Positions 1 through 64,000 of a stretch of DNA of 64,000 nt are shown piece by piece. Source of the DNA: Nitrososphaerota archaeon (GTDB lineage: Archaea; Thermoproteota; Nitrososphaeria_A; Caldarchaeales; Caldarchaeaceae); NCBI GenBank assembly GCA_041641305.1, contig JBEPYN010000001.1:1-64000 (forward strand), given 5' to 3'. The notes beneath the pieces were generated by a model. That model worked only from the letters and a program-made list of their open reading frames with translations. It made no database searches and was not told the origin of the DNA. Position 1 is the first letter of the stretch. Every line of letters begins with the position of its first letter. A program made the position numbers and the translations under genes.

Positions 1-1628
1 TCAAACAATATGGATGAGATATGTTGAATTTTTTTGCGAAGCATGGTGGATGCTTTGGCAACGGCTCCACCCACCATAACCGCTCCTCTGCTGCCCCACA
101 AGCCTGTGCTAAACGGCGTCGATAGCGTATCACCCAACACGACCTCGACATCTTCCTCAGGCACCGATAAGATTTCTGAAACAATTTTTGCCAAGAGTTT
201 GTCAAGACGTGTGCCCATCGAAACGGCTCCGGAGAATACGACAGGTTTGCCGTCCATCGAGAGTTTGACGGCGGCAGCCTCGCTCGAACCCCACCGTTGC
301 GACACACCGCTCATCGTGGGAACAGAGCCTTTCACACCGACTGCATAGCCAATTCCTACAACTTCGGTATCTTTGCCGACAAGTTGACCGACCCGTTGGA
401 CTAGTGTTTCAAAGGTTTCGAGAGGCCTACCACTGTCAAGAATCATCCCTGTAGCCGTCATGTAAGGGATGTCCGAGGAAGAGATAAGGTTACGCCTCCG
501 TACAGTAACGGGGTCGAGGCCAAGTTTCTCGGCCAAGATGTCTAAAGCTTTTTCGCGGACAAATGTGGCTTCTGGATGACCGAACCCCCTATAGGCCCCC
601 GCAGGCGTCTTGTTTGTTACAATCAGGCTGACTTCGGCGGCGTAGTTCTCTATGCGGTAAGGGCCGGGCAGCATGTCTATCACGACATGAGCAAGCTCCA
701 GATAGCTATGCGGTATCAGTGGATAGGCGCCTACGTCGAGATATGCTTCGTCTATGAGAGCCTTTATTCTCCCATCTCTGTTGGCGCCGATTTTGATGCG
801 GTGGACCTGTTCCCGTGAGTGAGCCGCAGCCGAGAGGTTTTCACGCCTGTCCTCGACCCATTTTACGGGTCTGCCGGTTATCATGGACAGGGCCGCGACT
901 ACAACGTCTTCTGAGTAGGTGTGGCCTTTTTGGCCAAATCCACCGCCTATATCTGGTGCAATTACCCTTATCCTGCTCTCAGGCAAATTCAAAACCTCTG
1001 AGAGTATTGTCCTATGCATGTGAGGGTTCTGGTTTGGCGACCAAACCGTGAGGAACCCGCGGCCCGCATCGTAGCTTGCAACCGCGCCCCTTGTCTCCAT
1101 CGGAGAAGGAGCCACCCGATGTGTTGAGAATTTTCCTTCCACAACTACCTCGGCCTTCTCCAGCTCATCGAAAGGGTCACCGTATTTTCTCGAAAACTTA
1201 ACCATCGTGTTATTTTCCCAACCCTCGTAAAGCTCGGCCCCGGAGCTGAACATGTCCGACAAGGGTGGCAGCGGCTCATAATCGATTTCAACACTATTTG
1301 CAACGTCGTATGCTCTGTAGAGGTCTTCGGCCACGACGGCGGCTACGGGCTCACCAACATACCTAACGCGCCCGTTTGCCAAAGGCGTAACCTCCATGGC
1401 TCTGCATCCCTCAAAGGGGAAAGAAAGCCGAAACGGCTTGACAAAATCACTCAACATACTCCAAGTAAATACCCGGGCTTCCGAGATGTTTTCCGGAATT
1501 TTCAAACCATGTACTGCAGCGTGTGGATAGCTGCTCCTGACAAAAACGCAACGAAGCATCTTCGGCAAAGATATGTCGTCGACGAAGGAGGCGTGTCCTG
1601 TTAAGAATTTTACATCACGCATTGACAT
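1..1628 (-). CDS. Xanthine oxidase/CoxL-family molybdenum hydroxylase large subunit, 3'-truncated by the window edge (absent from the ORF track)
   Basis: Minus strand from ATG at 1628 reads MSMRDVKFLTGHASFVDDISLPKMLRCVFVRSSYPHA; later TNKTPAGAYRGFGHPEATFVREKALD, typical Moco-subunit motifs. Confidence 0.9.
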   Translation of the reverse strand, partial: MSMRDVKFLTGHASFVDDISLPKMLRCVFVRSSYPHAAVHGLKIPENISEARVFTWSMLSDFVKPFRLSFPFEGCRAMEVTPLANGRVRYVGEPVAAVVAEDLYRAYDVANSVEIDYEPLPPLSDMFSSGAELYEGWENNTMVKFSRKYGDPFDELEKAEVVVEGKFSTHRVAPSPMETRGAVASYDAGRGFLTVWSPNQNPHMHRTILSEVLNLPESRIRVIAPDIGGGFGQKGHTYSEDVVVAALSMITGRPVKWVEDRRENLSAAAHSREQVHRIKIGANRDGRIKALIDEAYLDVGAYPLIPHSYLELAHVVIDMLPGPYRIENYAAEVSLIVTNKTPAGAYRGFGHPEATFVREKALDILAEKLGLDPVTVRRRNLISSSDIPYMTATGMILDSGRPLETFETLVQRVGQLVGKDTEVVGIGYAVGVKGSVPTMSGVSQRWGSSEAAAVKLSMDGKPVVFSGAVSMGTRLDKLLAKIVSEILSVPEEDVEVVLGDTLSTPFSTGLWGSRGAVMVGGAVAKASTMLRKKIQHISSILF

Positions 1629-1658
1629 GGTGTTAAATAATTTTGATTTATCCTTTAC

Positions 1659-1673
1659 ATCTTTATTAAAGAT
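1659..1673. promoter_or_regulatory. Palindrome ATCTTTA-T-TAAAGAT in the divergent promoter region; candidate operator overlapping a TATA-like element
   Basis: Perfect 7-1-7 inverted repeat between the Mo-hydroxylase gene and the ECF genes. Confidence 0.4.
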
Positions 1674-1736
1674 TTTGCTCCCACTCAGTCCCTATTCATA
1701 AACGCTTATAACCGAAGCAATAGCTGAATATGGACC

Positions 1737-2327
1737 GTGAGTAGCGAGGAAAGAATAGTTAGGAAAAGGAGTCCGACAACGCTCGTCGCCCTGTTTATAG
1801 TCTCCGCCGCCATCACAGCTGTCCTCGGAGCCTTCGGAAGCATCGTCTTTCCATTTTTAGCTCCGATATCGTCTTTCTACCCAGGCGTGGCCTTCCAAGT
1901 CAGCTTTGGAGTATGGTTCGGAATAATCGGCGCACTGGCAGGAGGTTTTCTCGGCCCCTTCATAGGGATAGTGCTGACCGGCACATCGGCGCCCATCGCT
2001 GCGGCTGTCGCTGTGGGAGACTTTTTCCAAGCCTTCATCCCAATGCTGGCGTTCCGTCTCGGTAGGTTCGACCCACGTCTCAAGTCAGGTAAAGACTGGG
2101 CGGGACACATAATCTTCAACGTGGTGATTGCCCAGGCCGTAGGCGCTACAATAGGTTCTGGGTCCTTGGCCGCTTTCGGGGTCTTTCCATGGGACATCTG
2201 GCCAATTGCGTGGCTAGGCTGGTTCGGTAGCAACGTCGTTGTCGTCGGCGTCATAACGACAATCCTGTTCAAGGTCTTCTCAGATTACCTGATGCGAACA
2301 GCCCTCTACATCGAGCGGTTCATCTAA
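1737..2327 (+). CDS. Putative ECF transporter substrate-binding (S) component
   Basis: 196-aa protein with about 6 hydrophobic segments, directly upstream of EcfT. Confidence 0.65.
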   Translation: MSSEERIVRKRSPTTLVALFIVSAAITAVLGAFGSIVFPFLAPISSFYPGVAFQVSFGVWFGIIGALAGGFLGPFIGIVLTGTSAPIAAAVAVGDFFQAFIPMLAFRLGRFDPRLKSGKDWAGHIIFNVVIAQAVGATIGSGSLAAFGVFPWDIWPIAWLGWFGSNVVVVGVITTILFKVFSDYLMRTALYIERFI

Positions 2328-2333
2328 CCGGGC

Positions 2334-3161
2334 ATGGCGTTCATAATAAGCGACATTCTAAAAGGCCTAATCCTCTACACCCCCAAAAACTCTTTTTTTG
2401 TCAAAGTTCACCCCGCAGTAAAACTGTTTGTCGTAATAGTATTCAGTTTCGCCGCTTTGTTAACCCCTAACCACAGCCTCGCCCTAGTCAACTTGATACT
2501 CATTGTTGTAACCGTTGTTGCGGCACGGGTTCCGGCGAAGGCTCTTCGTCTCTACACCTTTGTCATAGGGTGGATGCTGCTGGTTTCCTTTATTTTCTAT
2601 AGCTTCTTCACCCCGATACGCTCCGGCCCCATTTTGGCAACCGTCGGTTCCTTGAGGATAGGTTATGAGAATTTTATGGCGTGGCTGCTTGTCGCACTCA
2701 AGTTTCTCGCGGTCAGCTACGTCACGGCCCTACTCTTGGCCACTACTAAGCATAGGGATTTGGCAGTTGCTCTGAGAACATGGAGGTTGCCCTATGTCGT
2801 CAGCTTCACCTTCGCATCCATACTGCGTAACCTCGCGGTTGTATCTGTCGACTTGTTCACCATCATCGATGCACAGAGCTCTCGCGGTCTCAACTTCCGC
2901 AAAGGAAACCCGGTCCAAAGACTTGCGAAATTTGTCCGCGTCGGCATACCTCTTATATACGTATCCCTCAAAAGAACCGAGGAGATGAGCAATGCCATGG
3001 CCTCGCGTGGCTTCAAGGTCCGTGGAAAGAAAACGATGTATTACATCATACCGATGCGGATGAGAGACTACTTGGTTTCTGGGTTATTTACTCTGCATCT
3101 CGCCATAGTGCTCGCTGTCATGCTGGGAGTTCTGCCATTCCCCAAATTCGTATTTTTCTAA
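2334..3161 (+). CDS. ecfT: ECF transporter transmembrane (T) component, CbiQ family
   Basis: N-terminal HPAVKL; two X-R-G motifs (AQSSRG, AMASRGF). Confidence 0.9.
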   Translation: MAFIISDILKGLILYTPKNSFFVKVHPAVKLFVVIVFSFAALLTPNHSLALVNLILIVVTVVAARVPAKALRLYTFVIGWMLLVSFIFYSFFTPIRSGPILATVGSLRIGYENFMAWLLVALKFLAVSYVTALLLATTKHRDLAVALRTWRLPYVVSFTFASILRNLAVVSVDLFTIIDAQSSRGLNFRKGNPVQRLAKFVRVGIPLIYVSLKRTEEMSNAMASRGFKVRGKKTMYYIIPMRMRDYLVSGLFTLHLAIVLAVMLGVLPFPKFVFF

Positions 3162-4441
3162 AGGAGATACGTGGGGCCGGTGCTGCGGTAGTAAAACCTC
3201 GGCGGGTCAAACAGGTATTCGTCTGGGCATGTAACTTTGAGCTGTTTGTTGTTCAGCTTTATGTTGCGGCGGCTTGGTCTCGAGTCTTTGCCCCTTAGCC
3301 CGACAAGGTTTCCGTCAACTATGACGCCGGCGATTCCTATCATGTCACCTGCCTCGATGCTTTCTAACGCGTCGTTGCCCACACTTCCGGGAGGAGCGTC
3401 CATTACCAGAAGGTCGCCTGCACGGCCTGGCTCAATTTTACCCATGTTGAACTCGCTGGAGTATTTTCCGTAGCAGTCCAGTATGTTGCCTGTGGCTGTT
3501 GCGATGGCTTTTTCCGCTTGAAGTCCACATATGGATGAGAGAAACAGGATAGCGCGGTGGATGGCTACGGGCAGGTAGCCCTGGCCGGTGGGAGTGTCGC
3601 TCCCTACAATCAGTCGCTTAAGCTGGTTGCGCGACTTGAGATACTCATAGACACGTAGCGCCATCTTCATGTTTCCATAGGGTATGATCTCGAGCTTAGC
3701 ATCTCCGGTCCCATCTATCGCGGCTTTAACAACCTCCCAAGGTGGAGCTGTTGTGCCGCCGTTGATGTGAGCTATTTTGTCCGGCTTAATCGATGAGACA
3801 AGCTCGGCTGTCATGTTGAGGCTCTCTGGCAATACGCCAGGCCCGAGGTTCGTGGAGACAAAGTATCCCAGCTCCCGTGCCCATGACACCATTTCCTGAA
3901 TTTTTTTGGGGTCGTTGATGTTGGATGAGCCGCCTATCTGGCCGACACGCCACACTCCAGCGTTGCGTAGCTGCACAAAGTCTTCACGCGTTAACCCTTT
4001 GACAAGCATTATGGAGCCCGCGAAAACCTTCATCGCTCCTCCTGGCCTATAGTTTTTGTATGCCTTTTGCGAGAGAATGGCTGTAGCCTTTACTCCTTCT
4101 GGGTCGGCGCCATAGAAGAGTGGCAGCCCCTCAAACTGCAGCCATTCGTCGACGATGGTTGCTGTGCCCTGCAGCAGTGTTTCAGTGAGGAGACCGACCA
4201 TGTGCTGCATCGGAGAAAAGTCACCAAAGGATAGGTGAGTGTGCGGGTCTATGAAGGTGGGTGAAGCAGTCATTCCATCGGCGTCTATGACGATGTCCGC
4301 CGATTTCTCACCAATCTCGTCACTGTATCCAACCGCCTGTATGATTCCGTCAACTATTTTTACAGTGTCTGCTTTCAGAACACCCTTGTCCCAATCTCCG
4401 CTAACAAGCTTCCCTATGTTTGTTACAATTGTTGTAACCAC
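3158..4441 (-). CDS. Enamidase-like amidohydrolase
   Basis: NIGKLVSGD, DPHTH, GDFSP, AHINGG, GSDTPTG, ATGN, PPGSVG recall Eubacterium barkeri-type enamidase. Confidence 0.8.
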   Translation of the reverse strand: MVTTIVTNIGKLVSGDWDKGVLKADTVKIVDGIIQAVGYSDEIGEKSADIVIDADGMTASPTFIDPHTHLSFGDFSPMQHMVGLLTETLLQGTATIVDEWLQFEGLPLFYGADPEGVKATAILSQKAYKNYRPGGAMKVFAGSIMLVKGLTREDFVQLRNAGVWRVGQIGGSSNINDPKKIQEMVSWARELGYFVSTNLGPGVLPESLNMTAELVSSIKPDKIAHINGGTTAPPWEVVKAAIDGTGDAKLEIIPYGNMKMALRVYEYLKSRNQLKRLIVGSDTPTGQGYLPVAIHRAILFLSSICGLQAEKAIATATGNILDCYGKYSSEFNMGKIEPGRAGDLLVMDAPPGSVGNDALESIEAGDMIGIAGVIVDGNLVGLRGKDSRPSRRNIKLNNKQLKVTCPDEYLFDPPRFYYRSTGPTYLL

Positions 4442-4472
4442 GTCGCTTTCTCAGGCTTGAGGAGATTTATGT

Positions 4473-5303
4473 TTATTTGTTTAAGAGGTTCTTCACGGAT
4501 TCTACGAACTCGGCGACAGTGAGGGAGGGTTCTTCAAACCCGAGGTTTGCCATGCGTGATGACAAAATGGTTACCTGCGGAGGCTTGAGTTGAGCATCTC
4601 GGAGTTTTTCAAAGTCGGTTAACGCCTGCCGGGTCGGCTTGTCGATAAACACCTTTCCATCCTTCATTATTATGCATCTATCAGCATACTCCGCAACCAA
4701 GCGCATGTTATGGGTGATGAAAACGACTGTTTTTCCCTCCTTGTTTAATTTTTTCAAGATCTCCATTACCTCATAGGACTGTCTCATGTCCTGCCCAGTT
4801 GTAGGCTCGTCCACCACAAGGGTGTCTGGACGCATCGTCAAGACGCTGCACAACGCGACTCTAAGTCTGTCAGCCTTGCTGAGTAGAAACGGGTGAACAT
4901 CCCGGTATCGATCAAGCCCAAACAATCTGAGAGTCTCGTCGACGACTTGTTTAACCTCGTCCTCGGATGTGCCAAGATTTCTTGGCCCGAAAGCCAGCTC
5001 CTCCCAGACGGTTCTCATACATATCTGGTGGTCGGGATTCTGGAAAACATATCCAACTTTTTTGGCAAGGTCGGCCACGGAGGCTTCACGTGTATCTATG
5101 CCATGGACTATCATCTGACCACTTGTTGGCTTGAGTAATCCATTAATGTGTTTAGCTAGAGTCGTTTTACCGGAGCCGTTGTGCCCTATAAGAGCCACGA
5201 ATTCGCCGCGTCTGATTGATAAGTTAACATTGTGAAGAGCCACTACCCCGTTTGAGTAAACGTGGCTCAGGTTTTTCGCCTCGATTACGTTATCGTTAGA
5301 CAA
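4473..5303 (-). CDS. ecfA: ECF transporter ATPase (A')
   Basis: Walker A GHNGSGKT, Q-loop FQNPDHQ, Walker B VVDEPT; signature degenerate (LSKAD). Confidence 0.9.
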   Translation of the reverse strand: MSNDNVIEAKNLSHVYSNGVVALHNVNLSIRRGEFVALIGHNGSGKTTLAKHINGLLKPTSGQMIVHGIDTREASVADLAKKVGYVFQNPDHQICMRTVWEELAFGPRNLGTSEDEVKQVVDETLRLFGLDRYRDVHPFLLSKADRLRVALCSVLTMRPDTLVVDEPTTGQDMRQSYEVMEILKKLNKEGKTVVFITHNMRLVAEYADRCIIMKDGKVFIDKPTRQALTDFEKLRDAQLKPPQVTILSSRMANLGFEEPSLTVAEFVESVKNLLNK

Positions 5304-6159
5304 ACTTTTTCACCGGTATCAGTTTTTTCAACATCTCCTCGGCCTCGTCTAACGTGATGGGTATTTCCAGCTCGTTAGTGAGTTCTCTTCTGAGGAGAAG
5401 AGCTATCTCCACCACCTGTGGAGCCGGTACGCCCGATTTGGATAATTCCTGGGAGTCTTTAAAGAAGCCTCTGAAGTCTCCATCATAGAGAATACGGCCC
5501 TCATTCATCACAACCAACTTGTCAGTGAAAGGCGCCAGCTCCTCTAAAATGTGTTCAACAACGATTATAGTGATGCCTTGTTTCTTGAGGTGTTGTAGTA
5601 CGTTAACCACTTCTTCTTTCCCTATAGGGTCGAGCTGTCCAGTAGGCTCGTCGAGAATCAAGACCTTAGGCTTCATGGCCAGTGCCGCCGCTATCGCGAC
5701 GCGTTGTTTCTGGCCGCCCGAAAGTTCATAGGGCGCCCTCTCCAGCAAGTCCTCAACCCTAACAAGCTTAGCCACCTCATAGACTCTTTCCCGCATCTCC
5801 TCCAGAGGCAGAGCAAGATTCTCAAGTCCGAAGGCGATCTCATCCTCCACAGACATCGTCAGGAACTGGCTTTCAGGGTCCTGGAAAACAATCCCAACCA
5901 AGTTGGCCATGTCTGAACTGTCGAGAGAGAAGGTGTCCTTCCCAAAGACGTTCACTTTTCCCTTCAATGTGCCGTTGTAGTGATGAGGGATAAGGCCTGA
6001 CATGGCGAGGCATAGGGTTGTCTTACCAGCGCCCGTCGGCCCGGTAATTACCACAAATTCCCCTTCTTGGACAGAGAGGTTTATGTCTGATAAAACCCAG
6101 TCCGAGCTTGTGGCGTATTTCCACCAGAAAGACTTGACTTCTATAGGTTTCTCGCTCAC
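5296..6159 (-). CDS. ecfA: ECF transporter ATPase (A)
   Basis: GPTGAGKT, FQDPESQF, LSGGQKQR, LDEPT. Confidence 0.9.
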   Translation of the reverse strand: MSEKPIEVKSFWWKYATSSDWVLSDINLSVQEGEFVVITGPTGAGKTTLCLAMSGLIPHHYNGTLKGKVNVFGKDTFSLDSSDMANLVGIVFQDPESQFLTMSVEDEIAFGLENLALPLEEMRERVYEVAKLVRVEDLLERAPYELSGGQKQRVAIAAALAMKPKVLILDEPTGQLDPIGKEEVVNVLQHLKKQGITIIVVEHILEELAPFTDKLVVMNEGRILYDGDFRGFFKDSQELSKSGVPAPQVVEIALLLRRELTNELEIPITLDEAEEMLKKLIPVKKFV

Positions 6160-6180
6160 CCAGCATCACCTTTTCATCAA

Positions 6181-7533
6181 CTATTTAAACATCTTTCGAA
6201 CTTTTTCGACAACATCTTTCGGCAAGCTCGGAACGGTTGTCTGGGAATGTTTCCAATGTGGTGGTGTGGTTGCATCTATGACAGCCCTGCTTGTGAACCC
6301 TGCTTTTTCCTGCGAAGGGTCAAGCATGTTCCCATCTGTGACTGGGAACAAATGTATGTTGCGGTCTGGCTGGCTTCGTGTAGCGACTGCCCACAACACT
6401 TGTTTTTCGTCAAACACATCTATGTCGCCATCGACGAGGATAACATATTTCACGTAGGGGTTGGCGCCCATGAGAAACATTGCAGCCCGTATCTGGATAC
6501 CCTCCTTCGCCTCTTTATCCACGGAAAGAATTGCTACAAAATGTGTTCCCCATACAGGGAAATTGATTGCTTTCACCTCAGGTATGGATTCTTTGAGTTT
6601 TTTGTACAAGTTGGCCTGCATCGGTAATCCACCTAGCAGTAGATGTTCGGATGAGTTGGCGGGGATAATGGTGTGAAAAATTGGTTTTTGTCGATGTGTG
6701 ATGCAGTCGATGATCATTACGTTGCGGGTGGAGCGGCCTGAGACATAGCCGGTGTATTCGGAGAAGGGGCCTTCGTCTTCGTAGACATCGGTCAAAATCC
6801 GGCCCTCGAGAACTATCTCCGCGTTGTGGGGCACAAGGATGTCATTCGTTTCGCATTTAACCAGCTCAACCGGCTCTGATGCAAGGGCGCCAGCCAATTT
6901 GTATTCATCGGTTGTCCTAGTGGCTGCTGCGAGATAAAGTGTCGGATGACATCCTATGACGACGGAGACGTGTAGCCAAGGTCGCCTGAGCTCGACGGCT
7001 CGGTTAAAGTATCTCCAGAGGTTGCCTCGAGAATGTATGCTAACGCCTAGTCTGTTCCTGCCTTTAACCATGAGTCGGGCAAAGCTCAAGTTCACTTCTC
7101 CGGTTTCGGGATGGTTTGCCACAACAATTCCCGACGTTATGTATCGTCCACCATCCTCCAAGAAAAACTTCTGAGCAGGTAACATGCCTAAATCAACGTC
7201 GCCGTAAAAATGCTTCACCTCCTTGACAGGCCCCGTAGAAACAACCTCTGGCTCAACCGTAGCACCGGTTTTCTCGAGCCATCTATCATAAAAATTCAAT
7301 GCATCTGAGCCAATCATCCGCGCGACACGATTCCTAGAGCCAAAGATGTTTGCCACAACTGGCATGGTGTAGTCAGAAACTTTTTCAAAGAACAGAACAG
7401 GGCTGCCTCTCTGCTCAAACATCCTCCAGACAGCTGTTATCTCATAATCAGGTGAGACCGGTTCGGAAACTTTCACAAATTCCTCCGGATAGTTTTGTCT
7501 GAGGTCTTCGAGATATTGACGCAGGTCTTTCAT
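6181..7533 (-). CDS. UbiD-family prFMN-dependent (de)carboxylase
   Basis: EDGGRYIT, EIVLEG, EGPFSEYTGY, VDGDIDV, WAVATR, LDPS, IDAT motifs. Confidence 0.9.
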   Translation of the reverse strand: MKDLRQYLEDLRQNYPEEFVKVSEPVSPDYEITAVWRMFEQRGSPVLFFEKVSDYTMPVVANIFGSRNRVARMIGSDALNFYDRWLEKTGATVEPEVVSTGPVKEVKHFYGDVDLGMLPAQKFFLEDGGRYITSGIVVANHPETGEVNLSFARLMVKGRNRLGVSIHSRGNLWRYFNRAVELRRPWLHVSVVIGCHPTLYLAAATRTTDEYKLAGALASEPVELVKCETNDILVPHNAEIVLEGRILTDVYEDEGPFSEYTGYVSGRSTRNVMIIDCITHRQKPIFHTIIPANSSEHLLLGGLPMQANLYKKLKESIPEVKAINFPVWGTHFVAILSVDKEAKEGIQIRAAMFLMGANPYVKYVILVDGDIDVFDEKQVLWAVATRSQPDRNIHLFPVTDGNMLDPSQEKAGFTSRAVIDATTPPHWKHSQTTVPSLPKDVVEKVRKMFK

Positions 7534-7605
7534 CAGTCGAAGGGGTGTCGCGGTGTTTTTATCTATTATGAATCATTATAAACGAGCAGCCCGCGTCCAG
7601 TTGCT

Positions 7606-8559
7606 GTGCGGCTTGGCATCGCTCTTGTTCCGGAGTTTATTGGAAGGGTGAGGATGGTTTCCACCGGTGTCTCAGCGGAAAAGGTTGGTTACGATTCTGT
7701 GTGGGTCCCTGAGCATCTGAACGGCGGCGAGGCCTTCTCTCTGCTCGGTGCGATAGCAGCTAGGACTTCGAGGATAAAGCTCGGAACTGCAGTGGTTAGC
7801 ATAAACCTCCGCCATCCATCACTTACAGCCTTGGCAGCCGCGACGCTGAGCGATGTCTCAGGAGGACGCTTCACTTTAGGCCTTGGTTTGGGAGATCTGA
7901 CACAGCTGAGAAACTCCTTCGGCATAGTGGACGAAAAACCGGTGAGGTCGATGATTGAAGCTGTTAAAATTTGTAGACAAATCTTCCAGGGAAAGTCAGA
8001 TTTTGAAGGCGAAAGGTTTCAATCACATCTTCATCAACTAGTTAAGCCGGCGAAGCCTCCGAAAATATTCATGGCAGCTGTGGGTGATCAGATGCTCAGA
8101 GCAGCCGGGAGACACGGAGACGGAGTAATCTACTCAGTCTTCATGTCGCCTGAATCTATTGAAAAATCAAACGCAGTAATAAAATCTATGCCGATGTTCT
8201 CGCGTAGAAGTGATGATTTCGTGTTTATGGGATTGTTGGCAACAGCTTCAGAGAAGAATCGCCAGCAATTGAGGGAGTTGGCGGCTGTTTTTCTCTCATG
8301 GCCACGCAGAGCTGAGCAATCTCTTTCAACTTGGTTACTTCATAAAATAGATGTGGAGAAGATAAGAATGCTTCTGTCAAGAGGTGAAACAAGAAAAGCC
8401 GGTGAAATGGTGGACGACGAGGTGCTCGAGAGTTTCGCATGCATAGGCAACTTCAAAACAATACACAGGAAAATCAGAGAGTTTCTCGATGCCGGGATAA
8501 CATATCCTGTCCTGTATCCTGTGGGCGATGCCAAACATTTTTTGGAGAGAAAGGTATAA
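7606..8559 (+). CDS. LLM-class, probably F420-dependent (Mer-like), oxidoreductase
   Basis: WVPEH, TSRIKLGTAV, RHP, SGGRFTLGLG, AAGRHGDG. Confidence 0.85.
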   Translation: MRLGIALVPEFIGRVRMVSTGVSAEKVGYDSVWVPEHLNGGEAFSLLGAIAARTSRIKLGTAVVSINLRHPSLTALAAATLSDVSGGRFTLGLGLGDLTQLRNSFGIVDEKPVRSMIEAVKICRQIFQGKSDFEGERFQSHLHQLVKPAKPPKIFMAAVGDQMLRAAGRHGDGVIYSVFMSPESIEKSNAVIKSMPMFSRRSDDFVFMGLLATASEKNRQQLRELAAVFLSWPRRAEQSLSTWLLHKIDVEKIRMLLSRGETRKAGEMVDDEVLESFACIGNFKTIHRKIREFLDAGITYPVLYPVGDAKHFLERKV

Positions 8560-8573
8560 AGCGTGAGGTAAGC

Positions 8574-9053
8574 TTGCAGTATGTGTTGAGGGTTCTGTAT
8601 TTAGGTGTGACTGCTGTTGTTGCAGCCGCTGCTGTAATAGCCTTGGTTTTCGGTGTGGGTTCTCTTCCAGAGGTCTCAGACATATCTATGAGAAAAGGCA
8701 CTAACAGCGCTGGTATCTTTTTCGACCTTCACAACAGGGGATTTCTGCCTGACTGTGTTGTCGATGTGGAGGTGCTGGGCGAGGCTCACATGGGTGAGCA
8801 GGCTCTTCGGGCCGAGCTCCATAGAACGGTCATGGAGGACAACGTGATGAGGATGGTTAAGGTTGATAAGGTCTGTGTCCCACCCTTCAGCACAGTCAAA
8901 TTGAGAGGTGCCGAGGGAGAAGGGTACCACATCATGGTCTTCGGGGAGGTGGAGCATTTCGACAGCTTCCACGTTCATCTTAAGATGGAGAGCGGTAAGG
9001 TTATACATTTCGATGTCCAGCCCCTGGGGACAGGGTATCAGCACAGCCATTAA
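8574..9053 (+). CDS. Copper chaperone PCu(A)C family, membrane-anchored (probable TTG start at 8574)
   Basis: N-terminal TM; AELHRTVMEDNVMRM...GYHIMV (H/M copper ligands); SD-like GTGAGG upstream. Confidence 0.8.
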   Translation: MQYVLRVLYLGVTAVVAAAAVIALVFGVGSLPEVSDISMRKGTNSAGIFFDLHNRGFLPDCVVDVEVLGEAHMGEQALRAELHRTVMEDNVMRMVKVDKVCVPPFSTVKLRGAEGEGYHIMVFGEVEHFDSFHVHLKMESGKVIHFDVQPLGTGYQHSH

Positions 9054-9129
9054 ACCAGCCCTTATCTGAAAATTTTTTGGGTCTGAGAGAAGGCATACTA
9101 TATAAAGGGGGAATTATCAAGGATTGACG

Positions 9130-10425
9130 ATGTCGGCAAAACCACACATGAACCTTGTGGTCATAGGGCACGTTGACCACGGAAAATCGACGACGATGGG
9201 CCACTTTCTCTACAAGATGGGGGCAATAGACGAACGAACTCTGAAGACCTACGAGGAGGAGGCGAAGAAGATCGGCAAGGAAAGCTTCAAGTTCGCCTGG
9301 GTTCTTGACAGGGTTAAGGAGGAGAGGGAGCGAGGATTAACCATCGACCTCGCCTTCCAAAAGTTTGAGACCAGAAAGTATTACTTTACGCTCATTGACG
9401 CACCGGGCCATAGAGACTTCGTCAAGAACATGATTACTGGCGCAAGCCAAGCAGACGCAGCGATAATGGTTGTTTCAGCAAAGAAGGGTGAGGCGGAAGT
9501 AGGTATAGCTCCCGGCGGTCAGACGCGGGAACACGCATACCTCTCCTTCGTTCTCGGGATTCGGCAGTTGATCGTTCTGATAAACAAGATGGACGACAGC
9601 TCTGTCAACTGGTCGAAGGGAAGGTATGAAGAGGTTAAGCAGATGGCTGGTGACCTTCTCAAGACCATCGGATACAACATCGCCAAGATAAACTTCATAC
9701 CTGTTTCAGGGTGGCTGGGAGACAACCTTACTGAGAAAAGCACCAACATGCCATGGTATAACGGCCCAACACTGTTAGAGGCTCTTGACATGCTCGAGGA
9801 GCCGCCTAAGCCAATAGACAAGCCACTGAGGATACCGATTCAGGGCGTCTACTCCATCAAAGGTGTAGGTGTTGTCCCAGTGGGGAGAGTTGAGCAGGGT
9901 GTTTTGAAGCCCGGAGACATCGTGGCCATCTATCCTGGAGGGTTGAAGGCAGAGGTCAAGTCAATCGAGATGCATCACCAGTCGCTTCAGCAAGCCATAC
10001 CCGGCGACAACATCGGGTTCAACCTCAAGGGTGTTGAGAAAAACCAGCTGTCCCGCGGCATGGTCGTGACCAAGCCCGAGACACCCGTACCCGTTGCAAA
10101 GGAATTCATCGGCCAGATATACGTTATCTACCATCCGACTGCGATAGCCGTTGGATACACGCCCGTTCTCCACATACACACGGCTCAGACAGCGGTGAAA
10201 TTTGTTGAGCTGATACAGAAGATGGACCCGAGGACGGGACAGATAACCGAGAAGAACCCCTCTTTCCTCAAGACCGGCGACGTTGCTGTTGTGAGGCTGA
10301 GGCCCCTTAACCCGGTTGCTCTGGAGCCAGCCAGCATATCGCCAGAGCTGGGCCGCTTCGCCATAAGAGACAGCGGCTTGACTGTTGCAGCAGGTGTCGT
10401 TAAAGAGATAACCGAAACCGCTTAA
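9130..10425 (+). CDS. tuf: Translation elongation factor EF-1 alpha
   Basis: GHVDHGKST, ERERGLTID, DAPGHRDFVKNMITGASQAD, NKMD. Confidence 0.98.
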   Translation: MSAKPHMNLVVIGHVDHGKSTTMGHFLYKMGAIDERTLKTYEEEAKKIGKESFKFAWVLDRVKEERERGLTIDLAFQKFETRKYYFTLIDAPGHRDFVKNMITGASQADAAIMVVSAKKGEAEVGIAPGGQTREHAYLSFVLGIRQLIVLINKMDDSSVNWSKGRYEEVKQMAGDLLKTIGYNIAKINFIPVSGWLGDNLTEKSTNMPWYNGPTLLEALDMLEEPPKPIDKPLRIPIQGVYSIKGVGVVPVGRVEQGVLKPGDIVAIYPGGLKAEVKSIEMHHQSLQQAIPGDNIGFNLKGVEKNQLSRGMVVTKPETPVPVAKEFIGQIYVIYHPTAIAVGYTPVLHIHTAQTAVKFVELIQKMDPRTGQITEKNPSFLKTGDVAVVRLRPLNPVALEPASISPELGRFAIRDSGLTVAAGVVKEITETA

Positions 10426-10439
10426 ACAACTTTTTTCCT

Positions 10440-10757
10440 TTACTTTGTTGTCATCTGCATCTCAATAGCGACATCGTCGGGTATCTGTATACGCATTATC
10501 TGCCGCATAACTCTCTGGTCAGTTATTCCGAGGTCAATGAGCCTGCGGTGAATACGCATCTGATGTTTTCGCCATGTTTTCGTGCCTTCGCCGCATGGGG
10601 ATTTACGTGTAGGTATGACGAGCTTTTTGACTGGAAGAGGTATGGGCCCAGATATCTTGGTTCCCGTTTTCTCGGCTATTTCCTTGATCTCCCTGCATAC
10701 CTCCTCGAGCTTGGTGAGGTTCGTGCTGGTAACCTTGATTCTCACTATCTGCGTCAT
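10440..10757 (-). CDS. rps10: Ribosomal protein uS10
   Basis: SGPIPLP, RKSPCGEGTKTW, MRIHRRLID. Confidence 0.97.
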   Translation of the reverse strand: MTQIVRIKVTSTNLTKLEEVCREIKEIAEKTGTKISGPIPLPVKKLVIPTRKSPCGEGTKTWRKHQMRIHRRLIDLGITDQRVMRQIMRIQIPDDVAIEMQMTTK

Positions 10758-10805
10758 CTCGGTCTAACCTTGTATGCGGCTTGAACCAAGGTAAAAACCT
10801 TAACT

Positions 10806-11648
10806 TCAAAGAGCCCTACGTGTGACGTCGCTGTGCCTAAACCGGAGCCACGCGACGAGGAAAAACACGGCAGAGTATATGAGAAGACTTGAGACTGCGG
10901 TCCAAAGATTCTCTGCCCCGAATCCAATGAATGGTGCCCCCGGTGTGTTTATGCTCAGTCCGACGGAGTCGGTTAAGATGGTCGGTGTCAACCCGGTAGC
11001 AGCCCATGACGGCAACAATTTCACAACCTCGCGGAGCGTCAGGTCTCCGGAAATTAGGGCGACAAAGTTAGCATAGGTCTCGACCAAGACCGATGCGAAG
11101 AAGACCGCTCCAGCTACGATGGTTGACATCATGCTTCTCCTGAGAAGCTCTCCAAGGGCCAGTCCTAAGGCATAGAAGGGGGCTGCCGAGGCTATGGATG
11201 CGGCGAGAGCTATGGGAAATGTCTCGACCCGGGCCTGTGGGCCGAAAACGTACCAAGACACCGCGAGCGAGAGTATGGAATATGTGAAGATGATGAGGGA
11301 AAGTAGGACGAGGCCGCCGACGGTTTTGCCGAGGAAGTAGCTGCTTCTCTTCAGGGGCCGCGTCATCCAGTAATCGGCTGTTCCCAATTCATACTCTTCC
11401 GCTGACGTAGAAGAGCCTATGGTGAGAGCGAGGACATGGAGAAGGCCTGCCGAAGGAGCTATTATCCCCAGAGTCCAAGCGGCTCCTGAAAAAGCTTGAA
11501 TAAACTGAGGAGGAAGCCTCGTCAACACAAGATACACGCCCAATTCAAGCAGAAAAGTTGTGGCCAAGAGAATTAGAACCCGTCTCCGGGCGAGACTCTT
11601 CCGCAGCTCATACTCGATGAGGATGAGATGGATCTTAGCCGCCGACAG
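10806..11648 (-). CDS. ABC-2 type exporter permease (probable CTG start at 11648)
   Basis: EEYELGT..WMTRPLKR..YFLGK motif; 6 TM; frame open upstream of the track start to CTG 11648, adding YELRKSLARRR. Confidence 0.85.
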   Translation of the reverse strand: MSAAKIHLILIEYELRKSLARRRVLILLATTFLLELGVYLVLTRLPPQFIQAFSGAAWTLGIIAPSAGLLHVLALTIGSSTSAEEYELGTADYWMTRPLKRSSYFLGKTVGGLVLLSLIIFTYSILSLAVSWYVFGPQARVETFPIALAASIASAAPFYALGLALGELLRRSMMSTIVAGAVFFASVLVETYANFVALISGDLTLREVVKLLPSWAATGLTPTILTDSVGLSINTPGAPFIGFGAENLWTAVSSLLIYSAVFFLVAWLRFRHSDVTRRAL

Positions 11649-12579
11649 ATTCCCTCACCTTGTTTATGAAAACTTCTTCAAGTGAAGTTTGTGATAGCTT
11701 GAGCTCCCTCAACCCGTATCCAAGTTTCACTATTGTTTCGGCGATTTTTTCACGTGGGTCAAGTATTGGGTCGATACGTATGATAACCGTGTTTGCTTCG
11801 CTGCTGACTTCGAGCACGCCGGTGATTTCTCCAAGGGCCTTGGCGAGTTTGCCATCAGGCGTGGAGCCAAGCTCCGCGACGACTTGGGCCTGTCGGCTGT
11901 TGCTCAGTATGTTGGTGACCATGTCTTCGAATACTGTTTTTCCCTTGTAGATCATGGCAACGCGGTCTGATAGTCTCTGAACCTCGTAGAGCTCATGGGA
12001 TGAGAAGATGATGGTTTTGCCTTGTTTCCTGAGCTCGAGGAAAACATCTCGTATATGGGTTCTTCCTACAGGGTCTACGCCGAGCATCGGCTCGTCGAGG
12101 ACAAGTAGAGGGGGGTCGCCCACGAGGGCTTGCCCGATGGATAGACGCTGCACCATGCCTTTCGAGAAGTTCCCGATTTTTCTGTCGGCGTGGTTAACCA
12201 AGCCCGTCAGGTCCAGAATCCGTCTTACCTCGTTGTCCGCATCTCTGCCGAAAATTTGTTTCATGCCGCATGTTACGCGGAGAAGTTTCTCAGCTGTGAA
12301 GAAAGGTGGATAGGTTGGAATTTCTGGAGAGTATCCTATCTTCTGGTTGACTTTCTCCGGATGGTTGTAGGGGTCTAACCCATAAACCGAAACCTTTCCC
12401 CCAGTTGGTTTAAGCAGACCAAGTATGGCGCGGAGGGTGGTTGTTTTGCCTGAGCCGTTCGGCCCCACAAGCCCAAACGCCGCGCCCTCATACACAGTCA
12501 AGTCGATAGGGCCTATCTTAGCCCGGTCCCCGTAAACTTTGGTAAAAGAGTTGACAACGACGACTGGGTGCTTAGACAT
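11635..12579 (-). CDS. ABC-2 type exporter ATP-binding protein
   Basis: GPNGSGKTT, FSKGMVQR, LDEP, SSH. Confidence 0.92.
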   Translation of the reverse strand: MSKHPVVVVNSFTKVYGDRAKIGPIDLTVYEGAAFGLVGPNGSGKTTTLRAILGLLKPTGGKVSVYGLDPYNHPEKVNQKIGYSPEIPTYPPFFTAEKLLRVTCGMKQIFGRDADNEVRRILDLTGLVNHADRKIGNFSKGMVQRLSIGQALVGDPPLLVLDEPMLGVDPVGRTHIRDVFLELRKQGKTIIFSSHELYEVQRLSDRVAMIYKGKTVFEDMVTNILSNSRQAQVVAELGSTPDGKLAKALGEITGVLEVSSEANTVIIRIDPILDPREKIAETIVKLGYGLRELKLSQTSLEEVFINKVRESVGG

Positions 12580-13408
12580 AGTGGGCTTTTTTCTCCCCAG
12601 GCTCGGTAGCTGTTCCCTTTCTCCGCATGCTTAGGAATGAGACCGCAGCTATCGTAGCCAACCCAGCGGCCAGCACAACCCAAATTCTGTCAAAGTAACC
12701 CGAGGATGATGTTGAAGGCTCCTTGGCAACATCCACTCTATCACTCATTTCGAAGAATTGTCCTGCGCTGGGTGGAAGACCTGATAGGAAGGAGGCCTGA
12801 ATAGCTGTCAATTCTGTTGGTGAGATGACTCTCGTTGTGTTGAATGCCGAGAGGTCTATGTTGCTTGTCTCAAGAGTGAGTTTAAGAGATGTTCTCTTCC
12901 CTCCTGGGCCTGTATGGATGAGGTCGAGGCTGTAAAGAACTTTTGAAGGTGTTATCGTTTCGATGACTCCTTCAAGCTTGGAATCATCCCCATCTCTCCC
13001 AACAGATGCTGTGACTCGATAAACCTCAGTAACATACTCAAACCCTGAAACGGTTCGACGCTCCTTACCAACCTTCTCTACAGAAAGTTCGAGGCTGAGG
13101 TTTCCTCTCCGATAACTGTAAACACCCTCGTAGGCCGCCAAATCCACAGAAGGAGGTGAGAAATAACTGCTTGGAAGGTTCTTCTCCAGAGTCGCCACAC
13201 CGTCGTTGAATGTTGCCTCGCTTCTTATACGCAGTCTTCCATCGGACAAAACATCTACAACAGAGACTGAGAATCCTCCGGAAACAGCTTCTCCACCATC
13301 CGAGGTGAAAACATAACTGTATGAGAAGTAATCGCCCTGCTCAAACCCTTCCACCGTCGAGAGAAACATGATAGCGACCAGGGCTATCGTGAAAAGGACT
13401 TTCATCAT
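12572..13408 (-). CDS. Hypothetical exported protein with C-terminal membrane anchor
   Basis: Signal peptide, beta-rich body, S/T linker, TM plus basic tail; overlaps the ABC ATPase start. Confidence 0.7.
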   Translation of the reverse strand: MMKVLFTIALVAIMFLSTVEGFEQGDYFSYSYVFTSDGGEAVSGGFSVSVVDVLSDGRLRIRSEATFNDGVATLEKNLPSSYFSPPSVDLAAYEGVYSYRRGNLSLELSVEKVGKERRTVSGFEYVTEVYRVTASVGRDGDDSKLEGVIETITPSKVLYSLDLIHTGPGGKRTSLKLTLETSNIDLSAFNTTRVISPTELTAIQASFLSGLPPSAGQFFEMSDRVDVAKEPSTSSSGYFDRIWVVLAAGLATIAAVSFLSMRRKGTATEPGEKKAHYV

Positions 13409-13464
13409 TTACCCCTCTTGGGAGAACAATTTAAAGGTAGCCAGATTACATCATTTGGACAGCT

Positions 13465-14871
13465 ATGGCGAATGATTTGTCCGCGTTACGGGAGGAGTCG
13501 CGGCGTCTCGCGGTGGAGCTTGTTAAGATTTTGGCTGCACGAAGAGAAGTGGTGAACAAAATCGCCGACCTTAAGAAAGCATCGGGACAGCCATTAGTCG
13601 TGCCCAACGTTGAGGCCGAGGTTAGAAAAGCCATGCTCGAAGAAGCTGCTAAACACGGTTTATCAGTGGAGACGATCAACCGGATAGCGACGATCGTATT
13701 CTCGGACGCTGTTGAGCAGCAGCAGGCAAAGCCGAAGCCGGCTCTCACGCATTTTGACATTTTGAGAAGAGCGGTCGAGCTTCAGAAGAATGGACGCGAG
13801 GTCCAGAGGCTTGAAGTCGGTGAACCAGATTTAGGCGCTCCGCCAGAGGTTAGAAACTCTACGGCAAACGCGGTCTTAGAGGGGTATGCGAGATACATAG
13901 ATTCACGTGGTCTCGCGGAGCTCCGTGCCGCTATTGTGAAGACCGTGTATGAGAGGTATGGCCTCGAGATTTCGCCGGAAAACGTTATCGTCACTCCAGG
14001 TGGGAGATTCTCCATCTACCTCGCTGCCAAAACTTTGCTGCGGGAAGGTGATGAGCTTCTCGTCATCGACCCGTCGTGGCCGATGTATAGACAGGTAGCA
14101 CCATTTGTTGGAGCGAGGTCCATACATGTTAAGACAAGGTTGGAAGACGGCTGGACACCGTCACTGAACGAGATCGAGAAACACATAAGCCCGTCAACCA
14201 AAGCAATCATCCTCAACTACCCCAACAACCCTACTGGAAAAATTCTCGACCGCATAACCTTCAACAAACTCGTAGAATTCGCCACAGAACACGGCATCAC
14301 CATCATAAGCGACGAGGTCTACGCAGACTATGTCCGAAACGGTCATGTCAGCATACTCGATAACGAGCTCGGTAAACAACATGTCCTGATACAATCCTTT
14401 TCAAAGAGCTACGGAATGACCGGCTACAGAATAGGATATGTGATAGCCGACAAAAACCTGATAGCTAAGATGGCGTCTATAATCGGGCTCATCATAACAT
14501 GCGTCCCCGAGTTTATTCAGATGGGGGCTTTGACAGCTCTTGCACTCAAAGATACTCCGAAACAGTATGCGGCGGTCATGATGAGGAGGATGGAGCTGGC
14601 GGTTAGAGAGCTTGAGAAAATAGGTGCAGAGTTTTACAGACCTGATGGAGGGATGTATGTCTTTCCACGGATAGGGAAACTTGGTGACGACGCGATGGCT
14701 ACGGCTTTTGAACTGCTTGAGTCAAAAGGTGTCGCTGTGGCCCCCGGATCAATCTTTGGAGGATACGACGAATTTGTTAGAATATCGCTGGGAGCATCTG
14801 ATGAGTCCATAGCTAAGGGCATCAGGCTTCTAGGCGAGTTTATCACCGAGAAAGGTTCGAAACGTGGTTAA
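13465..14871 (+). CDS. Chorismate mutase (AroQ)-class I/II aminotransferase fusion
   Basis: N-terminal ~90-aa AroQ-like helices; GEPD, NYPNNPTG, SDEVY, SFSKSYGMTGYRIG (PLP Lys). Confidence 0.88.
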   Translation: MANDLSALREESRRLAVELVKILAARREVVNKIADLKKASGQPLVVPNVEAEVRKAMLEEAAKHGLSVETINRIATIVFSDAVEQQQAKPKPALTHFDILRRAVELQKNGREVQRLEVGEPDLGAPPEVRNSTANAVLEGYARYIDSRGLAELRAAIVKTVYERYGLEISPENVIVTPGGRFSIYLAAKTLLREGDELLVIDPSWPMYRQVAPFVGARSIHVKTRLEDGWTPSLNEIEKHISPSTKAIILNYPNNPTGKILDRITFNKLVEFATEHGITIISDEVYADYVRNGHVSILDNELGKQHVLIQSFSKSYGMTGYRIGYVIADKNLIAKMASIIGLIITCVPEFIQMGALTALALKDTPKQYAAVMMRRMELAVRELEKIGAEFYRPDGGMYVFPRIGKLGDDAMATAFELLESKGVAVAPGSIFGGYDEFVRISLGASDESIAKGIRLLGEFITEKGSKRG

Positions 14872-15697
14872 GAAAAAGGCGCTTGTTCTTGGAGCAGGCC
14901 CCATGGGCCTCTGGATGGCCCGGCATCTCGCAAAGAGAGGTTATCATGTCACCGTATATGACAAGGACAGAAAAAAGCTGCGAAACCTGGAAGGCGGAAG
15001 AATTTCGGCAGCAAAAAACCTCACAGAAGCACTCAACAACAGCGCCTTAATCGTTCTAGCCATCGGTTCGTCAAACACGGTAGACCTTCTTCCACGACTC
15101 ATCTCAAAAACAGATGGGAAGACATTCCTCGATATTTCATCGGTCAAAACACCCATCGCCAAAGCTCTGGCAAGAAGCAAGATAAAGAATAATGTGGTCG
15201 CCCTTGTTCACCCACTATTTGGACCCGGCGCCAAGAAACTGAACGACAAATACGTTGTGTTAACCCCTTTTCGCAGACCGGCGGCAGAGTATCGTGTTTG
15301 TAGGGAGATTTTCCATCCTTGCACAATTCTCCGAATGAGTGTCACGAGGCATGACTGGGTGATGGCGTCTGCGATGGCTTTGCCAAGGCTTCTGATGCTG
15401 ACCCTCCTCAACGGATGGAGAATGGAAAAGGTTAAGCCACTCACCGTCAGCCAAAGAGCCCTATTAGTTGCCGCTGCCCCAATACTTAGCGAAAGCCCCA
15501 CACTTTTCAGAGAAATAATAGAAAAAAATCCCTATACTAGACAAACTCTTTCAAAAACAATCAAAACACTAAACCGCATGAGAAAAAACCCATCAACGGC
15601 ATCGTCAATCTTCAAGCGGTTTCGGAGAAGAATAGGCTTCGAAAGCTACTTCAAAATCTACAAACTTCTCGAGGATGCCGCGTCTAATTCAAGGTAG
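14864..15697 (+). CDS. tyrA: Prephenate dehydrogenase
   Basis: GAGPMG Rossmann, DISSVK, HPLFGP, HD..MA, NPY. Confidence 0.85.
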   Translation: MVKKKALVLGAGPMGLWMARHLAKRGYHVTVYDKDRKKLRNLEGGRISAAKNLTEALNNSALIVLAIGSSNTVDLLPRLISKTDGKTFLDISSVKTPIAKALARSKIKNNVVALVHPLFGPGAKKLNDKYVVLTPFRRPAAEYRVCREIFHPCTILRMSVTRHDWVMASAMALPRLLMLTLLNGWRMEKVKPLTVSQRALLVAAAPILSESPTLFREIIEKNPYTRQTLSKTIKTLNRMRKNPSTASSIFKRFRRRIGFESYFKIYKLLEDAASNSR

Positions 15698-15729
15698 ACG
15701 TTAATAACATGCCACACAATGTCCAAGAC

Positions 15730-16251
15730 ATGGCGACCCATGATTGTCTGAAGATGATTTATTCGAAAAGAGAGACCCGGATGTTTCTCGACAGACCCGT
15801 TGAAACCGAGGTAATAAACAGAATACTTGAGGCGGGGCGTCTTGCGGGAAGCGCCAAAAACAGGCAGCCTTGGCAATTCATACTGATAAGAGACAAGGAA
15901 AACCTCGAGAAGCTCTCGTCCTATGGACAGTTTGCCCAGCACCTGCCCAGCGCAGCATTCGCCATAGTTATAACAATACCTGACGCATATTTTCAGGACA
16001 GGTTCGACGCGGGCAGAGCTGCACAAAACATGATGCTCGCCGCATACATTCTCGGCCTCGGCTCATGTCCAATAACCCTCCACAACGAAGAAGGGGCCAA
16101 AACCCATCTCAACATACCGGAAGACCAACGCATAGCCATTTGCATAGCCTTCGGATACCCCAAGCCATCCAAACCACTAGGCAAAGTAATCAGAAAATCC
16201 ATCCAAGAAATACTACACATCGAAAAATACGGCAACCAGCCAAAAAGCTAA
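15730..16251 (+). CDS. Nitroreductase family protein
   Basis: RETRMF, AGSAKNRQPWQF, AAQNMMLAA..LGLGSC. Confidence 0.9.
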   Translation: MATHDCLKMIYSKRETRMFLDRPVETEVINRILEAGRLAGSAKNRQPWQFILIRDKENLEKLSSYGQFAQHLPSAAFAIVITIPDAYFQDRFDAGRAAQNMMLAAYILGLGSCPITLHNEEGAKTHLNIPEDQRIAICIAFGYPKPSKPLGKVIRKSIQEILHIEKYGNQPKS

Positions 16252-16292
16252 GGTTTTTAGACAACATACCAAACATACATCTGACCAAGGAA

Positions 16293-16375
16293 GCCGGGGT
16301 CCCCAAGCCAGGTATGGGGCTGGTCTGCTAAACCAGTGGCCTTTGGCCGCGCGGGTTCAAATCCCGCCCCCGGCG
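16293..16375 (+). tRNA. tRNA-Ser (GCT), long variable arm, no intron, CCA not encoded
   Basis: Acceptor GCCGGGG/CCCCGGC; anticodon stem CTGGT/ACCAG around CT-GCT-AA; T arm GCGGG-TTCAAAT-CCCGC. Confidence 0.96.
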
Positions 16376-16379
16376 GCTG

Positions 16380-16423
16380 AGAGGCACCGCAGAGACGCCT
16401 CGGAGACGTCTCCGAGACACCTT
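16380..16423. repeat. Four imperfect 11-bp tandem units containing an 18-bp perfect palindrome
   Basis: AGAGGCACCGC/AGAGACGCCTC/GGAGACGTCTC/CGAGACACCTT; CTCGGAGACGTCTCCGAG at 16399-16416. Confidence 0.6.
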
Positions 16424-16466
16424 TTTAGTAAAGCAGCTGAACGGAAAAGGTGCCCGGTTGACGTCT

Positions 16467-17324
16467 TCAGGTTTTGCGACTTTTGACGAGGATTAGTGAG
16501 AGGATTACCAGTAGAGTTAGCAAAACGGATTGGGCTATCAGCATTATTAATGTGTATGTCTGCTCGGGTGTGGTAGGTTGTTGTGGACCTGGTGTTTGGG
16601 TAGTGTTGTCGGCTCTTTGTGGCGGGAGTTTCACTATGCATGCGGAGAAGACCTTTATGTAGTTTCCAGAGGTGTCGACGTTTTCGGGGCTTAGTTTCTT
16701 CGAGCTGATGACTAGGTAAAAGTTCTCGCCCGTAACTTTTGGATAGCCGTAGGTGAGGACATTTACGTCGTTCACAAAGAATCTTATGATGGTTTCGTCA
16801 TCTACCTCTGAATAAACCGCCTTGAGGGTGTAGGTCTTCTCTATTCCGAGAGGTATGTCATCAAGCGGGAATTCTCTGAAAAACTCAGGTATCCTCGGCG
16901 ACTGGATGTAACCATTTATCGTGGACGATTTTTGCCGTATCACGAATCCAAACTCATCTCCTGTGAAGACTTTCGTGTCGTCGGTGACGAATACGGCGAA
17001 CTCATCCCTATCACTTGGCGAACGATTCTCCATGTATATGCTTATCCGCGTCGAGAGGGCGAATGTTCTGCTAGCCTCGATGGATGTGATGGCTAACGCG
17101 TCTTGGTAAACGTTTGTGGCGCGGCTTCCCGTGAACAGGTAGTGGTCGCCGTTGTAGACCGGTTGTGGGCCCATGGTGTTGTACCATTTGAAGTTTCTGT
17201 CGTAGGCTGTTGCTAGGTCTAGACATAATTCTCTGGGCTGGTCTTCTCTATGGGCTACGGCGGTGGAGGAGATGAGTAGGAGGGCGAGTAACATGGGTAG
17301 CAGTTGAACCTGTTTTAGCTTCAT
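16467..17324 (-). CDS. Hypothetical exported beta-sandwich (lectin/ConA-like?) protein with C-terminal TM anchor
   Basis: Signal peptide, beta-rich domain, P/T/Q linker, hydrophobic C-terminus ending KSRKT; fold is a guess. Confidence 0.65.
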   Translation of the reverse strand: MKLKQVQLLPMLLALLLISSTAVAHREDQPRELCLDLATAYDRNFKWYNTMGPQPVYNGDHYLFTGSRATNVYQDALAITSIEASRTFALSTRISIYMENRSPSDRDEFAVFVTDDTKVFTGDEFGFVIRQKSSTINGYIQSPRIPEFFREFPLDDIPLGIEKTYTLKAVYSEVDDETIIRFFVNDVNVLTYGYPKVTGENFYLVISSKKLSPENVDTSGNYIKVFSACIVKLPPQRADNTTQTPGPQQPTTPEQTYTLIMLIAQSVLLTLLVILSLILVKSRKT

Positions 17325-17328
17325 GTTC

Positions 17329-19059
17329 TCAGTCGTCCTTCTTTATGACCTCAAAACCTTTCGGAGGGTTTATGAGAGCATACCATGGTGCGCAGGCCTC
17401 AAGCATCATTCCGCCGATAACGGCGAATATTATTCTGTACCTTCTACGGTGTCCTCTTTTTTCGGGACCTGTGAGATAAGCATCATTCAACTTGTAGCCG
17501 CCTGCGTGGTAGCGGTATAGCGAGTACCATGTGAATCCTGCTATGATTCCTGAGGCGGGGAAAAGCCCTCCTGTAGGGTAGATTATGCTTACAGCGAACG
17601 CTATCAGGGATGGTAGTGCCGACATCCAGCTGACCACGCCGTATAGTGCTGCGAGCCTGTACCTCAGCCTGATTCTCTTGTCAAACACTATCTGCATGGC
17701 TCCGTGGGCCCATCGTCTTCTCTGTTTTAGGAGGTCTTTGGTCGTGAGAGGGGGTTTCTCGTAGCCGTATCCTTTTAGAATCGTCTTTCCAGGCCTATAC
17801 CGCTGCCACATCATTAAGCCGAACATCCAATCCTCTGTCTTAACATCTCCGAAGTCCCATCCAACGGCGGCTTCGACGTCTGCTCTCACGAGTAGATGTG
17901 AACCGTGGTGTCCAAACGATAGTTTACCGTTTGTCTTGGTTGTGAGTAGTATTCGGAAGTCGTCGTAGCTACGGGAGGGTTCCTGGGCCCTTGAAGGGGT
18001 GTAGGTCAGGGAGTCGGCGTAGTTTATTATGCCGGCGGCGTAGATGTCGTGGTCGCCCGCGTTGATGATGTAGTCCATTATCCCCAGTATCGTGTCTTCA
18101 CCAACTTTTGTTTCATCATCCTGATGATATATCCATGTGTCTTTGTTTACGAGACCTTCCTCAGCCATGACTTTATTGGCGTAGACAAGTGCTCTCGCCT
18201 TGTACCTTGTCCCGTTAACTGTGTTGAACTCGCGTGGGACAATTATTACTCTCGCGCCTATGGAGGCCAACTCACTGTAGCCTTTCACGTTCGCTTCATA
18301 ATCATCTTGTTCGCAGATGATCCATTGGGAAATATCCACCATTTTTCCATGTTTCAGTTCGATGATTTCTTTCCAGAAATTTGCGGATTCTACTGACATT
18401 TTTACGGTGACGTTGTTCCCGCCTTTGGTCGGTAAAATGAAGATGACGTGTTTATTCTTCAATTGCGCAGCGTTTTTCGTGATGTTTTGCTCATTTATGA
18501 GAAAATCATCTTTGCCGAATGAGAGGTATCCGATGTTTTGGAGTATTAAATGCGGGGTGCCGATCAGCCAGCTATACTTTAGGCTGTGTGCCACAAACTC
18601 TATTCCTGTTGTGACGGCTGGGGCGCCGGAGAACAAGGTGCCCATTAGGAAAGAGAAGCCGACCAGGTCAACTACATGTTGCCGTTTCTCGTCAAAAACC
18701 GTATCGATTGATTGGTTGAAATTATCGACCGTGTATCGTAGGTAGGCCGGGTTGCTCAGTTCCTCGTGTAGGGGCCTGTGGTGGTTGAGGCTGTTGTCCA
18801 TGTTTCTGTTGTTTGCAACTACTAAAACTGCTGCGATGGATGATAGTGAGAGGTCCATCAGCAGGATTACCGACGACGGGGAAGACCTCTGCATATTCTC
18901 GTAAGCCCATTGGAAGACGGAGTTGGAGTAGAGGGCCCATGGTCTCAGGTTGGCCAGTTCATAATTGGGTATTAGTGCTGGGAAAAGGATTGAGAGCACG
19001 ATTACGGCTAAGACCCAGAAGAATAGCCGGGAAAAAGTCCTGAACAGGGTTAGCTGCAT
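17329..19059 (-). CDS. Membrane GT2 glycosyltransferase (Egghead/BRE-3-like)
   Basis: YKARAL, HQDDET, HGSHLL, TED, QRRRW; N- and C-terminal TM helices. Confidence 0.85.
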   Translation of the reverse strand: MQLTLFRTFSRLFFWVLAVIVLSILFPALIPNYELANLRPWALYSNSVFQWAYENMQRSSPSSVILLMDLSLSSIAAVLVVANNRNMDNSLNHHRPLHEELSNPAYLRYTVDNFNQSIDTVFDEKRQHVVDLVGFSFLMGTLFSGAPAVTTGIEFVAHSLKYSWLIGTPHLILQNIGYLSFGKDDFLINEQNITKNAAQLKNKHVIFILPTKGGNNVTVKMSVESANFWKEIIELKHGKMVDISQWIICEQDDYEANVKGYSELASIGARVIIVPREFNTVNGTRYKARALVYANKVMAEEGLVNKDTWIYHQDDETKVGEDTILGIMDYIINAGDHDIYAAGIINYADSLTYTPSRAQEPSRSYDDFRILLTTKTNGKLSFGHHGSHLLVRADVEAAVGWDFGDVKTEDWMFGLMMWQRYRPGKTILKGYGYEKPPLTTKDLLKQRRRWAHGAMQIVFDKRIRLRYRLAALYGVVSWMSALPSLIAFAVSIIYPTGGLFPASGIIAGFTWYSLYRYHAGGYKLNDAYLTGPEKRGHRRRYRIIFAVIGGMMLEACAPWYALINPPKGFEVIKKDD

Positions 19060-19213
19060 GTTTTCACATCCAATTCACGTGCAAACTATCGCCGCGTGGT
19101 ATAATAGGGTTTTATTGATGTAGCATGATGGATGTTGGGCTGAAGATATTTAGAAGGTTTTAGACGTTTGGCGGGCTGGCGGATGTGCCGAGATTGGCGT
19201 CTGTCTGGAGAGC

Positions 19214-20182
19214 CTATTGCTTCCACCATATTTCAGTTAATCGTTTTTTGATTAAGAGAGGCTTTAGGTATTGGATGGTTTTCTCCAGTCCATCCTCTTG
19301 GCTCATCACTGGGTCTTCGTGCTCATAGCTCATGACGTAGTCATAGCCAACTTCCGCGAACGCTGTAATGACTCTTTTCCATGGAACCTGTCCCCATCCC
19401 GGTATCCTGAACCTGAAGCCTCTATCGGGCCGTAGCCAGCTCCCCGTGGGAATGGCCCCTGATGTAGACAAGTTTTCGGCCACAAGCTCCCCATCCTTCG
19501 CATGAGAGTGGAAAATTCTCTCTCCGAATTTTTTGATGAAGACAACTGGGTCAATAAGCTGCCAAACTAAATGGCTTGGGTCAAAGTTGAAACCAAACTC
19601 TTTCTTCCAATTAATTGCCTTAAGCGCTTGCTCCGCTGTTTCCACATTATAGGCCAGTTCTTGTGGATGCACTTCATGAGCGAACTTTACGCCGCAGCTG
19701 CTATAATAGTCCAGTATCCCGCCCCATCGTTCAGCGAACAGTTCAAAATAGGATTCAAAAATCTTGTCATAACCAAACGGAAAGTTGTACCATGCACCCC
19801 AGTTGGGGCATCCGATAAAACCTACTACAACAGGCACATCAAGTAGGCTGGCCACGTCGCATGTCTTTTTCATTCTATCGATGCCATACTTCACCTTCTC
19901 TTCATGGCTTCCCATATAGACGCCATCCGTCGACGCATCATGAGGCCCTAACACCAACTGGCCCTCCAGATGATTCGATATAGCCGAAATAAGCAGACCG
20001 TTGTTTTCTACCACTCGCTTAATTTCCTGAGCTCCTCCGCCCAACGCTTTATCAATGTCTAAATGCCGGCTACCACGCCAGCACGCAATCTCAACAGCCT
20101 CGTAACCAAGAGAAGAAATCTGGGCTGCAACTTTTTCTAATGGAACTTCGTTGTACAGTACCGTGAAAACCCCTAACTTCAT
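19214..20182 (-). CDS. Sugar phosphate isomerase/epimerase (IolE/xylose isomerase-like TIM barrel)
   Basis: AHEVHP, FDPSH, HSHAKD, RIPGWG, SYEHED. Confidence 0.9.
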   Translation of the reverse strand: MKLGVFTVLYNEVPLEKVAAQISSLGYEAVEIACWRGSRHLDIDKALGGGAQEIKRVVENNGLLISAISNHLEGQLVLGPHDASTDGVYMGSHEEKVKYGIDRMKKTCDVASLLDVPVVVGFIGCPNWGAWYNFPFGYDKIFESYFELFAERWGGILDYYSSCGVKFAHEVHPQELAYNVETAEQALKAINWKKEFGFNFDPSHLVWQLIDPVVFIKKFGERIFHSHAKDGELVAENLSTSGAIPTGSWLRPDRGFRFRIPGWGQVPWKRVITAFAEVGYDYVMSYEHEDPVMSQEDGLEKTIQYLKPLLIKKRLTEIWWKQ

Positions 20183-20291
20183 AAAACCTCACCGCATCTG
20201 CTAGACCCATGGCATATATATTTTAAAAGTGGGAAAAACCATAAGCGGAGCTGGATTTTTGGGTGTCAGGTTTGAAGCCAGTTTCCTCTGC

Positions 20292-20366
20292 CGGGCCCGG
20301 TGGGACTTGAACCCACGACCTACGGCTCCGAAGGCCGCCGCGCTGTCCATTCTGCGCCACGGGCCC
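20292..20366 (-). tRNA. tRNA-Arg (TCG), no intron
   Basis: Minus strand GGGCCCG...GCGGC-CT-TCG-GA-GCCGT...GTGGG-TTCAAGT-CCCAC-CGGGCCC-G. Confidence 0.96.
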
Positions 20367-20411
20367 CGAGGCTGAGTGGTGCTGCCCGTGGTTATAAATG
20401 GTGGGGTTGGT

Positions 20412-22574
20412 TTAGAGGGTTATCAGTCCGTAAATGAAGAGGGGTATGAAGACGAGGCTTAACGTGTTGAGGAGTTTGATGAGGATGTGGAGGCTTGGTG
20501 CGTAGGTGTCTTTCATGGGGTCGCCGACCGTATCGCCTACAACCGCTGCCTTGTGCGCGTCTGAGCCTTTCCGTCCAGCTATCTCGAGGTATTTTTTGGC
20601 GTTGTCCATCGCGGCTCCTCCATAGAAGCCTAGAATAGCCAAAGGTATTGCTGAGACTGTTGCGCCGATGACCAGTGCGCCGACGGCTCTCCAGCCGAGG
20701 AATATTCCGACGATTATGGGCGTGAGTGTAACTATCAGTGTTGGCGCCACCATGAGCTTAAGCGCTGTTCTTGTGGAGATGTCTACGCATCTTCCATATT
20801 CTGGCCTGGCCTTGCCCTCGAGTATGCCTTTTATTTCGCGGAACTGTCTTCTAACCTCTTCCACCATTTGGAATGCTCCTGTGCCGACCGCTCTAACGGC
20901 ATATCCGGAGAAGAGGTAGGGGAGCATCGCTCCTACGAAGAGGCCTATCAGGACGGCGGGGCTGTTGAGCTGTAGCTGGGTCGAGAGCTGCTCGATGTTG
21001 CTGAGGAGTTTGGCTGAAAGCTCGGGTGTGAGGTGGCTCAGCTCGATAATGCCGGCCATGTATCTTCCAACTTCGAGTAGGAATGCTTGGAAAAGAAGCA
21101 GGGCTGCGAGGGCCGCGGATCCCATGGCATAGGATTTTGTCAGCGCCTTTGTTGTGTTGCCGAGTGCGTCGAGGGGCTCGAGTCTATCACGTATTGTTTT
21201 CGGCGCGTTAGCCATCTCAGCTATCCCGCCAGCGTTGTCCACAATCGGGCCCAAGCCATCCATCGTGAGGACGAAGCCTGCTGTGGAGAGCATACCCATC
21301 GTGGCCATGGTTGTGCCAAACACGCCGCCGAGGAAGAGGTCGGGCAGGCCGACGGCCCGCGCCCATTCTATACCGAGCAGGAAAGATATGGCTATTGCGA
21401 CGACCACAGTTATCACCGGCAGGGCCGTGGAAACCATTCCGACTGAGAGGCCTGAGACGACTGTTAGTGCGGGGCCTGACTCGCTGTTTGTGGCTATTAG
21501 GCTGACGTGTCGTGATTTTAGGCTGGTGTAGATTTCGCTGTAGAACATGATGAGTATTCCCGCGACCAGTCCAACAAGCATCGTGACGAAGAGGGGTAGG
21601 AAGCCGCCTCCGAAGACAATGCTCGTCACAACATACATAAGTATAGCTGCAACGATTGATGTGACGATTAAGCCGTTGCGCAAGGGTTCAATAGATTCTT
21701 TGAAGCTTTTCTGGTATAGGGCCCATCCCACGCCTGCTAGCGTCGCGACTACACCGACCGCTCTCACCACAAGGGGGAGAACGACGTATGTTTCGTTGAT
21801 TTTCTCAAAAAGTATGATGGATATGATGAGTGCTACAATCATTCCCCCGAGGTTTTCGGCTGTAACTGATTCGAAGAGGTCGGCGCCTCTTCCGGCTTCG
21901 TCTCCGACGTTGTCGCCCACTTGGTCAGCGATCACCGCGGGGTTGCGGGGGTCGTCTTCGGGTATTCCTGCTTCAACTTTGCCAACCAAGTCGGCTCCGA
22001 TATCCGCGCTCTTCGTGTAAATTCCTCCACCAAGCTGTGCGAACAACGCGGCCAAGCTGGCGCCGAAGCCGAAGCCCGCCAAAACACCCGGGTCGCGGAA
22101 AACGAGGTAAAGAATCGTAAGCCCGAGCAGGCTCATGGCTATGACCGCGAGGCCGAGGGCCGCACCACCCATGGTCGCTACGCGGAGAGCGCTCACCGAG
22201 TCTTTTGAGGCGGCGTATGTTGTGCGGACGTTGGCCCGTGTCGCGGAGTCCATGGCTATTGTTGCCGCGATGAGGGAGAAGGCGACTCCGAGGAGGAAGC
22301 TGCCACCTATCTGGAGACCGTAGACCAGCCCACCCATCTGTGGAAAAGCCGCGAAGCTGACTATGATGAGTATGAAAATGAATATGCTTATGACGAAGAT
22401 GGTTCTGTACTGGCGTTTTAGGTATGCGATGGAGCCTTCTCTGATGGCTGACCAAACCGAGACAAACTCCGGCCCACCCTTTGGGTAGCGGTTTACCAAC
22501 GCGACGAAGCCGACGGCAGACAGCGCACCCAGCGCGCCGAGGAGCAGAGCGACTGTGAGAAAATCTACCATCAT
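20412..22574 (-). CDS. hppA: Membrane-bound H+-translocating pyrophosphatase, K+-independent type
   Basis: GGGIYTKSADIGADLVGKVE, EDDPRN, DNAGGIAEM, GDTVGDPMKD; GNTTKA has Lys at the K+-determinant position. Confidence 0.95.
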   Translation of the reverse strand: MMVDFLTVALLLGALGALSAVGFVALVNRYPKGGPEFVSVWSAIREGSIAYLKRQYRTIFVISIFIFILIIVSFAAFPQMGGLVYGLQIGGSFLLGVAFSLIAATIAMDSATRANVRTTYAASKDSVSALRVATMGGAALGLAVIAMSLLGLTILYLVFRDPGVLAGFGFGASLAALFAQLGGGIYTKSADIGADLVGKVEAGIPEDDPRNPAVIADQVGDNVGDEAGRGADLFESVTAENLGGMIVALIISIILFEKINETYVVLPLVVRAVGVVATLAGVGWALYQKSFKESIEPLRNGLIVTSIVAAILMYVVTSIVFGGGFLPLFVTMLVGLVAGILIMFYSEIYTSLKSRHVSLIATNSESGPALTVVSGLSVGMVSTALPVITVVVAIAISFLLGIEWARAVGLPDLFLGGVFGTTMATMGMLSTAGFVLTMDGLGPIVDNAGGIAEMANAPKTIRDRLEPLDALGNTTKALTKSYAMGSAALAALLLFQAFLLEVGRYMAGIIELSHLTPELSAKLLSNIEQLSTQLQLNSPAVLIGLFVGAMLPYLFSGYAVRAVGTGAFQMVEEVRRQFREIKGILEGKARPEYGRCVDISTRTALKLMVAPTLIVTLTPIIVGIFLGWRAVGALVIGATVSAIPLAILGFYGGAAMDNAKKYLEIAGRKGSDAHKAAVVGDTVGDPMKDTYAPSLHILIKLLNTLSLVFIPLFIYGLITL

Positions 22575-22668
22575 CTCGGCTACTGAGGTTTTCCTTCTTC
22601 TATAAGAGTTTAATGAATTGCGTGATGCAGGGTAAGCGATATATTAGACTCCATGCTGTAACCCGTTT

Positions 22669-23283
22669 GTGGATACGGGTCTCCCTCCGGGCCAGGTTTG
22701 GGCGAGGAACTGGGTTATTTACTCAGCCTTGGGAACACCGAAAATTGATGCTGAAAGCTATAGGCTACGTGTCACGGGTCTTGTTGAGGAGCCGCGTGAA
22801 TACAGTTATCATCAGCTTCTCGAGATGGCTGATGTCGAATATGTCAAATCCTTCCACTGCGTGACCAAGTGGAGCATCAAAGACGTTAGGTGGACAGGGG
22901 TGAGTCTGAAGAAACTGCTTGAGAACTCGCGGGTTAAGAAAGAGGGTAAATGGATTATGTTTGTGTGTGCGGATGGGTATACGGCTCCTGTGCCTTTGGA
23001 GGATGCTTTGTCGGATGACGCGATTGTCGCCTTGAAGATGGATGGGCGACCGCTTGAGATTGATCAGGGTTTTCCCGCGAGGCCGTTTATTCCTCATCTC
23101 TATGGGTGGAAGAGCGCTAAGTGGCTTACTGAGATTGAGGTGTTGCCGGCATATGTGGATGGTTACTGGGAGATGTATGGATATCATGAGAGGGGTAATG
23201 TTTGGGCTGAGGAGAGGTTTAAGGGCATGGGCTTCAGACACGCATTACGGAAGGCGGCGGGCATCATTCAGCGGGGAATTTGA
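22669..23283 (+). CDS. Sulfite oxidase-like molybdopterin oxidoreductase (YuiH-like)
   Basis: LPPGQ, FHCVTKWS, GFPAR, YGWKSAKW, GYWE..GYH. Confidence 0.9.
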   Translation: MDTGLPPGQVWARNWVIYSALGTPKIDAESYRLRVTGLVEEPREYSYHQLLEMADVEYVKSFHCVTKWSIKDVRWTGVSLKKLLENSRVKKEGKWIMFVCADGYTAPVPLEDALSDDAIVALKMDGRPLEIDQGFPARPFIPHLYGWKSAKWLTEIEVLPAYVDGYWEMYGYHERGNVWAEERFKGMGFRHALRKAAGIIQRGI

Positions 23284-23809
23284 CAAACTTGGGCCAGCCA
23301 GGCCTCGCAGACCCGATGTAAAGCACAGGTTTGTAAACCCTAAGCATCCAATACTCGCCGAAATCATCCGAAGCCCGTGCATCAACAACCTTCGCCACGT
23401 AAAGCATGTGGTCACCCGTGTCAAGACGTGCCGAGACCCTGCACTCGAGATATGCGCTTGCGTCGACGAGGATAGGAGCTCCCGTGTTTTCTCCTGGCCT
23501 GTGCATCAATCCACATTCCTTTAGCTTGTCAACTGTTGTGGGCGCCGCGGGTTTTGCAAGTAGCTCCATCTTTTCAACGTGTTCGTGGGAGAGCCAGTTG
23601 ACAGAGAAGGTTTGTGACTTCTCCACAAGTTGTGTCGTGGTGTGGTTTTTTCCAAGGGCCGCTGCTACTTTGGGCGGGTTGAATGAGACGGGCATAACGC
23701 TCGAGGCTAGAAGTCCCCCAACCTTTTCCCCATCCGTTGCAGTTACCACAGCGGCTACCTGCGGATAAAAGAGCCTATGAAACCTCTCAAACGGCACCTT
23801 CTTCAACAT
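23264..23809 (-). CDS. Flavin reductase-like FMN-binding protein
   Basis: MPVSFNPP, FSVNWL, YLECRV, TGDH; probable ATG start at 23809. Confidence 0.88.
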   Translation of the reverse strand: MLKKVPFERFHRLFYPQVAAVVTATDGEKVGGLLASSVMPVSFNPPKVAAALGKNHTTTQLVEKSQTFSVNWLSHEHVEKMELLAKPAAPTTVDKLKECGLMHRPGENTGAPILVDASAYLECRVSARLDTGDHMLYVAKVVDARASDDFGEYWMLRVYKPVLYIGSARPGWPKFVKFPAE

Positions 23810-24357
23810 CCATCCTCTTCTCCAAGAATTTGACACGCTTCGTCGAGCGACGCGATTCTTTTGATGTTTGGCGCAGGCTTGACCTTCTTGTTCCAGTTCT
23901 GGTCATACAGTAGAACCATGCGCTGTGTGTTGGCTAGCTTCTCGGCTAGATGCGGCGAATCATCTATGTATACGTCGTAGACGAAGCTGGCTTTGCTTGC
24001 TTTAAGAGGAACCCAGATGAAGCGTCTATAGTTTATGCCGTGGTGTTTGAGCCATTGCTTGACGTATTCGATTGTCTCTGCGGGCCGCTGCGTCAAGATA
24101 TCCACCTCCCCGACCATGTTCAGTTTCTCAACATCCTCGGCAACATCATCCTCTATGGGCATAAGCTCAGTCCATCTCCTCCAGCTCCGGGTGATCAACT
24201 CGATGAACTCTTGACGCGTCATGGAGAGCTTAACCCAGAACTCCCACTCAGTTATCATGTCACGAGATAGACGACGCCCCGTATCCTCTTCATACAGCTT
24301 GATAATCATACCAGCGAGGTCGGCGAGCACACCGTCAACATCAAGCGCTATTTTCAT
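23803..24357 (-). CDS. HAD-family 5'(3')-deoxyribonucleotidase-like protein
   Basis: MKIALDVDGVLAD, TQRP, DVYIDDSP, WN; probable start at 24357. Confidence 0.85.
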   Translation of the reverse strand: MKIALDVDGVLADLAGMIIKLYEEDTGRRLSRDMITEWEFWVKLSMTRQEFIELITRSWRRWTELMPIEDDVAEDVEKLNMVGEVDILTQRPAETIEYVKQWLKHHGINYRRFIWVPLKASKASFVYDVYIDDSPHLAEKLANTQRMVLLYDQNWNKKVKPAPNIKRIASLDEACQILGEEDGC

Positions 24358-27300
24358 AACTGGCAGCCTCCAACTGTTTCGCCAACAGAGCCGCGATGTA
24401 AACGCTTCTAGCCTCCTCCCTGAGATATGATTCAAGAGTCGCCACGAACCTTGATGGCTTCGACCTTATCAGACGCATGCTGGGTCTCCTCCGTTTCTCC
24501 AAAAGGGCTCTTGTGAGCAAGTCAGCGGGGCTGATGCTCCTCGAGAGATTGAGAGATCTCTCCACAGTATCGAGAGGTAATTCGGTTGAAAGCTTTTCCT
24601 CCAGAATGTTCAACACATTCAAGAGCTGGCCGCTCTGCTCCAGTCCATTAAACAGAGCCCGAATACTAGATAGGCCTACTTCGTCGAGGACATTCCTCAT
24701 TTTTTCGTTACTGTAGACAGCAACGGTGAATCCTTTGTCAACCAAGTTGCTCAACTCCGCGAGAATGGGTGAAGTGGATTCGGTGGTTGAACCCATTTCA
24801 AAAACCCCGGTGAAAACCTTCTCCTCCTCCCCGTCGAAAAAACCTACACCATACAGACCTGCTTTCAGATCATCTCTGAGGAGCAGGGCAACAGCAGCGA
24901 CTGAAAGAAGCTTCAAAGCCTTGGATGGTTTTGGGAGGCTGATAACCTTCTGGCCCAGCTGCAGCGCAATCCGGTCACGAGCCAATATGTAGTCGATAAT
25001 TTTGAGGGCATAATTTCTTGCGGTCTCCCAGTCCAGTTTCCGAGCCAGAAAATCGGCATAAACCTCCTCATCGATCTGCTGCAGAATTATCTCGTCAAGC
25101 TCATCTGGCATATATTGCTCGACATCTCTGCGGAGATTTGCCCAGTCTATTTTCGGGAGATGGCCAGCGCACTCCCCTTCATAGAACCTGACAAACTTTC
25201 TCTCCGCCAAGACAATCATGTCAAACTTCATGATCATGAGAGATAGGTGGTGAACTCTCCTCATCACTATGAGGATGAATGACGCGCCGAGACGGAGGAG
25301 TGCAGTGTCGTCGAGGGGAGAGGCTTCGACAGCGTAGCCGTATGTGTAGTCGCCGTAGACACCGTATGTAGGCGTGGGAACTTCAACAACTTTTGCATCC
25401 CTTGTAACGTAGGTGCGATCACCTATCGTAAGCAGCTTTCTCCGGCCCGAGTAGATACGCCACTCAACCCTCTGCGGAAACTCTGTAAACTGTCCGAAGC
25501 CGTTTGACGGGAGCTGCGCGACAAGATGTATAACTGATTTTATGTTTCCCCTGTGAAAATCACGGACAAGGTTAGGCTCCTCACCCCATCTGAGCTTGGT
25601 TCTCTGATATTCTTCGAGAACAGGTGCTAGGGCATCGTGTCGGCGCAGCCGGCTTTCATAAATCGAGTCAACCACCACGGCTGTGACAACTCTTCCGTTT
25701 TTGCCGCCTGTCCTCATCTCTACTACGACGCCGTCGCTGCTCGGGTCAAAAGCACCAGGCTGAAACTTCTCCACCAAGTTGACATGTGAAATGTCCTCGA
25801 GGTTCCTTAGACCACCATCCTCCGTTGTTCTCCACCTCTTCACGCCATACGGCGGCGCAAACTCGTAAAAATTCATCTTAACCCATGCCAATTTCCCCGT
25901 GTAGGTTAGTTCACCGTCTTTTTCGAGTCCGAGACGTCTGAGAAAAAGCACATCCTCGCGGGGGAGCTTTGCTCTACGTTGAGGCGATTGATAGTCAAAA
26001 AGTGTTTTGAAAAGGCGTCTGTACTCGTTGTCGCGGTGTGCGAGTGTTTTCTCGAGTGGCAGCTCTGTCCATTTGCGGAAAACCTCTATGCCTCGGCTGA
26101 GTAGGTCTCTATCCCACTGGCTAAACGGTATGACTATCGTCTCTGTCCACGGTATCTCGGGCCTCCTGCCCTTACGTCCCTCTCTCTGCCAGAATTCACG
26201 CACCGTTTGGGGAAGCCCGAGGTGAACAACCCTACGTATTTGGCCTATGTCTATCCCCTGGCTGAGTGTCCGCGGTGTGAAGATGAGTTTTATTTCTCCA
26301 TCCCGGGCGGCCTGCTCTATCTCTCGCCGCTGTGCCCTGAGAAGCAGATGATGATGACTTGCAACACTCATAGATACACCGAGTTCATTACGAACTTTAC
26401 GTGCAAATTCCTCGGCCGAAGCTATGCCTGAGGTGAACACAAGTGTCAACGCCTCGTCTTCTGCATAATGTTTGATGAGTTCCGCCGGGTCTCCGAAGTA
26501 GTCGGGGAAATCGGCTCCAGCCGCTTTGGCCGCCTCCACAACCTTGAAGAAGTTGCGGCGAAACTCCTGAAAGTCGTCGAGTGCTTTGAGGACATCACGC
26601 CCCGCTCCCGCCTGTATGAGCTTATCACGCTGACCAGCAATAGTTGTCCAGATTTTTCTGAGCGATTTTCCCAAAACAAGATACGTCCTGTTTTCACACC
26701 TATACGGATGGCCGTCCACTATTGCTGTTCTTCTTCCGTTGATCTCGGTTAGAATTTGTGCAACCTCCGCCGGGTCCGCTATCGTGGCTGTCATGATAAC
26801 AAGCTGGAATCCCGGGTTGACGTATTCGTGTAGAGCTTGCATCATTCCGAGAAGGATGGCGATGGAGCGCGGCCCGTAGAAGTCGAACTCGTCGAGAACA
26901 ACAAGCCCCACCTTAGCGAGAAAATCTCTCAAAAAAGCTGGTTTACCCGCCCCGATTCTCTTCAGCTCGTTGAGTAGGTAGGCTGGATTTGTTATGACTA
27001 GGTCGGCTTCTTTAACCATGTTCCGCACAGCCCTGGCCCCATTTCTCCGCACCAGCTCCTCCTTCCGCAACGCATCAACAGCGACGGCCTTCAGACCCAG
27101 CGATGAGCAGTAGTCGCTTAGCCTCTCGATCTGGTCATTGGAGAGTGCGAGGGTCGGGTAAACAGCTAGCGTTTTGACACGACGTGAGGCTGTGTAGAGA
27201 AACCATGCCTCAGTCTTTCCGCTTCCCGTGCCAGCCTTGAGAACAAGGTTCTCACCATGTGCCAGAGCATCGAGGGCTTCTTTCTGGTGGATGTATAGAT

Positions 27301-27475
27301 TTTTTTCGGCAAGGTTTCTGCTTCTGACGTTTTCGGAGAAGGCGAGGCCTGGGAGGATATCGACGAACTTTTCACGGGCCAACTGAGGAGAAACAGCTGG
27401 TGTAACAAACTTAACATAGTCAAACCCAAGCTTTTCGAGAAGTGCTTCAGAGTCTATCAAACTCCAGCTCTTCAC
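24341..27475 (-). CDS. Large SF2 DEAD/DEAH helicase (YprA/Hrq1-like)
   Basis: LYIHQ Q-motif, GTGSGKT, YPTLAL, DEFD, TAT, QGIDIG, QREGRKGRR. Confidence 0.88.
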   Translation of the reverse strand: MKSWSLIDSEALLEKLGFDYVKFVTPAVSPQLAREKFVDILPGLAFSENVRSRNLAEKNLYIHQKEALDALAHGENLVLKAGTGSGKTEAWFLYTASRRVKTLAVYPTLALSNDQIERLSDYCSSLGLKAVAVDALRKEELVRRNGARAVRNMVKEADLVITNPAYLLNELKRIGAGKPAFLRDFLAKVGLVVLDEFDFYGPRSIAILLGMMQALHEYVNPGFQLVIMTATIADPAEVAQILTEINGRRTAIVDGHPYRCENRTYLVLGKSLRKIWTTIAGQRDKLIQAGAGRDVLKALDDFQEFRRNFFKVVEAAKAAGADFPDYFGDPAELIKHYAEDEALTLVFTSGIASAEEFARKVRNELGVSMSVASHHHLLLRAQRREIEQAARDGEIKLIFTPRTLSQGIDIGQIRRVVHLGLPQTVREFWQREGRKGRRPEIPWTETIVIPFSQWDRDLLSRGIEVFRKWTELPLEKTLAHRDNEYRRLFKTLFDYQSPQRRAKLPREDVLFLRRLGLEKDGELTYTGKLAWVKMNFYEFAPPYGVKRWRTTEDGGLRNLEDISHVNLVEKFQPGAFDPSSDGVVVEMRTGGKNGRVVTAVVVDSIYESRLRRHDALAPVLEEYQRTKLRWGEEPNLVRDFHRGNIKSVIHLVAQLPSNGFGQFTEFPQRVEWRIYSGRRKLLTIGDRTYVTRDAKVVEVPTPTYGVYGDYTYGYAVEASPLDDTALLRLGASFILIVMRRVHHLSLMIMKFDMIVLAERKFVRFYEGECAGHLPKIDWANLRRDVEQYMPDELDEIILQQIDEEVYADFLARKLDWETARNYALKIIDYILARDRIALQLGQKVISLPKPSKALKLLSVAAVALLLRDDLKAGLYGVGFFDGEEEKVFTGVFEMGSTTESTSPILAELSNLVDKGFTVAVYSNEKMRNVLDEVGLSSIRALFNGLEQSGQLLNVLNILEEKLSTELPLDTVERSLNLSRSISPADLLTRALLEKRRRPSMRLIRSKPSRFVATLESYLREEARSVYIAALLAKQLEAASYENSA

Positions 27476-27915
27476 CTCTCAACCTGTGCCTTAACACTTT
27501 GTATGATGTCTTCGCTGTATCCTAGCTTTCTCAAGCCCTTTAACACGAGGGCCAGGTATGATGCTGAGGGGGTGAGCTTTGGACGCGGGTTAGTGGCGAC
27601 GTAGACATAGGCCTCGAGAGGTTTTCCACTGGCCTCCACCGTTATCTTGCGCCTGTGATATAGATGGGGGACACCTTCATACTTGTCGAGTTTTTCAAGC
27701 TGAGATTCCTCCAGAAGATATACTGCACCATACACAACCGAGCTAGGTGATTCTTCTATGTTTGCAACTCCTCCGCGCCAGCTGCTTGAGAAAACATTGA
27801 AGACGAGTCTGTAGCCTCTGAGGATGGCGGGTTTTAGGTCAAGCCAGCCACCAACCCGCCTTCTCATACCTTCCTGATCAAGGTTAGAGCCATACGCGAA
27901 ATACCAAACAGCCAT
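27472..27915 (-). CDS. Gamma-glutamylcyclotransferase (AIG2-like)
   Basis: YFAYGSNL, LDKYEG. Confidence 0.88.
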   Translation of the reverse strand: MAVWYFAYGSNLDQEGMRRRVGGWLDLKPAILRGYRLVFNVFSSSWRGGVANIEESPSSVVYGAVYLLEESQLEKLDKYEGVPHLYHRRKITVEASGKPLEAYVYVATNPRPKLTPSASYLALVLKGLRKLGYSEDIIQSVKAQVER

Positions 27916-27924
27916 ATCCAGCCT

Positions 27925-29196
27925 CTACAGGATAAAGTATTCTTTATCAACTCTTCTGTTTTCAACCCCGAGTCTCGACACCTCGAACTTTACCCCCCCA
28001 TGCAGTATTGCGTATTCTTTCCCAAAGAGTGCTGCTTCGGCTATTCTACCTATTGCGTCAGACTTCATAACGCCGCTTCCGCTTGCCCCAGTTACGACGA
28101 GGCAGTTGAGAAACCTGAATATTATGGGGTTTCCGTCGAGGTAGTTCATGGAGTATGTACCGGCCCACATGGCCGAAGGCCTTGCGTTGAGGAACTGTGG
28201 ATAGTATTTCACGAGTGGGGGGTAAACGCTGTCATGATAGTAGCTTGGCTCAGGCTCGTCGTCCAGCCCGAATCCTCTGCCTACTTCGTCGGTGAGACTG
28301 ACCCAGAAGGCTTTTTCCCTGGTTCTCGGAACTATGTAGAGTCCGTTGGGGAAAAACATCATGGGCATGGGTCTTCCACCGTCCCACGTGTTGTGTAGGA
28401 GGCTGTAAAGCTGCCCTTCCGCGGAGACAACAAACAACTGTCTTTTCTTAGCCTTGATGAAGCAGTCGACACCCAGCGGGTCGAGGAGCTGCGGCGTCCA
28501 TGAACCAGCTGCGACAACCAATCTCCCAGCCCTGATAACATCCCCGTCTGCAACCACTCCACCCACTTTAGCTTTCTGCCAGGCCCTCGGCTCACGCGGA
28601 ATGCCGAGGGAATTCTCAGCCTCGAGGATTAGTCTCTCAACCTTTTTGCCGAGTATGAGTTCAACACCTGCGCTGAGACATCTTTTTTTGTAGAGGTTTA
28701 CAACCTTCTCCACGTCGAGGAAACCGCATCGCGGAGCGAACAACCCCGCCCTGATGCTGCTCAAACCCATCAGCACAGCTTCCTCATCACCCGAAAAATC
28801 AGTCTGCATGAGAAGTTTTTTTGACAAGTCTTCCGCTTGGAGGAGGATTGCCTTCCCTTCATGCAAAAAGGTTTCAACCACGTTTCTCACTCTGTTTAAT
28901 CTATCGTCGTCCATTAGAATGAGATATCCTACTTCCCTCATGTTTAGCGTTGTTTCCCCGCTTGCCTCAGCTTCCCTCAAATGCTGAATCGTTGTTTCGG
29001 CGAGAACTCGGTTTACGTAGGATGTGAATATTCCCTGTCTGTATCCGCCGACGCTTTTGGCGGTGTTGGCCTGCCCAACGTCTCTGTCACGCTCTATGAT
29101 TGCCACCGAAAGCTCCCTGTGAAAGGTCTTGATGTAATAGGCTGAAGCAAGCCCCAAAACACCTCCTCCGATCACAACAACGTCAAAATCTGGCAC
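27925..29196 (-). CDS. FAD-dependent oxidoreductase, DAO/sarcosine oxidase beta family (probable GTG start at 29196)
   Basis: VVIGGGVLG, VAAGSW, WAG.Y, GSGVMK. Confidence 0.88.
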   Translation of the reverse strand: MPDFDVVVIGGGVLGLASAYYIKTFHRELSVAIIERDRDVGQANTAKSVGGYRQGIFTSYVNRVLAETTIQHLREAEASGETTLNMREVGYLILMDDDRLNRVRNVVETFLHEGKAILLQAEDLSKKLLMQTDFSGDEEAVLMGLSSIRAGLFAPRCGFLDVEKVVNLYKKRCLSAGVELILGKKVERLILEAENSLGIPREPRAWQKAKVGGVVADGDVIRAGRLVVAAGSWTPQLLDPLGVDCFIKAKKRQLFVVSAEGQLYSLLHNTWDGGRPMPMMFFPNGLYIVPRTREKAFWVSLTDEVGRGFGLDDEPEPSYYHDSVYPPLVKYYPQFLNARPSAMWAGTYSMNYLDGNPIIFRFLNCLVVTGASGSGVMKSDAIGRIAEAALFGKEYAILHGGVKFEVSRLGVENRRVDKEYFIL

Positions 29197-29270
29197 GGCA
29201 ATTAAGAAAAATTCTCGGCAAAAAGGGTTTATCAACATACATATTAGGCGCCGAAGCTGAGTGGGCAAGG

Positions 29271-30350
29271 ATGCAGATAATAAACAACTACCGCATCGAG
29301 CTCGAGGAGGCTGTCGAAAAGCTAAGAGAGATAAATGCATCAAAGTTACTGGTCCAGTCTCCGTTGGGCCTCCGCGCGGTAGCCGCATTAGTAGCCGAGC
29401 AACTGAAAAAGAGAGGCTATGACGTGATTTTATCAAGCTCAAACTGCTGGGGAGGATGCGACATAGCTCATACCGAGGCCAAGCATCTGAACGTGGAAGC
29501 CATCATCCATCTTGGACACAGCCGCTTCATTAATCAAGAGCAGGTTCCGACAATATATCTCGAATGCCGTTATGCCGACCCATCACCAGTCTACGCGTTG
29601 CTGGAGAAGGTTGCGGAGGCGCTCAAAGGATTCTCAAAAGTTGGGATTGGGGCGAGTGTTCAGTGGCTCGACTATGTACCCCTTGTGAAGGAAAATCTGG
29701 AGCATGTAGGTGTTAAAGCCTTTACCGCCAAACCCGACATGTTCTCTCAATATGATTCACAGGTGCTCGGATGCGATGTTTCGGCCCTCAAGAGGCTCGA
29801 GGAAAAAGTGGATAGCTTCCTCGTTCTGGGGAGCGTGTTCCATGCACTTGGGATGGCTGTGTCAACCAGAAAGCCCGTATACGCCGCCGACCCACATACA
29901 CAGACGGTTAAAAACCTTGACAAAATGAGAGAAAATATCCTCAGACAACGCTACGCACAAATTACACGATTCCGCCAAAGCAATTCTATAGGCGTCCTAG
30001 TAAGCATCAAACCAGGGCAGAAAAGGTTAGGTCTCGCAAAGAGAATTAACCAGATATTAAACACTCATGGAAAAAATAGCACAATTGTCTCAGCCGATGA
30101 GATAACTCCAAGCACAATTTTGGAAAACCGCTTCGAGGCATTTGTAAACACCGCCTGTCCAAGACTTAGTATAGAGGATCAAGCGCAGTTCGCAAAGCCT
30201 GTGCTGCTTCCTGTGGAGACTCTCGTGGGCCTAGATTTGATTGATTGGAGCGAAGTGGTTGAGCATGGTTTCCTAATGTATCCATGGGGATGGCACAATC
30301 AAGAGGTGGGTGAAAGGTTTTGGAGAAAAATGAGGCTGGCTCAGGTTTAA
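29271..30350 (+). CDS. dph2: Diphthamide synthesis enzyme Dph2
   Basis: WGGCD, HLGHS, QVLGCD, KPGQ, TACPRL (three Fe-S Cys). Confidence 0.93.
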   Translation: MQIINNYRIELEEAVEKLREINASKLLVQSPLGLRAVAALVAEQLKKRGYDVILSSSNCWGGCDIAHTEAKHLNVEAIIHLGHSRFINQEQVPTIYLECRYADPSPVYALLEKVAEALKGFSKVGIGASVQWLDYVPLVKENLEHVGVKAFTAKPDMFSQYDSQVLGCDVSALKRLEEKVDSFLVLGSVFHALGMAVSTRKPVYAADPHTQTVKNLDKMRENILRQRYAQITRFRQSNSIGVLVSIKPGQKRLGLAKRINQILNTHGKNSTIVSADEITPSTILENRFEAFVNTACPRLSIEDQAQFAKPVLLPVETLVGLDLIDWSEVVEHGFLMYPWGWHNQEVGERFWRKMRLAQV

Positions 30351-30919
30351 GGAAGAGGCTCGTGGTGCCGGGTGAGGTTCTCTGCGTCACGGAAGAGTTT
30401 CTACCGCGTCTAGGCGCTTTTGTAAACGGTGATGGAAACGTGAAAGCAAGAGTGGTCGGGGAAGCGGTTTACGACCTCAAGGCTAAGGAGGTGAGTGTGA
30501 AGCCCGTTAAGGAGATAATTGACATCAGGCCAGGAGACCGCGTTATTGCCGAGATTAAGGATGTGCAGGAAAAGATAGCCGTTGCGGAGGCCTTTGTCAA
30601 ACTGCCAAGCACTCCTCTGAAATATAGGCGGACTGGAATAGTGGTTGCGAAGAGAAACGATGTTTTAGAGAATATGCTCAGCGTAGGGGACATAGCCATC
30701 CTAGCTGTCAGAGGCGTTTACCGAGGATTGAATACATTTGACATCTACTCCCCCGGATGCGGTGTGATGCTCGCTATTTGCAGCGTCTGCGGAGGGGTCT
30801 TGGATAAAAGGGACAACTTCCTCACATGTGGTAAATGCGGTAACCGCGAGAGGCGGAAAACAGTGTTAAAATACGGGAACTTGGATATTCTAAAACAGCT
30901 TGTCGGTGAAGCACTGTGA
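30320..30919 (+). CDS. csl4: Exosome RNA-binding subunit Csl4
   Basis: VVPGE, S1-like region, CSVC...CGKCGNRERRK zinc ribbon. Confidence 0.88.
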   Translation: MEKNEAGSGLRKRLVVPGEVLCVTEEFLPRLGAFVNGDGNVKARVVGEAVYDLKAKEVSVKPVKEIIDIRPGDRVIAEIKDVQEKIAVAEAFVKLPSTPLKYRRTGIVVAKRNDVLENMLSVGDIAILAVRGVYRGLNTFDIYSPGCGVMLAICSVCGGVLDKRDNFLTCGKCGNRERRKTVLKYGNLDILKQLVGEAL

Positions 30920-31194
30920 AGATGAAAATCATAGAGGAAAGCGGAGATTTTCTGGCGATAGGTTTGAGGGACGTTGATCAGTCGATTGTCAACCTGTTCA
31001 CAGAAACCCTGAATAACATCGATGGGGTGAGCTACGCTGGGTATAGAGTCGAGCATCCACTCACAGGAGAAATAACAGTTTCGCTAAAAGTTGAGCCATC
31101 TAAGACAACACCTTGGAAAGCTGTTCAGAAAGCTCTCGAGCAACTTGAGGAAATCTTCAAGTCCCTTGACAAGAAGCTTGAAGCGTTGAGGTGA
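30916..31194 (+). CDS. rpoL: RNA polymerase subunit L (Rpo11)
   Basis: AGYRVEHPL; follows csl4. Confidence 0.9.
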   Translation: MKMKIIEESGDFLAIGLRDVDQSIVNLFTETLNNIDGVSYAGYRVEHPLTGEITVSLKVEPSKTTPWKAVQKALEQLEEIFKSLDKKLEALR

Positions 31195-31198
31195 GAGC

Positions 31199-31531
31199 AT
31201 GGAGTTTTGTCCAAAGTGTGGGAAAACATTGTCGCCCTCGAGAGTAGGAGGCAAGGCCATGCTTGTGTGTAAGAGATGTGGTTATCAGAAGCCACTTGAG
31301 GGGGAGAAAGTGGTTGTTAAGGTGGAGCGTGAAAACACTGGCTCAAAAAGCGTCACTGACATAATCGAGGCCGAGGAGGCGCCTCTACCCACAACAACTG
31401 ATGTTGTCTGTCCCCAGTGTGGACATAATGAGGCAAAGTGGTGGACGGTTCAAACGCGGTCGGCCGACGAGCCGATGACACAGTTCTTTAGATGCGTGAA
31501 ATGCGGCCATACATGGCGTGAATACGCCTAA
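31199..31531 (+). CDS. tfs: Transcription factor S
   Basis: Two zinc ribbons; QTRSADEPMT acidic hairpin. Confidence 0.95.
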   Translation: MEFCPKCGKTLSPSRVGGKAMLVCKRCGYQKPLEGEKVVVKVERENTGSKSVTDIIEAEEAPLPTTTDVVCPQCGHNEAKWWTVQTRSADEPMTQFFRCVKCGHTWREYA

Positions 31532-32232
31532 TACGTCACGAAGTTCAAAATCTTTCCGAACTGAAAAGGCTTGACGTTTCTCAGAAAGTCTTGAGAAGCC
31601 GCAATAGCGCAGACACCCACCATCTCACCCCGTCCAGAGACAAGCTGTGCCCTTAGTTCTTTCAATGGGACATGAGTATCCAGGACCCCAGCCATGACAA
31701 GGAGATGATGTTTAAACGCCTCACGAGGGACAAAAAGTCTCTGAACAATACGTGCCTGCCTGTTTTTGTATCTGATTTCAATCCATCTGTCGGAAATATA
31801 TGCCTCAGTACTTTGTGCGTAGTAAACTTTTTTCAGCGTAGATAAACCGAAACCGGTTGCAACCACTATCCCCGCCCTGTCCACTCCGAGAACCGCGTCG
31901 ACCCTATATCCAGAGAATTCTTTCAGCATGTAGGCGACGAGCAGCTCCACCAAGCTGCTTTCGGAAACTATCTGTGAAACATCAACTTCATCCTCGGTCA
32001 CAACCACACGTTGATTTATGATTGCTTGAATATCCAGCTTAGAGATAAGATTATCTATCAAGGCTTGGGCACGTTTTCCATGTGGGATAGTTTTGTTGGT
32101 AACGTATCTTGTCAAAGTTGATACGGGTATGCCTGTTTGCTTGGAGAGGATCTTATAGTCCATGCTGGTTTTGAGTGTTTTCAAAATCTGTACAGCAAGG
32201 TATGATAAGTAGGCGTTCGATGCTTTCTTCAA
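31528..32232 (-). CDS. HTH-phosphoribosyltransferase-fold protein (PurR-like regulator)
   Basis: N-terminal HTH (YKILSKQTGIPVSTLTRYV); PRTase-like body with the PRPP DD motif replaced (LLVMAGVLDT). Confidence 0.7.
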   Translation of the reverse strand: MKKASNAYLSYLAVQILKTLKTSMDYKILSKQTGIPVSTLTRYVTNKTIPHGKRAQALIDNLISKLDIQAIINQRVVVTEDEVDVSQIVSESSLVELLVAYMLKEFSGYRVDAVLGVDRAGIVVATGFGLSTLKKVYYAQSTEAYISDRWIEIRYKNRQARIVQRLFVPREAFKHHLLVMAGVLDTHVPLKELRAQLVSGRGEMVGVCAIAASQDFLRNVKPFQFGKILNFVTY

Positions 32233-32322
32233 ACCTCCTCAAGAGGAATTTGCCCAAATATAGGATTTTCAAGATCGAAAATGGTAAAAACTAAATACAT
32301 TCAGCAAAGATATGTAGGTGGT

Positions 32323-34506
32323 TTGCGAAGGGTTTACAGCGCGTATGATGCGGTGCGTGGGGCTCCAATATACACCGAGGACATAGTACCTGAGAACGCT
32401 CTCCGTGTTAAGGCTCTAAGGTCTGAGTATCCGCATGCGTTGATAAAACGTGTAGATGTCTCAGCTGCTATGCAGGTGCCCGGCGTGGTCGCGGTCTTCA
32501 CCGCCCTAGATGTACCGGGTCAAAACATAACGGGTGCGGTTGTGCTGGACAGGCCTTTCCTCGCATATAACAAGGTTAGATGCCTGGCTGACCCCATAGC
32601 GCTTGTGGTCGCGGTTGATGAGGAAGCCGCAGACAAGGCGATTGAGAAGATAGTTGTCGACTATGAGGTTTTCGAGCCCGTCTACGATCCTGTTAAAGCG
32701 CTTGAGGAATCGGCTCCAAGGGTGCATGAAAATAATCTGCTCCGCCACTATAGGCTACGTAAAGGAGACATAACTCGTGGCTTTAACGAGTCAGACATCA
32801 TCGTGGAGGAGGAGTTTAGGACGCAGATGCAGGACCCGGCTCCTCTCGAGACTGAGGCTGCATACGCTGTCCCCGAGGAAGACGGCAGCCTAACAATCTA
32901 CGGCAGCATCCAGAACCCCTTCTATGTGCTAACAGGTGTCTCGAGAATACTTGGTCTACCGCGTGAAAAAATTAACCTGGTTGTGATGGCTATTGGTGGG
33001 ACTTTTGGAGGAAAATCCGACGAGGCGCCTTGGGATGTCTGCGCAATGGCTGGGCTTGCCGCACTAAAGACAGGGAAACCTGCAGCATGTATCTACGGTC
33101 GCGACGAGTCAATGATAGCTCATTCTCATCGACACCCAGCCGTAATGCGCTATAAGGTCGGAGCAACTATGGATGGCAGGCTAAAGGCATTGGATGCCGA
33201 CCTCTTCTTCGACACAGGAGCCTATGCCTCTGTCGGCCCACTCGTCATGCTCAGAGCGGTGACCCACGCAGCCGGGCCATATGTTGTGGAAAACGTAAGA
33301 GTAGACTCCTACCTCGTTTACACAAACAATTTGACGGCTGGGTCGATGAGAGGCTTTGGTTCCCCCCAGGTTCACTTCGCTGTTGAGTCTATGATGGATA
33401 TTCTTGCGGAGAAGCTTGGAATGGATCCTGTTGAGCTTCGGCTGAAAAATGCTTGGAGACAGGGAGTAGTAACCGCAAGCGACGCTGTCTTGATGGATAA
33501 TCCAGATTTTGGCATATTGGCTGAGAAGGTGTGCGAGAGGCTGGGATGGAGGCACGGAGAGAAAAATCCGGACGAGGGTGTGGGCATAGCTTTCATGGCT
33601 CATGGCAACAGCCTCGGTCCAGAGGGTGAAGACAAGTCCTCGGCAACGGTTAGAATATCGTCCGATGGCATGGTCCACGTCGCCACCTCTTTGACTGAGT
33701 ATGGCACAGGCGCTTCACGCGGGTTTGCGAAAATAGCTGCATCTGTTCTGGGTGTGCCCGAGGAGAGGATCGTTGTGGACCGTGTTGAGACAAAGAAAGT
33801 CCCTGACTCGGGTGGAACGTTTGCATCCCGCTCCACCCTCATGGGCGGAAACGCCGTCTATCTTGCAGCCAAGAAACTGAGGGAAAGGGTTGAGCAGTTG
33901 ATCAAAGAGTCTGGCCAAACAGGTGTGAACGTCGCAGATTTTGTCCGCGACATCCTGCGTGAAGAGGTATCTGAGTATGCGGAGTTTAAGTTACCCGCAT
34001 GCGATTACGATCCCGAAACTGGAAAGGGAACGCCCTATCTTCAATACACCTATGGTGTTGTGGGTGTGCGTGTAAAGGTTGACAGGGAGCTTGGTATTGT
34101 GAGGGTGAAGGATATTGTGGCTGCTTTTGATGTTGGACGCGTGGTCAACAAAGGGTATTTGACGGCTCAGCTGGAGGGCGGGATCACTCAGGGAGTCGCT
34201 TACGGCCTTCTCGAAGAGCTTGTAATCGGGAAAAAGCATAAGGTTCTCAACCCCAACCTCGCCGACTACCTTGTCCCCACCGCAGCCGACATGCCTCGTG
34301 TAGAGGTCATCGTCGTCGAAAACCCCAGCCCACTAACGCCCATCGGGACAAGAACCGCAGGCGAACCGGGGATAGACGCACCCGCAGCAGCCATAGCCAA
34401 CGCCGTCCACGACGCCCTCAAAATCAGAATAACATCTCTCCCAATAACCCCGGAGAAAGTATTGGTTGCTTTGGAGAAAGCTCAAGCTATTGCCGCAACT
34501 GTTTAA
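32323..34506 (+). CDS. Xanthine dehydrogenase-family Mo-binding subunit (probable TTG start at 32323)
   Basis: SEYPHA, GGTFGGK, MRGFGSPQ, TFASRS, QLEGG, GEPG. Confidence 0.92.
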   Translation: MRRVYSAYDAVRGAPIYTEDIVPENALRVKALRSEYPHALIKRVDVSAAMQVPGVVAVFTALDVPGQNITGAVVLDRPFLAYNKVRCLADPIALVVAVDEEAADKAIEKIVVDYEVFEPVYDPVKALEESAPRVHENNLLRHYRLRKGDITRGFNESDIIVEEEFRTQMQDPAPLETEAAYAVPEEDGSLTIYGSIQNPFYVLTGVSRILGLPREKINLVVMAIGGTFGGKSDEAPWDVCAMAGLAALKTGKPAACIYGRDESMIAHSHRHPAVMRYKVGATMDGRLKALDADLFFDTGAYASVGPLVMLRAVTHAAGPYVVENVRVDSYLVYTNNLTAGSMRGFGSPQVHFAVESMMDILAEKLGMDPVELRLKNAWRQGVVTASDAVLMDNPDFGILAEKVCERLGWRHGEKNPDEGVGIAFMAHGNSLGPEGEDKSSATVRISSDGMVHVATSLTEYGTGASRGFAKIAASVLGVPEERIVVDRVETKKVPDSGGTFASRSTLMGGNAVYLAAKKLRERVEQLIKESGQTGVNVADFVRDILREEVSEYAEFKLPACDYDPETGKGTPYLQYTYGVVGVRVKVDRELGIVRVKDIVAAFDVGRVVNKGYLTAQLEGGITQGVAYGLLEELVIGKKHKVLNPNLADYLVPTAADMPRVEVIVVENPSPLTPIGTRTAGEPGIDAPAAAIANAVHDALKIRITSLPITPEKVLVALEKAQAIAATV

Positions 34507-34957
34507 GGGCCGCCGACACAGCGTCGACGATCTTTGTGTATCCGCCGCATCGGCAAATGTTGGCTATGAGTATGTGTCTGATTGTCTGCTCATCGGCGTC
34601 GGGGTAGTTGTCGGCGATGTATTTCGCTGTTACAACGATGCCTGGTATGCAGAAGCCGCACTGGGATGCTGTGTACTCGAGGAGAGCTGACTGTATAGGG
34701 TGAAGGCTTTCCCCAGGTGTGATGCCCTCCAAAGTTGTTACATTTTTTCCACGGACTTGGACGGCGAGCATCATGCAGGAGTTGATGAGCTTGCCGTCGA
34801 CGATGACGTTGCATGAGCCGCAGTCCCCTGTGCCACAGGCCTCCTTCACACTCTTCATGCCGAGACGGCGGAGAAGATCCATCAACCGCTCGTTACCACG
34901 CAGCTCCGCTGAGACAGGCTTACCGTTAAGCACAAACTCAATCCTCATCAAAACCAC
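34487..34957 (-). CDS. Xanthine dehydrogenase-family 2Fe-2S subunit
   Basis: CGTGDCGSC..NSC, QCGFC, NICRCGGY. Confidence 0.95.
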   Translation of the reverse strand: MVLMRIEFVLNGKPVSAELRGNERLMDLLRRLGMKSVKEACGTGDCGSCNVIVDGKLINSCMMLAVQVRGKNVTTLEGITPGESLHPIQSALLEYTASQCGFCIPGIVVTAKYIADNYPDADEQTIRHILIANICRCGGYTKIVDAVSAALKQLRQ

Positions 34958-35816
34958 CCCTCATCAAGTAGCTCCAGCAAAACTCGAGACCACGCCTCAG
35001 CAAAACTTTTGAGACATGTTTTCTGAAGCTGCTGGAGGCCCTGAAGTCTGACGCAGGCCGTATCCTTGACACGCTTTCTTCAACAGCCTCCCTTAGCAGA
35101 CTTGGGTTAATCGCCTTCCCTATCAACGCATTTTCTAGGTCTGTGAGCCGACCCATCTGTCTGCCTTCAACCCTGTTCAAAACAATCCTCAGCTTCTTAA
35201 CTATGCCGTCAACAGCCTTCATGGAGACTGCGGCCGTCACAACCCCTATGCCGTTGGAGGCTCTCTTCTCAAACTTTGAGAACCATGAGACCGATCCAGG
35301 GCCCCAGTCACGGAAAACAGCCTCAGCAACAACTTCGCCACGTCGCAGAGAAAGCTCAAGCGGCCCCGCAACCCTCTCACCCTCAGGGCCAACAATCTTC
35401 ACCTCCCCGTCGAGAGAGGCCATTATAGCGGGAATGTCTCGCTCACCGCCTGAGGCGAGGTTGCCCCCAACGGTTGCCATGTGTCGGGTGGTCTCTGCTC
35501 CGAAGTATTTGCTGAGCCAGCGTATGGATAAGTAGTTCCTCGGAATTGCTGGGGAGTTGGCGAGTTCATGCACCGTCGCCAGCCCGCCTACTCGGATTAT
35601 CTCCCTCTCCCTCTTCACATATCGTAGCTCATTCACACCCGACAGATCGATAACAGCCCGCGGCCGAATTTTTCCACGCCGCATAAAAGGCATCAAATCC
35701 GTGCCACCTGCGTACAGCACAACATCACCGTCAAGACGCGAATATAGACTGATAACCTCTCGAAGCGACGAAGGAGTGTAGACCTCGAAGCTGGGGACAG
35801 CCTTCAACCAAATCAT
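34938..35816 (-). CDS. Xanthine dehydrogenase-family FAD subunit
   Basis: AGGTDL, ATVGGNL, SDFRAS. Confidence 0.92.
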   Translation of the reverse strand: MIWLKAVPSFEVYTPSSLREVISLYSRLDGDVVLYAGGTDLMPFMRRGKIRPRAVIDLSGVNELRYVKREREIIRVGGLATVHELANSPAIPRNYLSIRWLSKYFGAETTRHMATVGGNLASGGERDIPAIMASLDGEVKIVGPEGERVAGPLELSLRRGEVVAEAVFRDWGPGSVSWFSKFEKRASNGIGVVTAAVSMKAVDGIVKKLRIVLNRVEGRQMGRLTDLENALIGKAINPSLLREAVEESVSRIRPASDFRASSSFRKHVSKVLLRRGLEFCWSYLMRGGFDED

Positions 35817-35890
35817 TTTTGTTACGGATGAATATAAGGAAATGGCTGACCGTCTCTACATCGTTATATTTCCGTGTAGAGGTTATTGTT

Positions 35891-37285
35891 GTGTTGGCGA
35901 AAGACGGATTCGATCTCATGGTTCGTAACTGTAGGGTAGTGGATGTGGATGGTGTTTACGAGGCTGACATAGCTGTCGCTGGCGGAAGGATTGCGGCCAT
36001 CGGCCGCAGACTGGAGGCACGTGCCGAGAAAATATACGATGCAGGCGGACGCTATGTTTTTCCTGGAGCGATAGACGGCCACGTCCACTTCAAGCTCAAG
36101 TATTTCGAGAACGTCTACACAGCCGACGATTTTTACACGGGAACAGTTGCGGCGGCATGTGGTGGGGTCACGACGATAATCGACTTCGTGACACCTGAGA
36201 CCAAGGACTATGTTGAGGATTTTCGGAGACGGAGAGCCGAGGCAGATGGAGAGGTAGTCGTAGATTATGGGCTCCACATGAGCGTGACGGACTACGACGA
36301 AAAGATAGAGAGGATGCTCATTCACCTTTTTGAGAATGAAGGTCTCGCTAGCGTGAAGATGTTCACCGCCTATAGCCGCAGAGGCCTCATGCTCGACGAC
36401 GGAAAAGCATACAGGCTGATGAAGCTCTGCGGTGAGAAAAACGTCCTGGTCATGGTTCATGCCGAGAACGAGCATCTCATCAACACTTTTGTGGAAGAGT
36501 TTGTTTCACAGGGCAAGACCGAGCCTATTTACCATTCGCGGAGTAGACCAGATTTTGTGGAGGCCGAGGCGGTGAACCGGGTCGCTTTCTTATCTGGTTT
36601 GACGGGTGCCGAGATACTTATTGTCCACGTCTCCTCGGCGATGGGTCTCGACGCGATACAGGAGGCGAGGCAGAAAGGTGTGAAGATTCATGGGGAAACT
36701 TGTCCACACTATCTTATGTTCACTGAAGATGTGTATTTGAAACCTGACGGAGCGAAGTTCATTATGTCTCCTCCTCTTAAGAAGGAGCATGACAGAGAGG
36801 TGTTGTGGAAAGGCGTTTTGACCGATGGGTTTTCAGTGGTTGGAAGCGACCACGCCTGCTTCAACTTGTCACAGAAACTTGGACACAAAAGCTTTACAAC
36901 TGTTCCAGGCGGTGTGGCTGGGACCGAGGTGATACCCATGATACTTTTCTCAGAAGGTGTTGTGAAGCGGGGGATGCCTCTTAGCCGCTTCATCACTTTG
37001 ACAGCTCTAAACCCAGCCAAGCTATATGGCGTCTATCCGCGGAAAGGTGTCATCAGGGTTGGCGCGGACGCCGACTTCTACATCCTAGACCCATCGCAGA
37101 AAACACGTCTTACAAGGGAAAACCTTCACAGCAACATAGACCACTCGATATACGAAGACGTCGAGGTCAGCTGCCGCATAGTAGCCACCTTCTCCCGGGG
37201 AGAACAGATAGTTGAAAACGGTGAATTCATCGGGAAACGGGGCAGAGGACAATACATCCCCATGAATAGAGGCGGAGGTGGATGA
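35891..37285 (+). CDS. hydA: Dihydropyrimidinase / D-hydantoinase
   Basis: IDGHVH, GGVTT, SVKMF, VHAEN, ETCPHYL, MSPPL, SDH. Confidence 0.9.
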   Translation: MLAKDGFDLMVRNCRVVDVDGVYEADIAVAGGRIAAIGRRLEARAEKIYDAGGRYVFPGAIDGHVHFKLKYFENVYTADDFYTGTVAAACGGVTTIIDFVTPETKDYVEDFRRRRAEADGEVVVDYGLHMSVTDYDEKIERMLIHLFENEGLASVKMFTAYSRRGLMLDDGKAYRLMKLCGEKNVLVMVHAENEHLINTFVEEFVSQGKTEPIYHSRSRPDFVEAEAVNRVAFLSGLTGAEILIVHVSSAMGLDAIQEARQKGVKIHGETCPHYLMFTEDVYLKPDGAKFIMSPPLKKEHDREVLWKGVLTDGFSVVGSDHACFNLSQKLGHKSFTTVPGGVAGTEVIPMILFSEGVVKRGMPLSRFITLTALNPAKLYGVYPRKGVIRVGADADFYILDPSQKTRLTRENLHSNIDHSIYEDVEVSCRIVATFSRGEQIVENGEFIGKRGRGQYIPMNRGGGG

Positions 37286-38136
37286 AGCCCCGAAGACGAC
37301 CAGCGGTAGCCGGATACTTCTACGAGGGCTCCAGAGAAGCTCTTCTGAGACAGGTGGAAAACTGTTTCCTATCATCACACGGCCCGGGAAAAACACCTAC
37401 AAAAGAGTGGAGCACCCGTCGTCCACCTGCTCTCATCTCTCCACATGCGGGTCTGATGTACTCGGGGCCTGTCGCGGCCCACGGATACTATGAGCTGACA
37501 AAATATGCGGCGCCTGAGTCTGTTGTTGTTTTCGGGCCCAACCACTACGGAGTGGGGACAGTTGTTTCAATATACCCGGGAGGAAGCTGGTTGACCCCTC
37601 TCGGAGAGGTCAAAATAGATGATAAGCTCGCGGCGGAGATCGCTGGACAGCGTGAGTTTTTCTACTTGGATGAAATAAGCCATGCACGTGAACACAGCAT
37701 CGAGGTACAGTTGCCTTTCCTCCAGTACCTGTATGGCGAATTCCTGTTTGTACCAATCTGTATTAATGACCAAAGCCTCGAGACTTGTGTGGAGATTGGG
37801 GAGGCTGTTGCAGAAGTTGTCGATAGAAGAAACATTCTCATGATTGCGTCTACCGATTTCACGCATTATGAGCCGCATGAAACGGTGTTGAAAAAGGACA
37901 GGCTCGCTCTTGAGCGTATACAGCAGCTTGACGTCGAAGGCCTTTACAAGGTGATTGAGAAGTATGACATAACTATGTGTGGGTACGGAGCTGTGGCGGC
38001 GTTGTTGGTTGCCGCAAGAAAGCTCGGGGCAGTCGAGGCCACGGTCTTGAAACAGGCTACAAGCGGCGATACAAGCGGGGATTACGAGTCTGTGGTCGGC
38101 TACGCGGCCTGTAAAATTGAGCTGCCTGAAAAATGA
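37282..38136 (+). CDS. MEMO1 family protein (AmmeMemoRadiSam protein B)
   Basis: RRPAVAG.FY, PHAG..YSG, GPNH, EHSIEVQLPFLQ, STDFTHY, TMCG. Confidence 0.95.
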   Translation: MKPRRRPAVAGYFYEGSREALLRQVENCFLSSHGPGKTPTKEWSTRRPPALISPHAGLMYSGPVAAHGYYELTKYAAPESVVVFGPNHYGVGTVVSIYPGGSWLTPLGEVKIDDKLAAEIAGQREFFYLDEISHAREHSIEVQLPFLQYLYGEFLFVPICINDQSLETCVEIGEAVAEVVDRRNILMIASTDFTHYEPHETVLKKDRLALERIQQLDVEGLYKVIEKYDITMCGYGAVAALLVAARKLGAVEATVLKQATSGDTSGDYESVVGYAACKIELPEK

Positions 38137-39092
38137 GGAAGCAGGTCAAAGTATTCGCACCGGGTAAAGTCATACTTTATGGAGAACACTTTGTCGTCTC
38201 AGGCTACCCAGCCATCGTAACAGCAATAGACCGTGGCGTAACTGTCACAGCGAGAAAAGTAGAGGACAAGTTTGTCATAGTTTCAAAACATTCAGCCGCG
38301 GCGTGGGATATTTCCGGAGAGCCCATTGCCGCCAGCTCACATACCCTTGCCCCGCTCTACAACATGGTTAGAGAGATATGTTTGGACAATGGTGTGCCGT
38401 GCACAGGGTTGGCTGAGATAGAGTCAGACCTAGTTAGCGGCGGAGGACTCGGCTCCTCTGCAGCTGTCTCCGTCGCGCTTGCTAAGGCCGTGTCGCTTCT
38501 GCATGAAATCGAGCTAAGCCGAGACCAGCTTATACAGTATGCTCTCAAGGCTGAGAAAGAGTTCCACGGCAGACCGTCTGGAATAGACCCGACAATATCC
38601 GCGGTAGGCGGAACCATTGCCTACCAAGGCCTTGGAAAATACACAGGCATTGAGATAGGTGAACCCCTAGACCTAATAATAGTCTTCAGCGGCAGAAAAA
38701 GGAAAACATCTAAGATGGTCGATATTGTGCAGAGGTTTGCTGCTGAGAAGAGAAATGTTTTCACGGAGCTTGTGAAACTTTATTCATATATATACGAGGA
38801 GGCGAAAAAGTCCTTGGCTCAAGGAGACCTTGAGACCATCGGCCAACTTTTCACACTCAACCATCTTCTTCTAAAGACAGTCGGTGTCTCGGCAGAGGTT
38901 CTGGAGAACATAGTGGATAGGTTGAGGAGCTTATGTGTCTACGGGTCTAAGCTGACGGGAGCGGGTGGCGGCGGTTGCGTAATCGCAGTAGCGGGTGAAA
39001 GAACCGCGGATATTGTAGAAGAGATGTCAAGGCTTTATCCAGGGGCTTGGTTAAGCAGGATAGGGGTAGCCGGAGTAGGTGAAAAGGTTTGA
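38133..39092 (+). CDS. mvk: Mevalonate kinase
   Basis: PGKVILYGEH, GLGSSAA, HGRPSGID, KLTGAGGGG. Confidence 0.95.
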   Translation: MRKQVKVFAPGKVILYGEHFVVSGYPAIVTAIDRGVTVTARKVEDKFVIVSKHSAAAWDISGEPIAASSHTLAPLYNMVREICLDNGVPCTGLAEIESDLVSGGGLGSSAAVSVALAKAVSLLHEIELSRDQLIQYALKAEKEFHGRPSGIDPTISAVGGTIAYQGLGKYTGIEIGEPLDLIIVFSGRKRKTSKMVDIVQRFAAEKRNVFTELVKLYSYIYEEAKKSLAQGDLETIGQLFTLNHLLLKTVGVSAEVLENIVDRLRSLCVYGSKLTGAGGGGCVIAVAGERTADIVEEMSRLYPGAWLSRIGVAGVGEKV

Positions 39093-39871
39093 GCAACCTT
39101 GTAATCCTCAAGATAGGTGGCTCAGTCATCACAGACAAAACGAGAGAAAACTTCTTCAGACAAGAAGTTATGGCGAGAATAGCGAAGGAGATTGCGAGAT
39201 GCTGGCCCACGCCTATGATAATAATACATGGAGCAGGCTCTTTCGGACACCCCATCGCCAAACAGTACAGAATTGACGAGGGTTATAGGGAGCAGGGGCA
39301 GTTGGAGGGGTTTGTGAAAACCCTTCAATCGGTTAAGACCCTAAACCAGCATGTCGTCAATACACTCATCGAAACTGGTATAGGAGCTGTTGGCATGCCT
39401 GCGTCTACACTTTTCATCACGCGGAAAGGCGTCATAGAAACCGCTCATCTTGACATGTTCTTCTCGGCCCTCGACCTGGGAGTAATACCGGTCACATGCG
39501 GTGATGCAGTTTTTGACCGAGAGCTAAAGTTCACAGTAGCCTCGGGGGATCAGATAGCCATCCACCTCGCAAAATCTCTGAGAGCCTCGCGGATAGTTTT
39601 CGCCAGCGACGTTGACGGTGTTTATGAGGTTGACAGGGAGACGGGTGAGAAGAAGGTGCTTGAGAAGCTTGATTATAGGAGACATTCAACCCTCTACTAT
39701 GGAGGTGTTGAAGGCGAGGATGTTACAGGAGGGATGTTCTACAAGGTTGAAATGGGGTTTGAGGCTGTGAAAGCTGGTGTAGACGTTGTGATAGTCAACG
39801 GCCTCGTCGAAGGCAGGATAGAAGCCGCTGTGAAGGGAAAGCCTGTGAAAGGGACAACGCTGGTGATGTAG
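39089..39871 (+). CDS. ipk: Isopentenyl phosphate kinase
   Basis: KIGGSVITDK, HGAGSFGH, SGD, DVTGGM. Confidence 0.93.
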   Translation: MSNLVILKIGGSVITDKTRENFFRQEVMARIAKEIARCWPTPMIIIHGAGSFGHPIAKQYRIDEGYREQGQLEGFVKTLQSVKTLNQHVVNTLIETGIGAVGMPASTLFITRKGVIETAHLDMFFSALDLGVIPVTCGDAVFDRELKFTVASGDQIAIHLAKSLRASRIVFASDVDGVYEVDRETGEKKVLEKLDYRRHSTLYYGGVEGEDVTGGMFYKVEMGFEAVKAGVDVVIVNGLVEGRIEAAVKGKPVKGTTLVM

Positions 39872-39872
39872 C

Positions 39873-40949
39873 GTGAGCATAGAGGCGAGGAAAAGCGATC
39901 ACATCAAGATAAGTCTCGAAAAAGACGTTTCCTTCAAAAAATCAACATGGCTCGAATACGTGGAGCTTGTACATCAAGCCGCTCCGGAGATAGATCCCGG
40001 AGATATCCAAACCGAAACCATTTTCCTTGGCCGCAGGTTCAGCCACCCACTGATAATAGAGTCGATGACGGGGGGCACATCTGAAGCGGAGAAGATAAAC
40101 GCCAACCTCGGGCAGGCAGCCGCGGTTTTCAAGGTGCCCATGGGCGTAGGCAGTCAGAGAGCGGGAATAGTCAAGCCTGAGACAGTTCGCACATTCAGGG
40201 CTGCGCGTGACCATGGTCCAGACGCTTTTCTCATCGGCAACATAGGGGCGGTGCAGCTGGTGGAAAACGGTGTGGAGATGGGTTTAAAGGCGGTTGAGAT
40301 GATAGACGCCGACGCCCTCGCCGTCCACCTCAACCCTCTCCAAGAAATCATACAGCCAGACGGAAAAGCACGGTTCAGAAACCTCTCAAAAACACTTGAG
40401 AAGCTGCGGAAAGAGTTGAGCATACCAATTATTTTGAAGGAGATTGGATGCGGGTTGTCGAGGGAGGTTGTGGCGATGGCTGATAGAGTAGGTTTAGATG
40501 CTTTTGACGTGGCCGGCTCAGGGGGAACAAACTGGACGATGATAGAGATGATACGTGCAGAGGAAATGAAAGACAGCGAGAAAAGGGCGCTTGCAGAGGT
40601 TTTCCTCGAATGGGGCATCCCGACAGCGGCCGCCGTCATGGAGGCTGTTGACACAACAACCAAGCCTGTGATAGCCTCCGGAGGGTTAAGGACAGGACTC
40701 GATGCAGCAAAAACCCTGGCCCTCGGAGCATCCATGGCTGGTCTGGCGAGACCATTCCTCAAACCGGCCACCAATTCTGCCGAGGACGTACTGGCGACGC
40801 TAAGTAGATTGTCTAACCAGCTGAAGACAACGATGTTCTTAACAGGATGTAAGACAGTAGATGAGCTACGAAATGCACCCAAAGTGGTTATGGGGCCACT
40901 GCGTGAATGGGCTGCACAGAGGCTCAGTCGTGGCAGTAGACAAACCTGA
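39873..40949 (+). CDS. fni: Type 2 isopentenyl-diphosphate isomerase
   Basis: RKSDHI, SMTGG, GSQR, HLNPLQE, GGTNW, WGIPT. Confidence 0.95.
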   Translation: MSIEARKSDHIKISLEKDVSFKKSTWLEYVELVHQAAPEIDPGDIQTETIFLGRRFSHPLIIESMTGGTSEAEKINANLGQAAAVFKVPMGVGSQRAGIVKPETVRTFRAARDHGPDAFLIGNIGAVQLVENGVEMGLKAVEMIDADALAVHLNPLQEIIQPDGKARFRNLSKTLEKLRKELSIPIILKEIGCGLSREVVAMADRVGLDAFDVAGSGGTNWTMIEMIRAEEMKDSEKRALAEVFLEWGIPTAAAVMEAVDTTTKPVIASGGLRTGLDAAKTLALGASMAGLARPFLKPATNSAEDVLATLSRLSNQLKTTMFLTGCKTVDELRNAPKVVMGPLREWAAQRLSRGSRQT

Positions 40950-42648
40950 GCTCGTTAGGGCTGTCCCGCCTCACAAACCCATAGCGCTCAAACTGCACAA
41001 CCTCATCAAAAACAACACTCTCGACAGCGGCCTCAGCCAATCCCCCCTCAACCCACAGGCTATCCTTATCTACTGAGCCGTCCTCGCTAAACAGCGGCCT
41101 ATACCTGATGACTCTGACAAAACGGTTGTCGTCCGAAACCCACTGAATGATCTTTCCTTCCTTGATTGGAGGGCCTCCAACGACTTCGCCCACCACCTCT
41201 TCATCACGCTTCTCAACAACCCTTATGTTTCCGAGCAGTTTGCAGCGAAAAACTTCTCCTACAACCAGTTTTTCAGCGTCCTGCCCCGAGATATAGAGTG
41301 TTCCTCCTGCCCTGATCACCCTCTTACCCATATTGGCCGATGGATGAAATGGAACCTCGACATCGGCTCCGTCGAAGTTAACAAGTCTTAACTTAACGGG
41401 AGAAGATACGAACCAGAGACGCCTGGCGACGGGGTCCACCAGTTTTCTGTTGATGCTGTGTAAGAGGCTCCAGTCAAATTCTTTTTTTGCCTGTGTGACC
41501 CCGGCATAGGTGAGTGTGAATTCGCGAATAGCCTGTGGTCTAATCCCTCTTCTCTTCACGGCTTCAATTGTCGAAAGTCTCGGGTCATCCCATCCAGAGA
41601 CAACACCCTCCTCAATCAAGCCCCTTATCTCTCTCTTAGATGTAGTGGCCCCACGAAACTCGAAACGTGAAAACTCGACGTAGACAGGGTTACTTAATCC
41701 GAGGATTCCTCGTATCATGTTTTGGAGCTCATCTCGGAAAGCGAACTCGCTACTGCGGAGGACATGGGTGACACCACATAAACCATCCTGCACAGCGGCG
41801 GCGAAGTCGTAGGTTGGCCAGACAACGTATTCACGTCCCTTGAGTGGGTGAGGGTGGTCAACTATCCTGAACATGACGGGGTCGCGGAGTGCTGTGTTAG
41901 GGCTGGCCACGTCGCCAACCAGCCTGAAGGAGACCTCTCCCTCCCTGTATGCCCTGTCGAGAGCCTTTTCCCACACCTCAAGCCCCTTCTCCCTAACCAT
42001 GTCGCGATGCACACAGCCAACCCCGTGAGAACGCTGGCGATGCATCTCATCGGGGCTGCAGAAACACGGGTAAAGAAACCCCTCCTTAATCATCTTCTCA
42101 GCAAACATGTAGTATTTCTCCATGTCGTCGGAGTTGTTTTTCTCAAAATCCCATTCTATTCCGAGCCATCGGTAGCCTCTGCGGAAGCTTTCATAAAACT
42201 CGAGACGAGCTTTCCGCGGGTTGGTGTCCTCGAACCTGAGCCAGAGCTTGCCTCCATATCTTCTCGCGTAGTGTTCGTTGATGAGGCCTGCTAGTGCGTG
42301 TCCGAGATGCATGTAGCCGCTCGGCTCGGGCGGAAGTCTGGTGACAACTTTTCCCTCGACAGCTCCGGGTAAAGGGGGAGGTAGACGCGTCTCTCCGATA
42401 TCCCTATGTCTGACAGGCTCTCTCACGCCGAATTTATCTGCCAAAACATGTTTCTGCTTCTCAAGCTCCATAGAGTTGACTTCTGCCACTACTTCTTCGA
42501 CAATCTGCCTTACCTCGGCGACCTGTTGACGGAGAGCGGGGTCTGAGCCGAGAAGCTTCGACAGAACGGCCTTAGCGTCAGCCTTACCACCGTGTTCGAC
42601 GGCGTTACGCAACGCGAGTTCCAGCGCCCTATCCCGGAGTGAGCTCAT
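40924..42648 (-). CDS. gltX: Glutamyl-tRNA synthetase
   Basis: PPEPSGYMHLGH, RFEDTNP, WPTYDF, THVLRS, GWDDPRL, QFERYGF. Confidence 0.95.
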   Translation of the reverse strand: MSSLRDRALELALRNAVEHGGKADAKAVLSKLLGSDPALRQQVAEVRQIVEEVVAEVNSMELEKQKHVLADKFGVREPVRHRDIGETRLPPPLPGAVEGKVVTRLPPEPSGYMHLGHALAGLINEHYARRYGGKLWLRFEDTNPRKARLEFYESFRRGYRWLGIEWDFEKNNSDDMEKYYMFAEKMIKEGFLYPCFCSPDEMHRQRSHGVGCVHRDMVREKGLEVWEKALDRAYREGEVSFRLVGDVASPNTALRDPVMFRIVDHPHPLKGREYVVWPTYDFAAAVQDGLCGVTHVLRSSEFAFRDELQNMIRGILGLSNPVYVEFSRFEFRGATTSKREIRGLIEEGVVSGWDDPRLSTIEAVKRRGIRPQAIREFTLTYAGVTQAKKEFDWSLLHSINRKLVDPVARRLWFVSSPVKLRLVNFDGADVEVPFHPSANMGKRVIRAGGTLYISGQDAEKLVVGEVFRCKLLGNIRVVEKRDEEVVGEVVGGPPIKEGKIIQWVSDDNRFVRVIRYRPLFSEDGSVDKDSLWVEGGLAEAAVESVVFDEVVQFERYGFVRRDSPNELRFVYCHD

Positions 42649-42749
42649 CTAAAGATTGGTTATGCAGGGGTAATTTATGCATGCGTCGTGAGGTATGCTA
42701 AAAACCTTGTCACAATAGCTTTAAGTTATACACCTCTGCCAGAGTTCAA

Positions 42750-42774
42750 GGAGATGAAGGCCTATGCCTAATCC
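42750..42774 (+). promoter_or_regulatory. Predicted kink-turn hairpin covering the SD and start codon of rpl7ae
   Basis: GGA-GAU-GA-AGGC-CUAU-GCCU-AA-UCC: C-stem, 3-nt bulge, G.A and A.A pairs, 4-bp NC stem. Confidence 0.6.
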
Positions 42775-43135
42775 ATACTACCAAACCTTCACACCCCCAG
42801 AAGAGCTTGTGACAGCGTCTCTTGAAGCGGTGAGACTTGCGAGGACATCAGGTAAAATAAGAAAAGGCGTCAACGAGGTAATCAAGGCTATTGAGAGAGG
42901 TCAAGCAAAGTTCGTGCTGATAGCGACCGATGTTGATCCACCTGAGATTGTAGCCTTTCTGCCGACGCTTTGCGAAGAGAGGAAGATAAGCTACATCTTT
43001 GTCAACTCCAAGTCGCAACTGGGCGAGGTCGCTGGCCTCTCTGTTCCAGCAAGCTCCGTAGCCGTCGTCGACCCTGGCGAGGCAAAGGGTTACATCGAGG
43101 AGATCGTCAAGAAGATACAGGAGATCAAGAAATAG
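42764..43135 (+). CDS. rpl7ae: Ribosomal protein eL8 (L7Ae)
   Basis: KGVNEVIKAIERG, DVDPPEIV. Confidence 0.97.
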   Translation: MPNPYYQTFTPPEELVTASLEAVRLARTSGKIRKGVNEVIKAIERGQAKFVLIATDVDPPEIVAFLPTLCEERKISYIFVNSKSQLGEVAGLSVPASSVAVVDPGEAKGYIEEIVKKIQEIKK

Positions 43136-43146
43136 GGTGAGTAGCC

Positions 43147-43371
43147 GTGAGCGCCAAGGCGCCGCCGAAAATAGAGGAACCAGTGCCTGCAGTGGTCGAG
43201 CAGGTTGTGGGAAGAACCGGTGTAACGGGGGAGGTTACCCAAGTACGCGTACGCATACTGAAGGGTAAAGACGAGGGTAGAGTGATTTCGCGAAACGTCA
43301 AGGGACCCGTCAGAGTCGGCGACATTCTAATGCTCCTTGACACAGAGAGGGAAGCAGAGAAGATAAAGTGA
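43147..43371 (+). CDS. rps28e: Ribosomal protein eS28
   Basis: [26 protein letters not shown]. Confidence 0.96.
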
Positions 43372-43378
43372 GCAGCAA

Positions 43379-43552
43379 ATGGTCAGAACGCATCGCTGCT
43401 CTTTTTGCGGACGGGAGTTCACACATGGAAAAGGCATGCTCTACGTGAAAAACGACGGAACACTTCTATGGTTCTGCTCACGAAAATGCCGAATCTACTT
43501 GGTTGAGCATGGCAAAGACCCGCGTAAACTGAAATGGACTAAATCAAGGTGA
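43379..43552 (+). CDS. rpl24e: Ribosomal protein eL24 (57 aa, absent from the ORF track)
   Basis: MVRTHRCSFCGREFTHGKGMLYVKNDGTLLWFCSRKC...PRKLKWT. Confidence 0.95.
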   Translation: MVRTHRCSFCGREFTHGKGMLYVKNDGTLLWFCSRKCRIYLVEHGKDPRKLKWTKSR

Positions 43553-43559
43553 TCACAAG

Positions 43560-43976
43560 TTGGATAGGACATTTGTCATATTGAAGCCAAGCGCGGTCTC
43601 ACGCGGTCTCGTGGGCGAAATTATTTCGAGGTTTGAGAGAAAAGGGCTGAGACCTCTCGCTATTCAGCTTAAACAGTTGACAAGGGATGAGGCGGCCAGG
43701 CTCTACGAGGTTCACCGCGGTAAACCATTTTACGAGGATTTGCTAACAGCCATAACGAGGGGTCCAGTCGTGCTCCTTGTTCTAGAGGGCCGGCAGGCCG
43801 TGGAAGTGGTTAGGAAACTAATAGGCGCGACCGACCCCGTAAAAGCCGAGCCCGGAACAATTAGAGGAGACTACGGACTTGACATAACAGACAACCTCGT
43901 ACACGCCTCCGACAGTGTAGAATCATTTCAAAGGGAATCGGCCATATTTTTCCCTAGTTTAGAGAAAACACATTAA
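43560..43976 (+). CDS. ndk: Nucleoside diphosphate kinase
   Basis: GEIISRFE, PGTIRGD, NLVHASDS. Confidence 0.96.
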   Translation: MDRTFVILKPSAVSRGLVGEIISRFERKGLRPLAIQLKQLTRDEAARLYEVHRGKPFYEDLLTAITRGPVVLLVLEGRQAVEVVRKLIGATDPVKAEPGTIRGDYGLDITDNLVHASDSVESFQRESAIFFPSLEKTH

Positions 43977-44000
43977 GAGCTTTATATCCGAGTTGGTGAA

Positions 44001-45239
44001 ATGGCGTTCCCTAAGCAGCCAGAGGTCAACATAGGCACTCTCGGCCACGTTGACAACGGGAAGAGCACAATCGTCCAGAGCATAACGGGTGTATGGACGG
44101 CGAAGCACAGCGAGGAGCTTAAACGCGGGATAACCATACGAATTGGATACGCTGACGCAGCCATCTACGTCTGTCCACGATGTACACCGCCGTACAACCA
44201 TTACTCGGTCGAGAAGTGTCCCATCCATGGAACAGCAAACGAGTTTCAGAGAGTCGTCTCCTTCATAGACTGCCCAGGTCATCACTCTCTCATGGTCACT
44301 ATGCTTTCTGGTGCTGCATTATTCGACGGCGCCATTTTCGTGACAGACGTTAGACAAAAGTTCCCGCAGCCCCAGGACGGCGAGCATCTACAGGCAGCGA
44401 AAATCCTCGGAATAAAGAACTTGATTATTGCTCAGAACAAAATCGACCTCGTCGACAAGAGAAGGGCTGAGGAGAATTATGAAGAGATTGTCAGCTATCT
44501 TGAGGAAAACGGCTTCGAGAAACCACCGATCATACCTGTGTCTGGACAGCACGGAGTCGGCATAGAACCACTGCTTTATGCAATACAGCAGGTTATCAGG
44601 ACCCCGCAGCGTGACCCGTCGAAACCGTCGCGCATGCCTGTGCTTAGGTCATTCGATGTCAACATCCCAGGCACACCTGCGAAAAACATTAGAGGCGCTG
44701 TAATCGGCGGCTCCATTACACAAGGGGTTTTGAGGGTTGGTGACGAGATTGAGATACAGCCCGGCTTAGGGAAACAGAAGATGGGCAAAACGGTTTACGA
44801 GCCTCTCTACACCGAGGTGGCGAACCTCGTTGCAGGTGGAAAAAACGTGAAAGAAGCTTACCCTGGAGGGCTTACGGGTGTGGAGACGACACTGGACCCG
44901 TCTCTGGGAAAAGGAGATGGGCTGGTCGGAAATGTCGCGGGCAAGCCAGGCACCCTGCCCCCTGTCTGGAGCACCTTAACCCTCGAGTATCATTTGTTTG
45001 AAAGAGTTCTCGGCATAGAGGGGAATGTGGCGGTGAAGCAGATTGCGGAGAAAGAGGCTCTGGTCATAAACGTGTCATCTGCTGTTTCCAGCGGCGTTGT
45101 CTCTAAAAAAACCTCAAGCAAAATCGAAGTTGTTTTGTCTCGTCCACTTGTGGCGGAGCCTGGAAGCAAAGCAGCCATCTCAAGGAAAGTGGGTGCCGGA
45201 TGGCGTCTCATCGGTTACGGCATCATAATGGGGAGCTAA
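44001..45239 (+). CDS. eif2g: Translation initiation factor aIF2 gamma
   Basis: QPEVNIG, GHVDNGKST, HSEELKRGITI, DCPGH, QNKID, WRLIG. Confidence 0.96.
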   Translation: MAFPKQPEVNIGTLGHVDNGKSTIVQSITGVWTAKHSEELKRGITIRIGYADAAIYVCPRCTPPYNHYSVEKCPIHGTANEFQRVVSFIDCPGHHSLMVTMLSGAALFDGAIFVTDVRQKFPQPQDGEHLQAAKILGIKNLIIAQNKIDLVDKRRAEENYEEIVSYLEENGFEKPPIIPVSGQHGVGIEPLLYAIQQVIRTPQRDPSKPSRMPVLRSFDVNIPGTPAKNIRGAVIGGSITQGVLRVGDEIEIQPGLGKQKMGKTVYEPLYTEVANLVAGGKNVKEAYPGGLTGVETTLDPSLGKGDGLVGNVAGKPGTLPPVWSTLTLEYHLFERVLGIEGNVAVKQIAEKEALVINVSSAVSSGVVSKKTSSKIEVVLSRPLVAEPGSKAAISRKVGAGWRLIGYGIIMGS

Positions 45240-45623
45240 GTGAAGGTACTGGTTGACACGAGCTTTTTGCTATTTTGTGCGGAAAAGGGTGTGGACTACC
45301 TCTCTATCCTCGAGAATAGGTTGGGTGACAAGCTTGAGCCCGTGGCTCCTGTCTCTGTTATTGCTGAGTTGAAGAGGCTGGCCGACAAGAGAGGGCGGAA
45401 ATCAATGCTGGCCAAGGCCGCTCTGGAAATGTTGAAAAACATGGAGCAACTGCCGGGAAAATCCGGCGTCGTTGACGAGGTCTTGATTGAGCTGGCACGT
45501 GAGACAGGGTACCCTGTTTTGACGGTGGATACTCGTCTAATGCGGAGGCTCGGGTTAAGAAATCTCGAGTATCTCGGGGTTTCGGCGACGGGTAAGCCAA
45601 TAGTTAGGCTTAAATTCCGTTAA
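45240..45623 (+). CDS. PIN-domain protein (Fcf1/Utp24-like)
   Basis: VLVDTSFL, EL, VD, TVD; conserved position after aIF2g. Confidence 0.85.
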   Translation: MKVLVDTSFLLFCAEKGVDYLSILENRLGDKLEPVAPVSVIAELKRLADKRGRKSMLAKAALEMLKNMEQLPGKSGVVDEVLIELARETGYPVLTVDTRLMRRLGLRNLEYLGVSATGKPIVRLKFR

Positions 45624-45669
45624 ATAAGGCTCAATACATACTTGCTGACAAGGGATAGGGTGTGTAATC

Positions 45670-46233
45670 TTGTTCATGCTGGTTGAGGTTTCGGAGATTG
45701 TTGGAATTCCACCGGCGGACTTTGATAAGCCGCTGGAGAAGGTGGTTCTCAACGAGTTGAGAAAACGCTACGAAGGGGCGGTGGATGAGGAGCTGGGATA
45801 CATCATCATGGTGACCGACGCTAAAGTGGATAAAGTGGGCAGAATACTCCCCCGCGACGGCTCCACCTACCATAGAAGCACTTTTACACTTCTAACCTAC
45901 ATGCCGCTGCTCAACGAGGTGGTGCTTGGCGAAGTGGTCGAGATAACAGACTTCGGCTGCTTCGTCAGAGTGGGCCCTCTCGACGGCTTGATACACATAT
46001 CACAGATAATGGATGACTATATTACATATGACGAGAAAAACAACATGCTTGTCGGAAGGAAAACTGGCCGTAAACTCTCGGTGGGCGACGACGTTAGAGG
46101 CCGGATAAACGCCGTTTCTTTCGCAGGAGGCGCGGGTGGAAAGGTGTCTCTAGTGACGCGGCAGCCTATGATGGGCTCTCTCAAATGGATAGAGGAGGAT
46201 TTGGCGAAGACGGTGCAGTCAAGTGTCGGCTAA
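45670..46233 (+). CDS. rpoE1: RNA polymerase subunit E' (Rpo7)
   Basis: GEVVEITDFGCFVRVGPLDGLIHISQ S1 domain. Confidence 0.95.
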   Translation: MFMLVEVSEIVGIPPADFDKPLEKVVLNELRKRYEGAVDEELGYIIMVTDAKVDKVGRILPRDGSTYHRSTFTLLTYMPLLNEVVLGEVVEITDFGCFVRVGPLDGLIHISQIMDDYITYDEKNNMLVGRKTGRKLSVGDDVRGRINAVSFAGGAGGKVSLVTRQPMMGSLKWIEEDLAKTVQSSVG

Positions 46234-46414
46234 GCCGAGGGCGTGTAGAAACTGCAAAAGAATAGTTGTGGGAAAGACCTGCGACGTATGCGGTTCATCA
46301 AACCTTAGCACCAGCTACTCCGGTCTCGTGATAATCCTCGACGTGGAGAACTCGGAGATTGCGAAGGAGCTGGGAATAAGGAAATCGGGAAGATACGCGG
46401 TCAAAGTTGACTAA
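46223..46414 (+). CDS. spt4: Transcription elongation factor Spt4
   Basis: ACRNC..CDVCGS, GLVII, SEIAK, GRYA. Confidence 0.93.
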   Translation: MSAKPRACRNCKRIVVGKTCDVCGSSNLSTSYSGLVIILDVENSEIAKELGIRKSGRYAVKVD

Positions 46415-46913
46415 CCTCTGGAGCAGACGCATATCCTTCACCGAAGACATGAAGAACCGTGTGCGGACACCGCTGGGTGAACTGAGACTCGGTGATCTGA
46501 CATATTCTAAGGACCTTGCGGAAGCTAAGCCGCTTGTAGTTGTAGGGGACTACACCTATAAACAGATGATTAAAGCAGGTTTGAGGCCGGATGTCGTGGT
46601 AGTGGATGCGAGGGTAATGCGAGATGCTGCGGAGCCGCCTTCGCTCGAAGGCTACGAGGTTACACATGTTAGGAACATGGCTGGAGTAATTGAGCCTGCC
46701 GCCGCCGAAGCCGTTGTCACAGCTGTACTCAGAGGCCGGGGCGCTGTCTTTGTAGACGGGGAGGAGGATCTTCTGGCTTTGCCCGCTATTCACGCTCTAC
46801 CCGAAGGTGGAGTGGTTGTCTATGGACAGCCAAAGCAGGGATACGTTGTGGTCAAATCTTCCCCAGAGGTCAAAAGGCTGGTTGAGGAAATTATTTCGCC
46901 TGCTCCTGTTTGA
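46407..46913 (+). CDS. GTP-dependent dephospho-CoA kinase (DUF359)
   Basis: VGD, VVD, VDGEEDLL, YGQP. Confidence 0.88.
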   Translation: MTNLWSRRISFTEDMKNRVRTPLGELRLGDLTYSKDLAEAKPLVVVGDYTYKQMIKAGLRPDVVVVDARVMRDAAEPPSLEGYEVTHVRNMAGVIEPAAAEAVVTAVLRGRGAVFVDGEEDLLALPAIHALPEGGVVVYGQPKQGYVVVKSSPEVKRLVEEIISPAPV

Positions 46914-47061
46914 ACTTGGTGTAACCGCATTTCCCGCATGTATATCTGTTGCCGTGGTCTGCCATAAAGTATCCGACACCGCATCTCGGGCATGAGACCA
47001 AAGTTTTCTCGATGCGCCCATCCTTCACCACATACCTTTTCCAAAGACCTTGTTTCGTCAT
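46891..47061 (-). CDS. rps27ae: Ribosomal protein eS31 (S27ae; 56 aa, absent from the ORF track)
   Basis: MTKQGLWKRY...SCPRCGVGYFMADHGNRYTCGKCGYT. Confidence 0.95.
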   Translation of the reverse strand: MTKQGLWKRYVVKDGRIEKTLVSCPRCGVGYFMADHGNRYTCGKCGYTKFKQEQAK

Positions 47062-47357
47062 TTCTTCGGCCTCTCCGCGAGCTTGTTCCTGATAAGTATA
47101 TGAAGCGGCTCAAAGACCTTGATTTCTTCAGCCTTGTTGTAGACATTTGCATAAACATCCACTATTCTCGAGCCTGTGCGGTAGAGGAGTTTTCTAATGA
47201 CTACTCTGGATGGGTCGATGTTGAGATGCGCTGCTATAAGCTGCTTGGCCTCGTCACGTGTAATAGGGTTGGTGTATGAAATTTTGGCTGTTATCTCACG
47301 TCTGCCCACCAGCTTGTTTTCCACAAGCTTCGAGTCAACCAGCGACATCCTCTTCAC
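47058..47357 (-). CDS. rps24e: Ribosomal protein eS24
   Basis: ENKLVGRREI, FEPLHILIRN; adjacent to rps27ae. Confidence 0.9.
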   Translation of the reverse strand: MKRMSLVDSKLVENKLVGRREITAKISYTNPITRDEAKQLIAAHLNIDPSRVVIRKLLYRTGSRIVDVYANVYNKAEEIKVFEPLHILIRNKLAERPKK

Positions 47358-47760
47358 CTCTCTTGACGAGGACGGCGTTTATCTGAGCTATCGCCTCGCT
47401 GATCGTGTCTCCCCTAACTGTGACACGTTTCCTTAACCCCTTAATCAGCCGTCTGGCCCTCTTCTTCTTCCTCTTGGAGGGAGGCTTCCGCCGCGGATGA
47501 AACCCAGGTCCCCCTGAGAGCAAAACCCTCACCTTACGAGGACCTGAGACGTCTGGACGCATGGGGAGCCCGTCTTTGTCAGTACCTCCGGTTATCCTTA
47601 TCAAGTATCCTTTGTAGCCGAAAACTCCCCCGTCAACAGTCTCCCCAATTCTTTTGCCAATCAAAAGCGTGAGCTGCTGAGGTGTAAGTTGGATGGTCGA
47701 GGCTTTCTTCTGGACAGGGTCTGACAACACCATTCGAGGGCCAGCTGCTTGCTGCGACAT
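47335..47760 (-). CDS. rps6e: Ribosomal protein eS6
   Basis: LIGKRIGE, ITGGTDKDGLPM, VRGD.I...IAQIN. Confidence 0.95.
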   Translation of the reverse strand: MSQQAAGPRMVLSDPVQKKASTIQLTPQQLTLLIGKRIGETVDGGVFGYKGYLIRITGGTDKDGLPMRPDVSGPRKVRVLLSGGPGFHPRRKPPSKRKKKRARRLIKGLRKRVTVRGDTISEAIAQINAVLVKRGEEDVAG

Positions 47761-47799
47761 CTAAACACCATCGCCTATGCTCAGCAATTTAAACATGAG

Positions 47800-50046
47800 C
47801 TACCTCGCCCACAGGGGGTTCTTCACACGCATTATCTCCACAAGCTCCTCCAAAGTTTTGAGGGCATGAGGCTCCAGCATAGCGGCATAGTTTGTGAGCA
47901 GCTGGCGGGCGTCGCGTTCGGGGACAGCGACATAGAGCTCCTCGTCGCCGTGAATAGTTCGGCCGACCACAGCGTCTCGGATGGAGACGGCCACCTTCAT
48001 TCCAGCTTTGGCGAGGCTTATCGCCTGTCCTCTATCCTGTATCTGTGAGAGCTGCCCCACGGTCTTGCCCAATTTATTGACCAGCTGCACACCCGGACGA
48101 ATTTCGCCAGCCAAAACCTCCACACCCACTATAGCAGGCTCACTACGTCTGAAAATGAAGTCCTTCAGTATCTTTATCTTGCCAGGCTTCACAAGCGACT
48201 CAAACTCAGCCGCTTGCCTGGCTCTAACGGTTTCGGCGACCCAGCTCTCATATTCTTCTACAAGGCGGAAAAGGACATCGTTTTTGAAGATGCGGACACC
48301 CTTCGAAAGAGCTTCACGCTCCAGCTCTGGGTCAACTCGCACCCCGTAAGCCAAGATTACGCCTAGGAGCTCATCCTTCAAGTGGACGACATGGGCTTCG
48401 ACTATGTCGCGTTTGGAGACATCCCCGATGTCAGCCATTCGTATTAACACACCTTTGTCACGAAGATAGTTGACCGCTGCTTCCAGTGTTCCAAGTGCAT
48501 CGGCCTTGACCACAACCCCTATTTTGTCTGTCGAGAGAATAAACTCCTGAGCCTCCTCCGCAACACGCCTAAGATCCTCTACCTCGTTTTTCACAACCAG
48601 TAGAGGTGATCCGGCTACGGCGTCCTCAAGCATTTCGGCAACCATTTTGACGCCAGCAGCCGCCGAAATCTGGTCGATGCTCTTCAGCCTATCACGTGGG
48701 TCGCGTATCTCGTCAAGTGGTTTGGGCAACAGAAGCGCCTTGACTTTCGACGTTGTAGGGCCTCGGCGTGTGAGAAAAGCAACCTTTTCGCCAACCCTTA
48801 ATGTTCCTGTGTGAATAAGAATGTTAGCTGTGGCGCCGAAGCCCTCTTCCTCTACAATCTCGAGGATGACACCTTCACATCTGTCCTCCCTTTTCATTAG
48901 ACGCTGCTTCATAAACTGCTGAGCAAGTCCGAGGAGAAGCAAGAGGAGGTCGGGTATGCCTTCGCCTGTCTTAGCGCTGACGGGAATGATGGCTACGGTG
49001 TCTGTGAACGACTTTATCCTAGTGTAGAGGTCTGACCTGAAGCCGAGGAAACTGAGGTCCCCCATCAGGTTATAAATCCTGTTGTCGAGGTCTTCGGCGA
49101 CGGCTTTCTGCTGGTTGTTGTATGTTTTTATGAATGGGGCGTTGGGCGTAGGCCGCCATCCGGGTATCATGTCTATTTTGTTGGCGGCTACCACGAAGGG
49201 TGTTTTCCTAGAGCGAAGAAGCTGGATGCTTTCCCTTGTCTGTTCTTGGACACCTTTCATGATGTCGATGACGAGGATGGCCATGTCGGCGACGGAGCCT
49301 CCCCGTTTCCTGAGGTTGGAGAAGGCCGCGTGCCCCGGTGTGTCGATGAAGAGGATGCCGGGAATTTCCAGCTTGACTTTGAGCTCTCCCAGTAGCTGTC
49401 GACATGTCTCCTCTATTGCCTTTATGGGGAAGATCGTTGCCCCGATGTGCTGTGTTATGCCACCGGCCTCCCTGGCGGCGACGAGGGTTCCCCGCATCTT
49501 ATCAAGAAGGGAGGTGTTGTGGAGAATGATTTCTTGTGCTTCGTAGAAGTGTGTCGGGGGCACTGTGAAGTCGTAGACGTAGCGGTAGCTGGGCTTGGTT
49601 TTTTCGATGGCTTCTACAGTTACGAATGTGACTTGTTTTCCTCGCAGGCTTAGCAGCCTGTCTCCCGGCTTTAGCCTATCAGCTCTTACGAAGACATGTA
49701 GAAAGTTGTTCACAGCCTTTGCGTAGGGATGCTCGGGTGTTGTTTCGACGGTTTCTCCGTTGGAGAGATATATTCGGGTCATGGTTTTTGGTGCACGTCT
49801 TCTCCAGAGCAGCATAGCCTCGGCCTCGCGATTATCTGTCAGGGTCACGAGGGTTGGTTTCTTCTGCGGCTCCACAGCCACCCCATCGGAAACATGGTAG
49901 ACTTTTCCACCTCTGGCGTATGTTCTGAACATATCCTCGGCGGAGACATAACCTTCCCCAGTTTCGTGTATGAGTGTCCATGGGGCAACGCATTTTCCAT
50001 GGTCCACATGGCCCAGAACAACCACTATCGGCTCCCTGTAGCGCAT
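47800..50046 (-). CDS. infB: Translation initiation factor aIF5B (IF-2), intein-containing
   Basis: GHVDHGK|intein|TSLLD, EAGGITQHIGA, DTPGH, NKID. Confidence 0.97.
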   Translation of the reverse strand: MRYREPIVVVLGHVDHGKCVAPWTLIHETGEGYVSAEDMFRTYARGGKVYHVSDGVAVEPQKKPTLVTLTDNREAEAMLLWRRRAPKTMTRIYLSNGETVETTPEHPYAKAVNNFLHVFVRADRLKPGDRLLSLRGKQVTFVTVEAIEKTKPSYRYVYDFTVPPTHFYEAQEIILHNTSLLDKMRGTLVAAREAGGITQHIGATIFPIKAIEETCRQLLGELKVKLEIPGILFIDTPGHAAFSNLRKRGGSVADMAILVIDIMKGVQEQTRESIQLLRSRKTPFVVAANKIDMIPGWRPTPNAPFIKTYNNQQKAVAEDLDNRIYNLMGDLSFLGFRSDLYTRIKSFTDTVAIIPVSAKTGEGIPDLLLLLLGLAQQFMKQRLMKREDRCEGVILEIVEEEGFGATANILIHTGTLRVGEKVAFLTRRGPTTSKVKALLLPKPLDEIRDPRDRLKSIDQISAAAGVKMVAEMLEDAVAGSPLLVVKNEVEDLRRVAEEAQEFILSTDKIGVVVKADALGTLEAAVNYLRDKGVLIRMADIGDVSKRDIVEAHVVHLKDELLGVILAYGVRVDPELEREALSKGVRIFKNDVLFRLVEEYESWVAETVRARQAAEFESLVKPGKIKILKDFIFRRSEPAIVGVEVLAGEIRPGVQLVNKLGKTVGQLSQIQDRGQAISLAKAGMKVAVSIRDAVVGRTIHGDEELYVAVPERDARQLLTNYAAMLEPHALKTLEELVEIMRVKNPLWAR
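49516..49992 (-). mobile_element. Mini-intein (159 aa) in the aIF5B P-loop, no homing endonuclease
   Basis: Starts with Cys (CVAPWT); block B TPEH; block F YVYDFTV; ends HN before Thr+1. Confidence 0.93.
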
Positions 50047-50105
50047 CCCAGTGGAAGTAACAACAAGTATAACTAAAAGTTATCACAAAACTTGTTAGCA
50101 AAGGT

Positions 50106-51086
50106 TTGACGATAGTTCTGGGCATCGAATCCACAGCCCATACATTCGGAGTCGGCATAGCGACCGACGATGGTAGGATACTGGCTAACATCCAGAAAAT
50201 CTATAGGCCGGCTAAGGGTGGGATACATCCGCGGGAGGCTGCGCAGCACCACGCCGCCAAAGCACCTGAAGCCTTGAGAGAAGCCCTGACGCAGGCTGGA
50301 ATAAGGCCCTCGGAGATTGATGCAGTCGCCTTCTCACAGGGCCCCGGCATGGGCCCATGTCTACGCACCGGCGCAACCGTCGCAAGAACGATCGCAACAG
50401 TTCTAAAGAAACCGTTGATAGGTGTGAATCATGGAATAGCTCACATAGAGATCGGGAAGCTTGTTACCGGGTGCGGAGACCCCGTAGTGCTTTATGTTGC
50501 CGGCGGCAACACCTTGTTAACAGCGCTTGTCAACAAAAGATACCGCATTCTCGGCGAAACCCTAGACATCGCCGCGGGAAACTGTCTCGATTCTTTTGGA
50601 ATAACGGCGGGTATAGGTCCTATGCCAGCTCCAGAGATTATGTCTAGTGAGGGTGACACGATTTACGAGCTACCTTACAAGGTTAAAGGAATGGATGTCT
50701 CCTTCTCCGGCATATTGACCGCCGCGGAGAAGTTGCTACAGCAGGGTAGGCCGCTTCCAAATGTCTGTCTATCCCTGACCGAGACTGTATACAGTATGTT
50801 GACCGAGGTGACTGAAAGGGCTCTTGCTATGCTTGATAAACGTTCTCTTCTTCTTGTCGGGGGTTTGGCGAGAAGCAGACGACTGTATAACATGCTTGAG
50901 ACGATGTGTAGAGAGCGTGGAGCAAGGGTTTACGTGGTTCCAGACGAATACGCGGGCGACAACGGCGCCATGATCGCTTGGACAGGTGTGCTCATGCTCC
51001 AATGCGGAGCCACAATTCCTGTTGAACAGAGCCATGTGAATCCCCGGATGAGGATTGACGAGGTGGAGGCTTGCTGGAGCAGTTAG
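50106..51086 (+). CDS. kae1: KEOPS t6A synthase Kae1
   Basis: LGIESTAHT, GGIHP, GPGMGP, VNHGIAHIE, GETLD, DNGAMIA. Confidence 0.96.
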   Translation: MTIVLGIESTAHTFGVGIATDDGRILANIQKIYRPAKGGIHPREAAQHHAAKAPEALREALTQAGIRPSEIDAVAFSQGPGMGPCLRTGATVARTIATVLKKPLIGVNHGIAHIEIGKLVTGCGDPVVLYVAGGNTLLTALVNKRYRILGETLDIAAGNCLDSFGITAGIGPMPAPEIMSSEGDTIYELPYKVKGMDVSFSGILTAAEKLLQQGRPLPNVCLSLTETVYSMLTEVTERALAMLDKRSLLLVGGLARSRRLYNMLETMCRERGARVYVVPDEYAGDNGAMIAWTGVLMLQCGATIPVEQSHVNPRMRIDEVEACWSS

Positions 51087-51715
51087 ATTTTGTGGAGAAC
51101 CGCGTCATCAGAGTTGGTGCAGAAGCCGTCATAAAGGAGATGCGCTGGAAGGGGTTAAGACTTGTCGCAAAGCATAGGGTTCCCAAAGGCTACCGAGCGG
51201 CTGCCATAGATGAAAAAGTGAGGAGAAGCCGTACACTCCACGAGGCCAAAATGCTCTCCCATCTATCGGAAAACGGGTTACCTGTTCCCCTTGTCCTTTT
51301 CATAGACCTTGCCAACAGCATTATCTACATGCAGTTTATCGATGGGGTTGAGCTCCGAACCCAACCTAGCCCAGAGAGATACGCTGAAAGGCTCGGAGAA
51401 ATTATGGCATCTATGCACGACATGGACATCGTTCATGGCGACCTGACCCTTGCAAACATAATCGCAGACGGCGACACAGGGATTTGGCTGGTTGACTTCG
51501 GCCTCAGCGCCTTCAACGCAGACCTCGAGGAAAAAGCGGTCGACATCCATCTCCTCGAACGCTCGGCCACAAGCACCTTTCCAGAAAAAGCCCGAGAATT
51601 CACGCATCTGTTTCTACGGGGGTACAGTGGAGTTGTCGGCCGCGAAAAAGCCAGAGAGGTTCTCGAAAAAGTTAAGGAGATTAGGAGCAGGGGCCGTTAT
51701 GTTGACCGTGGATAA
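51071..51715 (+). CDS. bud32: KEOPS kinase Bud32
   Basis: GAEA, HGDLT..N, DFGL, RGRY C-terminus. Confidence 0.94.
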   Translation: MLEQLDFVENRVIRVGAEAVIKEMRWKGLRLVAKHRVPKGYRAAAIDEKVRRSRTLHEAKMLSHLSENGLPVPLVLFIDLANSIIYMQFIDGVELRTQPSPERYAERLGEIMASMHDMDIVHGDLTLANIIADGDTGIWLVDFGLSAFNADLEEKAVDIHLLERSATSTFPEKAREFTHLFLRGYSGVVGREKAREVLEKVKEIRSRGRYVDRG

Positions 51716-52280
51716 CCTCATCTTCGTAACCTCCAACCCTCACAAGGCCGAGGAAGTGCGGCGAATCTTTCGAAAACATGGACTAAAGCTCCACATCCAT
51801 AGTATGAAAACTCTCGAAGTGCAGTCGACCAGCCTCGCCGAGATAGCGTGTCTAAGCGCAGCCCAGGCATACGCAAACCTTGGAAAACCGCTCTTCGTAG
51901 AGGATTCCGGGCTCTTCATAGACGCTCTAAGAGGCTTCCCAGGCCCCTACTCTTCCTACGTCTATTCGACTATTGGGGTTGAAGGCGTTTTGAAACTGGT
52001 TGGGGAAAATCGTGAAGCGGTCTTCAAATCCGTCATCTGCTTATACGGTGTAGGGGATAAACCGCTTTTCTTCACCGGAGAATCACGCGGAAAAATAGCT
52101 GATGAGTCGCGGGGAAAGCGCGGGTTCGGCTTTGACCCCATTTTCATACCGCGGGGAAGCAGGAAAACTCTTGCAGAAATGTCTCTTGACGAGAAAAACC
52201 GGCTGAGTCACAGAGGGAGAGCTGTGGAGAAAATGGTGGAATGGATTTATAAGGTCCGCGGCAGGTTAGCTGGAAGGTAG
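51699..52280 (+). CDS. Non-canonical purine NTP pyrophosphatase (HAM1/RdgB)
   Basis: TSNPHK, EDSGL, FPGPYS, GFGFDPIF, SHR; probable start at 51699. Confidence 0.93.
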   Translation: MLTVDNLIFVTSNPHKAEEVRRIFRKHGLKLHIHSMKTLEVQSTSLAEIACLSAAQAYANLGKPLFVEDSGLFIDALRGFPGPYSSYVYSTIGVEGVLKLVGENREAVFKSVICLYGVGDKPLFFTGESRGKIADESRGKRGFGFDPIFIPRGSRKTLAEMSLDEKNRLSHRGRAVEKMVEWIYKVRGRLAGR

Positions 52281-52284
52281 TAAC

Positions 52285-52719
52285 ATGGCTAGAATGCATG
52301 CGTCGAAGAGAGGCAAGTCGGGTTCTACGCGGCCACTGAGCAAGGTTCCTCCACCTTGGCTGAAGCTGACGCCTGAAGAGGTTGAGTCGCTTGTCGTCAA
52401 GTATGCAAAAGAGGGTATGCCGCCAAGCATGATAGGCGTGGTTCTCCGCGACCAGCACGGCGTCCCCTTGGTCAAAACGGTAACAGGCAAAACTGTTCTG
52501 CAGATACTTGAAGAACACAATCTCAAGCCTCCTATCCCAGAGGATCTTCAAAACCTTATGGAGAAAATCAGACGCATGCGGATACATCTTCAGAAAAACA
52601 AATCCGACGGGCACAACATTCACAGACTGCAGCTGGTGGAGTCCAAGGTTCGGAGACTTCTCAAATACTACAAGTCACGTGGCATACTACCGCTTGAGTA
52701 TGATCCGTTGAAGGCTTGA
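52285..52719 (+). CDS. rps15: Ribosomal protein uS15
   Basis: MARMH..RGKSGS, IG..LRDQHG, IPEDL, ESKVRRL.KYY. Confidence 0.97.
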   Translation: MARMHASKRGKSGSTRPLSKVPPPWLKLTPEEVESLVVKYAKEGMPPSMIGVVLRDQHGVPLVKTVTGKTVLQILEEHNLKPPIPEDLQNLMEKIRRMRIHLQKNKSDGHNIHRLQLVESKVRRLLKYYKSRGILPLEYDPLKA

Positions 52720-54182
52720 AAGAGTTGGAGGGAGATTTACAGGGATTTGTTAAAGAGGCTGAAAAAGCGGCTGAGAGAATACGAAGTTGGATTGCTCAAG
52801 GAGAGTTCATAGACATCTTCACACACAACGACGCCGACGCCCTCTCCTCAGCGGGAATAGTTGCGGCCGCTCTCAGGAGAGAGGATGCCCGGTTCAGGGT
52901 GAGGTCGCTTAACCGCATAGATGACTTCATCGAGCTCTTTAACAGCGGCTACATTGAGGCAAAATGCATAATTTTCACAGACATGGGCAGCGGCTACATA
53001 CCGGAGCTTGCACAGCTCATTAGCAGAAGGTCTGTCGCCATCCTCGATCACCACGCTCCTGCCCAAGCTTCACTCCCGCCTGACTGGGTGCATGTCAACC
53101 CGCATCATCACGGCTTCGACGGAGCACGAGAGATCAGCGCCTCAGGAGTGGCCTACTTTGTCGCAAAGGCCCTCAACCCAGCTAACGTCGAACACTCCCC
53201 AATCGCGGTGGTGGGCGCGCTCGGAGACCTGCAAGACAAAAACTCTCAGAGAAAACTTCACGGACTCAACGAATACATAGTCGCCGAAGCCGTAGAAAAC
53301 CAGCTCTTAGAAGTGAAGGATGACATAATACTCTATGGACGAACCTTCAGGCCACTGCATGTCTCACTCGCTATGACAACAAGCCCCTACATACCTGGTC
53401 TAAGCGGCAACGAGCAAGCTGCCTACAGTTTCCTGATATCCCTTGGAATCGAGGTGAAGGAGGGGGAGCAGTGGCGTACTTTGGCAGACCTATCAGAGGA
53501 TGAGAAGAAAAAACTTTACAACGGCCTGATTGAGTATCTCATTTCCAAAAACCTGCCGACAACAATAGCCAACGAACTCATAGGTAAAACATACGATCTC
53601 GTCAAGGAATCTGCATGGACATATCTAAGCGATGCGAGAGAATTCTCAACCCTCCTCAACGCATGTGGAAAATCGGGTAAGGCATGGGCTGGAATACTTG
53701 TGGCCATGGGGGCCCGTTCGGAGGCTTTGGAGGAGGCTCAGAGAGTGCTCGAAGAATACCGTCTAAGCATAGCACGGGCCATGGATTATGTTTCCCAACC
53801 AGGCGTGCTCGAGGAACTTTCTCACATAGTGGTTCTCAAAGGCGGAGATGTGATTGATTACAGGCAGATAAGCTCGGTGGCGTCCATACTATCTTCATCG
53901 GGGCTTTTGCCGACGGATAAACCCTTGATAGCTTTGGCTAACGCGGGTAAGACAGTGAAAATATCGGCCCGCGCATCCAAGCAGCTTGTTGACAGGGGCC
54001 TAAACCTCGGAGCTATTCTCAGCCGACTGGGTGCACAGTTCGGCGGAAAGGGAGGTGGCCACAACATAGCAGCCGGCGCCGAGATACCCTACGACCACAT
54101 GATAAAGTTCTTGGCCGAGCTTGACAAGGCGGTGGGAGAAGATGTCGCATCCTCTAAAAGTGAGATCACGCATCACGATTAA
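52716..54182 (+). CDS. DHH-family RecJ/Cdc45-like nuclease
   Basis: HNDAD, TDMGS, DHH, GALGD, GGGH; rps15-DHH-pcc1-rps3ae context. Confidence 0.9.
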   Translation: MKELEGDLQGFVKEAEKAAERIRSWIAQGEFIDIFTHNDADALSSAGIVAAALRREDARFRVRSLNRIDDFIELFNSGYIEAKCIIFTDMGSGYIPELAQLISRRSVAILDHHAPAQASLPPDWVHVNPHHHGFDGAREISASGVAYFVAKALNPANVEHSPIAVVGALGDLQDKNSQRKLHGLNEYIVAEAVENQLLEVKDDIILYGRTFRPLHVSLAMTTSPYIPGLSGNEQAAYSFLISLGIEVKEGEQWRTLADLSEDEKKKLYNGLIEYLISKNLPTTIANELIGKTYDLVKESAWTYLSDAREFSTLLNACGKSGKAWAGILVAMGARSEALEEAQRVLEEYRLSIARAMDYVSQPGVLEELSHIVVLKGGDVIDYRQISSVASILSSSGLLPTDKPLIALANAGKTVKISARASKQLVDRGLNLGAILSRLGAQFGGKGGGHNIAAGAEIPYDHMIKFLAELDKAVGEDVASSKSEITHHD

Positions 54183-54423
54183 GCCAAAAAATAGCCAAGA
54201 CGCCGCGGTCATCTACCACGCTTTAAAGCCTGACGACAAACCTCTACCAAAGGGTCTTTTCGTCGACACTAGGCTGGAAAACGACTTGGTCGTGATAGAG
54301 GTTGTATGCGAAAGAGGACTCGCCTCTTTTCTCGCCACGGTTGACGACATACTTAGGAGCGCCTCTTTATCTGAGAAAGCAGCCGAAATGGTCCGGACAA
54401 ATAGCTATATAAAGAAAGAGTAA
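54142..54423 (+). CDS. pcc1: KEOPS subunit Pcc1
   Basis: IYHALKPDD, SFLATVDDIL; conserved gene position. Confidence 0.8.
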   Translation: MSHPLKVRSRITIKPKNSQDAAVIYHALKPDDKPLPKGLFVDTRLENDLVVIEVVCERGLASFLATVDDILRSASLSEKAAEMVRTNSYIKKE

Positions 54424-54438
54424 CCCCATAGACCAGAG

Positions 54439-55053
54439 TTGTCGAGAAAACCGAGTGAGCAGAAAAAGCCCAAGAAAACCTACGAGATCTATGCTCCACC
54501 ATACTTTGGCGGACGATGGCTTGGGTCAACGATGGCCGACGATCCTTCAAAGGTTTTGGGCCGAGTGTTGAGAACAAGCCTTTACGCCATAACCGACGAC
54601 TTCACCAAGCAATACATGCTATTGCGTTTCAGAGTAATCGATGTCAAGGACAGCGTCTGCAACACCATATTCTACGGACATGAATATGGCCGAGAATATT
54701 TGAGAAGCCTCGTCAAACGTGGAACTAACAAGATAGAATACATCTTCGACGTGGCCACCAAGGACGGCTTCGTCATACGCGTCTACCCTATCGTGTTCAC
54801 CACCTCCCGAATATCATCCTCCAAGAAAAAAGCCATCAGGAAAATTATGCGCGAGGTTTTGGAGGAAACTGCTGCTAACCTGTCTCATGATCAGCTTGCT
54901 CAGGAGCTTGTGCTCGGAAAAACCGCGTCCGACATATACAACAGGGTTAAGAAGATTGTGCTCCCCCGTCACGTCGGCGTATACAAGAGCAAGATAATCA
55001 AGCTGGGTAAAGTAGAGACGGCTCCGCCCCTAGAGCAGGAGGCGTCAAGTTAA
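54439..55053 (+). CDS. rps3ae: Ribosomal protein eS1 (S3Ae)
   Basis: YAPPYFG, GRV, EYLRSLVKRG, TKDG. Confidence 0.95.
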   Translation: MSRKPSEQKKPKKTYEIYAPPYFGGRWLGSTMADDPSKVLGRVLRTSLYAITDDFTKQYMLLRFRVIDVKDSVCNTIFYGHEYGREYLRSLVKRGTNKIEYIFDVATKDGFVIRVYPIVFTTSRISSSKKKAIRKIMREVLEETAANLSHDQLAQELVLGKTASDIYNRVKKIVLPRHVGVYKSKIIKLGKVETAPPLEQEASS

Positions 55054-55383
55054 TTGGAGATGGATGTTGAGGAGTTTAGGCGGCGTTTTCCAAACCTCTA
55101 CAGGGAGATAGTGGAGAGGAGGATGGCTATCCGTGTCTCTGGTGTGAGGAATATGAAAAATTTCGCTGAAGAGGATGCATCTTCCAAAACTCCTTCTGTC
55201 ATTGATTATCTGCGACGATGCGACACCGATGACCAGGGACGTGAGGTCATCAACTATCTGCGCCGGAGAGGAGAGATCTCTAAGGAGGCGGCGGAAAGCC
55301 TGCTCAAGCAGCTGGATGAAAAAGGGATAAGAAGCTTCGGTTCACGGAAACAGCCTGGACATTATTTACGGGAGGGCCTTTAG
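55054..55383 (+). CDS. Conserved archaeal protein (DUF2095-like)
   Basis: FPNLYREI, PSVIDYLRRCDT, GIRSFG. Confidence 0.75.
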   Translation: MEMDVEEFRRRFPNLYREIVERRMAIRVSGVRNMKNFAEEDASSKTPSVIDYLRRCDTDDQGREVINYLRRRGEISKEAAESLLKQLDEKGIRSFGSRKQPGHYLREGL

Positions 55384-56588
55384 CCCCTTTTCTTTGCGGA
55401 GACGATAGATATAACTTCGCTGGGTTTTAACAGGTGGTCATCGGCGAGTCTTAACCCCGTCCTCGCATCAACCGCATAGAGATAACTTTCTCCAAGCTCT
55501 GTGTGTATTTTGTAGGCAAGCTGCCGTGGTGTAGAGTTGCGGGGCATCAAGTATACGTCTGGGAGGATGCGGCCCTCGTGGTCTGTGAGGGTGTGTGGGT
55601 TCTCGACAGGGTAGACAGGTATGTAGCCTAGTTTTTCAAGGTAGGCCATGTTAACCAGCTTCTGTACACCTGTTCCACCCCATTTCTCGAAGACGTTCTC
55701 CCTGATGTATTCGAGTGCCTTTTTCTGCTGCGGCGAAAGCTTGGACTCGTCAACCACCTCGAAGCCGCTGTCGCCTGGGACGTATTTCACCAAGCCTTTT
55801 GAGGCCGCGAGGCGCAGGGTTCTCTCAGCCTCTGCAGAAATGGGAACCACGTCATATCCTCTTTGAACAAGCTTCTCCACGTTTTTCTCCGAGCCTTTAA
55901 CATCAGCCTTGTTAGCGGCCACGATGAAAGGCTTTGACCTTCTCCGTATCATGGTTGCCAGTCTGAGAAGCTCCTCATCTCTCCAAGACACGGGCTTAGA
56001 CCTGTCTAAACCTGCCGCGTCAATCGCATCTGAAACCATGTTCTCATCAACACCCAGCCCCGAAAGCTTCCTTGTCAGCTCCAGCGTCAGCGAAACCTGC
56101 TTGGCTTCCGCGGCCCTCGATATCCTCGGCCAGTCTCGTGAAACAATCTCGGCCAGCCATGCGTCGAACTCGTCGAGAACCATTTCGACGTCTTCTACAG
56201 GGTCGTGGGTGAAGGGCTCGGTTGGAGTGCCGTCTCCGAGTGTTGCACCAGAGGCGTCTGCAACTATGATTAGGAGCGAGGCCTGCCTTATCTCGTCGAG
56301 AAACTTGAGGCCGAGGCCCTTCCCTTTGTGAGCCTCACGTATTATCCCGGGGCAATCAATTATCTGTATGGGGACAAGCCTCACACCGTCTATGCAGACA
56401 GAGTTTCTCGGATTGTCTCTGACACCGAGTTTTTTGCAGACGCATTCTACCCTTACATAAGTGACGCCGACGTTGGTTTTCTTGGTTGTGAAAGGGTAGT
56501 TGGCTATATCGACGTTTACCATGCTGAGGGCTGAGAAGAGGGTGCTTTTCCCGACGTTAGGTTTCCCAACTATACCGGCTATCTCCAT
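55380..56588 (-). CDS. ychF: YchF/OBG-family NTPase with TGS domain
   Basis: GKPNVGKST, ANYPFTT, DCPG, NKAD, LAYKIHT. Confidence 0.92.
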   Translation of the reverse strand: MEIAGIVGKPNVGKSTLFSALSMVNVDIANYPFTTKKTNVGVTYVRVECVCKKLGVRDNPRNSVCIDGVRLVPIQIIDCPGIIREAHKGKGLGLKFLDEIRQASLLIIVADASGATLGDGTPTEPFTHDPVEDVEMVLDEFDAWLAEIVSRDWPRISRAAEAKQVSLTLELTRKLSGLGVDENMVSDAIDAAGLDRSKPVSWRDEELLRLATMIRRRSKPFIVAANKADVKGSEKNVEKLVQRGYDVVPISAEAERTLRLAASKGLVKYVPGDSGFEVVDESKLSPQQKKALEYIRENVFEKWGGTGVQKLVNMAYLEKLGYIPVYPVENPHTLTDHEGRILPDVYLMPRNSTPRQLAYKIHTELGESYLYAVDARTGLRLADDHLLKPSEVISIVSAKKRG

Positions 56589-56590
56589 AT

Positions 56591-57034
56591 CTAGTGAGTC
56601 TTAACCGCTGGGTGACTGGGGTCTAGGGCTACAACTTCATACCATCGATATAGTGAATCCTGTGCTAGGGGGTAGGCTCCGAGTGGCTTGAGGTTGGGGA
56701 AGTGTTTGCGAAACCTTTGAACCGCCTCCTCCTTAATCGAGACGTTGACCTTGTGTCTGACCACACCGATTGCTTTTGGTCTTCTTCCAGACCTTGGCCT
56801 CGGCTTGCTGAACCCGCCTCTCCGGACCCTCACCAGAGCGACAACATAGCCTTGTTGAGCTTTGTAACCAAGGGCTCTGGCGCGATCCATCCTCAAGGGT
56901 TTCTCTACACGCTCAACCGCTCTCATCCTCCGCCAAGCAACCATCCTCTTCCTCAGCAGGGAGCGGAGAACCTCGGGCCTCTCGCGCCAAAGCCTCTGCA
57001 TCATCTTATACATGGATGTCAAGCTAACATCCAT
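56591..57034 (-). CDS. rpl15e: Ribosomal protein eL15, C-terminally short
   Basis: RARALGYKAQQG, RVRRGG, GRRPK, EVVALDPSHP. Confidence 0.9.
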   Translation of the reverse strand: MDVSLTSMYKMMQRLWRERPEVLRSLLRKRMVAWRRMRAVERVEKPLRMDRARALGYKAQQGYVVALVRVRRGGFSKPRPRSGRRPKAIGVVRHKVNVSIKEEAVQRFRKHFPNLKPLGAYPLAQDSLYRWYEVVALDPSHPAVKTH

Positions 57035-57094
57035 TGGAAAGGGTTGTTCTTAAACCTTGAAAACCTAATAACGCGTAAGATGCGAAAAGTCTGG

Positions 57095-57496
57095 ATGCTG
57101 AAGCTGGTTAAACTTACCTGCAGAACACATGTCTACTCGACTGAGAGCATCGAGAAGGTCAAAAAAGCAGTCCAAAATATCTTAGGCGAGACAATCCTGC
57201 AGTCAAACAAGACAAGCCTCACAGGCCATTTCGGAGACAGTATAACCGTTCTGGAATATGTAGGCGAAGACCCCGAGCAAGTGGGCCTGATCTTCAGACG
57301 TGTTGTCTCAAAGGTCGGTATGGGAGTTGTAGGGGTCGAGGAAAGAGGAGCTGGAGGCGGAAAACTACACATTCGTCTCGACAAGCAAAAAGCCTACCTA
57401 GGCGAGGTTGCGGCGGAAGACATCGACCCGATCAAGCTCGAGTTCACGTACGTCGGTGACTGGCGAGAGGCGTTGAAATGGCAAAGCAATACGTAG
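57095..57496 (+). CDS. DUF54-family RNA-binding protein
   Basis: STESIEKVKKA, GHFGD.I, IRLDKQKAYLG; probable start near 57095. Confidence 0.82.
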   Translation: MLKLVKLTCRTHVYSTESIEKVKKAVQNILGETILQSNKTSLTGHFGDSITVLEYVGEDPEQVGLIFRRVVSKVGMGVVGVEERGAGGGKLHIRLDKQKAYLGEVAAEDIDPIKLEFTYVGDWREALKWQSNT

Positions 57497-58089
57497 ATTT
57501 TTACGTAAAGAGGCTCACCGCGGAGATGGCGTCTGCTCTGAGCCTCCAAGGGTTCGAAGCTGTCTGCGTAGAGGAACGCGTGTCCGATGATGTGTTGAAG
57601 GGCATGGATGGATTGAGGGTTTTCCAAAAGGCAGTTGTTGATGCTTATAACAGAGGCGAGGTTTTGGAATTCGCCCGGAAACATTACGGTAAACGGGTTA
57701 TAAGTGTGAGGCCTTTTTCCCGCGAAGCCTTGATGACGGCTGGGCGAGATGAAAGGGTTGCATCGGTGATAGTCCACGGCGAAGTTGCTGATTTTGATAG
57801 ACATGTCGCCGAGGTATTGTTCAACCCGGTTGAAGTAACCGTGGCTGAGTTGGTGAAGTGTTTTCAGAACGTGAATAGTTGGGGAAGGGTTACGAGGTTC
57901 CTGCAACGCGCATCAGTTGTCGGGAAAAAGATAATTGTATCAAGCGGAGCCGCTGATACTGAGGAAATCCTACCGCCTCATCAGCTGGGATATGTGGCAG
58001 CGGCCTTGACCGGTGGAAAAAACCTTTACACGTTGCCCGTCTCGGGAACACCTTTGAAGATTTTGAGGGATAAGGTTTTTGGGCGTTAG
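57478..58089 (+). CDS. rnp3: RNase P subunit Rpp30 (divergent)
   Basis: IVSSGA, VSGTP; lies between DUF54 and pop5. Confidence 0.7.
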   Translation: MAKQYVDFYVKRLTAEMASALSLQGFEAVCVEERVSDDVLKGMDGLRVFQKAVVDAYNRGEVLEFARKHYGKRVISVRPFSREALMTAGRDERVASVIVHGEVADFDRHVAEVLFNPVEVTVAELVKCFQNVNSWGRVTRFLQRASVVGKKIIVSSGAADTEEILPPHQLGYVAAALTGGKNLYTLPVSGTPLKILRDKVFGR

Positions 58090-58387
58090 AGTATACAGGA
58101 TGAGGAAACGATACGTAGCCGTGACATGTAATAATAAGGTTTCTGGCGAGGCTCTTGAAAACGCTGTTAAAGAGTGTTTTACAAGGTTGTATGGGGTTGA
58201 TGGGCTGTTGCAGTCTGGGTTGAGGAGGGTTAGCGTTGGTAGGCCGCATGTCTTCCTCTGTGGACATCTCTGGGTGCCTCGGCTCGTGCTTGCTCTGACC
58301 CTTGTGCGACAAATTGGAGACACGCCCGTAGTCCTCAAGACCACAAAGGTTTCGGGGACGGTTAGAAGCCTATGGAGCACGAAATAA
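58079..58387 (+). CDS. rnp2: RNase P subunit Pop5/Rpp14
   Basis: RKRYV, LYG..G, VSGTVR. Confidence 0.8.
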   Translation: MGVRVYRMRKRYVAVTCNNKVSGEALENAVKECFTRLYGVDGLLQSGLRRVSVGRPHVFLCGHLWVPRLVLALTLVRQIGDTPVVLKTTKVSGTVRSLWSTK

Positions 58388-59043
58388 ACCCAAGCCGAGA
58401 GATACGCGACATCTTGCTAACCATAGCTCTGGCCATGGCCACTCTCTACGCTGGCGGCTCAGCCGCGGCATTCATAGGCCTAAGCAGCATCTGGGCTCCT
58501 CAGCTGGCACTACTCGCCGTAGCTCTCGTCCTCAGCAGAACCGAGATGCTCGTCCCAAACCTCAGAAAACATCGAGGAATATTAACCGGGTTGGCTCTCG
58601 CCCCAGTCGCCACATTCTCAGCCATCATCGCTTCGCTACTTTGGTCAAACATTTTCCCCCAAACCCCCGCAACACGTCAACTAGCAGAGGCACTAACCCC
58701 ATCAACCACAGCCGAGTACCTTCTATACATCGGCCTCACTTTTCTCGTGGTGGCGCCTGCTGAGGAAATTATTTTCCGCGGAATTGTTCACGGCAAATTA
58801 TCAAAGATCATGAAAAGAGGTTTAGCCGATGTCGTTTCTTCAGCTATTTTTGCGGCGGTTCATATGGATTTGTCGAGGCTGGGGCCCACGTTTGTTCTCG
58901 GGCTTTTCCTCGCCTACAGCGTGGACAGAACCCGCTCCCTAACGCCCGCTATTCTAATTCACGCAATAAACAACACAGCCTACATCACCTTATTATTCCT
59001 GAGCTCTTCCACACTTGCTGCAGAAAATCTCGTTCTCCCTTAA
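58372..59043 (+). CDS. CPBP (Abi/CAAX) intramembrane protease
   Basis: EEIIFRG, FAAVH, HAINN. Confidence 0.92.
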   Translation: MEHEINPSREIRDILLTIALAMATLYAGGSAAAFIGLSSIWAPQLALLAVALVLSRTEMLVPNLRKHRGILTGLALAPVATFSAIIASLLWSNIFPQTPATRQLAEALTPSTTAEYLLYIGLTFLVVAPAEEIIFRGIVHGKLSKIMKRGLADVVSSAIFAAVHMDLSRLGPTFVLGLFLAYSVDRTRSLTPAILIHAINNTAYITLLFLSSSTLAAENLVLP

Positions 59044-59856
59044 CCCTGTTCCACAGAACTTGCAGTGGCCGACAATCATGTTTTGAAGCCTGTTCTTCTC
59101 AATTCTCTTAGCGATAAAGAGAGAAGACTCTATCAACAAGACGAGGGGTAGGAATAGGACGGCGTTTCCGACCAGCCAACCGTCTGGTGTTATGATTGCG
59201 ACCAAGATGTAAAGAGCACCGTAGACATAGAGCCTGTTGCGGGTTATGATTTCAGTACTGATTATTCCGAACCTGACGAGGAGGACGAGGACTGCGGGTG
59301 AGGTGAAGACGACCCCGATCAGCAACACTGTGGTGAAGACGAGGCTGTAGAAATCCATGGCGCAAACGGTTGGTAAGACGCCGGCCAACTCGAAGAAGAA
59401 GATCATCGCCCTCATGATGAGAGGTGCTGCGACGAAGTAGCCGAACAAACCTCCAACGGCGAAGAGAGCCGCAAAACCAAGAGTAAACCCGTAGATGAGC
59501 CTCCTCTCATGCGGATACAGAGCAGGATCTACGTAAGCATATGTCTCATAACCTATAACAGGCATTATCGTGGCCAACGCGAGAAAAGCCGCTGCAAGAA
59601 AAATTATCTCAAAAGGGGAAGTCATGGAGCAGCCGATTATCTCGATTCTGTTCGCGGCTAGGTCTGTGACGATTCTTTTCAGTACAAGAGAGACCATGGG
59701 TTCGTAAAACTCTGGGTTGAGCGTGATACCTGTCAAGTCTGCCGGAAAAGCCAACCAGAAAATGAGCGAAACAACGAAAGAAACAATCACAACCTTTACT
59801 CGGTTCTTTAGCTCACGTAGATGCTCGATTAGAGGCATTTCCTTGTCTTTGCTCAA
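58993..59856 (-). CDS. tatC: Twin-arginine translocase TatC with C-terminal zinc ribbon
   Basis: MPLIEHLRELKNR, PALYPHER, ITPD; tail CKFC-x10-CSKC. Confidence 0.92.
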   Translation of the reverse strand: MSKDKEMPLIEHLRELKNRVKVVIVSFVVSLIFWLAFPADLTGITLNPEFYEPMVSLVLKRIVTDLAANRIEIIGCSMTSPFEIIFLAAAFLALATIMPVIGYETYAYVDPALYPHERRLIYGFTLGFAALFAVGGLFGYFVAAPLIMRAMIFFFELAGVLPTVCAMDFYSLVFTTVLLIGVVFTSPAVLVLLVRFGIISTEIITRNRLYVYGALYILVAIITPDGWLVGNAVLFLPLVLLIESSLFIAKRIEKNRLQNMIVGHCKFCGTGLRENEIFCSKCGRAQE

Positions 59857-59897
59857 CCCCTGTCATCCAGAAAAATCGATATAATTAACTTCTTTCC

Positions 59898-60191
59898 CTA
59901 CGCGGCTTTCTGGGATTTTTCCACTATTTCTCTCGCTATCTGGTCTCTTGTTTTGCCCTCGGTTGAGATGTTGAGTGCTCTTGCGACCTCGAGAAGCTTA
60001 TCATCTGGAGGTGTGGAGGGAGATGCTGCAGCCTTCGCCATCTCCTCCTCTAACCCCTTCTGAGCTTTCTCGAACTCGCGTTTAGCTTGTCCAATAGACT
60101 TGGCGATTTTTGGCAATTTATCTGGCCCCCATAGGAAGAGGATTAACACTACGGCGGCCACAACAATCCATTCGACTCCCTGAATCGCCAT
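59898..60191 (-). CDS. tatA: Twin-arginine translocase TatA
   Basis: TM followed by WGPDKLPKIAKSIGQAKREF. Confidence 0.92.
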   Translation of the reverse strand: MAIQGVEWIVVAAVVLILFLWGPDKLPKIAKSIGQAKREFEKAQKGLEEEMAKAAASPSTPPDDKLLEVARALNISTEGKTRDQIAREIVEKSQKAA

Positions 60192-60234
60192 TTTTTCTTC
60201 AGCAAAAATCTCCCGTTGCGGCTTTTAAATTTTG

Positions 60235-61008
60235 CTATCTTAAAACCGCTCCTCCATCAACTATGATGGCTTGGCCGTTTATGAAGCTCGCCATGTCTGA
60301 GCAGAGAAAGCCTGCTACCGCGGCGACCTCTTCAGGCTTTCCCATTCTACCCATGGGCGACTCGGTGGCGAGAGCCCTGTACTCTTCCTCCGTAAGATGT
60401 TGGGTGGATGGTGTTGTTTCGATGCTGCCGAGAACAAGGCTGTAGGCCCTGATTCCGTATCGTCCATATTCGTAGGCGATGTGTTTTGTTAGGCCGAGGA
60501 TGGCTGATTTGGCGAGGGTGTATGCAAGCCCTTTATCATAGCCGGTTATGGCGGGGGTTGAGCTAAAGTTGACGTATACTCCTCCCCTCTGCTTAACCAT
60601 CTGCTCAACGGTGTGTTTAACCATGTTGAAAGACCCGAGCAGGTCAACGCTCATCACCTCGATGATTTCCTGCGAAGTTGTTTCGGAGAGGCCCTTGTTC
60701 CAGAGCTTTGGCTCCAGAACATATCCTGCGACGTTGACAACGGCGTCGAAGCGTCTGAACCGTTCCAGCGTCTTCGCTACAAAGCTTTCCACAGACTTTT
60801 CGTCGGTGACGTTGAGGCTGTCCACATGAACCCTCTTTGAGCCAAACCGCGCAACCCAACCCTTTTCCAATTCACGGAGAACATGCAAACGCCTAGCACC
60901 CGCCGAGACAAGCGCTCCCTGCTCCAGAAACCATTCAACAACAGCTCTTCCTATTTCGCCTGATGCACCCGTGACGATGCATACCTTGCCCTCTAAAATG
61001 CCCATCAT
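60235..61008 (-). CDS. Short-chain dehydrogenase/reductase
   Basis: TGASGEIG, NVAG, YTLAK, VDGG. Confidence 0.92.
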   Translation of the reverse strand: MMGILEGKVCIVTGASGEIGRAVVEWFLEQGALVSAGARRLHVLRELEKGWVARFGSKRVHVDSLNVTDEKSVESFVAKTLERFRRFDAVVNVAGYVLEPKLWNKGLSETTSQEIIEVMSVDLLGSFNMVKHTVEQMVKQRGGVYVNFSSTPAITGYDKGLAYTLAKSAILGLTKHIAYEYGRYGIRAYSLVLGSIETTPSTQHLTEEEYRALATESPMGRMGKPEEVAAVAGFLCSDMASFINGQAIIVDGGAVLR

Positions 61009-61060
61009 GCAATCCCCATAGTTGGCATATTTAAATAGACCATGTGGTCATCTACATCGG

Positions 61061-61543
61061 ATGTCGAAAGACCTCCGCCTCATCGTCAGAGTGCTGAACA
61101 CAGACGTCGACGGAACTCTGAGAATTCCGTATGCACTTGCACGCATCAAGGGTATTGGTGTGAACCTTGGATATGCGATTGCAAGGGTGGCGGGTATAGA
61201 CCCTTCCACAAGGCTGGGACAATTAACCGATAAACAGATAGAGAAAATTGAGCAGATAGCGCGAAACCCAACACGCTTCGGCATACCTGCATGGCTTTTA
61301 AACAGACGGTTTGACCCGGTAACAGGAGAAGACCGGCACCTGACAGGAGCCGACCTCGAGCTGGCCATCAAAGAGGATATCCAGACTATGATGAGGACAA
61401 AAAGCTGGAAAGGAATACGTCACTCGCTGGGTCTAAAGGTCAGAGGGCAGAGGACTCGAACAACCGGTAGAAAAGGCTTGACCGTAGGTGTTTCGAGGAA
61501 GGCGATCGCAGCTGCTACCCAGCCGAAAGAGGAGAAGAAATAG
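61061..61543 (+). CDS. rps13: Ribosomal protein uS13
   Basis: IKGIG, IPAWLLNR, GIRH..GLKVRGQRTRTTGR. Confidence 0.97.
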   Translation: MSKDLRLIVRVLNTDVDGTLRIPYALARIKGIGVNLGYAIARVAGIDPSTRLGQLTDKQIEKIEQIARNPTRFGIPAWLLNRRFDPVTGEDRHLTGADLELAIKEDIQTMMRTKSWKGIRHSLGLKVRGQRTRTTGRKGLTVGVSRKAIAAATQPKEEKK

Positions 61544-61545
61544 TT

Positions 61546-62661
61546 TCAGCCTATTTCTTCCCTAGCCATAGCCGCGCCTAGGACAAGGTTGACCTGTTTC
61601 TGGTATGCAACATCCCAGCTGCGTGTGCGTAGGCCGCAGTCGTTACATGCAACAACTTTCTCCGGATCTCCCAGAGCCCTGGCAGCGTAAATGGCTCTGT
61701 CTCGGACAAGCTCAGGGGGCTCGATAAAGTCTGTGTGGACATCGACCAGCCCGGGAGCCAGTTTAAACCCAACATCATATTCCCTGAAGACCTTTAGAAC
61801 CTCGAAACCTGTTCTCGCATCGGGGTCGATGCCAGGTTTTGTGGTGTCTGCGTTGGAGCAGGATATGGAGAGAACGTCTACCTTGAGCTCGAGTAATGCG
61901 GGGAATAGTGCCTTATAATCTGTGTAACAGATGTGGACGGCTTTCTTGGCACCCACACCGCGGAATGTTTCGTTGATGCTTTCAACCACGAGCTCCGATT
62001 CATGAGGTTTGGTTGCGGCGGCGGGCTCATCCAACTGTATGTACTCAACCCCTTCGCTGTCGAGAGCCTTGACAACTGGCCTCAACACCTCACTAACAAG
62101 GTCGAACACAAATTCTCTTCGCGCAGAGCTCGATCTCGCAGCCAAATCTTCACCCTCTGCGTGTTTTACATAGTATTCGTCAAAAGACCAATCCGCCAAA
62201 GTGTAGGCAGCTGTAACCGGGACTTTCAACGGCTTTCTCGCATATCTCTTGTTGAACTGTAGTTCGTCTACGTGGTAGGGCTGCAGAAGCTTAGGCTTCT
62301 TTACTATAGCGGCTTTGCGGTAGAACTCGTTGTCCCAAACCCTGACCACACCACGGTACTCAAACCCATCGATGTATCTGAGCGGGTGCTCATACATCTC
62401 GACCCTTCTCTGCTCACCATCATAAACAACATCCAATCCCGCGGACTCAAAAAACCTCAGCCCATAAATACATGCCCAATCAACCAACAAATCCTCAGAA
62501 CCTTGGTTGTTTCTGAGCAGTTCGACCAGATCTTCATAATTCTCCACGCCTAGCAACTTTCCCCATTTCTCCGCCTGCTCAACAGCTCTGGACACGTCCC
62601 TAACCCGGAACGGGGCCTTGTTGAGGCTTCCAACCTCGATTACTGGAAACAGCTTGTTCAC
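61546..62661 (-). CDS. Cobalamin-independent methionine synthase, catalytic (C-terminal-type) subunit
   Basis: VGS, DGEQRR, IQLDEPA, HIC, VDVH, DCGLRT. Confidence 0.9.
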   Translation of the reverse strand: MNKLFPVIEVGSLNKAPFRVRDVSRAVEQAEKWGKLLGVENYEDLVELLRNNQGSEDLLVDWACIYGLRFFESAGLDVVYDGEQRRVEMYEHPLRYIDGFEYRGVVRVWDNEFYRKAAIVKKPKLLQPYHVDELQFNKRYARKPLKVPVTAAYTLADWSFDEYYVKHAEGEDLAARSSSARREFVFDLVSEVLRPVVKALDSEGVEYIQLDEPAAATKPHESELVVESINETFRGVGAKKAVHICYTDYKALFPALLELKVDVLSISCSNADTTKPGIDPDARTGFEVLKVFREYDVGFKLAPGLVDVHTDFIEPPELVRDRAIYAARALGDPEKVVACNDCGLRTRSWDVAYQKQVNLVLGAAMAREEIG

Positions 62662-63605
62662 ATCGATTCACCAGCCTTTTTCACTATCGCGCCTAAAACA
62701 TTCATCTTCTTCAAGGCATATTCATGGGGCAGATGCTCGAGTTCGCAGTTGGGTCCCAGATGTATCTCCCCACAGTTAGCGATGGAGGCTACTTTCTTAA
62801 GCAGAGTCAGGGATGAGGCGGGGTCTTCGAGTAACGTGTTTCTGCCGTCAACCAATCCGAGGAAAATGCTTTTCTCAGTATCGAGGCCGCGTAGAGATTC
62901 CACCCGAGTCTTAAACATGTCCAAACCGATGACATCGACAGGAAAATCGAGGAAAGCATCTAGGTTTTTCTCAGCCGAGCCAAACTGGAGATGAAGCATA
63001 ACCTCCCCGCCAACCTTTTTCCTCAGTTTCTCGACAGCGGAGCGCGACATCTCCAACTCCTCTGAAGAAACCTCACCCATCACAAGGGAGGGTGCCGTCA
63101 GCTGAATCTGAGCAAATTCCCCCAATTTTTTCAGATATTGTGCCAAAGCATCAGCCACGTCGTGAACCAATTCATCAAATTTTCCGTAAAAATTGTTTAC
63201 CGCGAGTTTAGAGAAGGTGAAAGGCTCGGGCACAACAATCTTCCTTTTCTCAACCTCGATGAGACGATGGAAAAAAAGAGTCCTGTCCACTCTGTTTCGT
63301 AGGTTGATTTTACCTTTGATTACTGGTGCTTTGTAGAAGAAGTTATTGTCAAACCATCGGCTCAATCCGTTGACCTCCACGTTTTCTAGGGATGATGCAA
63401 AGGGTCGGAGGAGGTCGTTCCAGCCGAGCATCCCGTCTATGAGGTAGGTGAAGCCGTTTTGTCGCTGAGCCTCCACAAAGGCTCTGGAGGTAGTCTCCAG
63501 CTCGTTTAAGAGAGCCTTGTCTGATATCTTGTTCTTCGCTCGGTCTCTGTAGGCTTTTATGAGAGCCTCTGTTCTGGGGAGAGGACCGACGAGGTACACC
63601 TTCAT
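62658..63605 (-). CDS. MetE N-terminal-type (folate-binding) subunit
   Basis: GPLPR, DG..GWND, RWFDNNFFYK, GLVDGRN; no Zn ligands. Confidence 0.8.
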   Translation of the reverse strand: MKVYLVGPLPRTEALIKAYRDRAKNKISDKALLNELETTSRAFVEAQRQNGFTYLIDGMLGWNDLLRPFASSLENVEVNGLSRWFDNNFFYKAPVIKGKINLRNRVDRTLFFHRLIEVEKRKIVVPEPFTFSKLAVNNFYGKFDELVHDVADALAQYLKKLGEFAQIQLTAPSLVMGEVSSEELEMSRSAVEKLRKKVGGEVMLHLQFGSAEKNLDAFLDFPVDVIGLDMFKTRVESLRGLDTEKSIFLGLVDGRNTLLEDPASSLTLLKKVASIANCGEIHLGPNCELEHLPHEYALKKMNVLGAIVKKAGESM

Positions 63606-63606
63606 T

Positions 63607-64000
63607 CTACATCCTTCTCTCGGAGCTGTGGCCTGGGAAGTAGCCGGCCTTCGGATCGATGTAGTTTTTGGCCACGTTTACCGCTACGGCTGCTTGCGCA
63701 AACCCGATAACGAGGAGCGCTAGCTTCACAGAGTCTGGCTGAACCGCTATGTCTCCAGCGGCGTAGACACCTGGGATGTTAGTCTCACACCTGGCGTTGA
63801 TTTTGATGGCGTTGCCCTCCATTTCTAGCCCCCATTTTTTGAAGAGAGAAACATCAACTATGTGTCCCAGCTGAAGCAGCAGCGCATCACATTCGATTGT
63901 CGTTTCCTCTCCTGTTTTGTTGTTGTAGATCTTTATCTTTTCTAGGTGGTTGTCGCCGTATGCTTCTTTGACCTCGTAGGGTATGAGGACTTTAACTGCC
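63607..64000 (-). CDS. TrxB-like ferredoxin-NADP+ reductase (YumC-like), C-terminal part only
   Basis: ETNIPGVYAAGDIA, GFAQAAVAVN, FPGHSS; frame open to the window edge. Confidence 0.75.
   Translation of the reverse strand, partial: AVKVLIPYEVKEAYGDNHLEKIKIYNNKTGEETTIECDALLLQLGHIVDVSLFKKWGLEMEGNAIKINARCETNIPGVYAAGDIAVQPDSVKLALLVIGFAQAAVAVNVAKNYIDPKAGYFPGHSSERRM

Follow-up and report, generated by a model that had tools for sequence, protein, structure and literature searches.

The genes behind pteridine breakdown came to light only in 2025 and have been reported in bacteria only (Doi et al., 2025; PMC12391406). In Cupriavidus sp. LA-1, lumazine cluster I encodes PDA, LuDH, DHLI and XCDC, and DHLI includes a metal-free helper subunit (PMC12391406). 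Lumazine clusters of Streptomyces carry orphan Mo subunits, and the XOR type varies by lineage (PMC12391406). A second system, the reductive urate pathway, comprises XdhD, YgfK/UacX or an F420-LLM, SsnA, HyuA and YgeW; in Chloroflexota, an SsnA-like hydrolase has an F420-type LLM as well as a Mo subunit beside it (PMC12507026).

Here we describe a gene cluster at one end of the window, by which we mean the whole 64,000-nucleotide stretch of DNA that was analysed. The source is a hot-spring archaeon. An initial annotation had seen in positions 1 to 8559 an undescribed archaeal cluster for the uptake and breakdown of N-heterocycles, with a pyridine carboxylate as the substrate. The first part of this proposal stands, but the substrate is not supported.

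Gene layout and expression

All nine ORFs of positions 1 to 8559 are present, as are their families (Table 1), and the cluster contains two divergent gaps of 108 and 72 bp. Position 1 is the start of contig C1 and falls at the 3′ end of the Mo gene rather than upstream of it. C1 shares a 127 nt overlap with contig C3, and the joined Mo gene encodes a full 766 aa protein. FAD/FeS subunits and ubiX had been expected beyond position 1, but neither is there; the cluster instead continues on C3 with an SsnA-like hydrolase, then a second LLM, and then a TRZ/ATZ deaminase.

A box similar to the BRE/TATA-like candidate in front of the S gene is present in five relatives. A sigma-70 promoter scan, whose model is unsuited to archaea, gave chance-level scores only. 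Sense-strand RNA reads from a relative map over the S gene and the enamidase-like gene. The UbiD gene and most of the Mo gene received zero reads, which is uninformative because relatives may be below 85% identity there, and next to nothing mapped from RNA runs X1-X3.

Table 1. Features of the cluster and of associated genes within the window.
Feature	Position	Strand	Remarks
Mo large subunit, xanthine-oxidase family, QorL/CoxL-like group	3..1628	-	5′ 542 codons; orphan; module B
BRE/TATA-like box (candidate), TTATAA at 1706-1711	1700..1711	+	25 nt before S start, divergent gap
ECF S component, unnamed family, single copy in genome	1737..2327	+	module A
ECF T component, CbiQ family	2334..3161	+	
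Enamidase-fold amidohydrolase, predicted ring-contracting isomerase	3158..4441	-	module A
ECF ATPase	4473..5303	-	
ECF ATPase	5296..6159	-	
UbiD decarboxylase; only UbiD in genome	6181..7533	-	module A
LLM/F420-type oxidoreductase; variable cluster member	7606..8559	+	
Second Mo large subunit, PucD/XdhA-like	32281..34506	+	orthologue abuts module B in G013
2Fe-2S and FAD subunits	34487..35816	-	candidate trans partners of orphan Mo subunit
Dihydropyrimidinase/hydantoinase; above TIGR02033 cut-off	35819..37285	+	possible HyuA-like downstream step

The S gene, the T gene and two ATPase genes in one cluster constitute the layout of a dedicated (group I) ECF transporter, and the complete importer (S, T, A, A′) named in the initial annotation is thus present. 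Although the S protein has no Pfam match, we assign it as the S component because of its position, because its Atlas neighbours are named ECF S component (0.94), and because its homologues adjoin T/A genes in distant loci.

Conservation of the cluster

The order of ten genes is identical in five Caldarchaeum species, and the enamidase-like gene (hereafter Q/N, for two substitutions described below) occurs together with a UbiD gene across distant archaeal loci. The recurring co-localization that was to be looked for is therefore borne out, and the co-occurrence of cluster genes is beyond chance. Within a 400-genome sample of the phylum, the Q/N clade is found in Caldarchaeum only; its distant members are drawn from metagenome contigs and other assemblies.

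These loci were compared as 15 Q/N locus groups, which are related and not independent, and eight groups of E/H sisters with intact ligands. A UbiD lies near the Q/N enamidase in 15/15 groups, versus 0/8 for the sisters. Eleven of these nearby UbiDs carry the full motif, one is truncated, and three groups have only a UbiD of another clade. An orphan Mo subunit accompanies the Q/N enamidase and UbiD pair in 11/15 groups and S-component homologues adjoin the enamidase in 9/15, while no Q/N locus group contains an FAD/FeS gene.

Neighbours at related loci have a purine flavour, including a BMP nucleoside ABC transporter, SsnA with an LLM, adenine deaminase and hydantoinase. The cluster at one locus (L094) encloses a 30% homologue of the window dihydropyrimidinase/hydantoinase, and at four others (L091-L093 and L095) ubiX lies inside the cluster.

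Lineage of the UbiD protein

The window UbiD contains three UbiD domains and retains R169, E254 and E259 of the family motif RXnEX4(E/D) (PMC5818171), as well as H297. In our tree, it forms a clade (support 100/99) with the UbiDs of bacterial lumazine-degradation clusters and with long and short UbiDs that adjoin Q/N enamidases. The best plasmid matches share 39-41% identity with it at about 320 bits, and the next groups score about 210. The loci of these plasmid matches comprise two Amidohydro_2 genes (one without the two His), UbiD, UbiX, a GTPase, XOR subunits and a deaminase, in agreement with the lumazine cluster-I layout (PMC12391406); XCDC identity was assigned by this layout, as the LA-1 XCDC sequence is not in the tree. 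The window UbiD and the XCDC-type proteins have the motifs SxHSRG[HN]LW, NS[SA]EHL and G[TS]HF in common, and the GRxPRE stretch of the latter is GGLPMQ in the former, with the loss of two Arg residues. Judged by sequence, the window protein is nearest to the xanthine-8-carboxylate decarboxylase type among lineages that include a characterised member. This clade is broad, and some members adjoin neither DHLI nor a Q/N enzyme, so membership in it cannot fix the substrate.

HmfF (6H6V/6H6X) is the closest solved UbiD (E 7e-80), and its heteroatom-binding His297 is kept, but it belongs to a separate clade (common grouping rejected with AU p 2e-57) and does not have the HSRG motif. We find it barely credible that the window protein is the anhydromevalonate-phosphate decarboxylase of the archaeal mevalonate pathway and that its position is incidental, even though no other UbiD is present in the genome and the UniRef name of the C. 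subterraneum orthologue begins ‘Anhy’. The corresponding grouping is rejected (AU p=0.0004), and AcnX-adjacent UbiDs, from families f3/f4, have a clade of their own. Moreover, the AcnX dehydratase is absent from the genome, a diphosphomevalonate-decarboxylase-family gene is present, and most Caldarchaeum species do not have this UbiD. The initial annotation had flagged a mevalonate-type UbiD as a finding that would count against it, and the tree and the missing AcnX refute that identity.

Neither this genome (G000) nor the closed C. subterraneum genome (G011) contains ubiX, and the UbiD may therefore be inactive in this organism. An intact UbiD without ubiX is likewise seen for the lipid-pathway UbiD of a related genus.

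The enamidase-fold protein

A phmmer comparison of the Q/N protein with the enamidase 2VUN gave E 1.2e-77 at 38% identity, and its structure model matches 2VUN with Z 51.9 and rmsd 2.1 (next match, Z 29). We take the binuclear metal ligands of 2VUN to be H67, H69, E164, H193, H220 and D276, positions that were checked on the alignment. The window protein keeps four of these as H67, H69, H225 and D282, whereas Q168 and N198 replace E164 and H193. This loss of two of the six metal ligands is seen in 28/28 aligned members of the clade, which has a support of 100. Fold and kinship thus agree with the earlier description as an enamidase-like amidohydrolase, but a binuclear metal site does not.

The residues H67, H69, H225 and D282 are invariant across the clade, which fits expectation for an active site. 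By analogy, the residual HxH+Asp site resembles the putative Zn ligands of the bacterial ring-contracting isomerase DHLI. The two enzymes are not alignable, a profile search found PF04909 (Amidohydro_2, the DHLI family) absent from the genome, and BLAST gave no match to DHLI or its helper GTPase in the genome or the loci. An Atlas search with the Q/N enzyme returned generic amidohydrolases.

The tight pairing of the Q/N protein with UbiD could also mean that it is non-catalytic or handles the cofactor of UbiD, in which case the ECF transporter would import prFMN or a flavin precursor. Two near-complete genomes keep an intact UbiD without ubiX, the absence of ribH and cofG implies that flavins must be scavenged, a gene for the prFMN chaperone LpdD is present at one locus, and the metal-free helper of DHLI offers a precedent. 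We nonetheless consider this very unlikely, given the four invariant residues, the occurrence of the same S and Q/N genes at loci that carry ubiX (L091-L093), and the fact that other lineages have a nucleoside-type BMP transporter in place of the S gene.

Mo subunits and F420-type LLMs

The window Mo subunit carries the catalytic GE motif and has an orthologue in 6/17 family genomes. It scores 383 bits against quinoline 2-oxidoreductase (QorL) and 151 bits against NdhL, which speaks against the nicotinate analogy first drawn for it. With 27-29% identity to LuDH-type proteins, it is also ruled out as a LuDH orthologue, and is the least LuDH-like (28%) of the full-length Mo subunits in the genome. 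The 2Fe-2S and FAD subunits listed in Table 1 are candidate partners in trans, and their orthologues in G013 lie directly beside the module-B Mo gene. Another Mo subunit, at C1:502371, has relatives that flank the Q/N and UbiD pair in other lineages. It is present in 17/17 family genomes and does not track the cluster, so its distribution leaves a role in trans neither supported nor contradicted.

Three of the five cluster-bearing species (G002, G004 and G009) lack an orthologue of the window LLM, and in G013 module B is flanked by a 37% homologue. The window LLM is not part of the core, and its suggested role as a replacement for Hnr is not supported.

These observations bear on the pyridine mono- or dicarboxylate route originally proposed, which would run through import, decarboxylation, Mo hydroxylation, F420 reduction and hydrolysis. 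In its favour, no other structure comes near 2VUN in similarity, the best PDB match of the Mo subunit hydroxylates quinoline, and F420-type LLMs are in the cluster. The nicotinate pathway of Eubacterium barkeri (NdhFSLM, Hnr and enamidase) similarly has an enamidase fold near a Mo hydroxylase subunit. In contrast to that pathway, the cluster has an enzyme with two metal ligands lost, a single-chain QorL-like Mo subunit in place of split NdhL/NdhM, and no adjacent FAD/FeS subunits; no Hnr or Hgd ORF is found within the cluster. UbiD is not known to form part of the E. barkeri pathway. The route is unlikely because E164 and H193 are lost clade-wide, the UbiD groups with XCDC-type proteins, the window LLM is without an orthologue in the species named above, and most distant Q/N loci do not have an LLM (present in 5/15). 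Furthermore, 13/16 family relatives carry a ligand-intact enamidase cluster, on C2 in this genome, with its own Mo subunit and LLM, and this would be the better nicotinate candidate.

Proposed pathway

We propose, with a probability of about one half, that bicyclic N-heterocycles of the pteridine/purine class are the substrates of two linked modules, and that the cluster imports pterin-like compounds and contracts their rings to xanthine. Genes, synteny, trees, residue changes and gene absences were directly observed; from these, we infer every substrate and reaction as well as the allocation of steps to Mo enzymes.

Module A (ECF S/T/A/A′, the Q/N enzyme and UbiD) would correspond, in archaea, to the lumazine route of bacteria. 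Pterin or lumazine would enter via the ECF transporter, and pterin would be deaminated by the C3 TRZ/ATZ deaminase, which has the HxxE motif but is only 28% identical to the cluster-I deaminase. Hydroxylation by a Mo enzyme would then yield 6,7-dihydroxylumazine or a closely similar analogue. In place of the unrelated bacterial isomerase DHLI, the one-metal enamidase-fold enzyme might open the pyrazine lactam and reclose it to a purine-8-carboxylate, from which decarboxylation by the prFMN-dependent UbiD would leave xanthine or an analogue. This product could feed purine salvage, given that there is no purC, or catabolism. Our search of the genome for purC, ribH and cofG found none of them, which points to a scavenger lifestyle, and the organism apparently does not make its own purines.

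Compared with LA-1 cluster I, the archaeal locus similarly has a UbiD of the same clade with common active-site motifs, an adjoining amidohydrolase-superfamily enzyme with an HxH+Asp site, a xanthine-oxidase-family Mo subunit (an orphan, as in the Streptomyces versions), and a dedicated transporter with a deaminase nearby. It differs in that the ring enzyme is enamidase-derived rather than Amidohydro_2 and has no helper GTPase, that ECF or BMP-ABC replaces NCS2, and that the Mo subunit is not of the three-subunit LuDH type. In addition, it resides in an archaeal genome without ubiX and is joined to an SsnA/LLM module.

Module B (the orphan Mo subunit, the SsnA-like hydrolase, the second LLM and the deaminase, mostly on C3) may be a paralogue of a reductive purine-opening module, with a Mo step, F420-dependent ring reduction and hydrolysis by SsnA. 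As in the reductive urate pathway, the C3 SsnA-like hydrolase gene lies directly beside those for an F420-type LLM and a Mo subunit, and the genome carries a hydantoinase and carbamoyltransferases elsewhere. As differences, Gln takes the place of the strand-6 His in the C3 protein, and the known pathway has neither UbiD nor enamidase. The C3 protein scores 268 bits against TIGR03314 and its C4 paralogue 332 (cut-off, 455), and the C4 pair is the closer one.

Purine or imidazole catabolism with no pteridine step is a possible, though distinctly less probable, explanation. The Q/N enzyme would hydrolyse a purine or a ureido/amino-imidazole, UbiD would decarboxylate an imidazole carboxylate as in the xanthinase pathway, or a methylated or 8-substituted base intermediate, and module B would handle a related purine. 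The xanthinase pathway has both hydrolytic and decarboxylative steps, and its decarboxylase is reportedly prFMN-dependent; the UbiD tree was built without a UbiD of this pathway. Creatininase, PNP, PfkB, adenine deaminase and BMP transporters at the E/H sister loci fit this explanation, as do the substrate-pocket Arg residues, which are unlike those of XCDC, and a Chloroflexi member of the UbiD clade that is paired with another amidohydrolase and an NMT1 transporter. However, the xanthinase pathway requires four hydrolases, whereas the conserved unit here combines a single hydrolase with UbiD and a transporter, often together with a Mo enzyme, and has creatininase in 0/15 Q/N locus groups. Likewise, the named proteins among the top 120 UbiD matches include none from Clostridia or Bacilli, and a purine auxotroph would gain less from a high-affinity importer that served solely to destroy purines.

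Implications

If pteridine ring contraction is indeed the function of the cluster, archaea would reach pteridine breakdown with a different ring-contracting enzyme, through convergence of a two-metal hydrolase on a one-metal isomerase. The full combination, in which purine-auxotroph archaea would possess ring contraction of pteridines, a one-metal cycloisomerase, a pteridine ECF family and a UbiD that works without ubiX on imported prFMN or through an unknown prenyltransferase, is put forward only tentatively. Near-complete genomes that keep an intact UbiD but lack ubiX make prFMN acquisition a testable question. The pathway would also tell what an unnamed ECF family transports and where a purine auxotroph obtains its purines.

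Conservation of the gene cluster

All nine genes assigned to the cluster by the initial annotation are present where it placed them. The window spans the opening 64 kb of contig C1, in a 1.66 Mb archaeal genome (four contigs, 99.3% complete). The Mo gene is truncated at its 3′ end by position 1 and encodes 766 residues once C1 is joined to contig C3 through a 127 nt overlap. Exact 127 nt overlaps resolve three of the four contig joins (order C4-C3-C1-C2); only one gap remains, inside a FAD-subunit gene, and the genome is thus nearly closed. Beyond the Mo gene, C3 carries an SsnA-like amidohydrolase, a second LLM protein (LLM2) and a convergent TRZ/ATZ deaminase; the FAD/FeS subunits and ubiX that had been expected at this position are not present in it.

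The predicted co-occurrence in other genomes is borne out. Genomes G011, G004, G009 and G002 and further metagenome loci all share one order of ten genes: deaminase, LLM2, SsnA-like, Mo, S, T, enamidase-like, A, A′, UbiD. Identity to the cluster genes of G011 is 76-96%; this closed genome of 1,680,938 bp includes the UbiD orthologue of Ca. Caldarchaeum subterraneum, and related loci also bear the name Ca. Caldarchaeum. For the LLM next to UbiD, counted earlier as a component, orthologues are confined to G011 and, more distantly, G013; it is therefore not core.

The importer, enamidase-like and UbiD genes (module A) are found alone in several lineages, and the Mo, SsnA-like, LLM2 and deaminase genes (module B) occur without module A in G013, beside a BMP transporter. 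Module B of G013 adjoins orthologues of FAD, FeS and Mo genes of the window, so this second window region may supply the missing subunits. Only module B remnants persist at the same site beside EF-1alpha in G001 and G005 (loci L187 and L188); neither genome has module A or the Mo gene there, and in G005 LLM2 is frameshifted.

Locations of the features discussed (window positions unless a contig or locus is named)
Feature	Location	Strand
Enamidase-like (Q/N) enzyme	3158-4441	-
UbiD decarboxylase	6181-7533	-
LLM next to UbiD	7606-8559
Regulator-like ORF, Mo, FeS and FAD subunits, dihydropyrimidinase	31528-37285
FAD, FeS and Mo genes with orthologues in G013	32281-35816
Mo subunit nearer to LuDH	C1:502371
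Ligand-intact enamidase paralogue	C2:539134
Locus of that paralogue (L184)	C2:536804-547912
SsnA-like protein of C3	L001:797-2116
Cluster with two Q/N copies	L085:1074-15766

Relationships of the UbiD decarboxylase

The window UbiD, the only one in its genome, retains R169, E254, E259 and H297. Its best solved relative is HmfF, and its best plasmid matches (39-41% identity) lie in clusters with two Amidohydro_2 genes, UbiD, UbiX, a GTPase and XOR subunits, most of which also include a deaminase and an NCS2 permease. These clusters share the layout of lumazine cluster I of Cupriavidus LA-1, in which an Amidohydro_2 pair contracts 6,7-dihydroxylumazine to xanthine-8-carboxylate and UbiD decarboxylates this product (PMC12391406). 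One member of the plasmid pair lacks two zinc histidines, as in the LA-1 system (PMC12391406).

In a tree of 72 UbiD proteins, the window UbiD belongs to a single clade (100/99) with the UbiDs of the plasmid clusters and with those, both long and short, that neighbour Q/N enzymes; members of the clade share the motifs SxHSRG[HN]LW, NS[SA]EHL and G[TS]HF. The AcnX-adjacent mevalonate enzymes, HmfF-like proteins, BsdC and E. coli-type UbiD are not part of this clade. Placement of the window group with the mevalonate-pathway decarboxylases, an outcome that the initial annotation regarded as fatal to its model, is rejected (p-AU 0.0004), and we consider such an enzyme highly improbable here. Joining the group with HmfF is likewise rejected (p-AU 2e-57). 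Because the window group lacks two arginines of the GRxPRE stretch typical of the xanthine-8-carboxylate decarboxylase (XCDC), and some clade members have neither the LA-1 isomerase (DHLI) nor a Q/N enzyme as partner, the clade suggests a substrate class but does not fix it. Catabolism of imidazoles or purines with no pteridine step is a tentative alternative, and the least improbable of those considered.

UbiD is multicopy in some Caldarchaeum genomes (G002, G004, G009 and G010; e.g. L046, L050, L051), with 5-8 paralogues, several of which stand in tandem with genes for amidohydrolases and Mo enzymes; sister species have no UbiD.

A rebuilt enamidase and its neighbours

The enamidase-like assignment holds for overall similarity, the closest structure being enamidase 2VUN (sequence E 1e-77; structural Z 51.9, rmsd 2.1), but not for the metal site, where Gln168 and Asn198 take the places of bridging Glu164 and His193, and H67, H69, H225 and D282 are retained. 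This Q/N pattern is invariant in 28 aligned members and marks a single clade (SH-aLRT 100), whose members with a named source are archaeal. A paralogue on contig C2 has the full set of six ligands and clusters with ordinary enamidases; it is flanked by its own Mo subunit and an LLM, and occurs in 13 of 16 family relatives. Its locus also holds a branched-chain ABC transporter, a DUF1185-like gene and an aldehyde dehydrogenase, and the LLM is F420-type; this locus is a better candidate than the window cluster for an F420-linked nicotinate-type route.

Neighbourhoods were compared after merging loci at 90% identity and requiring at least 6 kb of flank, which left 15 Q/N groups and eight ligand-intact sister groups. 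UbiD lies near the Q/N gene in 15/15 groups and near the sisters in 0/8. Among the Q/N groups, a Mo large subunit is present in 11/15, the window's S family in nine and a BMP nucleoside-type ABC system in six; neither FAD/FeS subunits nor creatininase appear in any of the 15, and the sisters have creatininase in 6/8 and a TRZ-type hydrolase in 6/8. Since the locus groups are related, these counts should be read as a pattern, not as a statistical test. Together with the UbiD clade and the loss of ligands, the neighbourhoods favour pteridines or purines, and the pyridine-carboxylate import and ring opening originally proposed by analogy with nicotinate now seem unlikely.

Three loci (L085, L113, L114) combine two Q/N copies, two UbiDs of different clades, a BMP transporter and an orphan Mo subunit, which suggests two related substrates or two rounds of reaction. 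Sisters in L080, L082, L130, L133-L136 and L142 adjoin creatininase-family and deaminase genes, PNP and PfkB, and probably belong to a separate undescribed bacterial salvage route for nucleosides or damaged purines.

Mo subunits and purine genes

The window Mo subunit is QorL-like and the least similar to LuDH, the LA-1 Mo enzyme, among the full-length Mo subunits of its genome. Those adjoining the Q/N-UbiD pair in other lineages form a different group, nearer to LuDH, with one representative elsewhere on C1. The C3 SsnA-like protein has Gln for the family's strand-6 His (SQCV versus AHCV), which makes it the second protein of the cluster with an altered active site.

In Chloroflexota, the reductive urate pathway takes a form in which an SsnA gene adjoins an F420-type LLM (PMC12507026). 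The genome has a pair on contig C4 that is closer to this form than the C3 pair is; its linked genes encode XdhA-like subunits, two carbamoyltransferases, a carbamate kinase-like protein and adenine deaminase. A purine cluster split across the C3 end, C4 and the C2 end (L002-L004) holds a BMP ABC system, adenine deaminase, LLM, SsnA-like protein, FAD/FeS/Mo subunits, two carbamoyltransferases, and carbamate kinase-like and PLP enzymes. Its LLM occurs in nearly all family genomes, and the cluster resembles an F420-dependent archaeal version of the pathway.

Cofactor supply and expression

No purC, ribH, cofG, PF02441 protein or AcnX was found in the genome, which suggests that the cell obtains purines, flavins and F420 precursors by scavenging. 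It has cofC/cofD/cofE-like genes and about 13 LLMs, and no CoaB-type flavoprotein domain was found; synthesis of F420 would have to start from imported FO. That the cluster itself serves cofactor supply is quite unlikely. Searches for ubiX found none in this genome or in closed G011, and relatives carry ubiX within the cluster. In Caldarchaeales genera g15 and g11 (e.g. G061, G069, G074), AcnX and an adjacent lipid-pathway UbiD are present, and searches recovered no UbiX/PF02441 protein from most of the genomes (two partial matches in 14 g15 genomes, none in three g11 genomes; genomes 70-95% complete), which suggests prFMN uptake or a different prenyltransferase.

In one hot-spring metatranscriptome, 85-95%-alike reads map to the sense strand of the S and Q/N genes at about one-tenth the depth of EF-1alpha; this is transcription in a relative only.

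A proposed ring contraction

Enamidase cleaves a cyclic amide. We propose, with a probability of about one half, that module A works like DHLI, a bacterial ring-contracting isomerase, plus XCDC. The single-metal Q/N enzyme would open the pyrazine lactam of a hydroxylated pteridine, the opened ring would reclose as a purine-8-carboxylate, and UbiD would then decarboxylate it. The putative ligands of DHLI are the same HxH and Asp set that the Q/N enzyme retains. The window cluster is not a member of lumazine cluster I, because it lacks DHLI, the GTPase, LuDH and ubiX.

Judged from sequence comparisons, the cluster represents a real, conserved and undescribed archaeal pathway, which most likely acts on pteridines or purines, not pyridines. 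Clusters of its kind have been described recently, and what would surprise specialists is the rebuilt enamidase and a UbiD with no accompanying ubiX.
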